From Phycisphaerales bacterium (GTDB lineage: Bacteria; Planctomycetota; Phycisphaerae; Phycisphaerales; UBA5793), in the NCBI GenBank assembly GCA_044229655.1, contig JBGASM010000013.1:45-64044 (forward strand): DNA of 64,000 nucleotides. Reading direction: 5' to 3'. A program made the position numbers and the translations under genes. Numbering within the stretch: position 1 is the stretch's first letter; every line of letters begins with the position of its first letter. Under the pieces are notes generated by a model. That model searched no databases. It was given only the letters and a program-made list of their open reading frames with translations, and was not told the DNA's origin. Shown piece by piece: positions 1 through 64,000 of this stretch.

Positions 1-584
1 CCATTTCACCCCCTCGCGACTTTCTGAACCCGCCGCTCGCCGCACCCGTAGTGATCCAAGTTGACGTCGATTGGCTTGTATGCGATGAGGACCGCTGTTT
101 GCCGGGCTCAGCAACAAGTTCCCTGACATTGCCCGTGGCGACCCCGGAAAACCCCGCGATGACGGCCAACTCAGACCGCTTTGATCCCTTCCTTCGCAAG
201 GTTCCCCAGGGGCCTATGAATCTGGATGAATTGACACGTCGGACCACAGCAACCGTGACGTGGACCCCGAAACCGTTGAACGGTGACAATTCTGACAACA
301 ATGCCGACGACCATCTCGGTTGGGAATTTGAACTTGTTCGACCCGGCGAAACCGCGACTTCCGATGCTCCCTCCCCCTTTATTGACTTCTTTCCACTGAA
401 CGATGAAAACAAGGACCACGCGATTTTTGTGGCAATGCAGATCTGCGGCCCCATGCGCATCGACTTTCGCCGCCCCGCCGGTTCCCGCGCCGCCGCGCGG
501 TTGCGCGGCGTCGTCGTGATGCGGCCGAAACCGGACGGACCCATAGAGTACTACGAGGTGGACTCGCTCGAACCCGGCCAATAA
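1..584 (+). CDS. DsbD N-terminal-like thiol:disulfide interchange domain protein (5'-truncated by window edge)
   Basis: Frame open from the window edge. WLVCDEDRCLPG matches the nDsbD C-x4-C-x-P motif. A redoxin gene follows, as is usual. Confidence 0.65.
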   Translation, partial: ISPPRDFLNPPLAAPVVIQVDVDWLVCDEDRCLPGSATSSLTLPVATPENPAMTANSDRFDPFLRKVPQGPMNLDELTRRTTATVTWTPKPLNGDNSDNNADDHLGWEFELVRPGETATSDAPSPFIDFFPLNDENKDHAIFVAMQICGPMRIDFRRPAGSRAAARLRGVVVMRPKPDGPIEYYEVDSLEPGQ

Positions 585-694
585 TCAGAGAAAGCGGCTG
601 AATCAGACGTTCTGACCAGCCGACAACGGAATACCCAGCCCTCTGTGGGCATCCATTTCAGAGTGGTTTTTCGAGGAATCAAGGAGATTTGCAC

Positions 695-1363
695 ATGTGT
701 TGTCTTTCGAATTGCGTCGGTCTGAAATCGCTGGCACTCGCTGGGCTCATCGCCGGCGTAGTCGGTTTTTCCACCGTCGGAACCAGTGTGTTTGCTGAGC
801 CGCCCAAGGATCAGCCCAAGCAGGCGCAGCCGAAGGCCGCCATCAAGATCGGGGATTCCGCTCCTGTTTTCAGCGTTGAGGATCAGGACGGTAAGAAGGT
901 GAATCTCTCCGATTTCAAGGGAAAGATCGTCGTCCTCGAGTGGTTCAACCCCGGCTGTCCGTTCGTCGTTGGCGCTCATGAGAAGGGCCTGCTGAAGGAC
1001 TATGCCGCGAAGGCTGTCAAGGACGATGGCGTCGTGTGGCTCAGCGTCGCTACCGGCCCCGCGGCGGACAAGGCCGCCATCACAACCGCACGCAAGAACT
1101 GGTCGATCAGCAACGCAGTCCTCATGGACAAAGATGGCACCATCGCCAAGGCGTACGGCGCCAAGACAACTCCCCACATGTTTGTCATCGATAAGGATGG
1201 CAAGTTGGCGTACATGGGCGCTATTGACAACGCCCCAATGGGCAAGGTCGATGGCGGCGGTGAGACGATCAACTATGTCGCCAACGCGATCAAGGAATTG
1301 AAGGCCGGCACGGCCGTGAGCACGCCCGAAACCCGCTCATATGGCTGCAGCGTCAAGTTCTGA
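695..1363 (+). CDS. Exported redoxin / AhpC-TSA family thioredoxin-fold protein
   Basis: Signal-like N-terminus; IGDSAPVFS, LEWFNPGCPFV, YGAKTTPHMFVID, YMGAIDN and terminal YGCSVK motifs; AAGGAG SD at 681-686 before ATG 695. Confidence 0.9.
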   Translation: MCCLSNCVGLKSLALAGLIAGVVGFSTVGTSVFAEPPKDQPKQAQPKAAIKIGDSAPVFSVEDQDGKKVNLSDFKGKIVVLEWFNPGCPFVVGAHEKGLLKDYAAKAVKDDGVVWLSVATGPAADKAAITTARKNWSISNAVLMDKDGTIAKAYGAKTTPHMFVIDKDGKLAYMGAIDNAPMGKVDGGGETINYVANAIKELKAGTAVSTPETRSYGCSVKF

Positions 1364-1422
1364 ACAGGCACGAACCCTTTCATGATCAAAAAGGCCGGCG
1401 GACGAGAGCCGGCCTTCCCACC

Positions 1423-1458
1423 GACGAAACCGTCCTAAAGGGCGGTTTCGTCTTTTTT
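1423..1458 (+). terminator. Rho-independent terminator after redoxin gene
   Basis: GACGAAACCGTCC-taaa-GGGCGGTTTCGTC stem followed by TTTTTT; a second hairpin lies at 1391-1416. Confidence 0.85.
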
Positions 1459-1629
1459 CCCTCGCCCCGATGGCTGTTTCCCGTCGGCGATCTCGCTTTG
1501 CCCGGTCGGGTCCAGCGCATACCCTTGCGGTCTGCCCGGAATCCGTCAAGGTGGCGGTTCAGGGCCTGATTCGGGACCACATTTCAGCGATCGGTCCATT
1601 CCTGCTTCCTCAGAGACAAGGGCGTTTCC

Positions 1630-1920
1630 ATGGGTCGTCAATGCGATATTTCCGGTGCCAAGACCTCGCGCGGCAACATGATCCGCTATCGAGGTAAGGC
1701 AAAATACCTCGGCGGCGTCGGCAAGAAGGTCACCTCGATCGCGCGGCGCACTTTCAAGCCGAATCTCCAGACCGTCAACGCGATTGTCGATGGCAAGCCC
1801 GCCCGCTTGCGCGTCACCACTCGCGTGCTCAAAACCCAGGGGCTCGTGCTCAAGCCGCTCAAACGGAAATACGGTTACACCCGTCAGCAGAAGTCGGCCG
1901 GCGCCAAATCAGCCGGGTAA
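1630..1920 (+). CDS. rpmB: 50S ribosomal protein L28
   Basis: MGRQCDISG...GN...RGKAKYLGGVGKK...RRTFKPNLQ is the L28 signature with the PVC-type insertion. Confidence 0.95.
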   Translation: MGRQCDISGAKTSRGNMIRYRGKAKYLGGVGKKVTSIARRTFKPNLQTVNAIVDGKPARLRVTTRVLKTQGLVLKPLKRKYGYTRQQKSAGAKSAG

Positions 1921-1946
1921 ATCCCTGCCCATGATTGAATGTTCAG

Positions 1947-1980
1947 GCGACCGGTCTTTGGGCCGGTCGCTTTTCGTTTT
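1947..1980 (+). terminator. Rho-independent terminator after rpmB
   Basis: GCGACCGGTC-tttg-GGCCGGTCGC stem plus TTTTCGTTTT. Confidence 0.8.
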
Positions 1981-2024
1981 GGTCAGTCGTCGAGCCAGTA
2001 GCCTGAAAATCTGAGAAATCCGCC

Positions 2025-2834
2025 GTGCAACACCCTCCCCCAGCCTCATCGTCTGCCCTCACGTACACCTCCTACCTGAAGGTCCACGAACTTCTCAGCC
2101 TCCAGGAGCGCAAGAGCAGTCCGCCTGAACATGACGAGATGCTGTTCATCGTGATTCACCAGGTGTACGAACTGTGGTTCAAGCAGATCATTCATGAAAT
2201 GGCCTTCCTCCAGAGCGCATTGGAGACCAACGATGCGCCCCGCGCTGCGCACACCTTTAAACGCATCCTGACGATCCTCAAGACCCTGGTTGCGCAGATT
2301 GACGTGCTCGAGACCATGACTCCCCTTTCCTTCGCATCCTTCCGCGGACGCCTTGAAAGCGCCAGCGGCTTCCAGTCCGTGCAGTTCCGACAGGTGGAGT
2401 TCATCCTGGGCAATAAGAACGCCCGGATGCTCGAGCATCACCGCCACGATCCCCACTCCACCGCCGCACTCAGGCAGGCATACCAGGCCCGCACCCTCTA
2501 CGACTCCTTCCTTCAGTTCCTGGCCGCCAACGGCTTCTCCATCCCGCCCGCGGTCCTGACTCGCGATGTGACGGCCGCCATTCCGCAGGATGAGGGTGTG
2601 CGCAGCGAGTTGCTGCGCGCCTATCGCACCCATCCCACCGCCGCCGCCATGTGCGAACGCATGGTCGATCTCGATGAGGGACTGCAGGAGTGGCGCTACC
2701 GCCATGTGAAAATGGTCGAACGCACCATCGGAAGCAAAATCGGAACCGGCGGAAGCGCAGGCGCGGACTACCTCAGGTCCACCCTCTTCAGACCGCACTT
2801 CCCCGACTTATGGACCATTCGCGCTGAGTTGTGA
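2025..2834 (+). CDS. kynA: Tryptophan 2,3-dioxygenase
   Basis: YLKVHELLSLQ, HDEMLFIVIHQVYELWFKQ, ASGFQSVQFR, WRYRHVKMVERTIGSKIGTGGSAG. Confidence 0.95.
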   Translation: MQHPPPASSSALTYTSYLKVHELLSLQERKSSPPEHDEMLFIVIHQVYELWFKQIIHEMAFLQSALETNDAPRAAHTFKRILTILKTLVAQIDVLETMTPLSFASFRGRLESASGFQSVQFRQVEFILGNKNARMLEHHRHDPHSTAALRQAYQARTLYDSFLQFLAANGFSIPPAVLTRDVTAAIPQDEGVRSELLRAYRTHPTAAAMCERMVDLDEGLQEWRYRHVKMVERTIGSKIGTGGSAGADYLRSTLFRPHFPDLWTIRAEL

Positions 2835-2927
2835 GCCGTTCCGGCCGATTTGCTGAGGTTCTGGCTGCGTGTGCCTGGGTACGCTTCCATGGTGATATGA
2901 GCAGCAGTCCCGCTCAAGGAGCCTGAG

Positions 2928-4154
2928 ATGGCGAAACAAACAGCGGTCAAGCGCGCCGGACAACGCACGAAGCCCGCCCCCCGATCCGCCCCAGCGACCC
3001 GCAAGCGCACGAGCAGGTCCGGCCCCAGCCCCCGCGAATTGCTCGTCGCGACGCGCAAAGGACTGTTCCAGTTACGCCCCAGCGCCGGCGAAACGGCGGC
3101 CCGCGCCTCTTGGTCCATCGTGCGGACATCCTTCCTCGGCAGCAACGTCTCCATGGTTCTGTGCGATCCGCGCGACGGCGCGCTCTATGCCGCACTCGAC
3201 CACGGCCACTTCGGCGTCAAACTCCACGCCTCCCGCGATCACGGCAAGACCTGGACGGAACTGGTTGCACCGAAATATCCCGAAGGCGCGATGATCCCTG
3301 TCAACCCCGATGGGTTCTTCAAGGAAGCTCGGCCCGCCACGTTGAAACTCATCTGGGCCCTGGAGGCCGGCGGCCCCGATATGCCCGGTGAACTCTGGTG
3401 CGGCACGCTGCCCGGCGGCTTGTTTCGCTCGACCGATCACGGCACATCCTGGGAACTGATCCGCAGTCTGTGGGATCGACCCGAGCGCGCCAGCTGGTTT
3501 GGCGGCGGGTATGACTACCCGGGCATCCATTCAATTCACATCGACCCGCGCGATCCTCGCCATGTCACCATCGCCATTTCCTGCGGTGGCGTGTGGACTT
3601 CTCATGACCGAGGCGCGACCTGGGATCTGCTCGGAGCGGGAATGACCGCTTCCTACATGCCTCCGCAGCGCGCCAGCGACCCCGTGATCCAGGATCCTCA
3701 TCGGCTCGCAGCCTGCTCGGCTCATCCTGATGTCATGTGGGTACAGCACCATGACTCCGTCTATCGCTCGACTGATGCGGGCAAGACCTTTACGGAACTG
3801 ACCGCCGCCAGGCCGAGCCGCTTCGGCTTCGCGGTCGCCGCCCATCCCACCGACCCGAACGTCGCATGGTTTGCCCCGGCCGTGAAGGATGAGCAGCGCG
3901 TCCCGGTGAAAGGGCGCGTCGTCATCTCTCGCACCCGTAATGCGGGCAAGACTTTTGAGGTTCTCACCCGCGGGCTTCCCCAGGATCACGCGTACGACCT
4001 GACGTTTCGGCATTGTCTGGACGTGGATTCCACCGGAACTCAGTTGGCATTTGGGTCGACGACCGGCTCCCTATGGATGTCGCGCGACGGCGGTGATTCC
4101 TGGAGCACCCTCGCTGCCAACCTCCCCCCGGTGTATTGCGTCCGCTGGGTCTGA
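2928..4154 (+). CDS. BNR/Asp-box repeat beta-propeller protein (sialidase-like fold, function unknown)
   Basis: Repeated SxDxGxTW Asp boxes (SRDHGKTW, STDHGTSW, SHDRGATW, STDAGKTF, SRDGGDSW); AAGGAG SD. Confidence 0.85.
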   Translation: MAKQTAVKRAGQRTKPAPRSAPATRKRTSRSGPSPRELLVATRKGLFQLRPSAGETAARASWSIVRTSFLGSNVSMVLCDPRDGALYAALDHGHFGVKLHASRDHGKTWTELVAPKYPEGAMIPVNPDGFFKEARPATLKLIWALEAGGPDMPGELWCGTLPGGLFRSTDHGTSWELIRSLWDRPERASWFGGGYDYPGIHSIHIDPRDPRHVTIAISCGGVWTSHDRGATWDLLGAGMTASYMPPQRASDPVIQDPHRLAACSAHPDVMWVQHHDSVYRSTDAGKTFTELTAARPSRFGFAVAAHPTDPNVAWFAPAVKDEQRVPVKGRVVISRTRNAGKTFEVLTRGLPQDHAYDLTFRHCLDVDSTGTQLAFGSTTGSLWMSRDGGDSWSTLAANLPPVYCVRWV

Positions 4155-4170
4155 GCGGTGCCTGCCTGAA

Positions 4171-5424
4171 TCAGTCCAGCGTCTTGAGCGCCGCGTCCAT
4201 CTGCCTCCAGCGCTGCTCCAGACTGCCGGTGTATCCGATGGAGAATCGGATCAGCCCGGGGGAAAGACCCGCGGCCCTCATGTCCTCTTCGGACAGTTCG
4301 CTTGAAGTGGAAGTCGCCGAGTGCGACATCAGCGTGTCAAAATACCCCAGTGAAACCGCAATCCAGCCGAAATGCTGATCCATTTGCAGCGCAGCCATGA
4401 GGCGGTTGGCCCGCTCTGGAGTCTTGAGATCAAGTGCCAGGATGCCGCCGAACCCGTAGTCCCGGTACATGATCCTCTTCATGAGTCCGTGGTGGGGGTG
4501 AGTCGGCAGGCCGGGATAGATCACTCGCAGACCGCGCTCCGAGAGCCGTTCCGCAAAAGCCTGCGCACGCTGGGAGTGCTCGCGCATGCGCAACGGGAGA
4601 TGCGGCAGCCGCAGCGAAATGTGAAACGCGGTGTGCGGGTCCATCGTCGGCCCCAGCAGCATGAGCGCTCCCATGTGCACATCCATCAGGCTCGTGACAA
4701 ACTCAGTCGTCGAGCAGATGCAGCCAGCTATGAAGTCGCTCGCGCCGTTGATGTACTTGGTCAGCGAGTGGATGACCACGTCCGCGCCGAGGCGCGCAGG
4801 CGAAATGACCAGCGGCGTGAACGTATTGTCCACGACGAGCTTCACGCCATGCCGATGCGCCAGTTCCGCCAGGGCCGGGATGTCCGCGACATTCAGTGTC
4901 GGGTTCGCGACTGTCTCACAGTAAATCACGCGCGTCCGCGTGGTAATGGCTCGTTCCACCGCTCCGAGATCATTGATGTTGACGAACGTCGTGCTGATGG
5001 CGGTCTTGGCGGGCAGGAACTCCTTGAGCAGCGCAAAAGTCCCGCCATAGAGCGTGTTGGACGCCACCACATGGTCGCCGCTTGCGCAGCACTGCAGGAG
5101 CGCAGCCGCGATGGCGGAAAGTCCCGACGCGGTGCAGTAACCAGCCGCGGTCCCTTCGATGGCCGCCAATTGGCGCCCCAGCACGTACACGGTCGGGTTG
5201 AAGTGCCGGCCATACAGATAGCACCCGCCTGAATCCGGTCCGAGGTGCCCCTGGAAGATCTCCGGCATCGTGTGCGGGTCGAGAACCGTAAAGGTCGTTG
5301 ATGACTCAATGGACATGTTCACCCCGCCATGTTCCCCGAATTCGTGTCGGAGCGCCGCCAGCGCTTCGATGGGGTCAGCGGGTGTGGGAGATCGGCCGCC
5401 TGGTGTATCCGAGGAATTTGTCAT
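4171..5424 (-). CDS. Methionine gamma-lyase-like Cys/Met metabolism PLP enzyme (plant-type subfamily)
   Basis: YGRHFNPT, ASGLSAI, LYGGT, VVDNTF, HSLTKY (PLP lysine), AVSLGY, GLIRFSIG; N-terminal HEFGEHGGVNMSIE. Confidence 0.85.
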   Translation of the reverse strand: MTNSSDTPGGRSPTPADPIEALAALRHEFGEHGGVNMSIESSTTFTVLDPHTMPEIFQGHLGPDSGGCYLYGRHFNPTVYVLGRQLAAIEGTAAGYCTASGLSAIAAALLQCCASGDHVVASNTLYGGTFALLKEFLPAKTAISTTFVNINDLGAVERAITTRTRVIYCETVANPTLNVADIPALAELAHRHGVKLVVDNTFTPLVISPARLGADVVIHSLTKYINGASDFIAGCICSTTEFVTSLMDVHMGALMLLGPTMDPHTAFHISLRLPHLPLRMREHSQRAQAFAERLSERGLRVIYPGLPTHPHHGLMKRIMYRDYGFGGILALDLKTPERANRLMAALQMDQHFGWIAVSLGYFDTLMSHSATSTSSELSEEDMRAAGLSPGLIRFSIGYTGSLEQRWRQMDAALKTLD

Positions 5425-5666
5425 GGAGAGATCCGGATGAAAAGTGGTTCACGCGAGGGTCAGTGCCGTGACATTTTGGGCAAGCGCACGAGTCTAATCT
5501 GACATTCTCCTGATTTTGCCGGAAAAAAGGAGAGAAGTGACAGCCAATCAATGGAAAGGTGCGGTATATGTCTGTGGCGTGGCAGGAGCCCTCCGCGCCA
5601 TAGAACCAACGTCACGACGAGTTATCGGGCTAGATTCGACCGTTGCCTTGGAGGAAGGAAGACAAG

Positions 5667-7250
5667 ATGCTTTCGATTTTGTCCAAGTCACGCCCAATGG
5701 GGGTGTTGGCGGGATTCGTCGCCATGTTGACTGCAGCGGCAGCCCATGCCCAGCCTGCCCTGGTTGCCAAGTTGAATTCCGATGACGGCGTCCTGGGCGA
5801 CCTCTTGGGCAGCAGTGCCGCCATCGAGGGTGAAACAGTCTTCCTCGGCGCTCCCGACGACACCGTTGGCAGCACCTTCCGAAGCGGGTCGGTGTATGTC
5901 TTCGAGCGCGTCAACGGGCTGTGGGTGCAGACGGACAAGCTGATCCCGCCCGACCGCGCGATGGACAACGCCTTTGGAACCGCCATTGCCGTCGAAGGCG
6001 ACCTCGCTGTCATCAGCGCCCTTGAGGGCGAAGCCGGCGGCGTGAGCAATGCCGGAGCCGCGTACGTCTACCGCCGGTCTGCCGGCGTATGGACCTTGGA
6101 GGCCAAACTCATTGCCGGAGACGCTGACACCAGCGATGGCTTCGGGTACTCAGTCGCCGTCAGCGGCAACACCATCATGGTCGGCGCCGTGGATGAAGGT
6201 GATGTGTTCTTCAGCAATGGAGCCGTCTACGTCTTTCGCAATACCACTGGAAACTGGAAGCAGATTGCGAAACTCGTCGCCTCCGATCCGGCCGACTTTG
6301 ACTACTTCGGCAGCAGCGTCGCTCTCTCCGGTACGACTGCCATCATCGGCGCTCCCGGCAACGACACTCCCGCGGGAGTCGACACAGGCTCAGCCTACGT
6401 CTTCGAGGAAATCGACGGCATATGGACCGAATCGAGCAATCTCGTCTCTTCCGACGCTGCTCCCTTCGATGCATTTGGTTCCAGCGTCGCGATGACCCCC
6501 GTGCGCGCTGTTGTCGGGGCATACCTTGACGATCTCGTCGGCGCTAACGAGGGCTCCGCCTACATCTTTGATGACGTTGACGGCCTCTGGACCGAAACCG
6601 CGAAACTGACCGCAGGGGATGCGGCCGCCGATGATGAATTTGGCTGGCGCGTCGACATCGATGGCGTCAACGTCGCCGTCGCAGCCCATATGGATAACTT
6701 TCCCGGCGCGCGCGATGCGGGTTCCGCGTATGTCTTCAGCGATGCAAGCGGCGCCTGGAAACAGATCGCCAAGTTGCAGGAAGATCAGCCTGCCATCGCC
6801 GACCAGATGGGCCGCAGCCTCGGCATCAGCGGCGACTTCGTGATCGCCGGCGCCTGGCAAGATGACGTGAACAATGTCTCTGACCTCGGCACCGGATACC
6901 TCTTTGATCTCGTGCCCGACCCCCCGCCTGACCTCACGATTACAGTGACCTCGCAGTGCCCCAGCGGCGGGACGGTCTCCGTCTCCTGGACCGGCGCGAC
7001 CCCCAACGGGCAGGTGGCCCTGCTCCTGAGCCCCAACCCGGGGAACTTCGTGATTCCCGCCGGAAACCCCTGCGTCGGCACCCAGCTTGGTCTGGCCGGC
7101 AATGGCATCCGGATTGTGTACCAGGGCGGGGCGGGGCAGTTCGGCATCCGGACCGTGCAGGGGAATGCCTCTCCGGGGACATGCGGCCAGCTGCTTCAGC
7201 TGCTGGACATCGATTCCTGCCGGACCAGCAACGTCGAACCGGTTGACTGA
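5667..7250 (+). CDS. Secreted FG-GAP repeat beta-propeller protein with C-terminal ~100-aa module
   Basis: Signal peptide ending AAAAHA-Q; about seven FG-GAP_2-type repeats (FGxSVAxSG...GA...GSAYVF); Cys-containing C-terminal domain. Confidence 0.9.
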   Translation: MLSILSKSRPMGVLAGFVAMLTAAAAHAQPALVAKLNSDDGVLGDLLGSSAAIEGETVFLGAPDDTVGSTFRSGSVYVFERVNGLWVQTDKLIPPDRAMDNAFGTAIAVEGDLAVISALEGEAGGVSNAGAAYVYRRSAGVWTLEAKLIAGDADTSDGFGYSVAVSGNTIMVGAVDEGDVFFSNGAVYVFRNTTGNWKQIAKLVASDPADFDYFGSSVALSGTTAIIGAPGNDTPAGVDTGSAYVFEEIDGIWTESSNLVSSDAAPFDAFGSSVAMTPVRAVVGAYLDDLVGANEGSAYIFDDVDGLWTETAKLTAGDAAADDEFGWRVDIDGVNVAVAAHMDNFPGARDAGSAYVFSDASGAWKQIAKLQEDQPAIADQMGRSLGISGDFVIAGAWQDDVNNVSDLGTGYLFDLVPDPPPDLTITVTSQCPSGGTVSVSWTGATPNGQVALLLSPNPGNFVIPAGNPCVGTQLGLAGNGIRIVYQGGAGQFGIRTVQGNASPGTCGQLLQLLDIDSCRTSNVEPVD

Positions 7251-7330
7251 CGCCCCTCCATTCCGACCCGCCGCCCCAACGTCTCCGCCGCCCTCCGATT
7301 TGGGCCTCCTGCCCGCGCCCGGTCCTTGAT

Positions 7331-7358
7331 TTGGCGTCAGGCCCCGGGGTGTTATTAT
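7331..7358 (+). promoter_or_regulatory. Putative sigma70-type promoter for the nusA operon
   Basis: TTGGCG-16 nt-TATTAT with TG extended -10; the most AT-rich patch upstream of the long leader. Confidence 0.4.
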
Positions 7359-7753
7359 TCTCGGTTCGCGTCGTGGACGCGAAGTTGCGGCTTGCTGGAG
7401 ACTGCCATGCGACGGAACGACAGCCGTGGTTGACCGGCGGAACCCAAAATCGAAGCGCGGCCAAACCGCGCGGCGGATGGGTTCGTGTCCGGCCGATGCT
7501 CAGGGACCTTTTTCCCGGGGCGTGCTCGGCGTCGCAGGCATGCGGACGGCCTTCTGTATGAAGGAGTGCGCATGACCTGAGACAAAGGGCTCAGATCGGC
7601 TTTCGTTCGCGCAGCGCAGAGATCTGACGCACGCGGCGACTTGACGGCCACGACCGCTTCCCAGCGTTTGTGGTTCGTGTGTTTTTGGACATCTCGACAT
7701 CTTGACAAACTGACAACCAGACGATTCGACGAAATCAGGAAAGGCGCAGCTGA

Positions 7754-9229
7754 ATGAATCAGGAAACCATCCGACTGATCGACAATATGGCCCGGGATCG
7801 CAAGATCGACCGGGAGGTCATTTTCACCGACATCGAGGCGGCCATGGTCTCCGCCGCGCGCAAGCATTTCGGATCGCTCGATACCGAGGAGTTCCGCTGC
7901 GAGTTTGATCGCATCACGGGCAAGATCCGCCTGTGGCGCGCCGTGGGTGTCGAAGTCGATCCCGAGACCGGCCTGCTCCCCGAGGGCGTCGAGCCCGAGT
8001 GGGAGGAAATCGACATCAACGTCCTCGGGCGCATTCCCGCCCAGACTGCCAAGCAGGTCATGATTCAGCGCTTCCGCGAGGATGAGCGCCAGTCGCTCTT
8101 CACGGAGTTCTCCAAGCGCGTCGGCGAACTCACGACCGGCACCGCGCAACGTTACGAAGGCGGCGCCCTGGTCATCCAGCTGGATCGCGGCGAGGGCTTC
8201 ATGCCCCGCTCCGAGGGCATCCCCGGCGAGCAGTTCCAGCCCGGCGACCGCGTGCGCTGCCTCATCAAGGACGTGCGCGATATGGGCAACCAGGTCAAGA
8301 TTGTCCTGTCCCGCGCCGATCCCGATTTCATTCGCCGCCTCTTCGAGGTCGAAGTCCCCGAAGTTTCCGAACGCATCATCGAGATCAAGGCGATGGCCCG
8401 CGAGCCCGGCTTCCGCACCAAGCTCGCCGTCGCTTCGATTGACTCCAAGGTCGATCCCGTCGGCGCCTGCGTTGGCGTGCGCGGCAGCCGCATCAAGAAC
8501 ATCGTCGATGAACTCGGCGGCGAGAAGATTGACATCGTCCGCTGGAACGACTCCAGCCAGATTCTCATTCAGAACGCTCTCAAGCCCGCCGAGGTGAAGG
8601 ATGTTTCCCTCTGCTTTGAGCTGGGTCGGGCCACCGTCGTCGTTGCTGAGGATCAGCTCAGCCTCGCCATCGGCAAACGCGGCCAGAATGTGCGCCTCGC
8701 GGCCCGCCTTACCGGCTGGGACGTGGACATCCTTACTCCGGGCGAATATGCCAAGGGCCTCGAAACTCTGGTCGAAACCCTGAAGCAGGTGGAAGGTCTG
8801 AACGAGGATCACTTCGACAAACTCGCGGCTCTGGGCATGATCAGCGTCTTCGACGTGGAGGAGGTCGGCATCGAGGTCCTGCAGCAGGAACTCGGCGTCA
8901 ACTCCGAGCAGGCTGACCGTATGGTCGAAATCGCCTCCGCCCGGGCCAAGGTCGTCGCCGAAGAGCAGCAGAAAGCCAAGGAAGAGGAAGAGAAGCGCAG
9001 GTCTGAGGAAGCGCGCCTGGCCGCCAGCGTGCTCGGCGGTGCCGGAGCCCCGTCCGCGCCGGCCAACCCCGCTGCTGAAGCTGCGGCCGATTCCATCCTG
9101 GGCTTGGTCAGCGAGCCCGCTCCTGAAGTTTCCGCGGATTCCTCAGCAGACGCTGCGCCGGTTCCCACCACCAAGCCGGCCCGCGCTGCAGCGCGCAAGA
9201 GCAGCGAGTCCGTGTTTGAGGATGCATAG
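7754..9229 (+). CDS. nusA: Transcription termination/antitermination factor NusA
   Basis: GRIPAQTAKQV, AREPGFRTKLAV, DPVGACVGVRGSRI, LSLAIGKRGQNVRLAARLTGW. Confidence 0.98.
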   Translation: MNQETIRLIDNMARDRKIDREVIFTDIEAAMVSAARKHFGSLDTEEFRCEFDRITGKIRLWRAVGVEVDPETGLLPEGVEPEWEEIDINVLGRIPAQTAKQVMIQRFREDERQSLFTEFSKRVGELTTGTAQRYEGGALVIQLDRGEGFMPRSEGIPGEQFQPGDRVRCLIKDVRDMGNQVKIVLSRADPDFIRRLFEVEVPEVSERIIEIKAMAREPGFRTKLAVASIDSKVDPVGACVGVRGSRIKNIVDELGGEKIDIVRWNDSSQILIQNALKPAEVKDVSLCFELGRATVVVAEDQLSLAIGKRGQNVRLAARLTGWDVDILTPGEYAKGLETLVETLKQVEGLNEDHFDKLAALGMISVFDVEEVGIEVLQQELGVNSEQADRMVEIASARAKVVAEEQQKAKEEEEKRRSEEARLAASVLGGAGAPSAPANPAAEAAADSILGLVSEPAPEVSADSSADAAPVPTTKPARAAARKSSESVFEDA

Positions 9230-9320
9230 TCAGTACATCGACACGTCACGTCACGTGTCGATGGAGTAAGTGTGTGCAGAGGGCAGAAGAGACGACGGTA
9301 CGAATTCTGAGGAGCAGGTC

Positions 9321-12206
9321 TTGGCGATCAAGCGAATTCATCAACTGGCGAAGGAACTCGACCTCAATTCCAAGCAGATCATCGATCGCTTGGAAGCTGA
9401 GGGCATTCCCCTTGAGAACCAGAAGCAGAAGCACCTCAATCCCGTCTCCGCAGGATTGGAGGCGACCATTCGCGACTGGTTCGCCAACAGCGCAGCCGCA
9501 GGCGCGACTGCGACGGCAGTGGCGGAGGTCGGCGGCGATCCAGCGTCCGAAGGCGCCGACGAGGCCGCCCCCAGCGCTGCTCCCAAAGCCGCCGCCAAAA
9601 AGAAGGCGACACGCAAGGTCGAAGATCAGCCCGCCAAGCCCAGGCCCGCTCTCCGCCCGGCTCGCCCGGCGCCCGCACCCTCCGCAGCGGCTTCTCCTGT
9701 CGAAACCTCCATCTCCGCCGCGGCACGCGAGGAAACTACCTCGATCAAAGCGGCCGGGCCCGCACCCTCCGCTCCTCCGACCCCCGTCGCGCCAAGATCG
9801 CGCGATGCGGCCGATACCCCCGACGCACCTGCGCCGGCCCCAAGGTCCGCGCCCACCACGCGCGACATTCCGCCGCATACCCCCGGGTCCGTCTCAGCAC
9901 CGGCCTCTTCCGGCCCATCTGCTCCGGCCCGCTCCGCCCCGCCGGCCTCCGCACCCGCAGCCCGCGGCCCCGTCCGACCCGTCTCGCCCAATGTTCCCTC
10001 CCGTCCTTCCAGCGTGACGCCCGCAGGTCCGCGCCTCCAGGTCACCACACCCGCCAAGGTGTCCGGCCCCACCGTCGTCCGCATCGAGCAGGCTGAGCAA
10101 CTGCCCACGCCGCGCAGTCGTGCCGGCGGAGGCTCGGGCGGCGCATGGGGTCCCGGACGCGGCATCAGCACCGGCGCTCCCACCGAAGGTGGAGAAAGCG
10201 ATGCCTCCCGCAGGAATCAGCGCCGCAAGACCGGGCGCAGCGGCCAGTCCGGTCGCTTTGCCGGCGGCGCGGGCGGTCGTGATCGCACCTGGGGCGAGCA
10301 GGACTTGGCCGAACGCCAGGCTCGCCTCCGCGGCGCACATGGTTTCATCAAGACCGTCCGCCGCGATGTGACGCGCCAGGAAGGCGGCGGGCCGGGCCTC
10401 AAGGCCAAGACTGCGTACGAAACCGGCGGCGTCGTCAAGGTCGAAACGCCCTTCACCATCAAGAAGATCAGTTCCGCCACCGGCGTGCCCTCCGCCGAAA
10501 TCCTCAAGGCGATGGTCAAGAAGGGCATCATGACCGCCAACATCAACATGGCCATTCCCACCGAACTGGCCATGGAGGTCATGATCGACTTCGGCATCGA
10601 ACTCGAGCCCGTCGAACAGAAGACCGCCGAAAGCGTCGTCATCGAGCAGTTCGCCAAGCGCGAGACGAAAGATCTTCGCCCGCGCTCCCCGGTGGTCACC
10701 ATCCTTGGCCACGTCGACCACGGCAAGACATCGCTGCTTGACAAGATCCGTTCCGCCAACGTCGCGGCCGGCGAAGCCGGCGGCATCACCCAGCATACCT
10801 CCGCCTTCCGCGTCAAGGTGCGCGCCGGCGAAGAGGACAAGAACATTGTCTTCCTCGACACCCCCGGCCACCAGGCCTTTACCTCCATGCGCGCCCGCGG
10901 TGCCCGCATCACCGACATCGTCATCCTCGTCGTCGCCGCGGACGACGGCGTCATGCCCCAGACCGTCGAATCCATCAATCACGCCAAGGCCGCCAACGTC
11001 CCCATCATCGTCGCCCTCAACAAGATCGACAAGCCTGAGGCCACCGAGAACAACATCCGCCGCATCTACGGCCAGCTCGCCGAGCACGAACTTTCACCCG
11101 TGCAGTGGGGCGGAAAGACCGAGTGCGTGCACGTTTCCGCCACCAAGGGTGTGGGCATTCAGGAACTCCTCGACACCATCGACCTGCAGGCCCAGGTCAT
11201 GGAACTCAAAGCCGATCACGAAGGCCCCGCGCGCGGCACCGTCATCGAAGCCCGCCTCGTCGAAGGCCGCGGCCCCGTCGCCAACGTCCTCATCCAGGAC
11301 GGCCGCATCAAGGTCGGTGAGTACATCGTCATCGGCCGCGCCTACGGCAAGGTGCGCGACATGACCGACGATCGGGGTCAGAAGGTCAAGGAAGCCGGCC
11401 CCGCCACCCCGCTGGAAATCTCCGGCTTGTCCGCCCTGCCCGACGCCGGCGACTCCTGTTTCATCGTCGACAGCCTGCGCACCGCCGAGGAAGCCGCAGA
11501 ACACCGCTTGTCTGCCGAGCGCGAAAAGGCCTTGTCTGCCCCGAAGGTCACCCTCGACACGATCTTCACGCAGATCAAGGATGCGGCCAAGCGCGAACTC
11601 AACCTCATCGTCAAGGCCGACGTGCAGGGATCCGTCGAAACCCTCAAGAAAACCCTCGAGGAGATCAGCACCGACGAGATCCGGATCCGCGTCCTTCACT
11701 CCGCGGTCGGCGGCATCACCGAAAGCGATGTCCTGCTCGCCGAAACGTCCGGCGCGATCATCCTCGGGTTCCACGTCATCGCCTCGAGCAAGGCCCGCGA
11801 ACTGGCCGAGCAGAAGCACGTGGAAATCCGCCAGTATCAGATCATCTACGAATTGCTCGATGACGTGAAGAAGGCCGCCAGCGGCATGCTCGCTCCCGAG
11901 ATGCGCGAACAGGTCCTCGGCCACGCCGAAGTCCGCCAGGTATTCAAGATTTCCAAGGTCGGAGCCATCGCCGGCTGCTACGTCACCGACGGCGTCATCG
12001 AGCGCAACGCCCGCGTCCGCATCACCCGCCAGGGCATCGTCATCGAGAACAACCGCGTCCTCTCGCAACTCAAGCGCTTCAAGGACGACGCCAAGGATGT
12101 CCGCGCCGGCCAGGAATGCGGCATGAAGGTCGACGGCTACGACGACATCAAGGAAGGTGACGTGATCGAGTGCTACAAGACCATTGAGGTGAAGAAGTCC
12201 CTCTGA
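9321..12206 (+). CDS. infB: Translation initiation factor IF-2
   Basis: TTG start after GAGGAG gives [42 protein letters not shown]. Confidence 0.98.
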
Positions 12207-12234
12207 GCCATACCGCTCGCCCGCTGAACCACGC

Positions 12235-12669
12235 ATGTCCCACCGCAAGGAACATCTCGCCTCCACCATGCAGCGCACGCTGCAGGAACTCATCACGCGC
12301 GGCCTCTCCGATCCGCGCATCCGCGGCATGATCACCGTCACGCAGGTCCGCCTCACCGGCGATGAGCGCGAAGCCGTGGCCAGCATCTCCATCTTCCCTG
12401 AGCAGTACGAGAAGCTCACCTTCGAAGCCCTCACCCACGCCCTCATGCACCTCCAGAGGGAACTCAACGCCAACCTGCGCACCCGCAAGCCGCCCCACCT
12501 GCGCTTCGAACTCGACCGCCGAGCCAAGAAAGATGCGGCGATTTATGCGGCGATCGAGGAGGGAAAGCGCAAGGATGCGCAGGGGAAAGCCGCCGCCGAC
12601 ACACAAGGAGCAGTGGGGGAGGACCGGCCCACGATTGATGAGAGCTCCGATGACGGAGAAAGTGCCTGA
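12235..12669 (+). CDS. rbfA: Ribosome-binding factor A
   Basis: LSDPRI...ITVTQVRLTGD...A and LRTRKPPHLRFELD; directly downstream of infB. Confidence 0.92.
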   Translation: MSHRKEHLASTMQRTLQELITRGLSDPRIRGMITVTQVRLTGDEREAVASISIFPEQYEKLTFEALTHALMHLQRELNANLRTRKPPHLRFELDRRAKKDAAIYAAIEEGKRKDAQGKAAADTQGAVGEDRPTIDESSDDGESA

Positions 12670-13309
12670 ATCTAGCCCTACTGCCTCCGCAGTGAGCGAC
12701 CCCTGGCTCCTCATCGGCGACTGGCCGTGCCTTTCCTGCGGACACAATCTGCGGACGCTCGTGGGGCCGGTGGCGCGCTGTCCGGAATGCGGGCATGAGA
12801 ACGATCTGCGTGATCCAAAACCCTGGCTGAAAAAAGAGCTGCGTCGGGGACTGCGCATCGACTATGACTGGCCCATCCCGCCGATCTTCATGGGATTCCT
12901 CGGGCCCGGCGGGTTCCTGCTTGCGCTGGGGCCGTGGGCGGATCTCTGGTTGCGCATCGCCGGTACTTTGGTCGCGGGGTATTGGATCTGGTTGTGCCGA
13001 CGATGGGTCAAATCCTGCCCGAGCCCGAGATGGGGATTCACGCTTCTGGTCACGGGGCACGCGGGCCAGTGGACGCTGGTGGCGGGCGGATTCTTCTGTG
13101 CCACTTTGATGACCGCCGATAGCCTGCCCGGCAACAACAAAGGCTGGCTCATTGCGCTTGCGTTCGTCAGCGCAGTTGTCGGATTCGGCATTGTGATCTG
13201 GACAAATCAGCAGTTGATGCCTGACTCGAAATGGGCCGATAGGCTTCCGCCGCCGCCCGGCGTGATACCTCCGGTGGCGGGCGGCAAATCTCTCTATCTG
13301 AACCCCTAG
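12650..13309 (+). CDS. Membrane protein with N-terminal CxxC...CPECG zinc ribbon
   Basis: CLSCGHNLRTLVGPVARCPECG followed by about 4 hydrophobic segments; ATG 12650 overlaps the rbfA end. Start uncertain. Confidence 0.7.
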   Translation: MTEKVPESSPTASAVSDPWLLIGDWPCLSCGHNLRTLVGPVARCPECGHENDLRDPKPWLKKELRRGLRIDYDWPIPPIFMGFLGPGGFLLALGPWADLWLRIAGTLVAGYWIWLCRRWVKSCPSPRWGFTLLVTGHAGQWTLVAGGFFCATLMTADSLPGNNKGWLIALAFVSAVVGFGIVIWTNQQLMPDSKWADRLPPPPGVIPPVAGGKSLYLNP

Positions 13310-13320
13310 AGGTACGCCGT

Positions 13321-16300
13321 TTACCTCGGCCTCTCCTCGCACGCGCATACATTCGGCTCGGTCATGTGGTCGTGGGCCCGAATCTCCAGGTAATCCCGAT
13401 TCGTCAGGAAACTCTCGATCCGTTCCAGGTACCACTGCGGGGGCTGCGGAGGCTCCGATGCTTGTTCGCCCTCAGGCTTCGCCTCGGAGTCGTCCTTCTC
13501 TTCCTCACCTGCATCCTTCTTCGGCGGCGCATCATGCTCCGCCTCGAGCAGTTTGCTGATAATCCGCTGCCGCTCGCTGCGCACCGTCTCGCGCATCACG
13601 GCATCCTGCTCCAGGCTGAAATAGCACGTCCCGTCGATCCACGTCTGCTCACACTTGGTGAGCGTCGACAGCGGGTCGCCCGACCAGATCACGAAGTCCG
13701 CATCCTTGCCCTTCTCAATGGATCCCGTCCACTGGTCGATGCGCAATTGCTTGGCCGGGTTGATCGTCACGAACTTGAGCGCCTCGGCCCGTGGCACGCC
13801 GCCGTACCGCACCGCCTTGGCCGCCTCCGTATTCATTCGCCGCGCCAGTTCATCTGAATCCGAATTGAACGACACGTTGACCCCCGCGTTGTACATCAGC
13901 GCACCTGCGTAGGGAATCGCATCGTACACCTCGACTTTGTACGCCCACCAGTCGGAGAAGCACGATGCCCCCGCGCCGTGCGCCGCAATCTCCTGCGCCA
14001 CCTTGAAACCCTCCAGCACATGCTGAAACGTCCCGATGGTGAACTCGAATTCGTCCGCAACGTGAATGAGCATGAGAATCTCATCCTGCCGGTACGAGTG
14101 GCAGTGCACCAGCCGCTTGCTCGCCAGGATCTCTGCGATGGCGTCCAATTCCAGGTCGCGCGGCGTCGGATACATCCGCGCTGGGTTCGTCGAGGCCGCA
14201 TTCGCCTCATATCGATTCCGCGCCGCCGCATAATCACGCGCCGACTGAAACTCCGCCCGGATGATCTGCTCCACGCCCATGCGCGTCTGCGGATACCGCG
14301 TCGTGTTGCTGTCGCCCCAGTTGGATTGCTTCACGTTCTCGCCCAGCGCGAACTTGATGCCCGGAATCGCGCCCTGCACCGGAAACTCCGTCGCCGCCCT
14401 GCCCCAGCGGATCTTCACCACCGAATTCTGCCCGCCGATGGGGTTGGCCGATCCATGCAGTTGATTCGCGGCCGTGAGTCCGCCCGCCAGTTGCCGGTAC
14501 CAGTCGATGTCGTCGGGATTGATCACGTCCCCGATCCGCACTTCCGCCGTCACCGCCTGCGTTCCCTCGTTCACCGACCACCGGTCAATGCCCGTGTGCG
14601 AGTGGCAGTCGATCAGCCCCGGCGTGATGTGCTTGCCCTGCGCATCAATCACCATCGCGCCGCTTGGGGCGGCAAGGTTCTTCCCGATCGCGCTGAACCG
14701 GCCGTTCTCAATGAGAATGTCCGCGTTCTCCAGAATCCCCTCAGGCCCCGATGTCCACACCGTCGCGTTCTTCACCAGCACCGCCCCTGCCGGTCTCTGC
14801 AACGGCTGCATCAGCCCATACGCGGACAGCGGGGTCGGATAGGTCTCCGGCGCAGGAACGTGCGGCTTCTCTTCGTCATCGCCCGCTCCGCCTCCCCAGC
14901 CGCGCCGCCCGCGTCTGCCTTCTGCCTCGTCTTCTTCACTTGCACCCTTCTGTTCACCCTCATCCGGCTTGGCTGCAGACTCATCCCCCTCCCTCTGCTC
15001 ACCCGCCGCCTCAACTTTCTCCGTCTCCTCCTTCTTGGGCTCATCCGCAATCTTCGTCGCGCTCCACCCGATGATCCGCCCGCTGGTGTCCATTCGCAGG
15101 CCGATCAGTCTCTCCGCCGTCACCGTCGCGGTGACCTGTTCCCACTTGTCCTCGTCATGGTGGAAAATCGCCGCCGGCGCGATGAACGACAACTGATCAC
15201 CGCGCAGGTCCACCGCCTGGGCGTCAAACCCCTCGTCGCCCACTTTGATTTCAACCTTGAGGTCGTCCAGCGTGTCCGACTTGCCCGTGATCACCAGCTT
15301 CGGCTCAGGCTTTTTCTCCGGCCCCGTGTAATCCTGGGTCAGGTTCGTCTCCCACGTCCCGCGCGGATCAACCTTCGGGTGCCGCTTCATCTCATATCGC
15401 TGCCCGTCGATCCACATCGACTCCACTTCCCGCTTCTTCCCGAAAATCTCGTTCTTCTCCGTGGAGATCACGACGAGGTTGGCCGCCTTGCCCGCCTCCA
15501 CCGTCCCCATTCGTTCAGACACTCCCAGGATCGCCGCCGGCGCCGTCGTCAGCGCTGCCAACGCCTGTTCCTCGGTCAGGCCCTCCTTCATGGCCGTCCG
15601 GACCCGATCGATGATCTCGCCCTTGTCGCGCAACAGGTCGGTCGTGAACGCCACCGTCACGCCTGCGTTGATCAGTCGGCGCGGGTTCGTCGGCGCCTGC
15701 TCCCACAGGTACAGCCGCGACAGATCCACCGCTTCGATGTCGTCGATTCCCTCCGCCTTGGGGGCCTTGGGAAAATTCAGCGGCAGCACGATGGGCATCT
15801 TCGTCGCCGCAACTTCCGCCAGCCGCTTGAACTCCACCCCCGACCCGCGCACCACGATCTTCACCCCGAACTCATCCTGCAGCCGCGCCGCCCGGAACAG
15901 GTCCAGTTCGCTATCCGATTCAAAGAGAATCATCTGCTGTGCTGCCCGCCCCGACTCTTCTGCCGGAAGCACGTTTCGCAGCGCTTCATAGGCCTCGTTG
16001 ACCGTCGGTGTCTCCAGCCCCGTGGAGTCCTGGTCATACATCGCCCAGCACGCGTTGTACCACTGCGCATCGTACAAAGTCTGCCGCGTCAGCGCAATCG
16101 CGCCGATCAGCGACTCCGGATATCCCTCCGAACCCCAGCCCGCAGTCTGGAAGTGCGCCACCTGCATCCCGCGCGCTAGGTACGTCTCGCGCTTCGTGCC
16201 GTCCGCCTGCGTGGGGTCCGACAGCGGCGCCACCGCCGCGCTTCCCCGGAAAATTCCCTGGTTGGGCGTCATGTTCACCGCCGTGAACCCCGCCCCGCGC

Positions 16301-16761
16301 ATCGTCTTTCGCGCATCCTCGTCCAGCCCTTCGAGCCCCGCAACCTCCACCTGCGGCCGGATCAGCCCGTTCCAATGCGTGGTCGCCCCCGGCGTCGGGG
16401 CCAGCCCTGCCGAATCCACCGGATAGGACGCATCGATGAACCCCGCGTGCACCGTCTTGCCCCCAAGATCCCACACCCTGCACTCCGGCGGAATCGTGAC
16501 CTCCGCTGTCGGGCCCACGGCCGTGATGAGATCGCCCTTGATGACCACGACCCCCTGCTCGATCACTTGTCCCGGCGCAGTGACGATCCGCGCGTTGACC
16601 AGTGCATGCATCCTCGGCATGTTGGCCCGCGGCCCGTTGGGCGGCTGCACCGGCTGCGCCTCCGCGCTGCCCGCGGGGGTCCCGGGCCACACGGCCGTCA
16701 GCACGCAGGCGAGCACGGAAAGAATGGTGAAAAGTGAGTTCCGGGTGCGCTGCAGATTCAT
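13321..16761 (-). CDS. Secreted tandem (two-domain) amidohydrolase family protein
   Basis: Signal peptide; two amidohydrolase barrels (GFIDAS degenerate; PGLIDCHSH, HGSANPIGG, HCHSYRQDE, NSDS); GSIEKGKDADFV. Confidence 0.9.
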   Translation of the reverse strand: MNLQRTRNSLFTILSVLACVLTAVWPGTPAGSAEAQPVQPPNGPRANMPRMHALVNARIVTAPGQVIEQGVVVIKGDLITAVGPTAEVTIPPECRVWDLGGKTVHAGFIDASYPVDSAGLAPTPGATTHWNGLIRPQVEVAGLEGLDEDARKTMRGAGFTAVNMTPNQGIFRGSAAVAPLSDPTQADGTKRETYLARGMQVAHFQTAGWGSEGYPESLIGAIALTRQTLYDAQWYNACWAMYDQDSTGLETPTVNEAYEALRNVLPAEESGRAAQQMILFESDSELDLFRAARLQDEFGVKIVVRGSGVEFKRLAEVAATKMPIVLPLNFPKAPKAEGIDDIEAVDLSRLYLWEQAPTNPRRLINAGVTVAFTTDLLRDKGEIIDRVRTAMKEGLTEEQALAALTTAPAAILGVSERMGTVEAGKAANLVVISTEKNEIFGKKREVESMWIDGQRYEMKRHPKVDPRGTWETNLTQDYTGPEKKPEPKLVITGKSDTLDDLKVEIKVGDEGFDAQAVDLRGDQLSFIAPAAIFHHDEDKWEQVTATVTAERLIGLRMDTSGRIIGWSATKIADEPKKEETEKVEAAGEQREGDESAAKPDEGEQKGASEEDEAEGRRGRRGWGGGAGDDEEKPHVPAPETYPTPLSAYGLMQPLQRPAGAVLVKNATVWTSGPEGILENADILIENGRFSAIGKNLAAPSGAMVIDAQGKHITPGLIDCHSHTGIDRWSVNEGTQAVTAEVRIGDVINPDDIDWYRQLAGGLTAANQLHGSANPIGGQNSVVKIRWGRAATEFPVQGAIPGIKFALGENVKQSNWGDSNTTRYPQTRMGVEQIIRAEFQSARDYAAARNRYEANAASTNPARMYPTPRDLELDAIAEILASKRLVHCHSYRQDEILMLIHVADEFEFTIGTFQHVLEGFKVAQEIAAHGAGASCFSDWWAYKVEVYDAIPYAGALMYNAGVNVSFNSDSDELARRMNTEAAKAVRYGGVPRAEALKFVTINPAKQLRIDQWTGSIEKGKDADFVIWSGDPLSTLTKCEQTWIDGTCYFSLEQDAVMRETVRSERQRIISKLLEAEHDAPPKKDAGEEEKDDSEAKPEGEQASEPPQPPQWYLERIESFLTNRDYLEIRAHDHMTEPNVCACEERPR

Positions 16762-16830
16762 GCGTCTGATACCTTTCGACTGGGGACGCCAAGTGTATCC
16801 AAACCCCTTGCGTGCGCGGTAAGATGAGGC

Positions 16831-17703
16831 ATGGATCACCCTCCCGTGCGACCCCCTATGCACCCTGAATCGCCGGAGTTTGATCACTCGTCCCGCAGCG
16901 TCATCGATGGCGTGATTCAGGACGACATTGCGTGCCTTCAATGCGCTTACAACCTCAGGGGCCTCGATCCGTCACGCAACTGCCCCGAGTGCGGGATGCC
17001 CGCCGGCGCTTCGCTGCGCGGGAACCTGCTTCGATACTGCGCGCCCGAATACCTCGCTCAGCTTCATCGTGGCGTCGTCATCGTTCTCTCAGCCATCATC
17101 GCGCAGATCATCCTTTCATTCTGCGATCCCATTGTGAAGCACTCGCTGCCCGCCGGCCTGCTCCAGCAGAGCCTCGCGATCACGATTGCCATCCTCAACA
17201 TCGTGGTCGCTGCAGGCAACTTGTACGGGTGGTGGCTCTTCAGCGCCCTCGATCCCTCGTTCGTGGGTCAGGAGGCCGGCGAGACGGCGCGCCAGTGGAT
17301 TCGCTGGACCACCCTGACGCAGGCCATCGCGATGGCGATCTGGCTTCCCTTTTCGATCGTCCTCGGATTCCTGGTTGTCGGCGGATCAGCCGCCTCATCA
17401 AGTCCGGGTCCCCTCGTGTGGATCCTGGGCGGCCTCGTCATGATCGTCGCCTTTCTCAGCCTGGTCGCGCAGATCGTCGGCTACTTCTCTGCCCTGAGTT
17501 ACATCGAGTGGCTCGCACACCGAATTCCCAGCCAGGACCTGGGCCCGCGCGCCAAGCGCCTCCGCTGGCTCGGCCCGGTCCTGACCATCTTCCTCTGCAT
17601 CATCGGTCTGCTCGTCGCCCTCGTCCTCTACTGGAACCTCCTCGACGACGTACGCAAGCACTTCAAACGCATCCGCGCTGAACAGCAGGGACTGCCCGCG
17701 TGA
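16831..17703 (+). CDS. Membrane protein with N-terminal CxxC...CPECG zinc ribbon
   Basis: CLQCAYNLRGLDPSRNCPECG then about 5 TM segments. Confidence 0.8.
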   Translation: MDHPPVRPPMHPESPEFDHSSRSVIDGVIQDDIACLQCAYNLRGLDPSRNCPECGMPAGASLRGNLLRYCAPEYLAQLHRGVVIVLSAIIAQIILSFCDPIVKHSLPAGLLQQSLAITIAILNIVVAAGNLYGWWLFSALDPSFVGQEAGETARQWIRWTTLTQAIAMAIWLPFSIVLGFLVVGGSAASSSPGPLVWILGGLVMIVAFLSLVAQIVGYFSALSYIEWLAHRIPSQDLGPRAKRLRWLGPVLTIFLCIIGLLVALVLYWNLLDDVRKHFKRIRAEQQGLPA

Positions 17704-18923
17704 AACACGCCCGCCTCACTCCGCCCGTCGCGATCCCCGCCGCCGATGCCCGCCGCCTTCTCATGGCCGGCCTCGGTCTGCACTCCTCCCCTGATCAAGT
17801 CGCCCCCGGGCCCGCCCGCCTCAAGCGCCTTGTTCGCGACCTCGGTTTCGTTCAGGTCGACACCATCAACGTCCTTGATCGCGCCCACGACCTCATCATC
17901 TGGACCCGCCTCCCCGGCTACGACCGCCCTTGGCTCACTGAGCTTCTGGAGAGTGATCGCGCGCTCTTTGAGCACTGGACCCATGACGCCTCACTCATTC
18001 CCGTCGAGTTCTTTCCCTATTGGCGTCATCGCTTCGCGGCCCACGCCCCCAATCGCTGGCTTCTTGACCGCATGGGCGCGGAATGGGAACGTACCCGCGA
18101 ACTCGTGCTCGCCCGCATCCGCGCGGAAGGCCCCCTCATGAGTCGCGATTTCGAGCACGCGCGCCCCCCCGGCCAGAACGGCGCCTGGTGGGGCTGGAAA
18201 CCTCAAAAAGCCGCCCTCGAGCACCTCTGGCGCAGGGGCGACCTCATGATCGCAGGCCGGCGCAACTTCCAGAAAATCTACGACCTCACGGAACGCGTCA
18301 TACCCGCCCGTCACCTGAAAAAGGAAACCCCCGATCGTCCAGCCCTTGTGGATTGGGCCTGCCGCAGCGCGCTCACTCGCCTCGGCTTGGCCTCGCCCAG
18401 CGAAATCGGCGCGTTCTGGCGCACCATCAAACTTCCCGAAGCCCGGGCCTGGTGCAAGGAGGCGCTCAAACGCGGCGAAGTGGAGCAGGTCCTGCTCGCC
18501 GATGCGTCTCCCGGTCTTCCGCCGCGCAAGGTCTACGCCCTTGCAAACTGGAAGCGCCGCCTGCATCGCGTCGCCGTTGATGACTCTGCACTGCGCCTGC
18601 TCTGCCCCTTCGACCCCCTCGTGCGCGATCGCGCACGCCTCCAGCGTCTCTTCGCCTTCGATTACCGCTTCGAAGCCTTCACCCCGGGTTCGCAGCGCAA
18701 GTTCGGCTATTACGTCATGCCCATCCTCGACGGCGACCGCATCGTCGGCCGCTTCGACCCCAAGTTCCACCGCACTCGCAAAGGCGACTGTGTCCTCGAG
18801 ATCAAGGGGCTCTGGTGGGAGAAAGGCGCGCGCCCGACCCGCGCCCTCCGTTCCCGCTTCCATGACTCCGCAGAGCGGCTTGCCCGCTTCGTGGGCGCAC
18901 GCCGCGTCGAATTCAGTTCGTGA
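17700..18923 (+). CDS. YcaQ/AlkZ-like winged-helix DNA glycosylase (HTH_42)
   Basis: GFVQVDTINV (QxD motif), FEHWTHDAS, WWGWKP, YDLTERV, LCPFDPLVRDR, YRFEAFTP...RKFGYYVMPIL. Confidence 0.9.
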   Translation: MKHARLTPPVAIPAADARRLLMAGLGLHSSPDQVAPGPARLKRLVRDLGFVQVDTINVLDRAHDLIIWTRLPGYDRPWLTELLESDRALFEHWTHDASLIPVEFFPYWRHRFAAHAPNRWLLDRMGAEWERTRELVLARIRAEGPLMSRDFEHARPPGQNGAWWGWKPQKAALEHLWRRGDLMIAGRRNFQKIYDLTERVIPARHLKKETPDRPALVDWACRSALTRLGLASPSEIGAFWRTIKLPEARAWCKEALKRGEVEQVLLADASPGLPPRKVYALANWKRRLHRVAVDDSALRLLCPFDPLVRDRARLQRLFAFDYRFEAFTPGSQRKFGYYVMPILDGDRIVGRFDPKFHRTRKGDCVLEIKGLWWEKGARPTRALRSRFHDSAERLARFVGARRVEFSS

Positions 18924-20853
18924 TCTCGCTCTCCACGAGGTTGCTCTTCACCGATCCATCCGGGCGCACCGCCAGCGCCTGCACCCAGATCGGGCCGGGC
19001 GCGAAATTCCGCGCCGCAATTTTCGGATTCACCGTCGCTGCGCCGCTCTCGTCCGCAATCGCCTGCCCGAAAGCCTGAATCGGAGCGGAGAGGTCCAGCG
19101 TGAGATCAATGGCCGCGACATAGGTCGGCCCCGCCCCCTTCGTCGAATACCGGAACCGCACCAGTTCCCCCGCGTCCGCCCCCGTGCAGATCAGCCGCGT
19201 CCGCGCGCCGATCACGAACGCCCCCGCGCTCAGCGCAAGTGTCTCTACGTCGCGCTTGCCGTAGAACGCGAACGCGATGCCCGTCCTGTCGCGAGCGGAG
19301 TTCGCCCCGAACGGCGCACCGATCGCCAGGTCCTCCACCCCGTCACCGTTCACATCCACGCCGCCCCCAAGGCTGAATCCTGTCTGATCCCCTCCGTTCT
19401 TTCCGTTGAGCACGAATCCACTCTCGCCGTCGAGCCCCGCCAGCGACACGCGCCCGCCCGGAACGCCAAGGCCTGCCGCCCCGCGCAGCACATAGATCGC
19501 TCCCACATCGCTCCCCTCCACCTTCGCTCCCGGCGCGCCGAACATCACGTCGCCATAAATCGTCTTGTCGATGCTCGCACCCGCGACCGACGTTCCCAGT
19601 TTGTCCCCGGCCGCGACGCCGTCGACTCTGAATCCGTTTTGCCCATTGACACTCCCCAGCGAAAACGACGCAAGTTGCGCTCCCCCATACACGACGTACG
19701 CAGATCCCCCATCCGTGCGGTTGAACGGGTCCGCCAGCGGCGCGCCGATTACCACGTCCGCCCAACCGTCGCCGTTCACGTCCCCCGCCCCGGCAACGCT
19801 TCGTCCCGCGCCTTCACCAGCTGCTGACCCCGTCAGCGCGATTCCCTGCCCCGGCGCGAGATTGGCCAGGTCGATTCGACCCGCTGCCCCCATCACCGCC
19901 GATCCGAACAACACATGCACCTTGCCCGCCCCCCCGTCCGCGCCCGCTGACCCGATCGCGATGTCATCGAAACCATCCCCATTCACGTCCCCCAATCCTG
20001 CCAGGCTGATGGCCGAAAAGTCCCGCCCCGCTGCCCCGTCAATTCGGAATCCGTTCTCGCCGTTCACACTGCTGAGCGCAAACACACCGCTCCCACCTGC
20101 TTCCGCGCCTCCGAAAACCACGAACGCGGCGCCCGCATCCGTCCTCCCTGCTGCATCAGCCTCCGGCCCGCCCACCAGGACATCCGCAAAACCGTCCCCG
20201 TTCACATCCCCCGCGCCTGCCACGGCATATCCCACCCCATATCCCGCTTCCGGGCCGTCGATTCTGAACCCGTTTGTCCCCACCAGCGAAGCGAGGTCGA
20301 TCGACCCTCCCGTCCCGATCGCCGCGCTCCCATACACCACATACGCAGACCCCGCCTCCTCCAATCCGTTCGGGTCCGCGCCTCGCGCCCCGATCACCAG
20401 ATCACCAAACCCGTCCCCATTCACATCCCCCAGCCCCGCCACGCTCAGCCCGGCCGAATCAAAACTCGCAATGCCCGGCGCCCGGAATCCGCTCTGTCCA
20501 TTGAGCCCGCCGAGATTCCGCGCCTTGGGAGCATCGCTGCTCCCGAACACTACGTAACACCGCCCCGAGTTTTCCGCGCTTGTCCCGCGATCCGATCTCG
20601 GCGACCCCACCGCGATGTCGCCGACGCCATCCCCATTCACATCCGGCAGCAGCGCCACCGTCCAACCGCAATCGTCGCCGCTGGCCACCCCCAGCATCGT
20701 GAACCCGTCGTCGCCGTTCAGCTGGCCCAACTCGATGACCGGATCAAACAACTGCCCCCGCGCCACCGGCACAGCGCCCACCGACATCATTCCCGCCGCG
20801 TACGCCAGCGCACGCCAGCCTCCCACAGCGCAGTTCACGCTTGTGTACCTCAT
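18913..20853 (-). CDS. Secreted integrin-alpha/FG-GAP repeat protein with C-terminal ~100-aa module
   Basis: Repeated GDVNGDGxxDxxIGA and GSAYVVYG units with NGxNGFRIDG spacers; signal ending ARG-Q. Confidence 0.92.
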   Translation of the reverse strand: MRYTSVNCAVGGWRALAYAAGMMSVGAVPVARGQLFDPVIELGQLNGDDGFTMLGVASGDDCGWTVALLPDVNGDGVGDIAVGSPRSDRGTSAENSGRCYVVFGSSDAPKARNLGGLNGQSGFRAPGIASFDSAGLSVAGLGDVNGDGFGDLVIGARGADPNGLEEAGSAYVVYGSAAIGTGGSIDLASLVGTNGFRIDGPEAGYGVGYAVAGAGDVNGDGFADVLVGGPEADAAGRTDAGAAFVVFGGAEAGGSGVFALSSVNGENGFRIDGAAGRDFSAISLAGLGDVNGDGFDDIAIGSAGADGGAGKVHVLFGSAVMGAAGRIDLANLAPGQGIALTGSAAGEGAGRSVAGAGDVNGDGWADVVIGAPLADPFNRTDGGSAYVVYGGAQLASFSLGSVNGQNGFRVDGVAAGDKLGTSVAGASIDKTIYGDVMFGAPGAKVEGSDVGAIYVLRGAAGLGVPGGRVSLAGLDGESGFVLNGKNGGDQTGFSLGGGVDVNGDGVEDLAIGAPFGANSARDRTGIAFAFYGKRDVETLALSAGAFVIGARTRLICTGADAGELVRFRYSTKGAGPTYVAAIDLTLDLSAPIQAFGQAIADESGAATVNPKIAARNFAPGPIWVQALAVRPDGSVKSNLVESEITN

Positions 20854-20953
20854 CTTGTACTCCTTCGCTCCGTCTCGCCGCCCCGATGTTTAAAAGTATC
20901 GCAACCCCGCGTCAATGGCTATTTCTTTTGTCGATTCGCCTCGTGTCCCCTCC

Positions 20954-21460
20954 CTAGTGCGCATCGGGGAACCGCTCAATCGACTTCATCCGCTCCAACT
21001 CCCTCCGCAGCGCACCCAGGAAACCCGCCTCGCGCGCCGTATCCGAAAACCTGCCGATCCGCACCTCCGCGCCCGTCACGCCCGCGGCCGCCGACCCCGT
21101 CACGAGCAAAGACCCCTCCTGATCTGTGTCCGTGCGCAGTGAATAGATGACCGCCAACTCCCACCGATCCGATCCCACGACCGCGATTCCCGCGCTACTG
21201 GCCGCCGCCAACACCGCCCCCTCAAGGTCCACCCACCGGCCCAGTGCCTCCCCGGCCTCCGCCTCCATCTTGCTCGATGGTTCGCCGGGCGGCGCAACTC
21301 GGTAATCGCGCTGCGCCGTCGCACATCCCCACCCCGGCATAATAATCACCAATCCGCATACCAAACAAAAAGCGAATATTGCCCCTGCTCCCTTCAGGTG
21401 CTTGCCATCCGCTGGCCCATTATCATTCTCGGTTCGCAGATGCATGCTCGGCATGAACAT
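20954..21460 (-). CDS. Hypothetical protein, possible lipoprotein
   Basis: Hydrophobic stretch ending GWGC; fills the gap divergent from phoH. Start uncertain (21460/21454/21445). Confidence 0.5.
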   Translation of the reverse strand: MFMPSMHLRTENDNGPADGKHLKGAGAIFAFCLVCGLVIIMPGWGCATAQRDYRVAPPGEPSSKMEAEAGEALGRWVDLEGAVLAAASSAGIAVVGSDRWELAVIYSLRTDTDQEGSLLVTGSAAAGVTGAEVRIGRFSDTAREAGFLGALRRELERMKSIERFPDAH

Positions 21461-21530
21461 GGTTCGGATCTCCGCACAGGACGTTGCTGACCGTGTTCTT
21501 GGTGGACTAGGCCCATCGTAGGAGTTTGGA

Positions 21531-22622
21531 TTGGCTGAACGAGTCATACTGATCCCGGCCGAAGTGGACCGCACCGCCGTCCTCGGCCCGGCCGACCGAA
21601 ATCTCAAGGTCATTCGCGAAACGCTTGGCGTCGCGCTCTCCCCGCGCGATGGCCAGGTCCTCATCCGCGGCGATCACGATGAGGTCACGCGCGCCTCCGC
21701 CGTCATGGACATGCTCATCGGCGCCAGCCGCGCACGCCGCGCCGTTTCCCGGGAGGAACTTCTTGAAGCGATCCTTGCCCAGCCCGGCGAACGCCGCCGC
21801 GCCCGCGCCGGCGATGATGACGGCTGGGGAGACCCCTCCGGCCGAGGTGAACCCGGCTGGGAAGGGCAGATGACCTCCACCTCCGCGGGCCGCACCATCA
21901 AGCCCAAAACCCCCAATCAGGAGGACTACCTCGAGGCCATCCGCACCCATGACCTCGTCCTCTCCGTCGGCCCGGCCGGCACCGGCAAGACCTATCTCGC
22001 AGTCGCTGCCGCCGTCCACATGCTTCGCTCAGGCCGCGTCAAGCGCCTCATCCTCGCCCGCCCTGCTGTCGAGGCCGGCGAACGTCTCGGATTCCTTCCC
22101 GGCGACCTGCAGCAGAAAGTCAATCCCTACCTCCGCCCGCTCCTCGATGCCCTCGAGGAGATGCTCGACTACCAGACCCTTCAGCGCTTCATGGCCAACG
22201 ACGTCATCGAGGTCATCCCCCTCGCATTCATGCGTGGCCGCACCCTCAACGACGCCGTCATCATTCTCGACGAGGCCCAGAACACCACCGCAGGCCAGAT
22301 GCTCATGTTCCTTACGCGCATGGGACGCCGCAGCAAGTGCGTCGTCACCGGCGACCCCAGCCAGGTCGACCTTCCCCCCTCCGAGCGCAGCGGCCTCCTC
22401 GACGCGCTCGAACGCCTCCGCGGAGTCCCCGGAATCGCCTTTGCCCGACTCGATGAGTCCGACATCGTTCGCCACCGCCTCGTTCAACGCATCGTCGAGG
22501 CTTATCGGACCACTGACGAGCAGAATCTGCACCTTCGACCCCCCGACCAGTCGATGGGGAAGAATCCACCGACTCCCCCTGCCTTGCCCGCTCCTGACTC
22601 GAATTCAACCTCCTCCCCATGA
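21531..22622 (+). CDS. PhoH family ATPase (YbeZ-like)
   Basis: GPAGTGKTYLA, RPAVEAGERLGFLPGD, PLAFMRGRTL, DEAQN, VTGDPSQVDL; AGGAG SD before TTG. Confidence 0.95.
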   Translation: MAERVILIPAEVDRTAVLGPADRNLKVIRETLGVALSPRDGQVLIRGDHDEVTRASAVMDMLIGASRARRAVSREELLEAILAQPGERRRARAGDDDGWGDPSGRGEPGWEGQMTSTSAGRTIKPKTPNQEDYLEAIRTHDLVLSVGPAGTGKTYLAVAAAVHMLRSGRVKRLILARPAVEAGERLGFLPGDLQQKVNPYLRPLLDALEEMLDYQTLQRFMANDVIEVIPLAFMRGRTLNDAVIILDEAQNTTAGQMLMFLTRMGRRSKCVVTGDPSQVDLPPSERSGLLDALERLRGVPGIAFARLDESDIVRHRLVQRIVEAYRTTDEQNLHLRPPDQSMGKNPPTPPALPAPDSNSTSSP

Positions 22623-24976
22623 TTCGCCGCTGGCTGCGCTCACTTTCTGAACCGGACTCCGTCGGCGTCACCCGCCGCGTTGATGTCGCGCGCCGATTCC
22701 CCCGCTCACGCTCCCGCCTCGAAACGCTCCTGCAACGCCCCGAAGCATGGTCCGGGGCTGGCATCGCGCTCCTCTTTGTCGCCCTGGTCACCGGCCTCCT
22801 TTCCTGGGCCCAGCGCCTCCCCATGCTCCACGCCGGACAGATCGCCCGCGATACTCACGTCGCCAGCGTGGACTTCGACGTCGTCGACGGACAGCGCACC
22901 GAGGAGAACCGCCAGACCGCCCGTCAGCACGCCGCCCACGTCTACCGCGAGAACGCCGCCGCCACAGCCCTCCTCCGCGATTCCCTCACCGGCTTGCCCC
23001 GTGCTGTCGCCGGCAAAACTGACATCTCGAATGTCATCCCTGAACTCGTCTCCTCCTTCGCCCTGACCAACGAACTCCTTCACGCGCTCGCCGGCTACTC
23101 CGACGCCCACGGCGAAGCCCTCGAGTCCTGGACCGGCGCCATCGATGCCCTCTTCGAAAACGGCCTGTATCGCCGCCCCATCATCGACTCCCAGCGCTTC
23201 CAGGCCGAACTCACTCAACCCGACGCCCCCATCATGCTCCTTCTGGGCGATGGACGCGCCATCGAAGTCATGCGCGCCGACCTCATCGACCTCAAGGGCC
23301 CCGGCTTTGACCGCGACATCGAACGCCTCGTCTCCTCTGCCCCTGCCGACGTCCGCCCCGCTCTTCTGGCCCGCCTGCGCGACAACCCCAGCCCCACCTT
23401 CATGTATGACGCGGCAGCCACCTCCCAGCGCCAGGAACTCGCTGCCGGCACAGTGCCCGACGAGATCGTCCGCCATCTGCGCGGCGAGGTTCTCTACCGG
23501 CGCGGAGACCGCGTCACCGTCGATCAGGTCGAACTCGCTCAGGCCGAGCGCCTGTCTTTCGCACGCGATGCCGCCCCCGCAGTCATCTGGTCACAACGCG
23601 CCGGCGCGTTCGGCCTCGCCCTGCTCCTGACCCTCTTGCTCGGCTCCTACACCTGGCTCTACTACACCCAGCTCCTACGCAAGCCCGCCCGCCTGCTGGG
23701 TTTGGCCGCCTTCGTGGCCTTCGTGCTCGCCATCACCATCGCGCTTACCGCCGCCGCGCCCCACCTCGCAGTCCCCATTGTGCTCGCCCCGGCTCTCCTT
23801 CTGGCCATCGTTGTCGGCGTCGCCTACGACCGCCGCTTTGCCGTCGGCCTCGTCTCGCTCTACGCCCTTCTCGCCTGTTACGCCCTGCGCCTCGAAATCG
23901 GATACGCCGCCCTTCTCGTCGCCGCCGCCGGCGTCAATATCTGGCAACTTCGTGAGGTGCGCGACCGCAACCGCCTCGTCCGCGCCGGCGCCATCACCGG
24001 CCTGGTCGCCGCCTCCGCAGCATTCGCGCTCGCCTTGGCCTATCGACCATTCGTCTCCGGCTGGGCCCAGGCTGCCCTCGTCGATGTCTTCGGCTCCCTG
24101 GCCGCCGGCCTCGGCGTCGGCATCTTCACCCTCGGCATCCTCTCCAGCATCGAGCGCATCTTCAACGTCACCACCGGCCTCACCCTCGTCGAGCTTCGCG
24201 ACCCACGCCATCCCCTGCTCCATGAACTTCAGCGGCTCGCCCCAGGCACCTGGAGCCACAGTCTGCAGGTCGCCAACATCGCCGAGGCCGCCGCAGAGTC
24301 CATCGGCGCTGACGGCCTGCTCACCTACGTCGGTGCCCTCTACCACGATGTCGGCAAGATGAACAAGGCCGCTTACTTCGTCGAAAACCAGGTCGACGGC
24401 TTCAACCGCCATGAGAAACTCAGTCCCGCGATGAGTCTGCTCATCATCGTCGGACACGTGAAGGACGGTCTCGAACTGGCCCGCGAGTTCCGCCTCCCGC
24501 GCCCCCTTCACCACTTCATCGAAGCCCACCACGGCACCACCCTTGTCGAGTATTTCTACAACGCCGCTCGCGAACGCGCCGAGGCCGGCGCCCCCGGGTA
24601 CGACGTTGTCGGCGAATCCGAATATCGCTATCCAGGCCCCCTCCCGCGCACCCGCGAAGCCGCGATCCTCATGCTCGCCGACGCCTGTGAGTCGACCTCC
24701 CGCACCCTCGACGAGCCCACGCCCTCCCGCCTCGAGCAACTCGTTCGCACCTTGGGCGAGCGCCGCCTTCTCGATGGCCAGTTCGATGACTGCGAACTCA
24801 CCCTCCGCGAACTGCGCCAGATTGAAGACTCCATCCTCAAGAGCCTCTGCGCGATTCACCACGCCCGCATCGCCTACCCGGGTGATGAGGAGGATGCTGC
24901 CCCGCCCGCCGCGGACCGCCCGGCCCAGCCGCCCGCTGTCGCCGCCGCCGGCGCGCAGTCACAGCGCACCGCGTGA
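22619..24976 (+). CDS. 7TM-HD (HDIG) phosphohydrolase, PgpH/YqfF-like cyclic-dinucleotide phosphodiesterase
   Basis: N-terminal TM, large extracytoplasmic domain, TM bundle, APGTWSHS, YHDVGK, YFVENQ, HHGTT, YRYPGPLP, MLADACE; ATGA overlap with phoH. Confidence 0.92.
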   Translation: MIRRWLRSLSEPDSVGVTRRVDVARRFPRSRSRLETLLQRPEAWSGAGIALLFVALVTGLLSWAQRLPMLHAGQIARDTHVASVDFDVVDGQRTEENRQTARQHAAHVYRENAAATALLRDSLTGLPRAVAGKTDISNVIPELVSSFALTNELLHALAGYSDAHGEALESWTGAIDALFENGLYRRPIIDSQRFQAELTQPDAPIMLLLGDGRAIEVMRADLIDLKGPGFDRDIERLVSSAPADVRPALLARLRDNPSPTFMYDAAATSQRQELAAGTVPDEIVRHLRGEVLYRRGDRVTVDQVELAQAERLSFARDAAPAVIWSQRAGAFGLALLLTLLLGSYTWLYYTQLLRKPARLLGLAAFVAFVLAITIALTAAAPHLAVPIVLAPALLLAIVVGVAYDRRFAVGLVSLYALLACYALRLEIGYAALLVAAAGVNIWQLREVRDRNRLVRAGAITGLVAASAAFALALAYRPFVSGWAQAALVDVFGSLAAGLGVGIFTLGILSSIERIFNVTTGLTLVELRDPRHPLLHELQRLAPGTWSHSLQVANIAEAAAESIGADGLLTYVGALYHDVGKMNKAAYFVENQVDGFNRHEKLSPAMSLLIIVGHVKDGLELAREFRLPRPLHHFIEAHHGTTLVEYFYNAARERAEAGAPGYDVVGESEYRYPGPLPRTREAAILMLADACESTSRTLDEPTPSRLEQLVRTLGERRLLDGQFDDCELTLRELRQIEDSILKSLCAIHHARIAYPGDEEDAAPPAADRPAQPPAVAAAGAQSQRTA

Positions 24977-24996
24977 AATCCGCAATCACGCGCGCC

Positions 24997-26136
24997 CTAC
25001 TGAACCAGTCGACGCACAACTCCTGAAGAACATGGCTCCGGGCAGGTCCCTGATGCCGCCGCTTGGAAGTAAATGGTCTCCATCGGCACGATCGTGGGCA
25101 CCGGACGCTCCACCACAAACGTTCCGTCGCTGTCCTCGATGACAAAAACCACCTGCCTCCGCGGGTCTCCCGGCACCTCAATACCCAGCGATGCGCAGAA
25201 TCCGAACTGACCGTTGAGCAGGCTTGACCCTTCGCTCGTCGCAGCCAGGCATGCATACCTCCGGGGCCCGCTCGGCCCGCCCGTCACCGTAAACGTCGCA
25301 CGTTGCCCTTGAATGATCGGCGACACATCCAGGCTGAAACATGTGTCCGCTCTCGGACCGTAAAACGCAATCGCTGGCCCCAGCGGATCCGGGCATCCCC
25401 CGGGATTGGTGTAGAACTTGCATCCCTGCCGTGTCAGGATCTCAGCCCCCTGCGAACCGTCGTCCGCTCCCTGTGCCCCCCAGAGCATCGGCTGGGCCGA
25501 CGTTGCCAACTGAAAATGCGCGCCGTCGTAATACTCACCCATTTCAATGGTGTGCGAGCCTTCTCCATCCGCAGGGGCCTGCAGCTCAAGCCCCAAACCG
25601 CACAGGTCCACATCGGCGTAATAGAAACCGCCGGCGCTCAGCGACCCGAAATCCAGGATCACGCCCGAGAAAGTCCCTCCCGATCCTGTGCAGTCGGAGT
25701 TGAAGTCCTCCGCGTTGAAAACCTGTAGATAGAACGGACCTCCCTGCCCCCAGTACCACGCATATTTGAACTGCGTGATCGTGTTTCCGGCTCCATCAAC
25801 CATCTTCATGTCGTTCCGCATGAACGAGTTGTTGAATCCTTCCCCGAACCAGGAATACGCCTGCTCCGTGCACCCATCATCCTCCGTGTCGAAGCAGTCG
25901 TACAGGCTGGCATACTCGCAGCCCTGCGGCTGCTCGCTGCCTTCCGATTGCACCTCCACCCAGTCTGTCAGCATTCTGCCCTGCGGATCGACCAGCGCGA
26001 TGCGCTTCGGCCTCACTCGCTCCAGCCGCTCGATCGGCGCCTCCTGCAGCGCTTGCCCTCGGGCAACTGCCGCAGGCATGGCAAGAAAACACGGCGCCGC
26101 CAACGCCACGGTCACTCCGCACATCGTCGCCTTCAT
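24997..26136 (-). CDS. Secreted hypothetical protein with C-terminal ~100-aa module
   Basis: GGAG SD; signal ending VARG-Q; acidic, aromatic, Cys-containing core; C-terminal TVTGG...IYFQAA...SSGVV. Confidence 0.75.
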   Translation of the reverse strand: MKATMCGVTVALAAPCFLAMPAAVARGQALQEAPIERLERVRPKRIALVDPQGRMLTDWVEVQSEGSEQPQGCEYASLYDCFDTEDDGCTEQAYSWFGEGFNNSFMRNDMKMVDGAGNTITQFKYAWYWGQGGPFYLQVFNAEDFNSDCTGSGGTFSGVILDFGSLSAGGFYYADVDLCGLGLELQAPADGEGSHTIEMGEYYDGAHFQLATSAQPMLWGAQGADDGSQGAEILTRQGCKFYTNPGGCPDPLGPAIAFYGPRADTCFSLDVSPIIQGQRATFTVTGGPSGPRRYACLAATSEGSSLLNGQFGFCASLGIEVPGDPRRQVVFVIEDSDGTFVVERPVPTIVPMETIYFQAAASGTCPEPCSSGVVRRLVQ

Positions 26137-26266
26137 CTCTCCGCTCCTTTGCCTGGATTTCAAATGCAACCGCGCCCATCGGCCGCGCCGCTGGAAGGTC
26201 CCGCTCCTGAGAAATCTAGGCCCGCCTGCACTCCCAGGCTAAGTCCCCTCCCCTTCGCCCCTTTCC

Positions 26267-27133
26267 TCAATCCATCGAATAGCCCAGTTTCAGCATCGAT
26301 GGCCTCAGGATCGGGTCGATTTTGGCGATCTGCTCCGCGCTCAGCCGCTTTCGCCACGCACCCACCGATGTGTCGACCACCTCTGTCTTGAGGTACTTCT
26401 CCAGTTCAGGGGTCATCTCGAGTTTCGTCAGCTTCAGAAACCGCTCGAAGTGTTCCACGGGAGTTTTCACAAGCTCCTCATATCGCGCTCCGATCCACTG
26501 ATCCATCGGCACGCAGCGCTCAATGTCAGGCGGCGCAGTCTCCACCGCCGCCACCCACTGCTTGGCGATCACCTCCACCATGTCCATCGTCTTGAGATCG
26601 TGCTCCATCCCCGGGTACATGATCCCCCAGTATTTCACCCGCTTGCGCAATCCCAACTGCATCATCACTTTGTCTGAGATGAACCGCGGCAGAAACCTCG
26701 GCCACTCCCAGATCGGCGTCTCTTTCAGGCGCCGCAGGATCCGCCTCTGCTTGGTCGGCTTCGTCCAGAATGGAATGGCCGATGACACCCCGTCCCGCCC
26801 GTCCCGCACCAGGTGAATGATGTACGCCTCCGGCAGCACCTTGCGGATGAACGGCACCTTGAGGCAATTTGCCGGCGTCTTCTCCATCACGATCTTGTTC
26901 CCGTGCGCCTCCTGGCACGACAGGAATGCCGCCCGGATCTGCTTGATGACCTTCGGCGTCGCGTGCTCCTCCGTGAATCGGTCGTGCCCCACATGCGCAT
27001 TTCCCGTTGACCACACCCCCCGCGGCTCGCGCCACACGTGGATCGCCGGGTGCTCCGCAAAGCACCGCGCCGTCATGGTGGTACCCGAACGTGCGTTGGC
27101 GACCAGGATGATCGGCGGTTTCAAAGTGGCCAT
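26267..27133 (-). CDS. Sulfotransferase family protein
   Basis: PAPS-binding ARSGTT, EKTPAN, IIHLVRDGRDGVSS, RYEELV, SVGAWR. Confidence 0.92.
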   Translation of the reverse strand: MATLKPPIILVANARSGTTMTARCFAEHPAIHVWREPRGVWSTGNAHVGHDRFTEEHATPKVIKQIRAAFLSCQEAHGNKIVMEKTPANCLKVPFIRKVLPEAYIIHLVRDGRDGVSSAIPFWTKPTKQRRILRRLKETPIWEWPRFLPRFISDKVMMQLGLRKRVKYWGIMYPGMEHDLKTMDMVEVIAKQWVAAVETAPPDIERCVPMDQWIGARYEELVKTPVEHFERFLKLTKLEMTPELEKYLKTEVVDTSVGAWRKRLSAEQIAKIDPILRPSMLKLGYSMD

Positions 27134-27409
27134 GGCGCCCTTTCCGTTGCAATTCCCACGATTCAGCCCCCGACTCAAGGGCGGAAAAGGTCAATCTTAA
27201 GGAAACGCTGCCGACCGTCAAGTTCCGCTGCCTTCCCCGCTTGCCTCTCCCTTGCCTCTCCCCCTGCAACCCCACCCCGATCCGCGACTACCATAGGGTG
27301 TCCGCGCTGCATGTGTGGCCGGACGAGACATTCGGATCGCCTCCGATGCATGCCGGCCGGGTTGAGGTCGGTTTGCGTGTTTTTGGACCCAGTTGACAAG
27401 GTTGCACCC

Positions 27410-30262
27410 ATGCCCACCACCGTTGCCCGCCCCCGAAACAAATGGAGCTTCTGGAAAGGTCTGGCCCTCGCGGCCAGCCTCTCCGTCGCTGCTGTCCCCT
27501 CCCTCCTCCTGGCAGACGAAGTCCCCGCCCCTTCCACGCCCCTTCCCTCCAATCCGGACTTTGTCACGGGTACCCTCCCCAACGGACTCAAATACGTCCT
27601 CAAGAAGCATGCCAAGCCCGAGGGACGCGTCGCCCTCATGCTCCAGGTCAACTCAGGCTCCCTCAACGAACGCGATGACCAGCAGGGCCTCGCCCACTTC
27701 CTGGAGCACATGGCCTTCAACGGCTCCAAGAACTTCAAGCCCGGCGACCTCATCCCCTTCTTCGAAAAACTCGGCCTCCAGTTCGGTCGCCACCAGAACG
27801 CCTTCACGTCCTTCGACCAGACCGCCTACATCCTCGACATGCCGCGCAACGACGCTGACTCCGTCAAGGATGCCCTCCTCTGCCTCTCCGACATGGGCTT
27901 CAACCTCCTGCTCCTGCCCGAGGAGATCGACAAGGAACGCGGCATCATCAACGAGGAAGCTCGCACCGGCAAAGGCGCTGATCAGCGCATCCAGGAAAAA
28001 CTCTGGCCCCAATTGATGCCCGGTGCCCGCCTCCCCATGCGCTTCCCCATCGGCAAGGAAGAGGTCTTCATGAAGGCCCCCCGCCAGGCCTTCGTCGATT
28101 ACTACGAAACCTGGTACCGCCCCGAATCCATGACTCTTTATGTCTTCGGCGACATTGACCCCGCCCTCGTCAAGCCCATGCTGGCGGATCTGTTCGGCGG
28201 CCCGGCCAAGCGACCCCAGGTCGCCGAGGCTCCCAGCGGCGTCACCCCCTACACCGCGCAGAAAGCCATCGTCGTCACCGACCCCGAAAAGCGCGGCTGC
28301 GACATCGAGATGACCAGCATCTCCGCCCCGCTTCCTCCCACGACCACCTACGGCGACTTCCGCGCGCGTCAGATCGAGGGCATGGCCTCCGCAATGCTCT
28401 CCAAGCGCTTCGATGAACTTCTCAACAAGGGCGAGGCCCCCTTCCAGAACGCAGGCTTCTCCATCGGCTCCTTCCTCCAGCAGGCCTGCATCGCTTCTGC
28501 CTCCGCCTCCTGCAAGCCCGAGGATTGGCAGGCCACTGCCCAAACGCTGGCTGCCGAACTCCGCCGCGCTCAGGAGCACGGATTCGTTCAGGCCGAACTT
28601 GACGACATGATCAAGGACACCCTCGCCTCTGCCGAGGCCGCAATCCCTCGCGAGGCCACCACGCCCTCCATGGCCTATGTCCAGCGCGTCAGCGGCGCGA
28701 TGCGCGAAGGCGACACCGTCATGTCCGCCCAGCAGCGCTTCGACGCCCTCAAGGCTGTACTCCCCACGATCTCGCTCGCCGATGTGAATGCGGCCTTCCG
28801 CTCCTACGCCGACCCTTCCCGCATGGCCTTCACCCTCACCATGCAGGAAGGTGGCTCGGTCCCCGTCCCCAGCGATGAGGAACTCCTCAGCGCCTTCCGC
28901 GCTGCCTTGGCAATGCCCGTGACCCCCTACACCAAGGCCGCCCGGCCCGACTCGCTCCTCAGCCAGGCTCCCAAGGCCGGCGCTGTCAAGTCAACCGATG
29001 TGGCCTCTGACCTCGGCGTCACCAGCGCCGCTCTTTCCAACGGCGTCGTCATTCACCACAAGTTCAACGACACACGCAAGAACAGCGTCACCGTCGCCAT
29101 CAACATTGCCGGCGGCACCATCGAGGAAACCGCCGCCAATCGCGGCATCACCGAAGCCGCCATCGCCGGCTGGAACCAGACCGCCACCAGCGCCCTCGAC
29201 AGCACCACCATCCGCGACCTCATGGTCGGCAAGAACGTCAGTGTCGGGGCGGGCGATGGTCAGGACTCCCTCTCCCTCAACGTCTCCGGCACGCCCAAGG
29301 ACCTCGAGGCCGGCCTCCAACTGGCCTACCTCATGCTCACCGATCCCGTCATTGAGCAGGCCGCATTCGACAACTGGAAGAAGTCCCGCCTCACCCAACT
29401 CGAAGGCGAGAAGTTCGATCCCGGCGCCAATCTCCGCAAGAACATCTCCGCCGCCCTCAGCGATGACCCGCGCCGTCAGCCCGTCACCGCCGACAACGTC
29501 AACGCGCTCACCCGCGATGACGCCCAAGCTTGGCTCTCCCGCATCATCAAGTCCGGCGCCATCGAAGTCGCCGTCGTCGGCGATGTCTCCGACAAAGATG
29601 CCATGCCCTTGGCCCTGACGTACCTCGGCTCCATCCCCGCGCGGTCCGCCGACTTCTCCGCGCTCAACGCCCTTCGCAAGATGCCCCTCAAACTCAAGGA
29701 TGGCGCCGTCATCGATGCGACCTACGACGCCCAGGCCCCCGTGGCCATCGGCCTGTCCGGCTTCCTCTCCACTGACGCCTCCAACGTCACCGAGAAACGC
29801 CTCATGCAGGTCGCGTCCATGATCATGTCCACCCGCACCAACAAGGTCATCCGCGAGGAGAAGCAGCTCGTCTACTCCATCGGTGCCTCCAGTGCCCCTG
29901 CCGAAATTTATCCCGGCAGCGGCTTCTTCCTCGCCGCCGCTCCCTGCGATCCCAGGAACGCCGCCGAACTCGTCAAGGTCGCCAGCGAGATGTTTGCCGA
30001 GTTCGCCGCTTCCGGGCCCACCGCGGATGAAGTCAGCGTCGCTGTCGGCCAGATTCTCGAGCAACTCGAAAATGATGTGAAGGAGCCCCAGTACTGGATG
30101 GGACGCCTCGCGAAACTCAACATGCGCGGCCGCTCCCTCGATGAGTGCCGTGGCGAGGCCGACTTCTACAAGTCCGTCACGCCCGACCAGATCAAGGCCG
30201 TCTTCAGCAAGTACTGCATCCCGGCCAATCAGGTGAAGATCACTGTCGTTCCCAAGTCCTGA
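27410..30262 (+). CDS. M16 family zinc protease (PqqL-like, single chain)
   Basis: Signal peptide; LPNGLKYV, GSLNE...GLAHFLEHMAFNGS, NAFTSFDQTAY, WYRPE; C-terminal IREEKQLVYS. Confidence 0.95.
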   Translation: MPTTVARPRNKWSFWKGLALAASLSVAAVPSLLLADEVPAPSTPLPSNPDFVTGTLPNGLKYVLKKHAKPEGRVALMLQVNSGSLNERDDQQGLAHFLEHMAFNGSKNFKPGDLIPFFEKLGLQFGRHQNAFTSFDQTAYILDMPRNDADSVKDALLCLSDMGFNLLLLPEEIDKERGIINEEARTGKGADQRIQEKLWPQLMPGARLPMRFPIGKEEVFMKAPRQAFVDYYETWYRPESMTLYVFGDIDPALVKPMLADLFGGPAKRPQVAEAPSGVTPYTAQKAIVVTDPEKRGCDIEMTSISAPLPPTTTYGDFRARQIEGMASAMLSKRFDELLNKGEAPFQNAGFSIGSFLQQACIASASASCKPEDWQATAQTLAAELRRAQEHGFVQAELDDMIKDTLASAEAAIPREATTPSMAYVQRVSGAMREGDTVMSAQQRFDALKAVLPTISLADVNAAFRSYADPSRMAFTLTMQEGGSVPVPSDEELLSAFRAALAMPVTPYTKAARPDSLLSQAPKAGAVKSTDVASDLGVTSAALSNGVVIHHKFNDTRKNSVTVAINIAGGTIEETAANRGITEAAIAGWNQTATSALDSTTIRDLMVGKNVSVGAGDGQDSLSLNVSGTPKDLEAGLQLAYLMLTDPVIEQAAFDNWKKSRLTQLEGEKFDPGANLRKNISAALSDDPRRQPVTADNVNALTRDDAQAWLSRIIKSGAIEVAVVGDVSDKDAMPLALTYLGSIPARSADFSALNALRKMPLKLKDGAVIDATYDAQAPVAIGLSGFLSTDASNVTEKRLMQVASMIMSTRTNKVIREEKQLVYSIGASSAPAEIYPGSGFFLAAAPCDPRNAAELVKVASEMFAEFAASGPTADEVSVAVGQILEQLENDVKEPQYWMGRLAKLNMRGRSLDECRGEADFYKSVTPDQIKAVFSKYCIPANQVKITVVPKS

Positions 30263-30288
30263 TTCGTTGTTCCAACCTTTGACTCCCC

Positions 30289-30322
30289 GCAGGACGGCCC
30301 CGCGCCGTCCTGCTTTGTTTTT
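30289..30322 (+). terminator. Rho-independent terminator
   Basis: GCAGGACGGC-cccgc-GCCGTCCTGC plus TTTGTTTTT. Confidence 0.85.
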
Positions 30323-30343
30323 CGCGCCGACTACACTCACGCG

Positions 30344-31741
30344 ATGTCCCCCTTGGACTACATCCTCCTTCTCCTTCTCGCCCTTGCCCTGGCCGCCGTC
30401 GCCTGGCTCCTCCTCGCCCGTAGCGCGCTAATCGCCGATCGCGCCCAGGCCCTGGCCCAGGCCGATGCCGCCCGCGAAGCCCTCGGCCGCGAGCAATCCG
30501 AACGCCGCGCCCTCGAAGCCAAGGCCGAACGTCTGTCCGCCGACACCTCCTCCATTCGCCTCGAGGCCGAGCGCCTCCGCACCCAGTTGGACGCCTCCGC
30601 CCAGATGCACGCCCAGCGCGTCCGCGAGATCGCGGATCTCCAGGAACAGTTCAAGGCCCACTTCAAGGCCCTCTCCGCCGACGCCCTTCGCGTCAATCGC
30701 GAGGACTTTCTCAAGCACGCCCGCGAAACCTTCGAGGGCGTCCAGAAGGAGTCTCGCAAGGACGATGAGGCTCGCCAGAAGGCCATTGACGAGATGGTCA
30801 AGCCCGTCCGCGAGAGTCTCGCCAAGTACGAAACCAAGCTCGAATCCATCGAGAAGGACCGCGCCGCCGCCCATGCAGCCCTCGGCGCTCAGGTCAAAAC
30901 CATGAGCGAAGCGGGTCAGGCTCTCCGCGAGGAGACCGGCAGACTCGTCAAGGCCCTGGGCAAGCCCGGCATCCGCGGCCGCTGGGGCGAACTCACCCTC
31001 CGCCGCGTGGTCGAACTCGCCGGCATGAGCGCGCATTGCGACTTCTCCGAGCAGGTCGTCGCCGACGTCGGCCGCCTCCGCCCCGATCTCATCGTCCACC
31101 TGCCCGGCGAGTGTCAGATCGTTGTCGACGCCAAGGCCCCTCTCGACGGCTACCTCGCCGCCATGGAAGCCCAGACTGATGCGGACCGCGCTCTCCACCT
31201 CGCCCGCCACGTTGAGCACGTCCGCGCCAAGGTCGCCGAACTGAGCCACAAGCGCTATTGGGAGCAGTTCCCCCGTACCCCCGAATTCGTCATCATGTTT
31301 GTCCCCGGCGAGTCCTTCCTCGAAGAAGCCCTTCGTCAGGACCCTGCCCTCCTCGAACGCTCCGTCGCCGAAGGCGTTGTCATCGCCACCCCCCTCACCC
31401 TCATCTCCCTTCTCAAGGCCGTTTCCTACGGCTGGCAGCAGCAGCGCCTCGCCGACAACGCCCAGGCCGTCATCGAAGTCGGCCGCGAAATGCACAACCG
31501 CCTCGCCATCCTCGCCGACCACCTGACCAAAGTGGGTGATGGCCTGCAGAAAGCCGTCGCCTCCTACAACGACTTCGTCGGCTCCTTTGAACGCAACGCC
31601 CTCTCCCAGGCCCGCCGCTTCGAAGAACTCAGCGTCCGCTCCTCCAAGCCGCTCGCTCAACCCGAATCCCTCGACCTCCGCGTGCGCGAGATTCGCTCCG
31701 CTCCCTCCTCTCAACGTCTCCTTTCCGAAGATCGACCCTGA
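30344..31741 (+). CDS. rmuC: DNA recombination protein RmuC
   Basis: N-terminal TM plus coiled coil; RGRWGELTLRRVVE, RPDLIVHLPG, VVDAKAP, PEFVIMFVPGE, ATPLTL. Confidence 0.95.
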   Translation: MSPLDYILLLLLALALAAVAWLLLARSALIADRAQALAQADAAREALGREQSERRALEAKAERLSADTSSIRLEAERLRTQLDASAQMHAQRVREIADLQEQFKAHFKALSADALRVNREDFLKHARETFEGVQKESRKDDEARQKAIDEMVKPVRESLAKYETKLESIEKDRAAAHAALGAQVKTMSEAGQALREETGRLVKALGKPGIRGRWGELTLRRVVELAGMSAHCDFSEQVVADVGRLRPDLIVHLPGECQIVVDAKAPLDGYLAAMEAQTDADRALHLARHVEHVRAKVAELSHKRYWEQFPRTPEFVIMFVPGESFLEEALRQDPALLERSVAEGVVIATPLTLISLLKAVSYGWQQQRLADNAQAVIEVGREMHNRLAILADHLTKVGDGLQKAVASYNDFVGSFERNALSQARRFEELSVRSSKPLAQPESLDLRVREIRSAPSSQRLLSEDRP

Positions 31742-32517
31742 TGCGCATCCTCATCACCGGAGCCTCCAGCGGCATCGGCCGCGCCCTCGCCGAGCACTAC
31801 GCCCAGCGCGGCGATTCCGTCGGCGCGCTCGCTCGCCGGGCTGATGTCCTCGCTGACCTCGCTCGTCAGTTCCCCTCCCTCACCCCTCTCCCCGCCGACA
31901 TCACCGACCCCGACGCTGTGTCCCGCGCCGTTCACGACTTTGCCTCCAAAGTCGGCGGGCTCGACATCCTCTACGCCAACGCAGGCATCGGCCAGCAATC
32001 TCCTGACGAGGCCTGGGATCTTGCCAAGGCGCGCACCCTCACCACCGCCAACGTCCTCGGCACGCTCAACACCGTTACTCCCGCCCTCGCTGTCATGATG
32101 GCCCAGCGCGCAGGCCACATCGTCGGCATCTCCAGCCTCGCCGGCGTCACGCCCATGCCTGCCTCCGCCCTCTATGGCTCCAGCAAGGCCTGGCTCGCCT
32201 TCTACCTCCGCTCCCTCGAAATGGATCTGGGCCAGTCCCACAACCTCCGCTTCACCCTCGTCATGCCCGGCCACGTCTCCACCGCCATGGTCGATGGCTC
32301 CTCCGTCGGCATGGTCACCGACAGCGCGCTTCGCGCCGCCGAACGCATCGCCTCAGGCGTCGCCGCCGGCAAACGCACCATCGCCTTCCCTCGCAAGGTC
32401 GCCCTCCTCGCCCGCCTCTCCGCATTCCTCCCCCACGCCACTCGCGCCCGCATGCAGAACAAGCGCCTCGCCAAACGCAAGTCCCAGCGCACCTCCAAGG
32501 GACTGGGCCACACCTGA
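31741..32517 (+). CDS. Short-chain dehydrogenase/reductase
   Basis: ITGASSGIG, NAG, YGSSK; TGATG coupling to rmuC. Confidence 0.92.
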   Translation: MRILITGASSGIGRALAEHYAQRGDSVGALARRADVLADLARQFPSLTPLPADITDPDAVSRAVHDFASKVGGLDILYANAGIGQQSPDEAWDLAKARTLTTANVLGTLNTVTPALAVMMAQRAGHIVGISSLAGVTPMPASALYGSSKAWLAFYLRSLEMDLGQSHNLRFTLVMPGHVSTAMVDGSSVGMVTDSALRAAERIASGVAAGKRTIAFPRKVALLARLSAFLPHATRARMQNKRLAKRKSQRTSKGLGHT

Positions 32518-32524
32518 TCGCTGC

Positions 32525-34069
32525 TCACTTCACCCACGCATCGTCCCACGCCATGCCCGTGGGGATCTCCGCTCCTTCTCCGCGCTCCACCATGTTCGCC
32601 ACCGGATACGCGCAGTAATCCACGCTGAACGCCCCCGCAGGCCGGTGATTCCCGCTCTGGCCCACGCCTCCGAACGGCAGCTTCGACGATGCGCCCGCCG
32701 TCCCCGTGTTGTGGTTGATGCACCCGCAGCGCGCCTCCCGAAAAAACCTCTCCGCATCATCCGCGCTCGCCGTGAATATTGCCGCCGCCAGCCCATACTT
32801 CGTCGCATTCGCCTGCGCAATCCCATCCGCCAGGTCCCGGCACGTCGAGACCTGCGCGAGCGGCCCGAACACCTCGCAGTCCCGGTCAAAATCTCTCCAC
32901 GCCTCCGTGAATGCCGGCCCCCGCAGAATCCCCGGCGTCACGAACGCTGCCCCCAGCGCATCCATCCGCTTCGCCTCCACGACCACCTTCGCCCCCCGCG
33001 CCGCCAATCCCTTCTGAAACGCCAGCACCGCATCCACTGCCCCCGCATTGATCACCGGCCCCATGAATGGCGCCGGCGTCGCTCTTCCTGACCCCACCGT
33101 CAGCGCCCTCGTCGCCTTTTCAAACGCTGCCATGAACCGCTCGGCGATCTTCTCATGGACGATGATCCGCCGTGTGCATGTGCATCGCTGCCCGCTCGTG
33201 GCGAATGCCGACCGCACGCACTCGATCACCGCCTGCTTGAAGTGCGCATCGGGCATCACCACCGTCGCGTTGTTGCCTCCCATCTCCAGCGCGATGATTC
33301 GCCCCGGCCGGTCCAGGTTCGCTTCCAGGATTCTTCGCCCCACCGGCCACGACCCCGTGAACAGGATCCCGTCGATTTCTTCGTGACTCACCAGCCCCGC
33401 TGCGATCTCCGCGCCCCCTTGCACGAGATTCACCACTCCCGCCGGCAGCCCCGCGTCGTGAAACACTTCGATGAGCGCTTGCCCGACCGCCGGCGCCTTG
33501 TCCGACGGCTTGAACACGATCGTGTTCCCCGCCGCCAGCGCTGGAATGATGTGCCCATTGGGCAGATGCGCCGGAAAATTGAACGGCCCCACCACCGCCA
33601 TCACTCCGTGCGGCTTGAAACGCGCGTTCCCCACCCGCGTTGCATTCACCCCCACCGTGAAGTCCGTGATCCGCCGGATCGCGCCCGCTTCCTCCATCGT
33701 GATGTCCACCTTCGCCCCCAGCAGCCCCACCTCCGCTTTCGCTTCCGGCAGCGTCTTGCCCACCTCGTCCGTGATGAGGTCCGCCAGGCGATCCTTGTGC
33801 CTGTTCACCGCCTCCTTGAACTTCACCAGATACCCCGCCCGCTCAGCCAGCGTCATCCCTGCCCACGCCCTCAGCGCACCCCGCGCCGCGTTGATCGCCT
33901 CATCGAGATGCGCCCGCTCAGCCACCGCCGAATACACCACCTCCTCCAGCCGCGCCGGATTCCGCGACGTCACCGCCCCCCGCTCCGTTGCCTCCCTCGG
34001 CCCCCTGAGCGCAACGAACTGACCGCCGATGTAGTTCGATACTGAATGAGTCAGGAGCGCATTGGTCAT
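32525..34069 (-). CDS. Aldehyde dehydrogenase, succinylglutamate-semialdehyde dehydrogenase (AstD)-like
   Basis: KPHGVMAVVGPFNFPAHLPNGHI, FTGS, ALEMGGNN, GQRCTC, TAGASSKLPFGGVGQSGNHRP, DYCAYP. Confidence 0.85.
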   Translation of the reverse strand: MTNALLTHSVSNYIGGQFVALRGPREATERGAVTSRNPARLEEVVYSAVAERAHLDEAINAARGALRAWAGMTLAERAGYLVKFKEAVNRHKDRLADLITDEVGKTLPEAKAEVGLLGAKVDITMEEAGAIRRITDFTVGVNATRVGNARFKPHGVMAVVGPFNFPAHLPNGHIIPALAAGNTIVFKPSDKAPAVGQALIEVFHDAGLPAGVVNLVQGGAEIAAGLVSHEEIDGILFTGSWPVGRRILEANLDRPGRIIALEMGGNNATVVMPDAHFKQAVIECVRSAFATSGQRCTCTRRIIVHEKIAERFMAAFEKATRALTVGSGRATPAPFMGPVINAGAVDAVLAFQKGLAARGAKVVVEAKRMDALGAAFVTPGILRGPAFTEAWRDFDRDCEVFGPLAQVSTCRDLADGIAQANATKYGLAAAIFTASADDAERFFREARCGCINHNTGTAGASSKLPFGGVGQSGNHRPAGAFSVDYCAYPVANMVERGEGAEIPTGMAWDDAWVK

Positions 34070-34073
34070 GGGA

Positions 34074-34427
34074 TCACGTCACCGGTTTGTGCTGCAGCGA
34101 CAAAATGAGCAGCGATGAGTCTGGATCATTTCCAAATCGCACGATATCTGCAATGTGATTCTGCATCAGGCGCAGGATGATCTGTGTGCTGGAGTTTCCC
34201 ACTTTGAGCCAGATCACCTTTGGTGGATGGCCATGCAGAAATGCATATTGCCTGAAGTCATCGTCTTTGGTCACGATGATCAGGTCGTGCGCGCGTGCAT
34301 GATTCCACACGTCCAGATCGCTCGCCCGGTGCAGATGAATCAGGCAGACATGCGTGATGCCCGGGAACGCTCGCTCCAGTGCGCTGACGAGCCGGTGCGA
34401 CAGATTCTCGTCCAAGAGCAGTTTCAC
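34074..34427 (-). CDS. DUF5615 PIN-like toxin (VapC45-type)
   Basis: GTG start (MKLLLDENLS), ASDLDVW, IVTKDDDF, PPKVIWL; GTGA overlap with the antitoxin stop. Confidence 0.88.
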   Translation of the reverse strand: MKLLLDENLSHRLVSALERAFPGITHVCLIHLHRASDLDVWNHARAHDLIIVTKDDDFRQYAFLHGHPPKVIWLKVGNSSTQIILRLMQNHIADIVRFGNDPDSSLLILSLQHKPVT

Positions 34428-34648
34428 GCCGAAATGCTCGTCATTCGCCGCTCCCGGTCCGCCGCGAACGCCAGGCACGCTCGAATGTCCTCGCTGGTCA
34501 ACTCCGGAAAATCTGCCACGATCTCCGCTTCGGTCATTCCGGATGCCAGATAGTCAAGGACATCCGACACCGTGATCCGCAGCCCTCGAATGCACGGCTT
34601 GCCGCCGCGCTTCCCAGGCTCAATCGTGATGATCTGCCGATAGTCCAT
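34424..34648 (-). CDS. DUF433 antitoxin (VapB45-type)
   Basis: IITIEPGKRGGKPCIRGLRITVSDVLDYLASGM...FPELT.EDIRACLAFAA. Confidence 0.92.
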   Translation of the reverse strand: MDYRQIITIEPGKRGGKPCIRGLRITVSDVLDYLASGMTEAEIVADFPELTSEDIRACLAFAADRERRMTSISA

Positions 34649-34687
34649 GGCAAATCCTACACCGATCACTTTCCTCGGCCCCCCTCC

Positions 34688-35515
34688 TCAAAACCTCTTA
34701 TGCACAGGCCTCTCCTTCGGCCCGCTCACCCCCAGCACCGCCCGCACCAGCCGCAAATCCGCCCCCGTCGTCACCTTGATGTTCGTCGCCTCCCCCATCA
34801 CCGCGTGCACCGTCTCACCCAGTCGCTCCACCGCCATCGCATCATCCGTCACCCCCTGCAGTTTCCCGCTCTCCACCCCGTATGCCCTGCGGATCAGTTC
34901 CGCCGTGAAGATCTGCGGCGTCTGCGCTTCGTGCAGGTTCCGCCGGTCCACCGTCTCCTTCACCTTCCGCGCCTTCGCCGACCGCTCCTCCACGATGTCA
35001 TCCCCCAAGATCCGCGCTGCGATCGGGTCATGCTCCGCCGCCGCCACCGTCTCCTCGCTCACCCGCTTGATCGTCGCATGGATCGGCAATGTCGGTATCA
35101 CCGCCGCATGCAGCCCCGCCGCCTCAATCAATCGATCCAGCAATTCATCGCTCACCGCAGGCCGCGCTGCGTCATGCACCGCCACGTGTGTGCACTTCTC
35201 CCACTCCACCGCCTCCAACCCCGCCTTCACAGTCTCCCACCGTTCCTTCTTCCCCCCGCGCACCACCTTCGCCCCGTGAAACGCCAGTTGCGCGCCGTAC
35301 TTCCCGCGAAACTCCTCAAACCGCTCCTCCGTGTCCCCCGGCCCTGCCACCACAATGCACTTCACCTCCTCACGCTTCACGAAAATCTCCACCGTCCGCA
35401 GCAGCATCGGCCGCCCGCCCAGGTCCTGCGCCAACTTGTCCTGCCCCATGCCGAACCGGCTCGAACTTCCCCCCGCCGCGATGATCACCGCCAGTCTCAC
35501 GTCGCTCATGCCCAT
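34688..35515 (-). CDS. ispD: 2-C-methyl-D-erythritol 4-phosphate cytidylyltransferase
   Basis: IIAAGGSSSRF, RGGKKERWETV, VHDAARP, AQTPQIF, TDDA, NIKVTT. Confidence 0.92.
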   Translation of the reverse strand: MGMSDVRLAVIIAAGGSSSRFGMGQDKLAQDLGGRPMLLRTVEIFVKREEVKCIVVAGPGDTEERFEEFRGKYGAQLAFHGAKVVRGGKKERWETVKAGLEAVEWEKCTHVAVHDAARPAVSDELLDRLIEAAGLHAAVIPTLPIHATIKRVSEETVAAAEHDPIAARILGDDIVEERSAKARKVKETVDRRNLHEAQTPQIFTAELIRRAYGVESGKLQGVTDDAMAVERLGETVHAVMGEATNIKVTTGADLRLVRAVLGVSGPKERPVHKRF

Positions 35516-35572
35516 GTCACGCCTCCGTAGCCTTCATGCTGCCAAACCCCATCCTACTACCCTCTGCCTTCC

Positions 35573-36388
35573 ATGTCAGCCGGCCGCCCCGATCCCATTC
35601 CCATCGCCTCACTCGACGATCCCCGCATCGCCGTCTTCCGCAATCTCAAGGACAAGGAACTCGCCGCCTCCGCCGATGACCTCTTCATCGCCGAGGGCGA
35701 AACCCTCGTCCGCCGCCTCCTGGCCAGCCCCTTCCCCATCCACTCCATCCTCGTCACCGAGAAACGCGCTTCCAACCTCGCTCCCCTCGTCCCCCCTGAC
35801 ATTCCTCTCTATGTCTCCCCCGAAAAACTCATTCACGCCATCATCGGCTTCAAGTTCCACTCCGGCGTCATAGGCTGCGGCCGCCGCCTCCCTTCTCCCT
35901 CTCTCCCTTCCATTCTCTCCCGCAGCGATTCCGCCACCCTCGTCGTCATCCCCGAGGTCAACAACCTCGAAAACCTCGGCTCCCTCATCCGCATCTCCGC
36001 CGCCTTCGGGGCCACCGCCCTCGTCCTCGGCGAGCATTGCGCTGACCCCTTCTGGCGCCGCTCCATCCGCGTCAGCATGGGCGCTGTCTTCTCCCTCCCC
36101 ATCATCCGTTCCGCCAACCTCACTTCCGACCTGCGCACTTATCAAGAGCACTGGGGGGGCGAACTCATCGCCGCCGTCTGCGACCCTTCCGCCCAACCCC
36201 TCTCCTCCGCCTCCCGCCCCAAACGCCTCGCCCTCCTCTTCGGGCAGGAAGGCCCCGGCCTCTCACCCGCCTACATCTCCGCCTGCGACCGCAGCGTCAC
36301 CATCCCCATGCACTACGACACCGACTCCCTCAACGTCGCCATCGCCGCCGCCGTCTTCCTCTACCACTTCACAACGAGAGTCGCCTAG
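35573..36388 (+). CDS. TrmH/SpoU family RNA methyltransferase
   Basis: FIAEG, NLENLGSLIR, RRSIRVSMG, FGQEGPGL, IPM...DSLNVAIAAAV. Confidence 0.93.
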   Translation: MSAGRPDPIPIASLDDPRIAVFRNLKDKELAASADDLFIAEGETLVRRLLASPFPIHSILVTEKRASNLAPLVPPDIPLYVSPEKLIHAIIGFKFHSGVIGCGRRLPSPSLPSILSRSDSATLVVIPEVNNLENLGSLIRISAAFGATALVLGEHCADPFWRRSIRVSMGAVFSLPIIRSANLTSDLRTYQEHWGGELIAAVCDPSAQPLSSASRPKRLALLFGQEGPGLSPAYISACDRSVTIPMHYDTDSLNVAIAAAVFLYHFTTRVA

Positions 36389-36462
36389 AAATGCGGTAGT
36401 CAGCATGCCGAAACCAATTGTTGTTTCGGTGGCCGGTTCACGTGGTGCTTGAGGTGATGAAC

Positions 36463-36882
36463 ATGCTGAAAACCGCCATCGAAGTTGGTCTTCTCATCAT
36501 CTTCATCCTTGCGCCACTTGTGGTGGTGGCGGTAGCCGTGATTCCGCATCGCGGATGGGCGATCGCTGTTGCCTATGTTCTCGCCCTATTGACTGGGGCC
36601 ATTTCAATCTGGTTGATCGCCATGCTCCAGCAGGGGCTCAAGGGCCAAATCTACTGGCCCGGTACGTTGGTCGCCCTTTGGCCCATCCCGCTGATCCTTT
36701 GTGCTTCCCACTTCATAAAGCCCGGTTTCTATTGGTTCAAGTCGCATTCCGATATTGACGCCTCTCGTCAATGTGCATCCTGTGGCTACGACCTTCGTGC
36801 AACCCGCGAGCCCCGCTGCCCCGAGTGCGGTACCGCGCTGACTTCTTCATCGGACGGGAACTCCATGAGAACGCCGTCATAA
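36463..36882 (+). CDS. Small membrane protein with C-terminal CxxC...CPECG zinc ribbon
   Basis: Three TM segments then CASCGYDLRATREPRCPECG; GAGGTG SD; lower GC than neighbours. Confidence 0.75.
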   Translation: MLKTAIEVGLLIIFILAPLVVVAVAVIPHRGWAIAVAYVLALLTGAISIWLIAMLQQGLKGQIYWPGTLVALWPIPLILCASHFIKPGFYWFKSHSDIDASRQCASCGYDLRATREPRCPECGTALTSSSDGNSMRTPS

Positions 36883-36893
36883 ACTGCCCCACC

Positions 36894-37256
36894 ATGTTCA
36901 CCCGCGGCCTCTCCACCGTCCTCCTCCTCCTCTGCTCCAACATCTGCATGACCTTCGCGTGGTATTACCACCTCGGCAAACGCGACACCTGGCCGCTCCT
37001 CACCGCCATCTTCCTCTCCTGGCTCATCGCCCTCCCCGAATACGCCCTCCAGGTCCCCGCCAACCGCATCGGCTACGCCGCCGCCGGCGGACCCTTCACC
37101 CTTCCCCAACTCAAGATCATCCAGGAAGCCGTCACCCTCCTCGTCTTCACAGCCTTCACCATCCTCGTCATGCACGAGAAACCCCGCCCCAACGACTACT
37201 TCGCCATGCTCCTCATCTTCCTTGCCGTCCTCGTCTCCTTCGCAGGCAAGAAGTAA
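36894..37256 (+). CDS. DMT family (DUF486-like) small membrane protein
   Basis: SNICMTFAWYYHL, SWLIALPEYALQVPANRIG, QLKIIQEAVTL. Confidence 0.9.
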   Translation: MFTRGLSTVLLLLCSNICMTFAWYYHLGKRDTWPLLTAIFLSWLIALPEYALQVPANRIGYAAAGGPFTLPQLKIIQEAVTLLVFTAFTILVMHEKPRPNDYFAMLLIFLAVLVSFAGKK

Positions 37257-37289
37257 TCTCACCGCAACCCTTAACACCCACAAACAAAC

Positions 37290-37326
37290 AGCCCACGGCT
37301 ACTGCACCGTGGGCTTCTTTCATTTT
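37290..37326. terminator. Hairpin/terminator between convergent DMT gene and gdhA
   Basis: AGCCCACGG-ctactgca-CCGTGGGCT with a T-rich 3' flank and an A-rich 5' flank. Confidence 0.75.
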
Positions 37327-37349
37327 CCACTTCATCCTCGCGTCGCTCC

Positions 37350-38777
<1,428 letters not shown>

Positions 38778-39039
38778 TCACTCAGGCACGGATGCGGATG
38801 AAGACCGCGAAAACCAGCCCGCCTGATCGCAAGAAAAGCCCCTCAGCCGCACAACCCTGGTGCCACGAGGGAAATCCATCCTAGGCGATACCCCCCCGAT
38901 TGCGGCAAGGAGAGTGTGAGGGAACGGGGGAGGCGGGGGAAGTGGGGGCAGGGGTGGTGACTCAGGGGGTCACAAGGGCAAGAATTGAATCCAAAGAGTG
39001 CGAACCTGCAGGGGATACATGCCTTCTCGAACCATGCGG

Positions 39040-39141
39040 GAAGCGCAGATGTCGGGGGATTCCGTTCCTCCTCCCCCGACTGCCCTTCATCATCAATTCC
39101 AAGAAGCGCAGATGCAGAGGAGGATTGCATCCTCCCCTGCA
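39040..39141. repeat. Two tandem units of GAAGCGCAGATG plus hairpin
   Basis: Exact 12-mer at 39040 and 39103 (63 bp apart), each running into a stem (39051-39080; 39113-39141). Confidence 0.8.
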
Positions 39142-39236
39142 ACCCCACCTGCTACCCTGCCCGAGGTATCGAGCACGTTGCAGGCGCGTAGAAATCTTGC
39201 TACGTTTTCGCAAGAATTGTGGACAGGTTGACCATC

Positions 39237-40505
39237 ATGGCAACACGCTCTCCAACCTTATCAAGCGCGATCGTTCATGCGTGGCAAAACGAACGTTCTG
39301 CGGTTGCAATTAAGAGATTGGCACTGCTTTTCGACCGGGTCTACTACATTCATCCAACGTACGCGACATTCAAAGGCGGTCCTCAAGACTTTCTCAATCG
39401 CCGACGTGAGGTCGCGCCAGGCGGGCCATCTTGGATAGAGAACTTCAGTTGGTGGGATGATGTTGTCTCACAGAGTGCGGTTGACATCCATCAATCTCGG
39501 AGGGGTTCAATTGGCGAACTGATCACGGATTTTGAGAAGGCAGAGATCCTCGTGCCAGCGGCCTTCGGACCCGGTGCGGCATTTTCCCAACTCCCAGATG
39601 ACACATTTTTCAGGGCACGGACGGTATGGATGCAGCAGGAACTCGGAGATGACGTGTTTCTTAGCGCAACAAACACAAACAAGAATTGGCAGAATGATCC
39701 AATCGTTCATGGCCAGATGACTTTGAGAAACTCCGTTGGCCATGAGATTCAACAAATTTGGGTGAACCCGCCGGCTGCATGGAATACCTCAGAGGCGCTT
39801 ACGGATATCTCCTATCTGGCAGCCTCACTTAATGCGATTCCGACATTCTTCGAGCCCTCGCACATTGCTGGACTAAAGAGACGATTTGCCAAAGTATCGG
39901 AATTGATTAACGAGAATGACCAAATTCCCAAGAACCTCGGCTGCGCTTCGGAAACCCAAATGCGCAATACTGTCGCAGGGCATCTTCTTTTTACCCTTGG
40001 CGGACAATTATTTGACGACGACACACTTCGGCGCGTTTCAACCGCGGAGATCATTCATTTACGCAAGACCATGCTATCTGCGCGGCGCGATCTTTTGGAT
40101 GAATGTCTGTCAGCGATAGACCGGATTGTTGCTGAGGGCAACGGCTTAGAAAGCGTGGACCAAGAAATTCAGGCATATGTTCGGGACACATTACGTCCAG
40201 CGCTACGAGACTTTCGAGAGGAATCGCAGCACGCAAAGGACAATTTACTAGGGGATATGTTCGTAAGGTCCGTGCAAGCCGCTTGTGAATTCTCAGTTGG
40301 GGCCTTGGCGGGGTCTTTTGCCGCAGTCGCATTTACGTCCTCACTTTGGTCCTTGTTTCTTGCGGGCGGATTCGCGGCAGCCTCCAGGACGTTGCCGTCT
40401 CTAACTCGCGACCTAAAAGACGCTTATGTAGCCCAGCAGGCACGCCAGCGTCAAGGGCTAGCCCTTGTGGACGCGGTGCGGAACCTACGAAAGCAAGAGA
40501 GTTAA
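39237..40505 (+). CDS. Hypothetical low-GC protein with C-terminal hydrophobic segment
   Basis: 422-codon ORF with AT-rich codons unlike its neighbours (line 39661-39720 has 25/60 GC); no motif recognised with confidence. Confidence 0.8.
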   Translation: MATRSPTLSSAIVHAWQNERSAVAIKRLALLFDRVYYIHPTYATFKGGPQDFLNRRREVAPGGPSWIENFSWWDDVVSQSAVDIHQSRRGSIGELITDFEKAEILVPAAFGPGAAFSQLPDDTFFRARTVWMQQELGDDVFLSATNTNKNWQNDPIVHGQMTLRNSVGHEIQQIWVNPPAAWNTSEALTDISYLAASLNAIPTFFEPSHIAGLKRRFAKVSELINENDQIPKNLGCASETQMRNTVAGHLLFTLGGQLFDDDTLRRVSTAEIIHLRKTMLSARRDLLDECLSAIDRIVAEGNGLESVDQEIQAYVRDTLRPALRDFREESQHAKDNLLGDMFVRSVQAACEFSVGALAGSFAAVAFTSSLWSLFLAGGFAAASRTLPSLTRDLKDAYVAQQARQRQGLALVDAVRNLRKQES

Positions 40506-40750
40506 CAGTACGCAGATACCCCATAGATTTGCGCATGAACCGTTGGGGCGGTCGCGCTCCTTCATTGGTGTAAACGGCCCTCCGCTCCCCCCGCGCAGGA
40601 CCGTCCCCTGACTTCCCGGCCAAGCCCCAACGGTCCTGACCCCAAAACTCTTCGTTATTCCTCCCTTCTCCCTCTTTTCCGCGCTGTATTTGCGCAAAAC
40701 AGCCCAAAACGGTGCCATTTCGCGCTCGATCTGCGCTCTTTCTCCGCACA

Positions 40751-40939
40751 TCTCCGGAGTTTCGCCCTTCGTTTCCGGAGTTTGACCGCGCTTTTCCGGA
40801 AAACCGCCGCACTCTTCCGGGAAACCATCCCATCCTTCCGGAATTGCGCCCCGTCTCTCCGGAAGCGTGTCGCGTGTCTCCAGAGTTCTCCTTCGTTGTT
40901 CCGGAGTTCCGCGCTGCCTTTCCGCAATTCCACCGCTCC
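40751..40939. repeat. Array of nine 21-bp-period units with palindromic YTCCGGAR core
   Basis: Cores start at 40753, 40774, 40795, 40816, 40837, 40858, 40879, 40900 and 40921; intervening bases differ. Confidence 0.93.
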
Positions 40940-40966
40940 AGGTAGGCGCGACTGGCTCCCGTGCGA

Positions 40967-41764
40967 TCAGTTACTGAGGAAGCTCATGGCATCCGCGAAG
41001 AAGTGCGCGAAGAACACAGGCCAGAAGGATCGCTTCCACACGAAAGTGAGCCCAAGTAAGAGGCCGAAAGTGGTCACGTAACCAGCGGCCGCAAGCCCCT
41101 GGTAGACGTGGTACCCTCCGAACGCAATCGAGCTGACGACCACGGCGCGCGCTGTTGAGTGGAACGCCGCTTCCAATCGCGGAATGAAGTAGGCGCGCAT
41201 CACGATCTCTTCAGCGAATCCGTTCAGCGCCGAAGCGAGAACCAGGCTGGCCAACCCGAGCGGTGAGGGCCAGCGTGGCATGAGGTCCGTCAGCAGCGCC
41301 CCCAATGGGTAAAGCGGTCCTTCCGAGACAAGGAATGCCTTCGCGTAATAGAAGGAATAGAACAGCACGTAATTGATCACAACGAGGCCGGCGCCGAGGA
41401 GCACATCGGCAATCCCCGGACCTCGGCCCAGCCCGAAGAATGACCAGCCCAGCCGGCTGCGCCACATGATGTAAAGCACCGGAATGCCCACGCTGATCGA
41501 CCGCTGGATCAGGAAAACATAGATTGAGCCATGCTCGGCCGACTCCGTCAGACGGTCCGGACCCTCGGATGAATACGCTGTCAGAGCCTGCCACAACGCG
41601 GGAAGCACCGCGATCACAAAGACGACGCCCATCTCCAGGACATCGCGCCGCAGCCACCAGCGTCCCGAGGATGCGGAAGTCGCTGATGTTGGTGACTGCG
41701 ACGACGTTGAAGACGTTGTCGCATCAGACGCGAGAGGCGAAGGAGAATCCAAGGACTCGGGCAC
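40967..41764 (-). CDS. CPBP (CAAX/Abi-type) intramembrane glutamic endopeptidase
   Basis: FAEEIVMRAY, FGGYHVYQG, FFAHFFAD motifs and multiple TMs. Start uncertain (ORF open to 41917). Confidence 0.88.
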   Translation of the reverse strand: MPESLDSPSPLASDATTSSTSSQSPTSATSASSGRWWLRRDVLEMGVVFVIAVLPALWQALTAYSSEGPDRLTESAEHGSIYVFLIQRSISVGIPVLYIMWRSRLGWSFFGLGRGPGIADVLLGAGLVVINYVLFYSFYYAKAFLVSEGPLYPLGALLTDLMPRWPSPLGLASLVLASALNGFAEEIVMRAYFIPRLEAAFHSTARAVVVSSIAFGGYHVYQGLAAAGYVTTFGLLLGLTFVWKRSFWPVFFAHFFADAMSFLSN

Positions 41765-41980
41765 GGGGGGATGGCTCCGCAAGTCAATGAGTGTGTGCAG
41801 GGTATTGCGTCCCGCCGATCGCGACCTCCGTGCCCATGAAAGTCGCCCGCACTCCATCGTGTCGAGCGAATACATCGATGCTGCGCAAAACCCTGGCGCG
41901 CTGAAAAGCAAATCCAAAATCCCCGGATTTCCGATGCGCGCACAAAGGCGATAGACCCCCCGTTATCGCGGACCCACAAG

Positions 41981-42056
41981 GGCGCGGAAACTCAGCAAAA
42001 CCGCTGAAAACTCCGCAAAACTCCGGCAAACCCGCCAAAACCCCTCTGCCGAAAAA
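41981..42056. repeat. Phased A-tract decamer array (consensus ~CTCCGCAAAA)
   Basis: A3-4 tracts end at 41990, 42000, 42010, 42020, 42030 and 42040; a further A5 at 42052-42056. Confidence 0.9.
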
Positions 42057-42214
42057 CCCCCTCCCCCCGATCTCCCGGCGTTTCGCCCCCATTCCCGCAA
42101 GAGTCGGCCCGCAAAATTCTTTTCCTTGCTCCCGGCGCGCATCCCCGTGCGCACGAGCGTGATCTAGTGGCTCGCCTCCGTGCGCACACGCACACCCCTC
42201 CATAAGGACTTACA

Positions 42215-43639
42215 TCACCCTTCCCTGCGTGTAGCGATGATCGTGCCGAGGGTGAACGTGACGAAGCCGATGGCCGCCAGCACCGCGCAGTGGGTCAGCA
42301 TCTCGGGGATCGTGAAGCCGCGCCAGATCGCTCCCTCCAAGGCCTTGATGGACCACGAGACGGGGCTCACAATACTGGCCCGCTGCATCCACTGGGGCAT
42401 GAAGAGCAGCGGGACCATGCCCCCGCCGAGCATCGCGAAGATGGTGTTCACCGCCCACCCCGCGCCGCTGACGCTGGCCTCGGTCTTGCCGATGACGCTC
42501 ATGAGCATCATGATGCCGGTGAAGCATGTTGCGATTGCGGCGACCGCCAGCAGCAGCGCGCGGTAGTCGCCCACGTGCACCTTCAGGAACAGCACGCCCA
42601 GGGTCATGAGCAGTGTGACGACGATGCACACGGTGGTGAAGCAGGCGAGGGCCTTGCCCATGAGGATCTGGCGGATGGAGATGGGCGCGAGGCGGAGGCG
42701 CAGGAGGGTGCCGCGCGTGCGCTCGACCACCAGCGAGATCGCGAAGCCGGCCGCGCAGCCGAGCACACCCCAGAGGATGGACTGCGGGAAGGAGATTTCG
42801 AAGGAGGACTTGGGCCAGGCCTTCCCGGTTTCATCGATGCGGGCGGTCACGTCGACGAACTCAATGTTTCCCATGGAGGAGGAGGAGGGGGCGGACGCCG
42901 GGGGGGTGCCTGCATCGCCATTCATGTCCGATGAACTCTTCTCACCCGCGCCGAAGGGCCCCTGGGCGTAGAGGTCGGGGTCGATGCCGCCAAGGAAGCT
43001 GTCCAGAGCGCCCATGAAGGAATCGAAGATGAGTTTCTGGGCGGGGTTCAGATCATCGGCCGTTCTGATCTCCTCCCTCCCCTTCTGAACCTGGGCGCGC
43101 ATCTTGTCGGGAGAGCCGAATTGGGATCGCAGGCTCTTGAAGGACGCCTCCATGATGAGACCCTGGAGCATTCCCTTCTCAGCGCTGCGCGAAGGATCGA
43201 CGCCGACCTCGAGGACTGATTTCCCATCGCCGCCGCCGGCGAACAACGCGAAGGGGCTGGCGCCGTAGCCGGGCTTGATGCGGATGTAGGCGGGATTCTC
43301 TCCCTTGCGGACGAGGTCCTGCGCGGCGTCGAGTGTGAGCGGCGGGGGGGGTTGGGACTGACCGTCGGAGCCGGGGAGTGTCGATTGGAGAGTGACGGCG
43401 GAGGACTCATCGAGCGCCCTAAGAAATTCGCGTGAGGCCTCGGAGGCATCTTCATCGACCGCGAGCACGGTCATCCCGCCGGATCCGTTGCCACCCCCGC
43501 CCTCACCGCCCACTCCGCTGAAGATGGAGCCGAAGAAGAGGGCGTAGATGAGGGGAAACCCCAGGATCCAGAACAGGCCGAGTTTGTCGCGGACCATGAG
43601 TTTCAGGTCCTTGCGCGTAATGGCGAGGATGGCGCTCAT
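42215..43639 (-). CDS. ABC-2 type transporter permease
   Basis: KDLK...RDK.GLFW, large extracytoplasmic loop, ERTRGTLLRLRLAP, LGGGMVP, SPVSW. Confidence 0.92.
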   Translation of the reverse strand: MSAILAITRKDLKLMVRDKLGLFWILGFPLIYALFFGSIFSGVGGEGGGGNGSGGMTVLAVDEDASEASREFLRALDESSAVTLQSTLPGSDGQSQPPPPLTLDAAQDLVRKGENPAYIRIKPGYGASPFALFAGGGDGKSVLEVGVDPSRSAEKGMLQGLIMEASFKSLRSQFGSPDKMRAQVQKGREEIRTADDLNPAQKLIFDSFMGALDSFLGGIDPDLYAQGPFGAGEKSSSDMNGDAGTPPASAPSSSSMGNIEFVDVTARIDETGKAWPKSSFEISFPQSILWGVLGCAAGFAISLVVERTRGTLLRLRLAPISIRQILMGKALACFTTVCIVVTLLMTLGVLFLKVHVGDYRALLLAVAAIATCFTGIMMLMSVIGKTEASVSGAGWAVNTIFAMLGGGMVPLLFMPQWMQRASIVSPVSWSIKALEGAIWRGFTIPEMLTHCAVLAAIGFVTFTLGTIIATRREG

Positions 43640-44532
43640 TCGTCCCGCAACCTCCTTCCGGTGAGGGTGAGGAAGACGGTTTCGAGGTCAGGCTGATCGA
43701 TGCGAACGCTGTGGAACTGCAACCCGCGAGATGAGAGCGCGGCGACCTCCTCGATGGGTTTTGCGCTCTCGAAACGAAGCGAGGAGCCGGTCAGCAGCGC
43801 GCCGGGTATGGGCGGGGGTTGGTCAAGAGGAGTCAGGAACTCCGCGGTGACGACGGCGTTGCCGCCATGGCGGGCGATGAGCGTGTCCACGGAGTCGAGC
43901 GCGAGAACCTGCCCCTTGTCCATGATGGCGACGCGGTCGCAGAGGCGCTGAGCCTCTTCCATGTAATGGGTGGTGTAGATGATGGTGCGGCCGAGGGCCT
44001 TGAAGCGTTCGACGGACTCGAAGAGATGGTTGCGCGACTGGGGATCAACGCCGACGGTCGGCTCATCCAGGAGGAGAATCTGCGGATCGTGGAGGATGGC
44101 GGCGGCGAGATTGAGGCGGCGCTGCATGCCGCCGGAGTAGGTCGAGGCCAGATCACTTCTGCGGTCGGTGAGGCCGACGAAGTCGAGGGCGAAATCGACG
44201 CGCTGGGCGAGGGCGCTGCCAGTGAGGCCGTAGAGCCGCGCGAAGAAGGTGAGGTTTTCTGCGCCAGTGAGTTCGGGGTAGATGGAGAGCGCCTGGGGGG
44301 CAACGCCGATGAGGCGGCGGACTTCGGGGCGTGTGGGGTCTCCCTGCCCGCCGATGGCGATGGCGCCCGAATCGGGACGGAGAATGCCGACGGCCATGCT
44401 CAGGAGGGTGGTTTTCCCTGCGCCGTTGGGGCCCAGGAGGCCGAAAGCCTCGCCCGGCCTGACCTCAAGCGAGACGCCGCTGACGGCATGGAGAGAACCG
44501 AAGGACTTGTGCACATCGCGAATTGAGATCAT
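43636..44532 (-). CDS. ABC transporter ATP-binding protein (drug-exporter type)
   Basis: GPNGAGKTT, YSGGMQRR, LLDEPTVGVD, TTHYMEEA, C-terminal LETVFLTLTG. Confidence 0.96.
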   Translation of the reverse strand: MISIRDVHKSFGSLHAVSGVSLEVRPGEAFGLLGPNGAGKTTLLSMAVGILRPDSGAIAIGGQGDPTRPEVRRLIGVAPQALSIYPELTGAENLTFFARLYGLTGSALAQRVDFALDFVGLTDRRSDLASTYSGGMQRRLNLAAAILHDPQILLLDEPTVGVDPQSRNHLFESVERFKALGRTIIYTTHYMEEAQRLCDRVAIMDKGQVLALDSVDTLIARHGGNAVVTAEFLTPLDQPPPIPGALLTGSSLRFESAKPIEEVAALSSRGLQFHSVRIDQPDLETVFLTLTGRRLRDE

Positions 44533-44607
44533 GCGCGCCCTTCAATGAAAAGTGACACAGTGTAGCCGGCGGGCACATCCCCCCTCCCGGGTTTTCCTTG
44601 AGCACGC

Positions 44608-46308
44608 TTACTCCGGAAGTGCAGGCTCAGCGGGCTGCCAGCGGACCTTGGAAGCGCCGATGACCAGACCTGTGGCGAAGGCGATGTCGACCTGCGCGAT
44701 CTGGTATTCGGTGACGGCCTGGATTTCAGCAAGGCGGGCGTTGGCGAGGTTGGTGTTGGCGTCGAGGACTTCGGTGGAGGTGCGCAGCCCCTGATCAAAC
44801 TGGCGCTGCTCGGCTTCGAGTTCGCGCTGGGAGGCGGTGACGTTCTGCTGGGCGGCGAGGATGCGCTGCCAGTTGGTGGCGAGTTGATCGACGGCGTTGA
44901 GGACTTCCTGCGTGATCTGGGACTTGCGCGATTCGCGGGTGGCCAGGCGCTGGATGCGCTGGAGGAGTGCGCGGCGGAGGCGGCTCTCGGCGGCTTCGTT
45001 GCCGATGGGCATCTCGAACTGGAGGCCCACGGTGTGATCCTCGAAGCGCTTGTCGGCGAGCAGGTCAAAGGAGTCGTTCCAGGTTGGCCCCAAGCCGTTG
45101 ACGTTGTAGGTGTAGTTGAGGGCCAGTTGCGGGAGCGTCTGGTTGCGGGCCAGATCGATGTTGGCGGCGTCGGAAGCGATCTGCAGTTCCAGTTCGAGCA
45201 TTTCCATGCGGTTGGCAACCGCGAGGTCGATGAGCGGCCCCGCATCAAGGGTGTACTGCACGGGAGTGGGGTCGGAGGCGGCCTCGACGAGCGTGGCAGA
45301 CTCCATGGGCAGGTCGGGTTTCTGAATGAGGCGCTTGAACTCGCGCTCGCGGTCGCGCAGTTCGTTGTCGGCGGTGATGATGCCTTCGACGCGCTGGGAG
45401 ACGCCCGCTTCGGCACGGGTCACTTCCACTTCGGCGACGGCGCCGGCGTTGGCCTGGCGGCGGGCGCGTTCGAGTTGAGCCTTGGCGAGGTCGAACTCCT
45501 GGAGGCGGACTTCGAGGGCCTTGCGGGCCGCGTACAGCCGCCAGTAGGCGCGATCGACATCAGTGAGGAGGCGAATGACTTCGAGTTTGGTCTGGGCTTC
45601 GGAGATGCGCGTCTGGTAACGGGCCAGAAGGATGGCGGTGGTGTTGGCGTCGACGCCTGCGCCGCGGAGCAGTTGCTGAGAGAGGGAGACGGAGAAATCG
45701 GATTCGTAGGCGGGGTTGAGCGTGGAGAATGAGTTGTTGGTTTCGACCTTATTGACGGGGAGATCGAGGGTGATCGTGCCGCCGGTGCGGAGGGGGATGC
45801 GCAGGCCCGCATCGGCATCGGTGGATTTGACCGAGGATCCGGTGAGCGTGCTGGAGGTGGGCTGGTCGAGGGTGGCGTAGCGGCCGTTGGCGAAGAAGAC
45901 GGACTCGAAGGCGGCTTCCTCCTCGGTGATGCTTTGCCTGGTGATGGTGGGATTGAGGAGGGTGACCTTGAGGTCGAGGTTGTTTTCAAGGGCCAGGGCG
46001 CGGGCTTCCTCCAAGGAGATGGAGAGCGATCCGGCGTCGGCGGTGTCGGCCAGCGAGGTGAGCGGCGCATCGAACGAGGGTGCGGCGGGCTGGGCGATGG
46101 AGCGTCCCGGGCCGAAGTCGGCGATCTCGACATCGCGGACGCGCTCCGGGGGGACGGGGAAGCGGTCGAGGGCTTCGCCGCTGAGCGGATTGCCGCAGCC
46201 GGCGAGCGCGCAGGAGACGGAGGCTCCGAGGAGTCGCCAAGCAGTATCCCGTGTGCGCGTGAATGAAGTCCCCGAAGAAACCTGACGGCGCAAGCCACCC
46301 TTATTCAT
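44608..46308 (-). CDS. TolC family outer-membrane efflux protein
   Basis: Lipobox-like LAGC; ALENNLDL, QQLLRGAG, VDRAYW, ARNQTLPQL, FDQGLRTSTEVLDA. Confidence 0.93.
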   Translation of the reverse strand: MNKGGLRRQVSSGTSFTRTRDTAWRLLGASVSCALAGCGNPLSGEALDRFPVPPERVRDVEIADFGPGRSIAQPAAPSFDAPLTSLADTADAGSLSISLEEARALALENNLDLKVTLLNPTITRQSITEEEAAFESVFFANGRYATLDQPTSSTLTGSSVKSTDADAGLRIPLRTGGTITLDLPVNKVETNNSFSTLNPAYESDFSVSLSQQLLRGAGVDANTTAILLARYQTRISEAQTKLEVIRLLTDVDRAYWRLYAARKALEVRLQEFDLAKAQLERARRQANAGAVAEVEVTRAEAGVSQRVEGIITADNELRDREREFKRLIQKPDLPMESATLVEAASDPTPVQYTLDAGPLIDLAVANRMEMLELELQIASDAANIDLARNQTLPQLALNYTYNVNGLGPTWNDSFDLLADKRFEDHTVGLQFEMPIGNEAAESRLRRALLQRIQRLATRESRKSQITQEVLNAVDQLATNWQRILAAQQNVTASQRELEAEQRQFDQGLRTSTEVLDANTNLANARLAEIQAVTEYQIAQVDIAFATGLVIGASKVRWQPAEPALPE

Positions 46309-47569
46309 GTCGTAGTGCCTCGATTGGATCCAGACGCGACGCCTTGATGGCGGGGAACATTCCGAAGATGATGCCGACGGCGGCGGAGAAGCCGAAGGAG
46401 AGCGCGACCGCGGCGGGGGGAATCATGGCTTTGGAGAGTCCGGCGCCGGGAATCTTGGCCATGCCTTGCGTGAGACTCCAGCCCAGCAGCAGGCCGAGGA
46501 GCCCGCCCAGAAGACAGAGCATGACGGCCTCGACAAGGAACTGGAGCAGGATGGCGGAGGGCTTGGCGCCGACGGCCTTGCGGAGGCCGATCTCGCGGGT
46601 GCGTTCGGAGACAGAGACGAGCATGATGTTCATGATGCCGATGCCGCCGACAAGGAGGGAGACGGCGACGACGCCGCCGGCGACGGTGGTGATGGCCTTG
46701 GACATGCGGTCGAACTGCTCGAGGTACTGCTGAATGACCTCAACCTGAAAGGTGTCGGGATCGCCGGGGCGGATGTTGCGCTTATTGCGGAAGAAGAAGC
46801 GAAGTTCTGCGGCGGCTTCCTGGGTGACTTCGGGAGTCTTGGCGGAAGCGATGACGTAGATGAAGTTCTGCTGGATTTTCCAGGAGGTGGAGAAGGGGAT
46901 GAAGATCTCGTTGTTGTTGGAACTGTTGCCGCCGAACATGGCGGAGTTGGCGCGGGTTTCGAGGACGCCGACGATGAGGAAGCGGCGGCCGTCGATGAGG
47001 ATGGATTCGCCGACGCAGTCGAGGTCAAGTTGAAGTTTGTCGCGGGCGGCTTCGTTGATGATGCAGACCTGGCGGGCTTCGGTCTCGTCGATGACGTCGA
47101 AGGGGCGGCCGATGGTGACGGAGCGGTTTTCGATCTTGTGCCAGGCGGGCTCGATGCCGTTGATGGCGCAGAAGTCGATGGCCTTGCTGCCGGCCTCGGC
47201 GCGAAGGGTCATCTCGGTCATGCGGGTGAAGCCCTCGACGGAGGGGCAGTGATCAAGGAGTCCGTCGGTCTGCTCGGGCCAGATGCGGATCTGGCGCCAG
47301 GAGGCGTTGGCCATGGGGCCGGTGTCGGGGCGATCGGGCCAGACGTACATTTTCTTGGTGCCGAAGGTTTCGAACTCGCTGAGGACGTTGGTGCGCAGGC
47401 CGGTGAGGGCGGCGACGACGGCAGTGACGGAGGCGACGCCGATGATGATGCCCAGGGTGGTGAGGAAGGAGCGCATCTTGTTGGCCCAGATCTGGCCGAT
47501 GGCCAGGAACGTGCTGAGATAACAGAGGCGCATGAAGTTGAAAGGTGCGGCGAGGATGGTGGCGATCAT
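46301..47569 (-). CDS. MacB/FtsX-like ABC permease
   Basis: NKMRSFLTTLGIIIGV, VGGIGIMNIMLVSVSERTREIGLRKAVGA, PAIKASRLDPIEALRHE. Confidence 0.96.
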   Translation of the reverse strand: MIATILAAPFNFMRLCYLSTFLAIGQIWANKMRSFLTTLGIIIGVASVTAVVAALTGLRTNVLSEFETFGTKKMYVWPDRPDTGPMANASWRQIRIWPEQTDGLLDHCPSVEGFTRMTEMTLRAEAGSKAIDFCAINGIEPAWHKIENRSVTIGRPFDVIDETEARQVCIINEAARDKLQLDLDCVGESILIDGRRFLIVGVLETRANSAMFGGNSSNNNEIFIPFSTSWKIQQNFIYVIASAKTPEVTQEAAAELRFFFRNKRNIRPGDPDTFQVEVIQQYLEQFDRMSKAITTVAGGVVAVSLLVGGIGIMNIMLVSVSERTREIGLRKAVGAKPSAILLQFLVEAVMLCLLGGLLGLLLGWSLTQGMAKIPGAGLSKAMIPPAAVALSFGFSAAVGIIFGMFPAIKASRLDPIEALRHE

Positions 47570-48408
47570 GGGCGATCCTTTCCGCCGGCGGGGACAGGAG
47601 CGGAGTGGGCCGGGCCGGGGGCAGGTTCGGTGAGGGCGGCGAATGAGGCTTTGAGTTTCATGGGGCCTGCGCCGGCCCCGCCTGCGGCCGCGGCGGCAGC
47701 GGCGTTGGCGGCGCGCATGACCGCGTCTTTGTCAGTGGGCGTGTCGGAGAGGACGGTGCCGTCCTTCATGCGGATGATGCGGTGGGCGTGGCGGGCGACA
47801 TCTTCCTCGTGGGTGACGATGATGATGGTCTGGCCCTCGGCGTGAAGTTGATCGAAGAGGGCGAGAATTTCGGAGGTGGTCTTGGAATCAAGATTGCCGG
47901 TGGGTTCATCGGCCAGGAGGATGGCGGGGTGGTTGATGAGGGCGCGGGCAATGGCGACGCGCTGCTTCTGACCGCCGGAGAGTTGATTGGGCTTGTGGTG
48001 CACACGGCCGGAGAGGCCGACGCGGTCGAGGGCTTCGCGGGCGAGTTTTCTGCGGACGAGGAACTTGGAGGGTGAGTAGACGAGGGGGAGTTCGACGTTG
48101 CGCAGGGCGGTGAGGCGGGGCATGAGTTCGAAGGACTGGAAGACGAAGCCGATGCGTTCGTTGCGGACGGAGGCGAGGGCGCGGGCGCCCATCTTGGTGA
48201 CGTTGCGGCCGTCGAGTTCGTAGACGCCGGAGGTGGCGCGATCGAGGCAGCCGAGGATGTTCATGAGGGTGCTTTTGCCGGAGCCGGAAGCCCCCATGAT
48301 GGCGACGTATTCGTTTTTCGAGATGGACAGGCTGACACCGTCGAGGGCGCGGATCTGCTCGACGCCGACGGTGTAGTGCTTCTTGATGTTTGAGAGCCGG
48401 ATGATCAC
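47566..48408 (-). CDS. MacB/LolD-like ABC ATP-binding protein
   Basis: GASGSGKST, IGFVFQSF, LSGGQKQRVAIARAL, LADEPTGNLD. Confidence 0.96.
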   Translation of the reverse strand: MIIRLSNIKKHYTVGVEQIRALDGVSLSISKNEYVAIMGASGSGKSTLMNILGCLDRATSGVYELDGRNVTKMGARALASVRNERIGFVFQSFELMPRLTALRNVELPLVYSPSKFLVRRKLAREALDRVGLSGRVHHKPNQLSGGQKQRVAIARALINHPAILLADEPTGNLDSKTTSEILALFDQLHAEGQTIIIVTHEEDVARHAHRIIRMKDGTVLSDTPTDKDAVMRAANAAAAAAAGGAGAGPMKLKASFAALTEPAPGPAHSAPVPAGGKDRP

Positions 48409-48462
48409 GCGAGGTGGTTCTTTCGGGCGGAGGCGGGGGCGGGGGCGAGAGGCGAGGACGGG

Positions 48463-49881
48463 TCAGCCGCCAGCAGCGGGCTGCGCAGCGGGAGCCTTGT
48501 CAGCCTTTTCCTTGTCTTCCTTGGCCTTGCGCTCAGCCTGGGCGATTTTCTCATCCTTGACGGCGTCCTCGTGTTTGATGCTTTCGAGGACCTTGTATGG
48601 GCCGGTGATGACAATGTCTTCGGGGGCGAGGCCGGCGGAGATGATGGTGTGGGTGAGGCTGCTGGCGCCGGTGGTTACGGGCGTGACGACGGCCTTGTCG
48701 CCGACCATGCGATAGACGACGGTGGTGAAGGTTTTGTCGAGGGCGACTTCAGGGAGGGTGCGCAGGTCGGCGGGGAGTTCATCGACCTTGCGGGCGACGA
48801 CGCACTGGCTGGGGACCTGCATGACCTGAGTGTGGCGACGGGTTTCGATTTCGACATCGGCGGTGAGGCCGGAGTAAATGCGGCGGCCCTTGGTGTCGAG
48901 AAGGATTTCGGTTTTGTAGAACTTGTTGCCGTCGTTGGAGGTGGTGTCCTGAAGGGCGATGGTGTCGACGATGCCGGTGAAGATCTCGTCGGGATAGGCA
49001 TTGATGCGGACGCGGGCGGTCTGTCCGACCTCGAGTTTGCCGACGTCGGTTTCGTCAGTCTGGGCGACAAAGAGCATGGTGTTGAGGTCGGCGACTTCGA
49101 GGATGACGGTGCCGGCGTTATTCATGGTGCCGGTGACGACGAGTTCGCCGACTTCGGCGTTGAGCTTGGTGAGGACGCCGTCGATGGGGGAGACGATGGT
49201 GGTGTAGGAGAGTTCCTCGCGGGCCTGGGCGATCTGGGCGTCGGCGGCTTCGAGGTTGTGCTGCATGACGACGAGTTGGAGTTCCTGGCTGGCGAGGCTC
49301 TGCCTAGCGCCATCAAGTTGTGCGGCGAGCTGGTCAGCGCGGGCGCGGGCGGAGTCGACGACGGACTGAGCGACGTCGCGAGTGGCCAGCAGGGTGTTCT
49401 GACGTTCGAGGTTGAGGTTCGCTTCGGTGACGTCGGCGATGATGGAGGCGATCTGGGCTTTCTGGCCCTGGATCTGGGCGCGTTGCACCTCGATGCTGGC
49501 GGCGTCGGCAGCGCGGCGGGCCTCGGTGGCATCGAGGGCGGCGCGAAGGTCGGAGTCGTCCAGGCGGACCAGGACGGAAGGCTCGACGGGGGGATTGGCG
49601 TCCGGGTTGCCCTTGGTGACAGTGGCACCTTCCTTAAAAGGCAGTTCGATGATGCGGGCGGTGGTGCGGGCGCTGATTTCGACCTTGGTTTTGGGTTCGA
49701 TGATGCCCTTGGCGCGGACGACTTCAACGAGGTCGGAGGTCGTGGGCTGTTCGAGGCGAACCTCGGCGGGGGGCGGCTTGGGCATGCTGGCGCGGATTTT
49801 CTCAACCGCAGCGGGGCCCAGGAAGGCGGCGGCGGCGAGGAGGCCGACAATGACGACCAGAGAGATGATGATTTTGTTCAC
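48463..49881 (-). CDS. MacA-like periplasmic adaptor (membrane fusion protein)
   Basis: GTG start, N-terminal anchor, coiled-coil hairpin, TTIVSPIDG, GELVVTGTMNN, DETDVG. Confidence 0.93.
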   Translation of the reverse strand: MNKIIISLVVIVGLLAAAAFLGPAAVEKIRASMPKPPPAEVRLEQPTTSDLVEVVRAKGIIEPKTKVEISARTTARIIELPFKEGATVTKGNPDANPPVEPSVLVRLDDSDLRAALDATEARRAADAASIEVQRAQIQGQKAQIASIIADVTEANLNLERQNTLLATRDVAQSVVDSARARADQLAAQLDGARQSLASQELQLVVMQHNLEAADAQIAQAREELSYTTIVSPIDGVLTKLNAEVGELVVTGTMNNAGTVILEVADLNTMLFVAQTDETDVGKLEVGQTARVRINAYPDEIFTGIVDTIALQDTTSNDGNKFYKTEILLDTKGRRIYSGLTADVEIETRRHTQVMQVPSQCVVARKVDELPADLRTLPEVALDKTFTTVVYRMVGDKAVVTPVTTGASSLTHTIISAGLAPEDIVITGPYKVLESIKHEDAVKDEKIAQAERKAKEDKEKADKAPAAQPAAGG

Positions 49882-50166
49882 GGGATGGAGTCCGGGCGTA
49901 GAGTGCAAAGGGCGAGCGCGCGGCCGGTGGCCTGAGCGCGCGGAAAACCTGATTCTAGAGGGAATCGGCGTGGAGGCGTGGGAGCGCGATCGTGGCGCAG
50001 CCGACCAAACCCCAACCAGACACCTCGAGCGGGACACTGGAAGTTCCCGGCGGGGGCACTTCCAGTCAGCGCAATGGTGTTATTGGGAAGGAGGGTGGAA
50101 AGTTGCGTTGGAGCGGCGTGGCGCTCGCGCGGAGGGACTGGGACGGGCTGGCTAGGAAGCCTACGC

Positions 50167-51750
<1,584 letters not shown>

Positions 51751-51773
51751 GGCCGGAACGACATGTCGATGAG

Positions 51774-51806
51774 AAAAGCCCGCCATCAGGTCTTGGCGGG
51801 CTTTTT
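51774..51806. terminator. Bidirectional terminator
   Basis: AAAAGCCCGCCA-tcaggtct-TGGCGGGCTTTT between convergent genes. Confidence 0.88.
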
Positions 51807-51836
51807 GCTTAATCAGGAGGCTGGACGGGGCGCGGG

Positions 51837-52598
51837 TTACGGACAGCGCTCGTAATTGTGCGTGGAGTTGCATCCGCTGCACTCGGAGGTGTCCGGGCTG
51901 GCGAGGAACTCGCAGATGAGCGTCTCGCAGTCGGCCTTATAGATTTTCATGGTGACACGCTGAGTTCCCCAGCCGGGGCAGGTGTCGGTCTGGTTCACGC
52001 AGCGGACGCAGATCGTGTCGCCGTTGAGAATGCCGAGGGCGGAGCAATCCGCGAGCGCGGTGTACTGGCAGAATGGGCCGGCGGAGATGCCGCCGCCGAT
52101 AGCGGGTAGGGCAACTCTGACGACGGTGTCGCCGATGGTGACGCGGTTGCTCTTGGTGCACAGGGGGACTTCGACGGCCTGAGCGAGGACAGAACCGCAG
52201 GCACCGGCGGGGACGAAGCCAGAGATGGATGCAGTGCCGAAGACGTCAGCGGTGGCGACGCCGGCGAGGGCGGCGCCGGCGATCTCGACGGAGAGACCGG
52301 GGCAGGGGCCGACTGGGGTTGAGCCGGGTGTGAAGCCGTAGGCGAAGCCGACACGAGCGCCGGGAGTGGCGCCGGTAGCGGTGAGGGTGATGATGCCTGG
52401 GCAGGCGCCGGTGGAAGTGAGGACGAGTGCGGAGGGGGATTCCGGGCCCGCATCGACGAAGAACGGGTCATCGGACTGCTCGACCTGGGCGAGCGCGGTG
52501 CGCGGGGCAAAAGCGATGCAGGCCACGAGGGTGAGAAAGGCGCAGAGAAGGATGGGAGATCTGCGTTGAGAACGGAAAAGGGATGACGAGCCGAACAT
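51837..52598 (-). CDS. Secreted Cys-rich protein carrying the shared ~100-aa module
   Basis: GGAGGTG SD; signal ending ALA-Q; GACPG...TGATPG...AQAV...TKSN module then a domain with 10 Cys. Confidence 0.8.
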   Translation of the reverse strand: MFGSSSLFRSQRRSPILLCAFLTLVACIAFAPRTALAQVEQSDDPFFVDAGPESPSALVLTSTGACPGIITLTATGATPGARVGFAYGFTPGSTPVGPCPGLSVEIAGAALAGVATADVFGTASISGFVPAGACGSVLAQAVEVPLCTKSNRVTIGDTVVRVALPAIGGGISAGPFCQYTALADCSALGILNGDTICVRCVNQTDTCPGWGTQRVTMKIYKADCETLICEFLASPDTSECSGCNSTHNYERCP

Positions 52599-53113
52599 TG
52601 TTCACCTCCAACTTGGTTAGTCCGCCTCGCCACGGTGGTGCGCCCGGCAGCGGGCCTGAAACGATCGGGCGCCGCGGGCCAAGCGCAGGCCGTGGCTGGA
52701 ATCGGCACGATGTACGGAAGGTGCGCAAGCGTGAGGCGGGGCGTGACGACGTCGGAAGGGACGAGGATGCGCGCCGCGTCGATGGGAGCACTCGGGCCAG
52801 TGGGGATACGCGCGGGAGCGGATCGGGGGGGGGCGGCCCGGTGCGGTGAGATGGGAAATTCAGGGCCGGCAATGGGCCGGCGGGGTGAATCTCCGGAGGA
52901 CTATACCGGAGAAGTGGAGTTGAGGCGCGGAACGCCGCGTTGCCGGGCAAGGCGCTGGTGGGATTGCGTGCAAGAGGGGCGGGGAGGAATCGAACTTTCC
53001 GGAGTTGGGGCTATCATGGCCCCTTCGTTTTCAGCCTTGGTTTCGTCGGAATTTCCACTGATTCCATCGCTTTCTTCCCAATCCCCCTGGTCGCTTTTTT
53101 TGGATACCTCACT

Positions 53114-53857
53114 ATGGCAATGCCTGGAAACACCGCCGGCCGGTCCGGTCCGAATTTTGTTGTACTTGGTCTCGCGGGCGTCGCGCTGCTGTTCTTTCTC
53201 CTGTTTGCAATGGCGCGGTTCCGGAGCACGGACAACGTGGCGTTCAGTTGGACCGGGGGCTGGGATATCAGCCAGGCGGGGAAGGATGCGATCAAGAACG
53301 CCGAGGATGCGGCGATGAAGGCGAATCAGGATCTGTCGACTGCGCAAGGTGATGCGCAGCGGCTGCAGCAGCGACTTACGGATGTGCAGCGGACCAGCAT
53401 CATGATCTCGGATCTGCCGCGGGAGATTCAAGCAGCGACGCCTGCGGAGGTGCGCACGAAACTGGCGGAACTCACCAAGGTGGCAAGCACGCCGGTGAGC
53501 GCGGACTCGGGATCGTCATTTGCGATCGTCGGCCAGATCGTCGCGGCGGGATCAATTGACACGAAACTGCCGACGGACAAGGCGCCGCAGCGTCGGCTGG
53601 TGTACATTGCGCTGCAGAACTGCCTGCAGGCGATCGGCGCGTACACGGGACCGATCAACGGGGACCAGGCGGCGACGAACAAGGCGGTGGCGGCGTTCCA
53701 GGCGGCCAACAAACTGACGGCCGACGGCGTGGTGGGCAAAAAGACGTGGGCGGCGGTGATGGCCAAGAAGAATCCGGGCGCAGCGCCGGTGACCAATCCG
53801 CCGGCGGGCAGCAAGCCCGCGACGGACCCGAAGAAGCCGGGCGGCAACGGCGGCTGA
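53114..53857 (+). CDS. Membrane-anchored peptidoglycan-binding (PG_binding_1) protein
   Basis: N-terminal TM, coiled coil, LQNCLQAIG...GPINGD...AVAAFQAANKLTADGVVGKKTW. Confidence 0.85.
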   Translation: MAMPGNTAGRSGPNFVVLGLAGVALLFFLLFAMARFRSTDNVAFSWTGGWDISQAGKDAIKNAEDAAMKANQDLSTAQGDAQRLQQRLTDVQRTSIMISDLPREIQAATPAEVRTKLAELTKVASTPVSADSGSSFAIVGQIVAAGSIDTKLPTDKAPQRRLVYIALQNCLQAIGAYTGPINGDQAATNKAVAAFQAANKLTADGVVGKKTWAAVMAKKNPGAAPVTNPPAGSKPATDPKKPGGNGG

Positions 53858-53886
53858 GCGGGGTATTTCATCAGAGGATTGCACAG

Positions 53887-53916
53887 GCCCACGGAGTCAT
53901 TCCGTGGGCTTTCTTA
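53887..53916 (+). terminator. Rho-independent terminator
   Basis: GCCCACGGA-gtcat-TCCGTGGGC plus TTTCTT. Confidence 0.8.
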
Positions 53917-53960
53917 TTGGTGAAAACGGATGGACGTTGTGAGTACCATTGCGGACCACC

Positions 53961-55271
53961 ATGCCTTACGACCTGAAGAAAGCGGATGATGCGACCGCGC
54001 CATTTGATGTGGATGTGGAGTCGCTGGACTACCTGAAGGACCACCTGGACACGGGTGACCGGTGGGTGCTGAACTTCGGGCCGCAGCATCCGGCGACGCA
54101 CACGACGCTGCGGCTGGTCTTGGAACTGGATGGTGAACGCATTGCGCGGTGCACGCCGCATATCGGGTACCTGCACTCGGGTTTTGAGAAGCTGGCGGAG
54201 CACCACGACTACAACCAGTACGTGACGGTGGTGTCGCGGATGAACTACATCTCGCCGATCGCCAACGACATCGCCTGGCATCATGCGGTGGAGAAGTTAT
54301 TCGGGATCGAGCTCACGCCCCGGTGCAAGGTGTTGCGGACGATCATGGCGGAGCTGGCGCGCATCCAGGATCACCTGCTGTGCGTGGGGGCGGCAGCGCT
54401 GGACCTGGGGGCGTTCACGGGGTTCCTGTACGGGTTCAACGAGCGTGAGCGGATTTATGACATCTGCGATTACATCGCGGGGCAGCGGTTTCACCCGGAC
54501 TGGACGCGCGTGGGCGGGCTGATGCGCGACCTGCCGGATGAAGAGACCTTCAAGACGATGGTGAAGAACTTCATCGAGAAGGACCTCCCCCCTGCCTTGA
54601 ACGACATCGAGACGCTGCTCAACAAGAACCGCATATTCCTGGATCGGACGCAGGGGATCGGCGTGCTCACGAAGGAGGAGGCGATCGCATGGTCGGCGTC
54701 GGGGCCCATCGCGCGGGCCTCGGGCGTGAAGCGCGATGTGCGGAAGGATGAGCCGTACCTGTGCTACGCGGACAACTGGGATGGGAAGGGCAGCGAGGCG
54801 GTGAAGTTCAAGGTGCCGATCATGACGGAGGGGGACTGTTTTGCGCGGTACTTTGTGCGCGTGGAAGAGATCAAGCAGTCGCGTGCGATCGTGCAGCAGC
54901 TCATCGACCGGATTCCGGGCGGGCCGGTGAATTTGTATGGCGCGGAGGGGGCGGGCAAGGATGTGAAGCCTGAGAAGGCGCAGGTGTACGGATCGATCGA
55001 GGGGCTGATCCAGCACTTTGAGCTCATCATGACCAACCGGGGGTTTGATGCGCCGGTGGCGGAGATGTACGCGTGCCAGGAGACGGCCAACGGGGAACTG
55101 GGGTATTACATCGTGGGGGATGGAGGCAGGAGCGCGTGGCGGGCGCGGACGAGGCCGCCATCGTTTATTCATTTCCAGTTGATGCCCAAACTCATTGAGG
55201 GGCACATGCTGGCGGACAGTCCGGCGGTGCTGGGGAGCCTGAACATCATCGCGGCGGAGTTGGATCGGTAA
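53961..55271 (+). CDS. nuoD: NADH-quinone oxidoreductase subunit D
   Basis: LNFGPQHPATHTTLRL, IGYLHSGFEK, AELARIQDH, RVGG, RTRPPSF, C-terminal IIAAELDR; no NiFe CxxC motifs. Confidence 0.93.
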   Translation: MPYDLKKADDATAPFDVDVESLDYLKDHLDTGDRWVLNFGPQHPATHTTLRLVLELDGERIARCTPHIGYLHSGFEKLAEHHDYNQYVTVVSRMNYISPIANDIAWHHAVEKLFGIELTPRCKVLRTIMAELARIQDHLLCVGAAALDLGAFTGFLYGFNERERIYDICDYIAGQRFHPDWTRVGGLMRDLPDEETFKTMVKNFIEKDLPPALNDIETLLNKNRIFLDRTQGIGVLTKEEAIAWSASGPIARASGVKRDVRKDEPYLCYADNWDGKGSEAVKFKVPIMTEGDCFARYFVRVEEIKQSRAIVQQLIDRIPGGPVNLYGAEGAGKDVKPEKAQVYGSIEGLIQHFELIMTNRGFDAPVAEMYACQETANGELGYYIVGDGGRSAWRARTRPPSFIHFQLMPKLIEGHMLADSPAVLGSLNIIAAELDR

Positions 55272-55313
55272 GGGTGGGGGTGGGGGATGTATCGATTCAG
55301 GCAGAAATGAGAA

Positions 55314-55345
55314 AGCCCGCGGATGCAAGTCCACGGGCTCTTTTT
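55314..55345. terminator. Bidirectional terminator
   Basis: AGCCCGCGGA-tgcaag-TCCACGGGCT plus CTTTTT; GAAA on the 5' side. Confidence 0.75.
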
Positions 55346-55368
55346 ATTGGCAAGGCGGCGAAAGTACC

Positions 55369-56028
55369 TTACTGATCAGACTTCTTCTGAGCGAGGGCGG
55401 CCTCGATGGCTTTGACGACCTCTTCGGAGTCGGGTTTGGTCCTCGGCTCGAAGCGGTTGATGAGAGCGCCGTCGCGGCTCACCAGGAACTTGGTGAAGTT
55501 CCACTGGATCTCGCCGGGGAACTTGGGGTTGGTTTCCTTGGAGACGAGGAACTTGTAGAGGGGGGCCTGGGCGGGGTCATTGGCGCCTTCGGGTGCAGGG
55601 CGCGGGGTCTTGACGGTGACCTTGGAGAAGAGTGGGAAGGTGACCTTGTACTGCTCGCTGCAGAACTTCTTGATGTCTTCGGCTGAGCCGGGCTCCTGAC
55701 CGTTGAAGTCATTGCAGGGGAAGGCGAGGATGATGAAGCCCTGGTCCTTGTACTTTTCGTAGAGGGATTCGAGGGCAGCGTATTGGGTGGTGAGGCCGCA
55801 CTTGCTGGCGACGTTGACGATCATGACGACCTTGCCGTGGTACTGGGCGAGGTTGACGGGTTTGCCGTCGATATCACTGACCGTGAAATTGAGGGCGGCG
55901 GGGACGGCCTGTGTCTGGGAGGGGGTTGCAGGCTGGGCAGGCGGCTCAGCGGCGGAGATGCAGAAGGCGGCGAGAGTGAGGAGGCCGGCGGAGGAGATGG
56001 CCAAGAGGGGGGAGGGAAGGTGAAGCAT
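55369..56028 (-). CDS. Glutathione peroxidase family protein (Cys-type, exported)
   Basis: VNVASKCGLT, AFPCNDFNGQEPG, IQWNFTKFLV; N-terminal signal. Confidence 0.95.
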   Translation of the reverse strand: MLHLPSPLLAISSAGLLTLAAFCISAAEPPAQPATPSQTQAVPAALNFTVSDIDGKPVNLAQYHGKVVMIVNVASKCGLTTQYAALESLYEKYKDQGFIILAFPCNDFNGQEPGSAEDIKKFCSEQYKVTFPLFSKVTVKTPRPAPEGANDPAQAPLYKFLVSKETNPKFPGEIQWNFTKFLVSRDGALINRFEPRTKPDSEEVVKAIEAALAQKKSDQ

Positions 56029-56160
56029 GGGTCAGGACTCCGAAAATGAGGTTTGGTAGAAGGAATGCTACACTTGCCGGGAGGGCACGAGGGTGCTGAG
56101 CGGGGGTGGGCGGAGGCGTGGGAGCAGGGGTGATGTGGGCCAGTAAGAAGGCGAAGGTCG

Positions 56161-57222
56161 ATGTCGCGGACGATGAGTGAATCCAACCTGAGTTCCTCGG
56201 ACCTGGCGGCCATGGCGGGTACGGCGGATGGGACGCCCAGCGTCATGGAGCAGCAGCGGCCGGACTTCGAGAAGCCGCTGTTTGGCTTAGAGGAGGAGAT
56301 CAAGGCGCTGGAGGGGCAGGAGGAGAGCGCTGAGCGGGACAAGCGGTTGGCGGGTCTCAAGGCGAAGCACACGCAGGAATTGCGGAAGATATACCAGGGG
56401 CTGACGGCGTGGGAGATTGTGAGCAGGGTGTCGCGACATCCGCGGCGGCCGCAATCGACGGATTACCTGTGCCGGATCTGCACGGACTTCTGCCAGTTGC
56501 ACGGGGACCGGCATTTCGGGGATGACCCGGCGATATTGACGGGGTTTGCGAAGATCGCGCAGCACAAGGTGATGATCGTGGCGCACCGCAAGGGGCGAAA
56601 CACGGAAGAGCGGGTGCAGTGTCACTTCGGGTGTGCGCATCCGGAGGGGTATCGCAAGGCTCTCAAGAACATGCGGCTGGCGGAGAAATTCGGGCTGCCG
56701 ATCGTGACGCTGGTGGACACGCAGGGGGCGTATCCGGGGATCGGAGCGGAGGAGCGCGGGCAGGCGGAGGCGATCGCGGTGAATCTGCGCGAGATGTCGC
56801 GGCTGCGGACGCCGATCCTGTCGATCATCATCGGGGAGGGCGGATCGGGCGGTGCGTTGGGGATCGCGGTGGCGGACCGGGTGGCGATGATGGAATTCGC
56901 GTGGTATTCGGTGATTTCGCCGGAGGGCTGCGCGGCGATCCTGTGGAAGCAGGCGAATCCGCAGACGAACGCGGCGGCGGCGGATGCGCTGCACCTGACG
57001 GCGAAGGAGAACGTGAAGCTGGGGATCGTGGATGAGGTGATCGAGGAACCTGCGGGCGGGGCGCACCGTGACCCGGAGGCGGCGGCCAAGGCGCTGCAGT
57101 CGTGGATCGTGAGCAATCTGCGGGATGTCAAGCGGCTGAAGGTGGAGAGCCTGGTGAAGAGCAGATATGAGCGGCTGCGGAAGATGGGCGTGTATGCCGT
57201 CGAGGCGGGCAAGAAGAATTGA
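56161..57222 (+). CDS. accA: Acetyl-CoA carboxylase carboxyltransferase alpha subunit
   Basis: DFEKPL, LHGDRHFGDD, PEGYRKA, GAYPGIGAEERGQ, GEGGSGGAL, YSVISPEGCA, GGAHRD. Start may be 56173 or later. Confidence 0.96.
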   Translation: MSRTMSESNLSSSDLAAMAGTADGTPSVMEQQRPDFEKPLFGLEEEIKALEGQEESAERDKRLAGLKAKHTQELRKIYQGLTAWEIVSRVSRHPRRPQSTDYLCRICTDFCQLHGDRHFGDDPAILTGFAKIAQHKVMIVAHRKGRNTEERVQCHFGCAHPEGYRKALKNMRLAEKFGLPIVTLVDTQGAYPGIGAEERGQAEAIAVNLREMSRLRTPILSIIIGEGGSGGALGIAVADRVAMMEFAWYSVISPEGCAAILWKQANPQTNAAAADALHLTAKENVKLGIVDEVIEEPAGGAHRDPEAAAKALQSWIVSNLRDVKRLKVESLVKSRYERLRKMGVYAVEAGKKN

Positions 57223-57252
57223 TGCCGGGCACGAGGTTGAGTGGAACATGAG

Positions 57253-57286
57253 AAAGACCTGCCGACGGCGGCAGGTCTTTGTGTTT
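57253..57286. terminator. Bidirectional terminator
   Basis: AAAGACCTGCCG-acgg-CGGCAGGTCTTT between convergent accA and the peroxiredoxin gene. Confidence 0.88.
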
Positions 57287-57314
57287 GCGGGAAACGTGAG
57301 GAGCGGCCCAAGCG

Positions 57315-57782
57315 TCAGGCGGCATTCTCGACAGCGGCTTTGACAGCGGCGTAGTCGGGTTCCTTGCCGGCTTCCTCGGAAATCCAGGCGTAGGAGACTG
57401 TTCCCTTGGAGTCGATGACGAAGGCGGCGCGCTTGGAGACGCCCTTCATGCCCAGGAAGTCGGGGTAGAACGCGCCGTAGGCCTGGCTGGCGGCCTTGTT
57501 GAAGTCGGAGAGGATGGGGAAAGGGATGTTGTTGTCGGCGCGGAACTTGTCGGTGACGAAAGGGCTGTCGACGGAGATGCCGAAGACTTTTGCGCCGAGC
57601 TTGCTCCAGGCGGACCAGTCATCGCGCATGGCGCACATTTCCTTGGTGCAGACGGAGGAGAAGGCGAGCGGGAAGAAGAGGAGGACGACTTTCTCCTTGC
57701 CGATGTGGTTGGCGAGGTCGACTTCCTCGCGGATCTTGGGAGCCAGTTTGAAGGCGGGGGCTTTGTCGCCGGTTTTGATCAT
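57315..57782 (-). CDS. Peroxiredoxin (AhpC/TSA; AhpE/BCP-like)
   Basis: GDKAPAF, FFPLAFSSVCTKEMC, GISVDSPF, LSDFN, KRAAFVID. Confidence 0.93.
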   Translation of the reverse strand: MIKTGDKAPAFKLAPKIREEVDLANHIGKEKVVLLFFPLAFSSVCTKEMCAMRDDWSAWSKLGAKVFGISVDSPFVTDKFRADNNIPFPILSDFNKAASQAYGAFYPDFLGMKGVSKRAAFVIDSKGTVSYAWISEEAGKEPDYAAVKAAVENAA

Positions 57783-57901
57783 GGGGAGTCCTTTGAGGGG
57801 ATATGTTGGTGGGGAAGTGCGCCCGTGCACACGAGCGTGCAGAGCGCGAAGCGGATTCTAGTGCGTGTCGGCGTGGAGGGCAGCGCCACGGGGGCGACGG
57901 G

Positions 57902-59119
57902 TCAAGTGCCAGCCGGCGCAGGCGTCACGGGCGGGGCGGAGCGAGGCGAGGAGGTCCAGCCGCATTCGGGGCAGATGCGAGCGCGGGTCTTGTAGATTGG
58001 GTAGGAGCAATTGGGGCAGAGAGGCTCCTCGATCTTGACGGAGATCCTGAGGCTGCAGGCGGAGCATTCGACGTCGCCGGGGTTGACCACTTGGTGGGTG
58101 AAACAGCGCGGACACTCGAGAGCGATGGTGTATTTGACGCCTTCGACTGCATCGGCGAGGGAACGTTTGTTCATGGCGGCCAGGACGGCGACGGCGAGGA
58201 TGGCGCAGGTGGTGGCGATGCCGGAAGCGCCGAGGAGGCGGCCGATGCCATCGTCAAAAGAGCCGTAGCCGGAGGTGCCGACATAGACAGCGGCGACGAC
58301 GAGGCAGCAAGTCGCCAGGCCGGAGACGATGGTGAGGTAGGAGACCCAGCGCTGTTCTTCGCGGAGTTTGACGAGGAGGATCAGGTTGGTGAAAGCGATG
58401 AAGGCACAAAGGGAACTCAGGGCGGTCAGCAGTGTGGCCAGGAATTCGTCTGTTCCGCGGTAATTCCAGATTCCGTACCACGCGAGCGCGAAGCCGGCGA
58501 GGGCCGCAAGAATGCCGATCCAGCGCCAGGGGCGGCTGTCACCGCGGGTGAATCCGACGAGGCACATGACGATGCCTGCGCCGTAGAGCCAGTAGGCGGC
58601 GAGGGTTCCCTGGAAGTGGCCGATGAGTTCCCATCCGTCGGTTGATGACCGGGTGATGAGGGAGTCAAGCCAGATAAGAGCCAGATAGGCGAGGATGGAG
58701 GTGGAGGCGAAGAAGAGCATAACGCCAGAAGCGACGATGCCGCCGCCGGACTCGCGAATGCGGACGGAGATGGTGAGGGCCAGGCCGCCCAGCGCGGTGA
58801 CGGCGAGGGTGAGCCAGAGATTCTCGGAAAGGGAAGAGAAGCCGCGGATGAGAATGTTGATCCAGAGTGCGGAGGAGCCGACGAGGAAGGAGAGGATGAT
58901 GGTGACGAGAGCCACCATGCCGGACGAGCGCGTTTTCGGGTCGGCAATCATGCGGCTGACGGGCATCATGAGGCCGGTGCAGATGGCGGTGAGGACGCCC
59001 ATGCCGACGAAGACTTCCCAGTTGTTCATGCCGCCGCCGAGGATGGCGACAGCGCCGGCCACGGCGGTGAGGATGATGGCCAGGAGCATGATGCGGAAGG
59101 AGATCTTGCGCAGATCCAT
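57902..59119 (-). CDS. Polytopic membrane protein with C-terminal double zinc ribbon
   Basis: About 10-11 hydrophobic segments then CPRC...CSAC and CPNCSY...CPECG. Confidence 0.85.
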   Translation of the reverse strand: MDLRKISFRIMLLAIILTAVAGAVAILGGGMNNWEVFVGMGVLTAICTGLMMPVSRMIADPKTRSSGMVALVTIILSFLVGSSALWINILIRGFSSLSENLWLTLAVTALGGLALTISVRIRESGGGIVASGVMLFFASTSILAYLALIWLDSLITRSSTDGWELIGHFQGTLAAYWLYGAGIVMCLVGFTRGDSRPWRWIGILAALAGFALAWYGIWNYRGTDEFLATLLTALSSLCAFIAFTNLILLVKLREEQRWVSYLTIVSGLATCCLVVAAVYVGTSGYGSFDDGIGRLLGASGIATTCAILAVAVLAAMNKRSLADAVEGVKYTIALECPRCFTHQVVNPGDVECSACSLRISVKIEEPLCPNCSYPIYKTRARICPECGWTSSPRSAPPVTPAPAGT

Positions 59120-59224
59120 GTGGGAGCCTTGCGAAGGGGGAAGGAGGCAAAGAAAACAGGCCGTGTTCCGGCTGGGACACGGCCTGAGTGGGTTCTCAAG
59201 GAGCGATCAGGCGCGGAGGAAGAA

Positions 59225-59971
59225 TCACATGTAGAGACCGCCGTTGACGTTGATTTCCTGGCCGGTGATGTAGGAGGCCTGGGGCGAAGCGAGGAAGACC
59301 ACGGCGGCGGCGACTTCCTCGGGATTGCCGAAGCGGCCGACGGGCGTGTCATTGGCGATCTTGTCGCGGATGGCTTCGGGGACTTTGGCGGTCATGTCGG
59401 TGGTGATGAAGCCTGGGGCGACGCAGTTGACGGTGATTCCCTTGCGAGCGACTTCCTTGGCGAGGGACTTGGTGAGGGCGATGAGGCCTGACTTGGCGGC
59501 GGAGTAGTTGGATTGGCCGAAGTTTCCGGTCTGGCCGATGATGGAGGTGATGTTGATGATGCGGCCCCAGCCGGACTCGACCATCTTGCCGAGCATGGCA
59601 TGGGTGATGAGGGCAGGCCCGGTGAGATTGACGGCCATGACCTCCTCCCACTGCTCGCGGGTCATCTTGGCGAAGGTGCGGTCGCGCGTGATGCCGGCGT
59701 TATTGACGAGGATCTGAACGATGCCGAAGTCATCATTGATCTGGGAGAGCATGGCGCGGTTTTCTTCGTCGACGGCGATGTTGGCCTTATAGCACTTGGC
59801 TTTGCGGCCGCGTTCCTGGACGAGTTTGGCGACTTCCTCGGCAGGGCCGTGGGAGGTGGAGTAGTTGACGCAGACGTTGCAGCCGGCGTCAGCCATGGCG
59901 AGGGCGATGGCGCGGCCAATGCCGCGGGCGGCACCGGTGACAAGACAGGTTTTGCCTTCGAGCGGAAGCAT
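59225..59971 (-). CDS. 3-oxoacyl-ACP / acetoacetyl-CoA reductase (FabG/PhaB-like SDR)
   Basis: TGAARGIG, NNAGITRD, GQTGNFGQSNYSAAKSG, VAPGFITTDM, NVNGGLYM. Confidence 0.92.
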   Translation of the reverse strand: MLPLEGKTCLVTGAARGIGRAIALAMADAGCNVCVNYSTSHGPAEEVAKLVQERGRKAKCYKANIAVDEENRAMLSQINDDFGIVQILVNNAGITRDRTFAKMTREQWEEVMAVNLTGPALITHAMLGKMVESGWGRIINITSIIGQTGNFGQSNYSAAKSGLIALTKSLAKEVARKGITVNCVAPGFITTDMTAKVPEAIRDKIANDTPVGRFGNPEEVAAAVVFLASPQASYITGQEINVNGGLYM

Positions 59972-60363
59972 GAGTGAACCCCTTTGAGGTAGTGGCGGGG
60001 AATGCTACCGCGTGGTGGAAGGAGGGCCATGCGGCCGAGGGCAGTTGAATGCGGACGCGCGGCTGGGAACCTGGGCAATATGTGCGGATTCGGGATTCAA
60101 ATGGACGGTGGGAAGGGCGTGTGATCGAGTGTTGAGGGTGGTGACGGTGGGCGAAGGGTGGCATACTGTTGGATTCGAGTGCGTCGGGTGGAGACCGTCG
60201 AACTCAAGGAAGGCTGGAGAAGATTTCCTTCGCGGTCGGCAGGTATTGACGCTGGAGCGACTTCAGGTGTCGCGCTGGTGTCGGTATCACTGGAGTCGAC
60301 GGCTGTAGGTGAAGTCAGATTCTGCGCGTGGGACAGGACAAGCAGCGAACGAGGAGAATTGAG

Positions 60364-62229
60364 ATGGTTCAGAGGCAAGAGCTGAGCGTGGGAATTGTGC
60401 GCGGGCATTGGGGGCCGATCGGGTTGGCGGCGGCCCTTGCGTGCGCGGGAAGCGCGCAAGCGCAGTGGCCCAAGTTTGACGCGACGGCCAACGTGTTCAA
60501 GTTTCAGGGCGAGGCCGCAGGCGACAAGTTAGGGAACCGGGTGTTTGCCATCGGGGACATCACCTACGACGGCATCACGGATTACCTGGCGTCGGCGCGG
60601 TACACGGACTTCGGCGCGCTGGATGCGGGGTCGGTGTATCTGTATTCGGGCGCGGATGGCGCGCTGATTCAGAGGCTGGATGGGGAGGGAGCGTTCGACG
60701 AGTTCGGACACCGCTGCGATGCGCTGGGGGACTTGAATGATGACGGAGCGGCGGATTTTGTCGTGGCGGCGTTCCGACATGATGGAGCACAGGTCGATTC
60801 GGGGCGGGTGTATGTGTATTCCGGGGCCGACCGAACAACGCTGTACGTGCTGGAAGGGGTTGGGAATGAGCAGTTGGGGCATGATCTTGAGATCATGCCG
60901 GATGTGGACGGGGACGGGAAGAAGGAGTTGCTGCTGGGGGCGTATCGAAACGACGAGGCCGGGAACTCGGCAGGGGCTGCGTACATGATCTCGGGGGCGA
61001 GCGGGGCGGTTCTGGCGGAGTGGCACGGCGAGCACGACGACGACTGGTTTGGATATCGCGTTGCGCCGGTGGGTGATGTGGATGAAGACGGGGTGTGCGA
61101 TGTCGCGGTGGGGGCGAAGCATGACGATGACGGCGGGGCGGATGCGGGAAAGGCGTATGTCTTTTCCGGGGCGACGCACGGATTGATCTATTCGTGGGTG
61201 GGGGAGAGCGGCGGAGACAATTTCGGCGAGCGCATTGAGACGGCGGGCGATGTGGACCGCGACGGGTGGCCTGACATCCTGATCAGCGCGCTGGAGTATT
61301 CATCGCGGGGGGCGCAGACGGGGAAGGTGTATCTGTACTCGGGGCGTAACGGCGCGCGGATGAACACCTACACAGGCGAGTCGGGAGGCGGGCTGCTGGG
61401 AGACCGGATTGGGACGCTTGGTGATGTGAACGGCGACGGCTACGACGATTTCTTCATGTCCGCGCCGAACTATTCGAGCGGAGGGCTGCCGCAGCGCGGG
61501 AAGTTGTATGTCTACAAAGGCGCGCAGGGGAGTTCGCAGCGGCAGAGCACGCTGTACACGAAACTGGGCGAGTCGGAGTACGACCACTACGGGAAGACCG
61601 TGTATGCGTGCGGCGATGCGAACGGGAACGGGACGCGGGACCTGATGGTCGGAGTGCAGTATGCCAACGGCGGCGGAAACGACGCGGGGCGTGTGCACAT
61701 TCTCAATGGAATGAACGGGCGAGTGTTCTGCACGATTGACGGGGAATTGGCGGGTGACAGTTTCGGGTACTCTGCGAATTTTGGTGGAGACCTGAACGCC
61801 GACGGGTTGCCAGAGGTTTGTTTCGGGGCGGTGTCGGGGGACAGCGGCCTGGGCTTTGAGCGCGGCAAGGCGTATGTGTTCCGGACATATCCGGTGTACA
61901 TCGGTTCGGACGACATGCGTGTGGGGGAGTGGGCGAGCATTTATGTGACCGGCGCACGGGCAAATGAGCTGGTGGAGTATTACATGAGTCTGGCGGGGGC
62001 CGGCGCGGGGCAACTGGTCAACGGCGCGGGCGGTTTGTCGCTGGACATTCTGCCTCCTGCGTATTTTGCAGGGTCAGTGCGTGCGAATCAGTACGGCGAG
62101 GCGGTGTTGAAGCGGCGTGGTCCGCGGGTCCAGGTGAATCGAATCTACCTGCAAGCGATTGTGAAGCGGGGGACGGACGGAGCAGACTCGGTAAAGTCGA
62201 ATGTGTACGCCGCCCCGATCGCACAATAG
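60364..62229 (+). CDS. Secreted integrin-alpha/FG-GAP repeat protein with C-terminal ~100-aa module
   Basis: GAGGAG SD; signal ending AQA-Q; repeated GDxxxDGxxD...G.VY.YSG units; C-terminal TGARANE...IYLQAI...VKSNV. Confidence 0.92.
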   Translation: MVQRQELSVGIVRGHWGPIGLAAALACAGSAQAQWPKFDATANVFKFQGEAAGDKLGNRVFAIGDITYDGITDYLASARYTDFGALDAGSVYLYSGADGALIQRLDGEGAFDEFGHRCDALGDLNDDGAADFVVAAFRHDGAQVDSGRVYVYSGADRTTLYVLEGVGNEQLGHDLEIMPDVDGDGKKELLLGAYRNDEAGNSAGAAYMISGASGAVLAEWHGEHDDDWFGYRVAPVGDVDEDGVCDVAVGAKHDDDGGADAGKAYVFSGATHGLIYSWVGESGGDNFGERIETAGDVDRDGWPDILISALEYSSRGAQTGKVYLYSGRNGARMNTYTGESGGGLLGDRIGTLGDVNGDGYDDFFMSAPNYSSGGLPQRGKLYVYKGAQGSSQRQSTLYTKLGESEYDHYGKTVYACGDANGNGTRDLMVGVQYANGGGNDAGRVHILNGMNGRVFCTIDGELAGDSFGYSANFGGDLNADGLPEVCFGAVSGDSGLGFERGKAYVFRTYPVYIGSDDMRVGEWASIYVTGARANELVEYYMSLAGAGAGQLVNGAGGLSLDILPPAYFAGSVRANQYGEAVLKRRGPRVQVNRIYLQAIVKRGTDGADSVKSNVYAAPIAQ

Positions 62230-62321
62230 ATGACGCAACAATCTGATTTGTAGGTGGTTACGAACTGGATGCCTCGGGCCTCTCGGGAGGGCTGATCCGC
62301 GTTTTCATTTTTGTAAAAAGT

Positions 62322-62387
62322 TTGGTATTTGCCCTTGACAAATACCGAAAACGTGTCATCCTATCAGAAACCGAACTCTGTTTCTGA
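62322..62387 (+). promoter_or_regulatory. recA promoter with overlapping palindromes
   Basis: TTGACA (62335-62340), 16 nt, TG-extended CATCCT. Inverted repeats TTGGTATTTG/CAAATACCGA and TCAGAAAC-N8-GTTTCTGA. Confidence 0.65.
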
Positions 62388-62401
62388 AAGGTGGCCAGAC
62401 T

Positions 62402-63751
<1,350 letters not shown>

Positions 63752-63770
63752 GGAAGCGCGGCGGCTGCTG

Positions 63771-64000
63771 CTACATTTCCTTGACGCGCGCGAGGCGGTC
63801 GACCAGGTCGCTATACGAGCCGCTGATGGCTTCGCCCAAAATGGGGGCGAAGGCGGAGCGGAGGTCGGCGATCTCTTCGTGACAGCGCTTCACATTCCAT
63901 TTGCGGGAGCAGAGCGCTTCAAACTCGATGAAACAGCCAAGGCTTTCGACCTCGTCGAGGTGGATGCGGACGTTTTCGATCATGTATATTTCGCGACGCT
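63771..64000 (-). CDS. CYTH domain protein (class IV adenylate cyclase-like), truncated at window edge
   Basis: RREIYMIENVRIHLDEVESLGCFIEFEA and terminal SYSDL; frame open to the window end. Confidence 0.85.
   Translation of the reverse strand, partial: RREIYMIENVRIHLDEVESLGCFIEFEALCSRKWNVKRCHEEIADLRSAFAPILGEAISGSYSDLVDRLARVKEM

Follow-up and report, generated by a model that had tools for sequence, protein, structure and literature searches.

A degenerate 21-bp tandem array in a Phycisphaerales genome and a helix-plus-FN3 gene family linked to arrays of the same period

Constant-size, non-coding tandem repeats of 20-21 nt with variable sequence are present in many bacteria (Subirana and Messeguer, 2021; PMC8161180), and the accessible text of that paper notes that such a unit spans two helical turns and proposes a protein polymerising on the DNA. 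The published text leaves unanswered why many bacteria keep repeats of exactly this length while the sequence changes freely (PMC8161180). The array described here, from a Phycisphaerales genome, is like those repeats in having at least four constant-length units of 20-21 nt (9 to 11 units of 21 bp in this case), in the presence of several same-length families of different sequence in one genome, and in a short conserved motif, a mostly non-coding location and the absence of any coding for amino-acid repeats. It differs in that the accessible text of PMC8161180 names no linked gene, whereas the arrays in this study are tied to a protein family consisting of a long helix plus a fibronectin type III (FN3) domain. 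The repeats and the idea of a polymerising protein are already published, and what appears to be new is the link to one gene family. No paper linking the arrays to this partner gene was found in the literature searched; the link is not described in the accessible parts of PMC6749651, nor in those of PMC2996958, which deals with coding palindromic repeats of 25 residues. The array-family link supplies a candidate reader and makes the published puzzle testable.

Several other systems contain comparable repeats. CRISPR arrays consist of near-identical repeats and unrelated spacers, with a unit well above 21 bp, and plasmid iterons are a contiguous repeat array used as a protein platform. The parS heptad arrays of pSM19035, which are bound by omega/ParB (10.1101/2022.05.29.493902), likewise offer a contiguous repeat array as a protein platform, but the array here has no 7-bp sub-period (0.26), no ParA/Rep neighbour and no conserved unit sequence. 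BldC, which multimerises cooperatively where direct repeats lie upstream of genes (PMC5859096), is a model for our reading of the array, although BldC is a 68-aa MerR-like protein and the partner here is a helix-plus-FN3 protein of 220-240 aa without an HTH match. The type III toxin-antitoxin systems ToxIN/CptIN/TenpIN also have their tandem repeats in front of a single small cognate gene; their repeats are 31-62 nt long, in about 2-6 copies followed by a terminator (PMC3401426), whereas the arrays here have 21-nt degenerate units in about 5-40 copies and rarely a terminator, although 42-bp periods do occur.

The window array and its neighbourhood

The window, that is, the whole stretch of 64,000 nucleotides that was analysed, contains the following features around the array (positions are those of the window).

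39113 to 39153, plus strand: E2, a dispersed hairpin repeat of about 42 bp with 20 matches in the genome
39219 to 40505, plus strand: a 428-aa ORF of low GC (0.52) and no known family, with two relatives at 47-49% identity
40541 to 40660, plus strand: E1, a dispersed repeat of about 120 bp with inverted ends CCGTTGGGG / CCCCAACGG and 28 full or partial matches in the genome
40655 to 40933, minus strand: a 92-codon open frame over the array, judged to be no gene (no Pfam match; codon tests)
40660 to 40708, plus strand: a linker common to the array locus on contig C38 (75% over 156 bp, reaching window position 40695)
40709 to 40750, no strand: two decayed units with the register kept (8/21 and 11/21 matches to the consensus)
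40751 to 40939, no strand: nine 21-bp units with consensus TTTCCGGAATTCCGCCCCGCC, without indels (lag identity and unit-to-consensus comparison)
40967 to 41917, minus strand: a CPBP/Rce1-like membrane protease gene (PF02517, E 2.6e-18), whose end lies 28 bp from the array
41884 to 42213, plus strand: E3, a dispersed A-tract repeat of about 330 bp with 16 matches in the genome, the right-hand closure of a variable island

A preliminary description had reported nine units in register and free of indels at 40751-40939, which both the lag identities and direct inspection bear out. Identity within the array was 0.62 at lag 21 and 0.50 at lag 42, whereas the remaining lags between 5 and 44 gave 0.15-0.37, and the periodicity score reached 61, compared with a maximum of 14.6 in 300 shuffles (periods 19-23); no 10.5-bp or 7-bp sub-period was present within the units (lag-7 identity 0.26). 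Because the scored periodic segment (40708-40933) begins at 40708 and two weaker units are found there, the array reaches left to 40709, so that as a whole it comprises nine gap-free and two decayed units (40709-40939).

The same description spoke of palindromic TCCGGA cores in all nine units, separated by unique spacers. TCCGGA is exact and in phase in five of the nine, and a sixth copy at 40900 raises the exact count to six; the other three units carry the one-base variants TCCGGG, TCCAGA and TCCGCA. The spacers are not unique, as non-core positions still agree with the consensus in 4-7 of the 9 units, and since the variable part keeps a consensus, the array qualifies as a degenerate tandem repeat, not as a series of repeats and spacers. 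A CRISPR array was ruled out in view of a unit that totals 21 bp, the consensus kept by the variable part and the lack of any Rfam match to the array.

Metagenome contigs from two other studies contain the same locus. One (X2) covers 39382-42759 with a single differing letter, at 41202, and the other (X3) covers 40472-41417, also with one differing letter; the array is unchanged in both. As these contigs include the array and both junctions, the array is no assembly artefact. DNA of the source genome turns up in sludge and bioreactor metagenomes. Among 40 relatives there was no orthologue of the window array, the two matches spanning only the CPBP gene, and no array lies beside either of two CPBP orthologues within the family.

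As had been noted, the array sits between convergent ORFs (39219-40505 on the plus and 40967-41917 on the minus strand), beyond which the next flanking genes are gdhA and an ABC-2 permease. For the 428-aa ORF, a word search of 5.8 billion proteins returned only the two relatives and Pfam, NCBIfam and PADLOC nothing usable; it is possibly defence cargo. No Rep, ParA or ParB gene flanks the array, and on this ground a plasmid iteron or parS array was ruled out. An antitoxin from type III toxin-antitoxin systems also fits poorly, the period being 21 and not 31-62 nt and the number of terminator-like sites in 40400-41100 being zero.

E1 is found directly upstream of arrays on contigs C11, C20 and C38 as well, but mostly it has no array after it (4 of 17 arrays lie near E1, compared with 28 E1 matches). 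Its inverted ends are REPIN-like. For REPINs, a RAYT/Y1 transposase is expected in the genome; RAYT (PF01797) was not found in this genome, which is 96.7% complete. Tyrosine recombinases gave 16 matches in the genome, none of which adjoins the window island. E1 forms clusters (G000 C24:167.9-170.3 kb, C7:177-182 kb, C33:123.8-127.3 kb and C38:103.5-107.1 kb), where it punctuates runs of co-oriented genes for small membrane proteins in a cassette-array-like manner, and these proteins end in a CxxCGYDLxGNxxGxCPECG zinc-ribbon motif. E2 is often fused to a half copy of E1. The A-tracts of E3 are phased at 10 bp, and E3 closes such islands on one side with its orientation fixed relative to E1. A sigma-70-like match (TTAACA-16-TAGATT, 40502-40529; 0.1 expected by chance) is aimed at E1 and the array. 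Of two RNA runs that were compared, the first matched 42 bases of one E1 copy and the second had no match, which has no bearing on transcription.

Sister arrays and the linked gene family

A census of the genome that was blind to sequence (periods 10-45) identified 34 arrays, of which 17 repeat every 21 bp and 2 every 42 bp. Five 21-bp arrays and one 20-bp array lie inside ORFs and were left out of the intergenic count, so 14 of the 19 arrays with period 21 or 42 are intergenic; together with three weaker arrays from a first scan (C27, C1 and C4), this gives 17 intergenic 21-bp arrays. Their units are mostly unrelated in sequence, thus it is the period that is conserved and not TCCGGA. The same holds across the class, in which the 21-bp period is kept while the unit sequence changes. 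One gene-less array (L029, G000 C11:68227-68802) has 27 units whose motif shifts along its length, and its halves, judged by eye, are roughly reverse complements of each other.

The preliminary description had also offered a methylation-site array as a reading. The 189 bp contain six exact palindromic copies of TCCGGA, as would suit a cluster of methylation or restriction sites, but the site is broken in three of the nine units and is common genome-wide (1365 sites vs 1211 expected), and the cores of the sister arrays are unrelated to it, which argues against this reading; we regard it as next to inconceivable.

Seven of the 17 intergenic arrays lie about 150-310 bp upstream of an unannotated gene of 230-240 aa. 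Two gene-less arrays resemble gene-linked ones, C38 being similar to C20 (0.88) and C9b to C11a (0.80; 99th percentile 0.68 in both cases), while the best profile similarity of the window units to gene-linked arrays was 0.56, which is not above background. The genome holds nine full copies of this partner gene and one fragment, all outside the contig of the window. On that contig (C45) the gene was absent by tblastn and by two profiles, and no helix-plus-FN3 gene is present within about 500 bp downstream of the window array.

The partner protein belongs to no Pfam or NCBIfam family, and PADLOC gave no match for the two partner proteins tested. In its structural model (mean pLDDT 93), a short helix is followed by one of 60 residues (33-92), next by a proline linker and finally by an FN3 domain, the latter with structural matches of Z up to 12.1 and an rmsd of 2.0 over 95 residues. 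Foldseek and VIA-align searches with the model returned FN3 matches only, mainly over residues 111-221, and neither an HTH match nor a known DNA-binding fold was found in whole-model fold searches; the ESM Atlas returned hypothetical proteins, with one cluster in which 19% of members carry fn3. Taken as a whole, the protein is not basic (median K+R-D-E -3), but five columns of the long helix have K/R in 63-82% of 114 rows. By eye, the N-termini have no evident signal peptide. At 50% identity the large family falls into 1,306 clusters (matches with E up to 1e-30), long multi-FN3 proteins among them, and its distribution is patchy, with presence in 31 of the 121 genomes of the bacterial class and 20 or more matches in some of them.

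To extend the comparison to other genomes, partner-gene loci were collected GTDB-wide (80 fetched, 5 of them dropped for having less than 600 bp upstream). The best upstream period was 21, 42 or 63 in 39 of the 75 loci, against 0 of 69 downstream, and 36 of the 75 had no 21n array at the threshold applied. The arrays sit upstream of the partner gene family at a median distance of 195 bp. Going by record titles, loci with an upstream array were observed in Planctomycetota (21/49), Acidobacteriota (8/15), Cyanobacteria (4/4), Chloroflexota, Armatimonadota and Ignavibacteria (1/1 each) and the rest (3/4), so the link spans six phylum-level groups, with the reservation that a lone MAG locus could be the product of mis-binning. 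A second locus set gave 56/95 upstream vs 5/91 downstream, and is less independent, as it includes the nine loci of this genome, two loci that were reached by way of their arrays, and numerous paralogues drawn from a small number of genomes.

Over 169 loci, the best period was 21/42/63 in 89 and 20/40/60 in 5, and 22 and 62 occurred once each; best periods of 31/32 or 52/53 bp, which are expected under pure helical phasing, were found in none. The 20-bp period occupies the same position upstream of the gene in five loci of one genus (L051, L052, L054, L058 and L067). A phase lock between array and start codon was not seen (offset 0 in 1 of 27 pairs), in a comparison where pairs are non-independent, leader lengths differ and start codons are estimated. 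Weak 8/16/24-bp periodicity was noticed upstream of gene copies without a 21-bp array at L151, L154, L155, L156 and L202.

The scan for 21-bp-phased TCCGGA arrays suggested in the preliminary description matched 5 of 300 other genomes at nine distinct loci. The partner gene adjoins two of the loci, at 103 and 251 bp; at a third it lies about 7 kb off, behind a type I restriction gene; one locus is a Pro/Ala coding repeat, and five have no partner gene nearby. The four genomes with non-coding TCCGGA arrays contain 4-18 partner matches each, and the genome with the coding repeat contains none.

Coding tests, strand and turnover

The minus-strand frame at 40655-40933 is open as the preliminary description stated, and was there read as a possible heptad-repeat peptide. 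Across the nine-unit span all three minus frames and two plus frames are open, and stops over the window array number 1 vs 10.2 in column-permuted controls (class mean 6.7 vs 11.2), as would suit a peptide. This openness is not frame-specific, however, and TA steps are depleted in the arrays to 0.36 of expected. The best synonymous fraction between window units was 0.36 vs a null of 0.44, a 20-bp subfamily exists, and in eight related pairs array mismatches fall evenly over positions mod 3, in contrast to the third-position excess of the genes. Significant 3-base periodicity of unit variation was detected in 1 of 50 arrays. The array class is non-coding; with no orthologue among 40 relatives, the class tests apply to the window copy by analogy, and an encoded heptad peptide is highly improbable.

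Another way to read the arrays is as RNA, that is, as a leader of repeats which the partner protein would bind or process, much as in type III toxin-antitoxin systems. The layout of repeats followed by a gene is the same, the window array surpasses dinucleotide shuffles in folding (z -4.5), and it is among the 16 of 50 arrays whose folding, or self-complementarity, exceeds that of column-permuted controls. On the other hand, both strands of the arrays fold alike (mean z -2.7 vs -2.8), the order of units has no effect on folding energy (mean z -0.15), and at L182 and L186, whose proteins are 93% identical, the arrays match in reverse orientation. Arrays are thus free in orientation, and the inverted pair together with the irrelevance of unit order points to reading as double-stranded DNA. 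No more than 9 of 74 leaders contain a hairpin-plus-T run, the repeats of type III systems measure 31-62 nt (PMC3401426), and neither Rfam for the array nor PADLOC for the two partner proteins gave a match, which leaves an RNA leader with a slim chance. As for palindromy, put forward at first as a property of the cores, it is general only in part: a dyad consensus test classified 7 of 50 arrays as palindromic, and given self-complementarity above controls in 16 of 50, it is common in the class without being a defining trait.

Where protein identity is below 50%, arrays are no more alike than background, and where it exceeds 80%, 6 of 13 pairs have similar arrays. In three pairs the arrays change more quickly than third codon positions do (0.43 vs 0.27, 0.40 vs 0.17 and 0.34 vs 0.10), and in three others more slowly (0.15 vs 0.29, 0.09 vs 0.20 and 0.25 vs 0.36). 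Neutral minisatellites, arising from 21-bp-biased duplication upstream of the gene and with the window copy as a decaying relic, would account for the fast pairs, for the many gene copies without arrays and for the graded change of units along long arrays, but not for the three pairs in which arrays are the more conserved, nor for units only about 65% alike that still hold register without indels. The chance of such an origin appears slimmer still than that of an RNA leader.

A candidate reader and a probable orphan copy

A non-coding, helically phased protein platform, with binding as a putative property, fits the array class best. The preliminary description had already leaned to a phased platform, and that part is supported, since the class is non-coding and keeps its 21-bp (or 20-bp) period while units turn over; the proposed TCCGGA site is not, as it is not kept. 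We tentatively favour the view that the array offers docking sites on one helix face to the helix-plus-FN3 protein of its own module, which is its candidate reader. The window array would then correspond to the 5' portion of a small mobile module made up of array and gene, the gene having been lost. As 21 and 20 bp amount to two helical turns, docking sites would lie on one face of the helix; the partner protein may oligomerise through its predicted 60-residue helix and load cooperatively, one unit per two turns, with a loose sequence preference, and the protein-array complex might control the leader promoter in an autoregulatory manner. Binding, oligomerisation and regulation by the partner protein are what we infer from this arrangement. 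If true, an FN3 protein reading DNA geometry would be a new recognition mode.

A phased platform could also be read by another host protein, such as a nucleoid protein or a regulator of the leader promoter, with the FN3 gene as the regulated output. The partner protein is not basic and has no known DNA-binding fold, the coupling of array and protein is loose, and 20-21-nt arrays are widespread, for example in Bacillus (accessible text of PMC8161180), all of which agrees with a different reader. Unrelated units within one genome would nevertheless be hard for one sequence-specific regulator to recognise, and all four genomes with non-coding TCCGGA arrays, which belong to one family, hold the partner gene family; we consider another host reader unlikely.

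Homology between module copies often begins at or within the array and ends 0-250 bp past the gene. Together with the 20 or more copies dispersed through some genomes, identities of 52-57% across phyla and antisense cargo between array and gene at three loci (type I R-M on C44, a PQQ-type propeller on C4 and type I hsdR on G226:C220), where the pairing of array and gene is deduced from position, this might indicate that the array serves a mobile but non-autonomous module as its end or attachment structure and is bound while the module transfers or takes in cargo, much as the subterminal repeats of transposons are. The module has no recombinase, however, and pairwise comparisons displayed neither target duplication nor terminal inverted repeat; such a role seems decidedly unlikely. 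A bolder form of the docking reading, somewhat unlikely in our estimation, is that the helix-plus-FN3 protein reads the period of two turns in place of the sequence, polymerises on the array and travels as a mobile unit gathering defence cargo, orphan arrays being trans docking sites that organise variable islands. Such modules would form a widespread class of protein-DNA systems not described before, and the missing protein behind bacterial 20-21-nt repeats would be named.

The window copy is likely an orphan of the array-plus-gene module. As its units match no gene-linked array above background, its membership, which is probable, is tied to the period, to upstream sequence common to C38, C20 and C11, and to analogy. 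At C20 and C11, E1 stands in the same place as at the window array and the partner gene is retained, and the closeness of the gene-less C38 and C9b to the gene-linked C20 and C11a shows that gene loss occurs in this genome. In the window, the CPBP gene occupies the spot where the partner gene would be expected. Leader and gene may have been lost as cargo entered the island, and the antisense CPBP gene 28 bp past the array, followed by the island-closing E3, would be consistent with orphaning by cargo. The array might now be inert or bound by paralogues in trans; it is probably a leftover, useful mainly as an entry to the class. Type I restriction genes lie antisense between a 21-bp array and the partner gene at two loci, L024:1052-9900 (G000 C44) and L232:2830-10789 (G226 C220).
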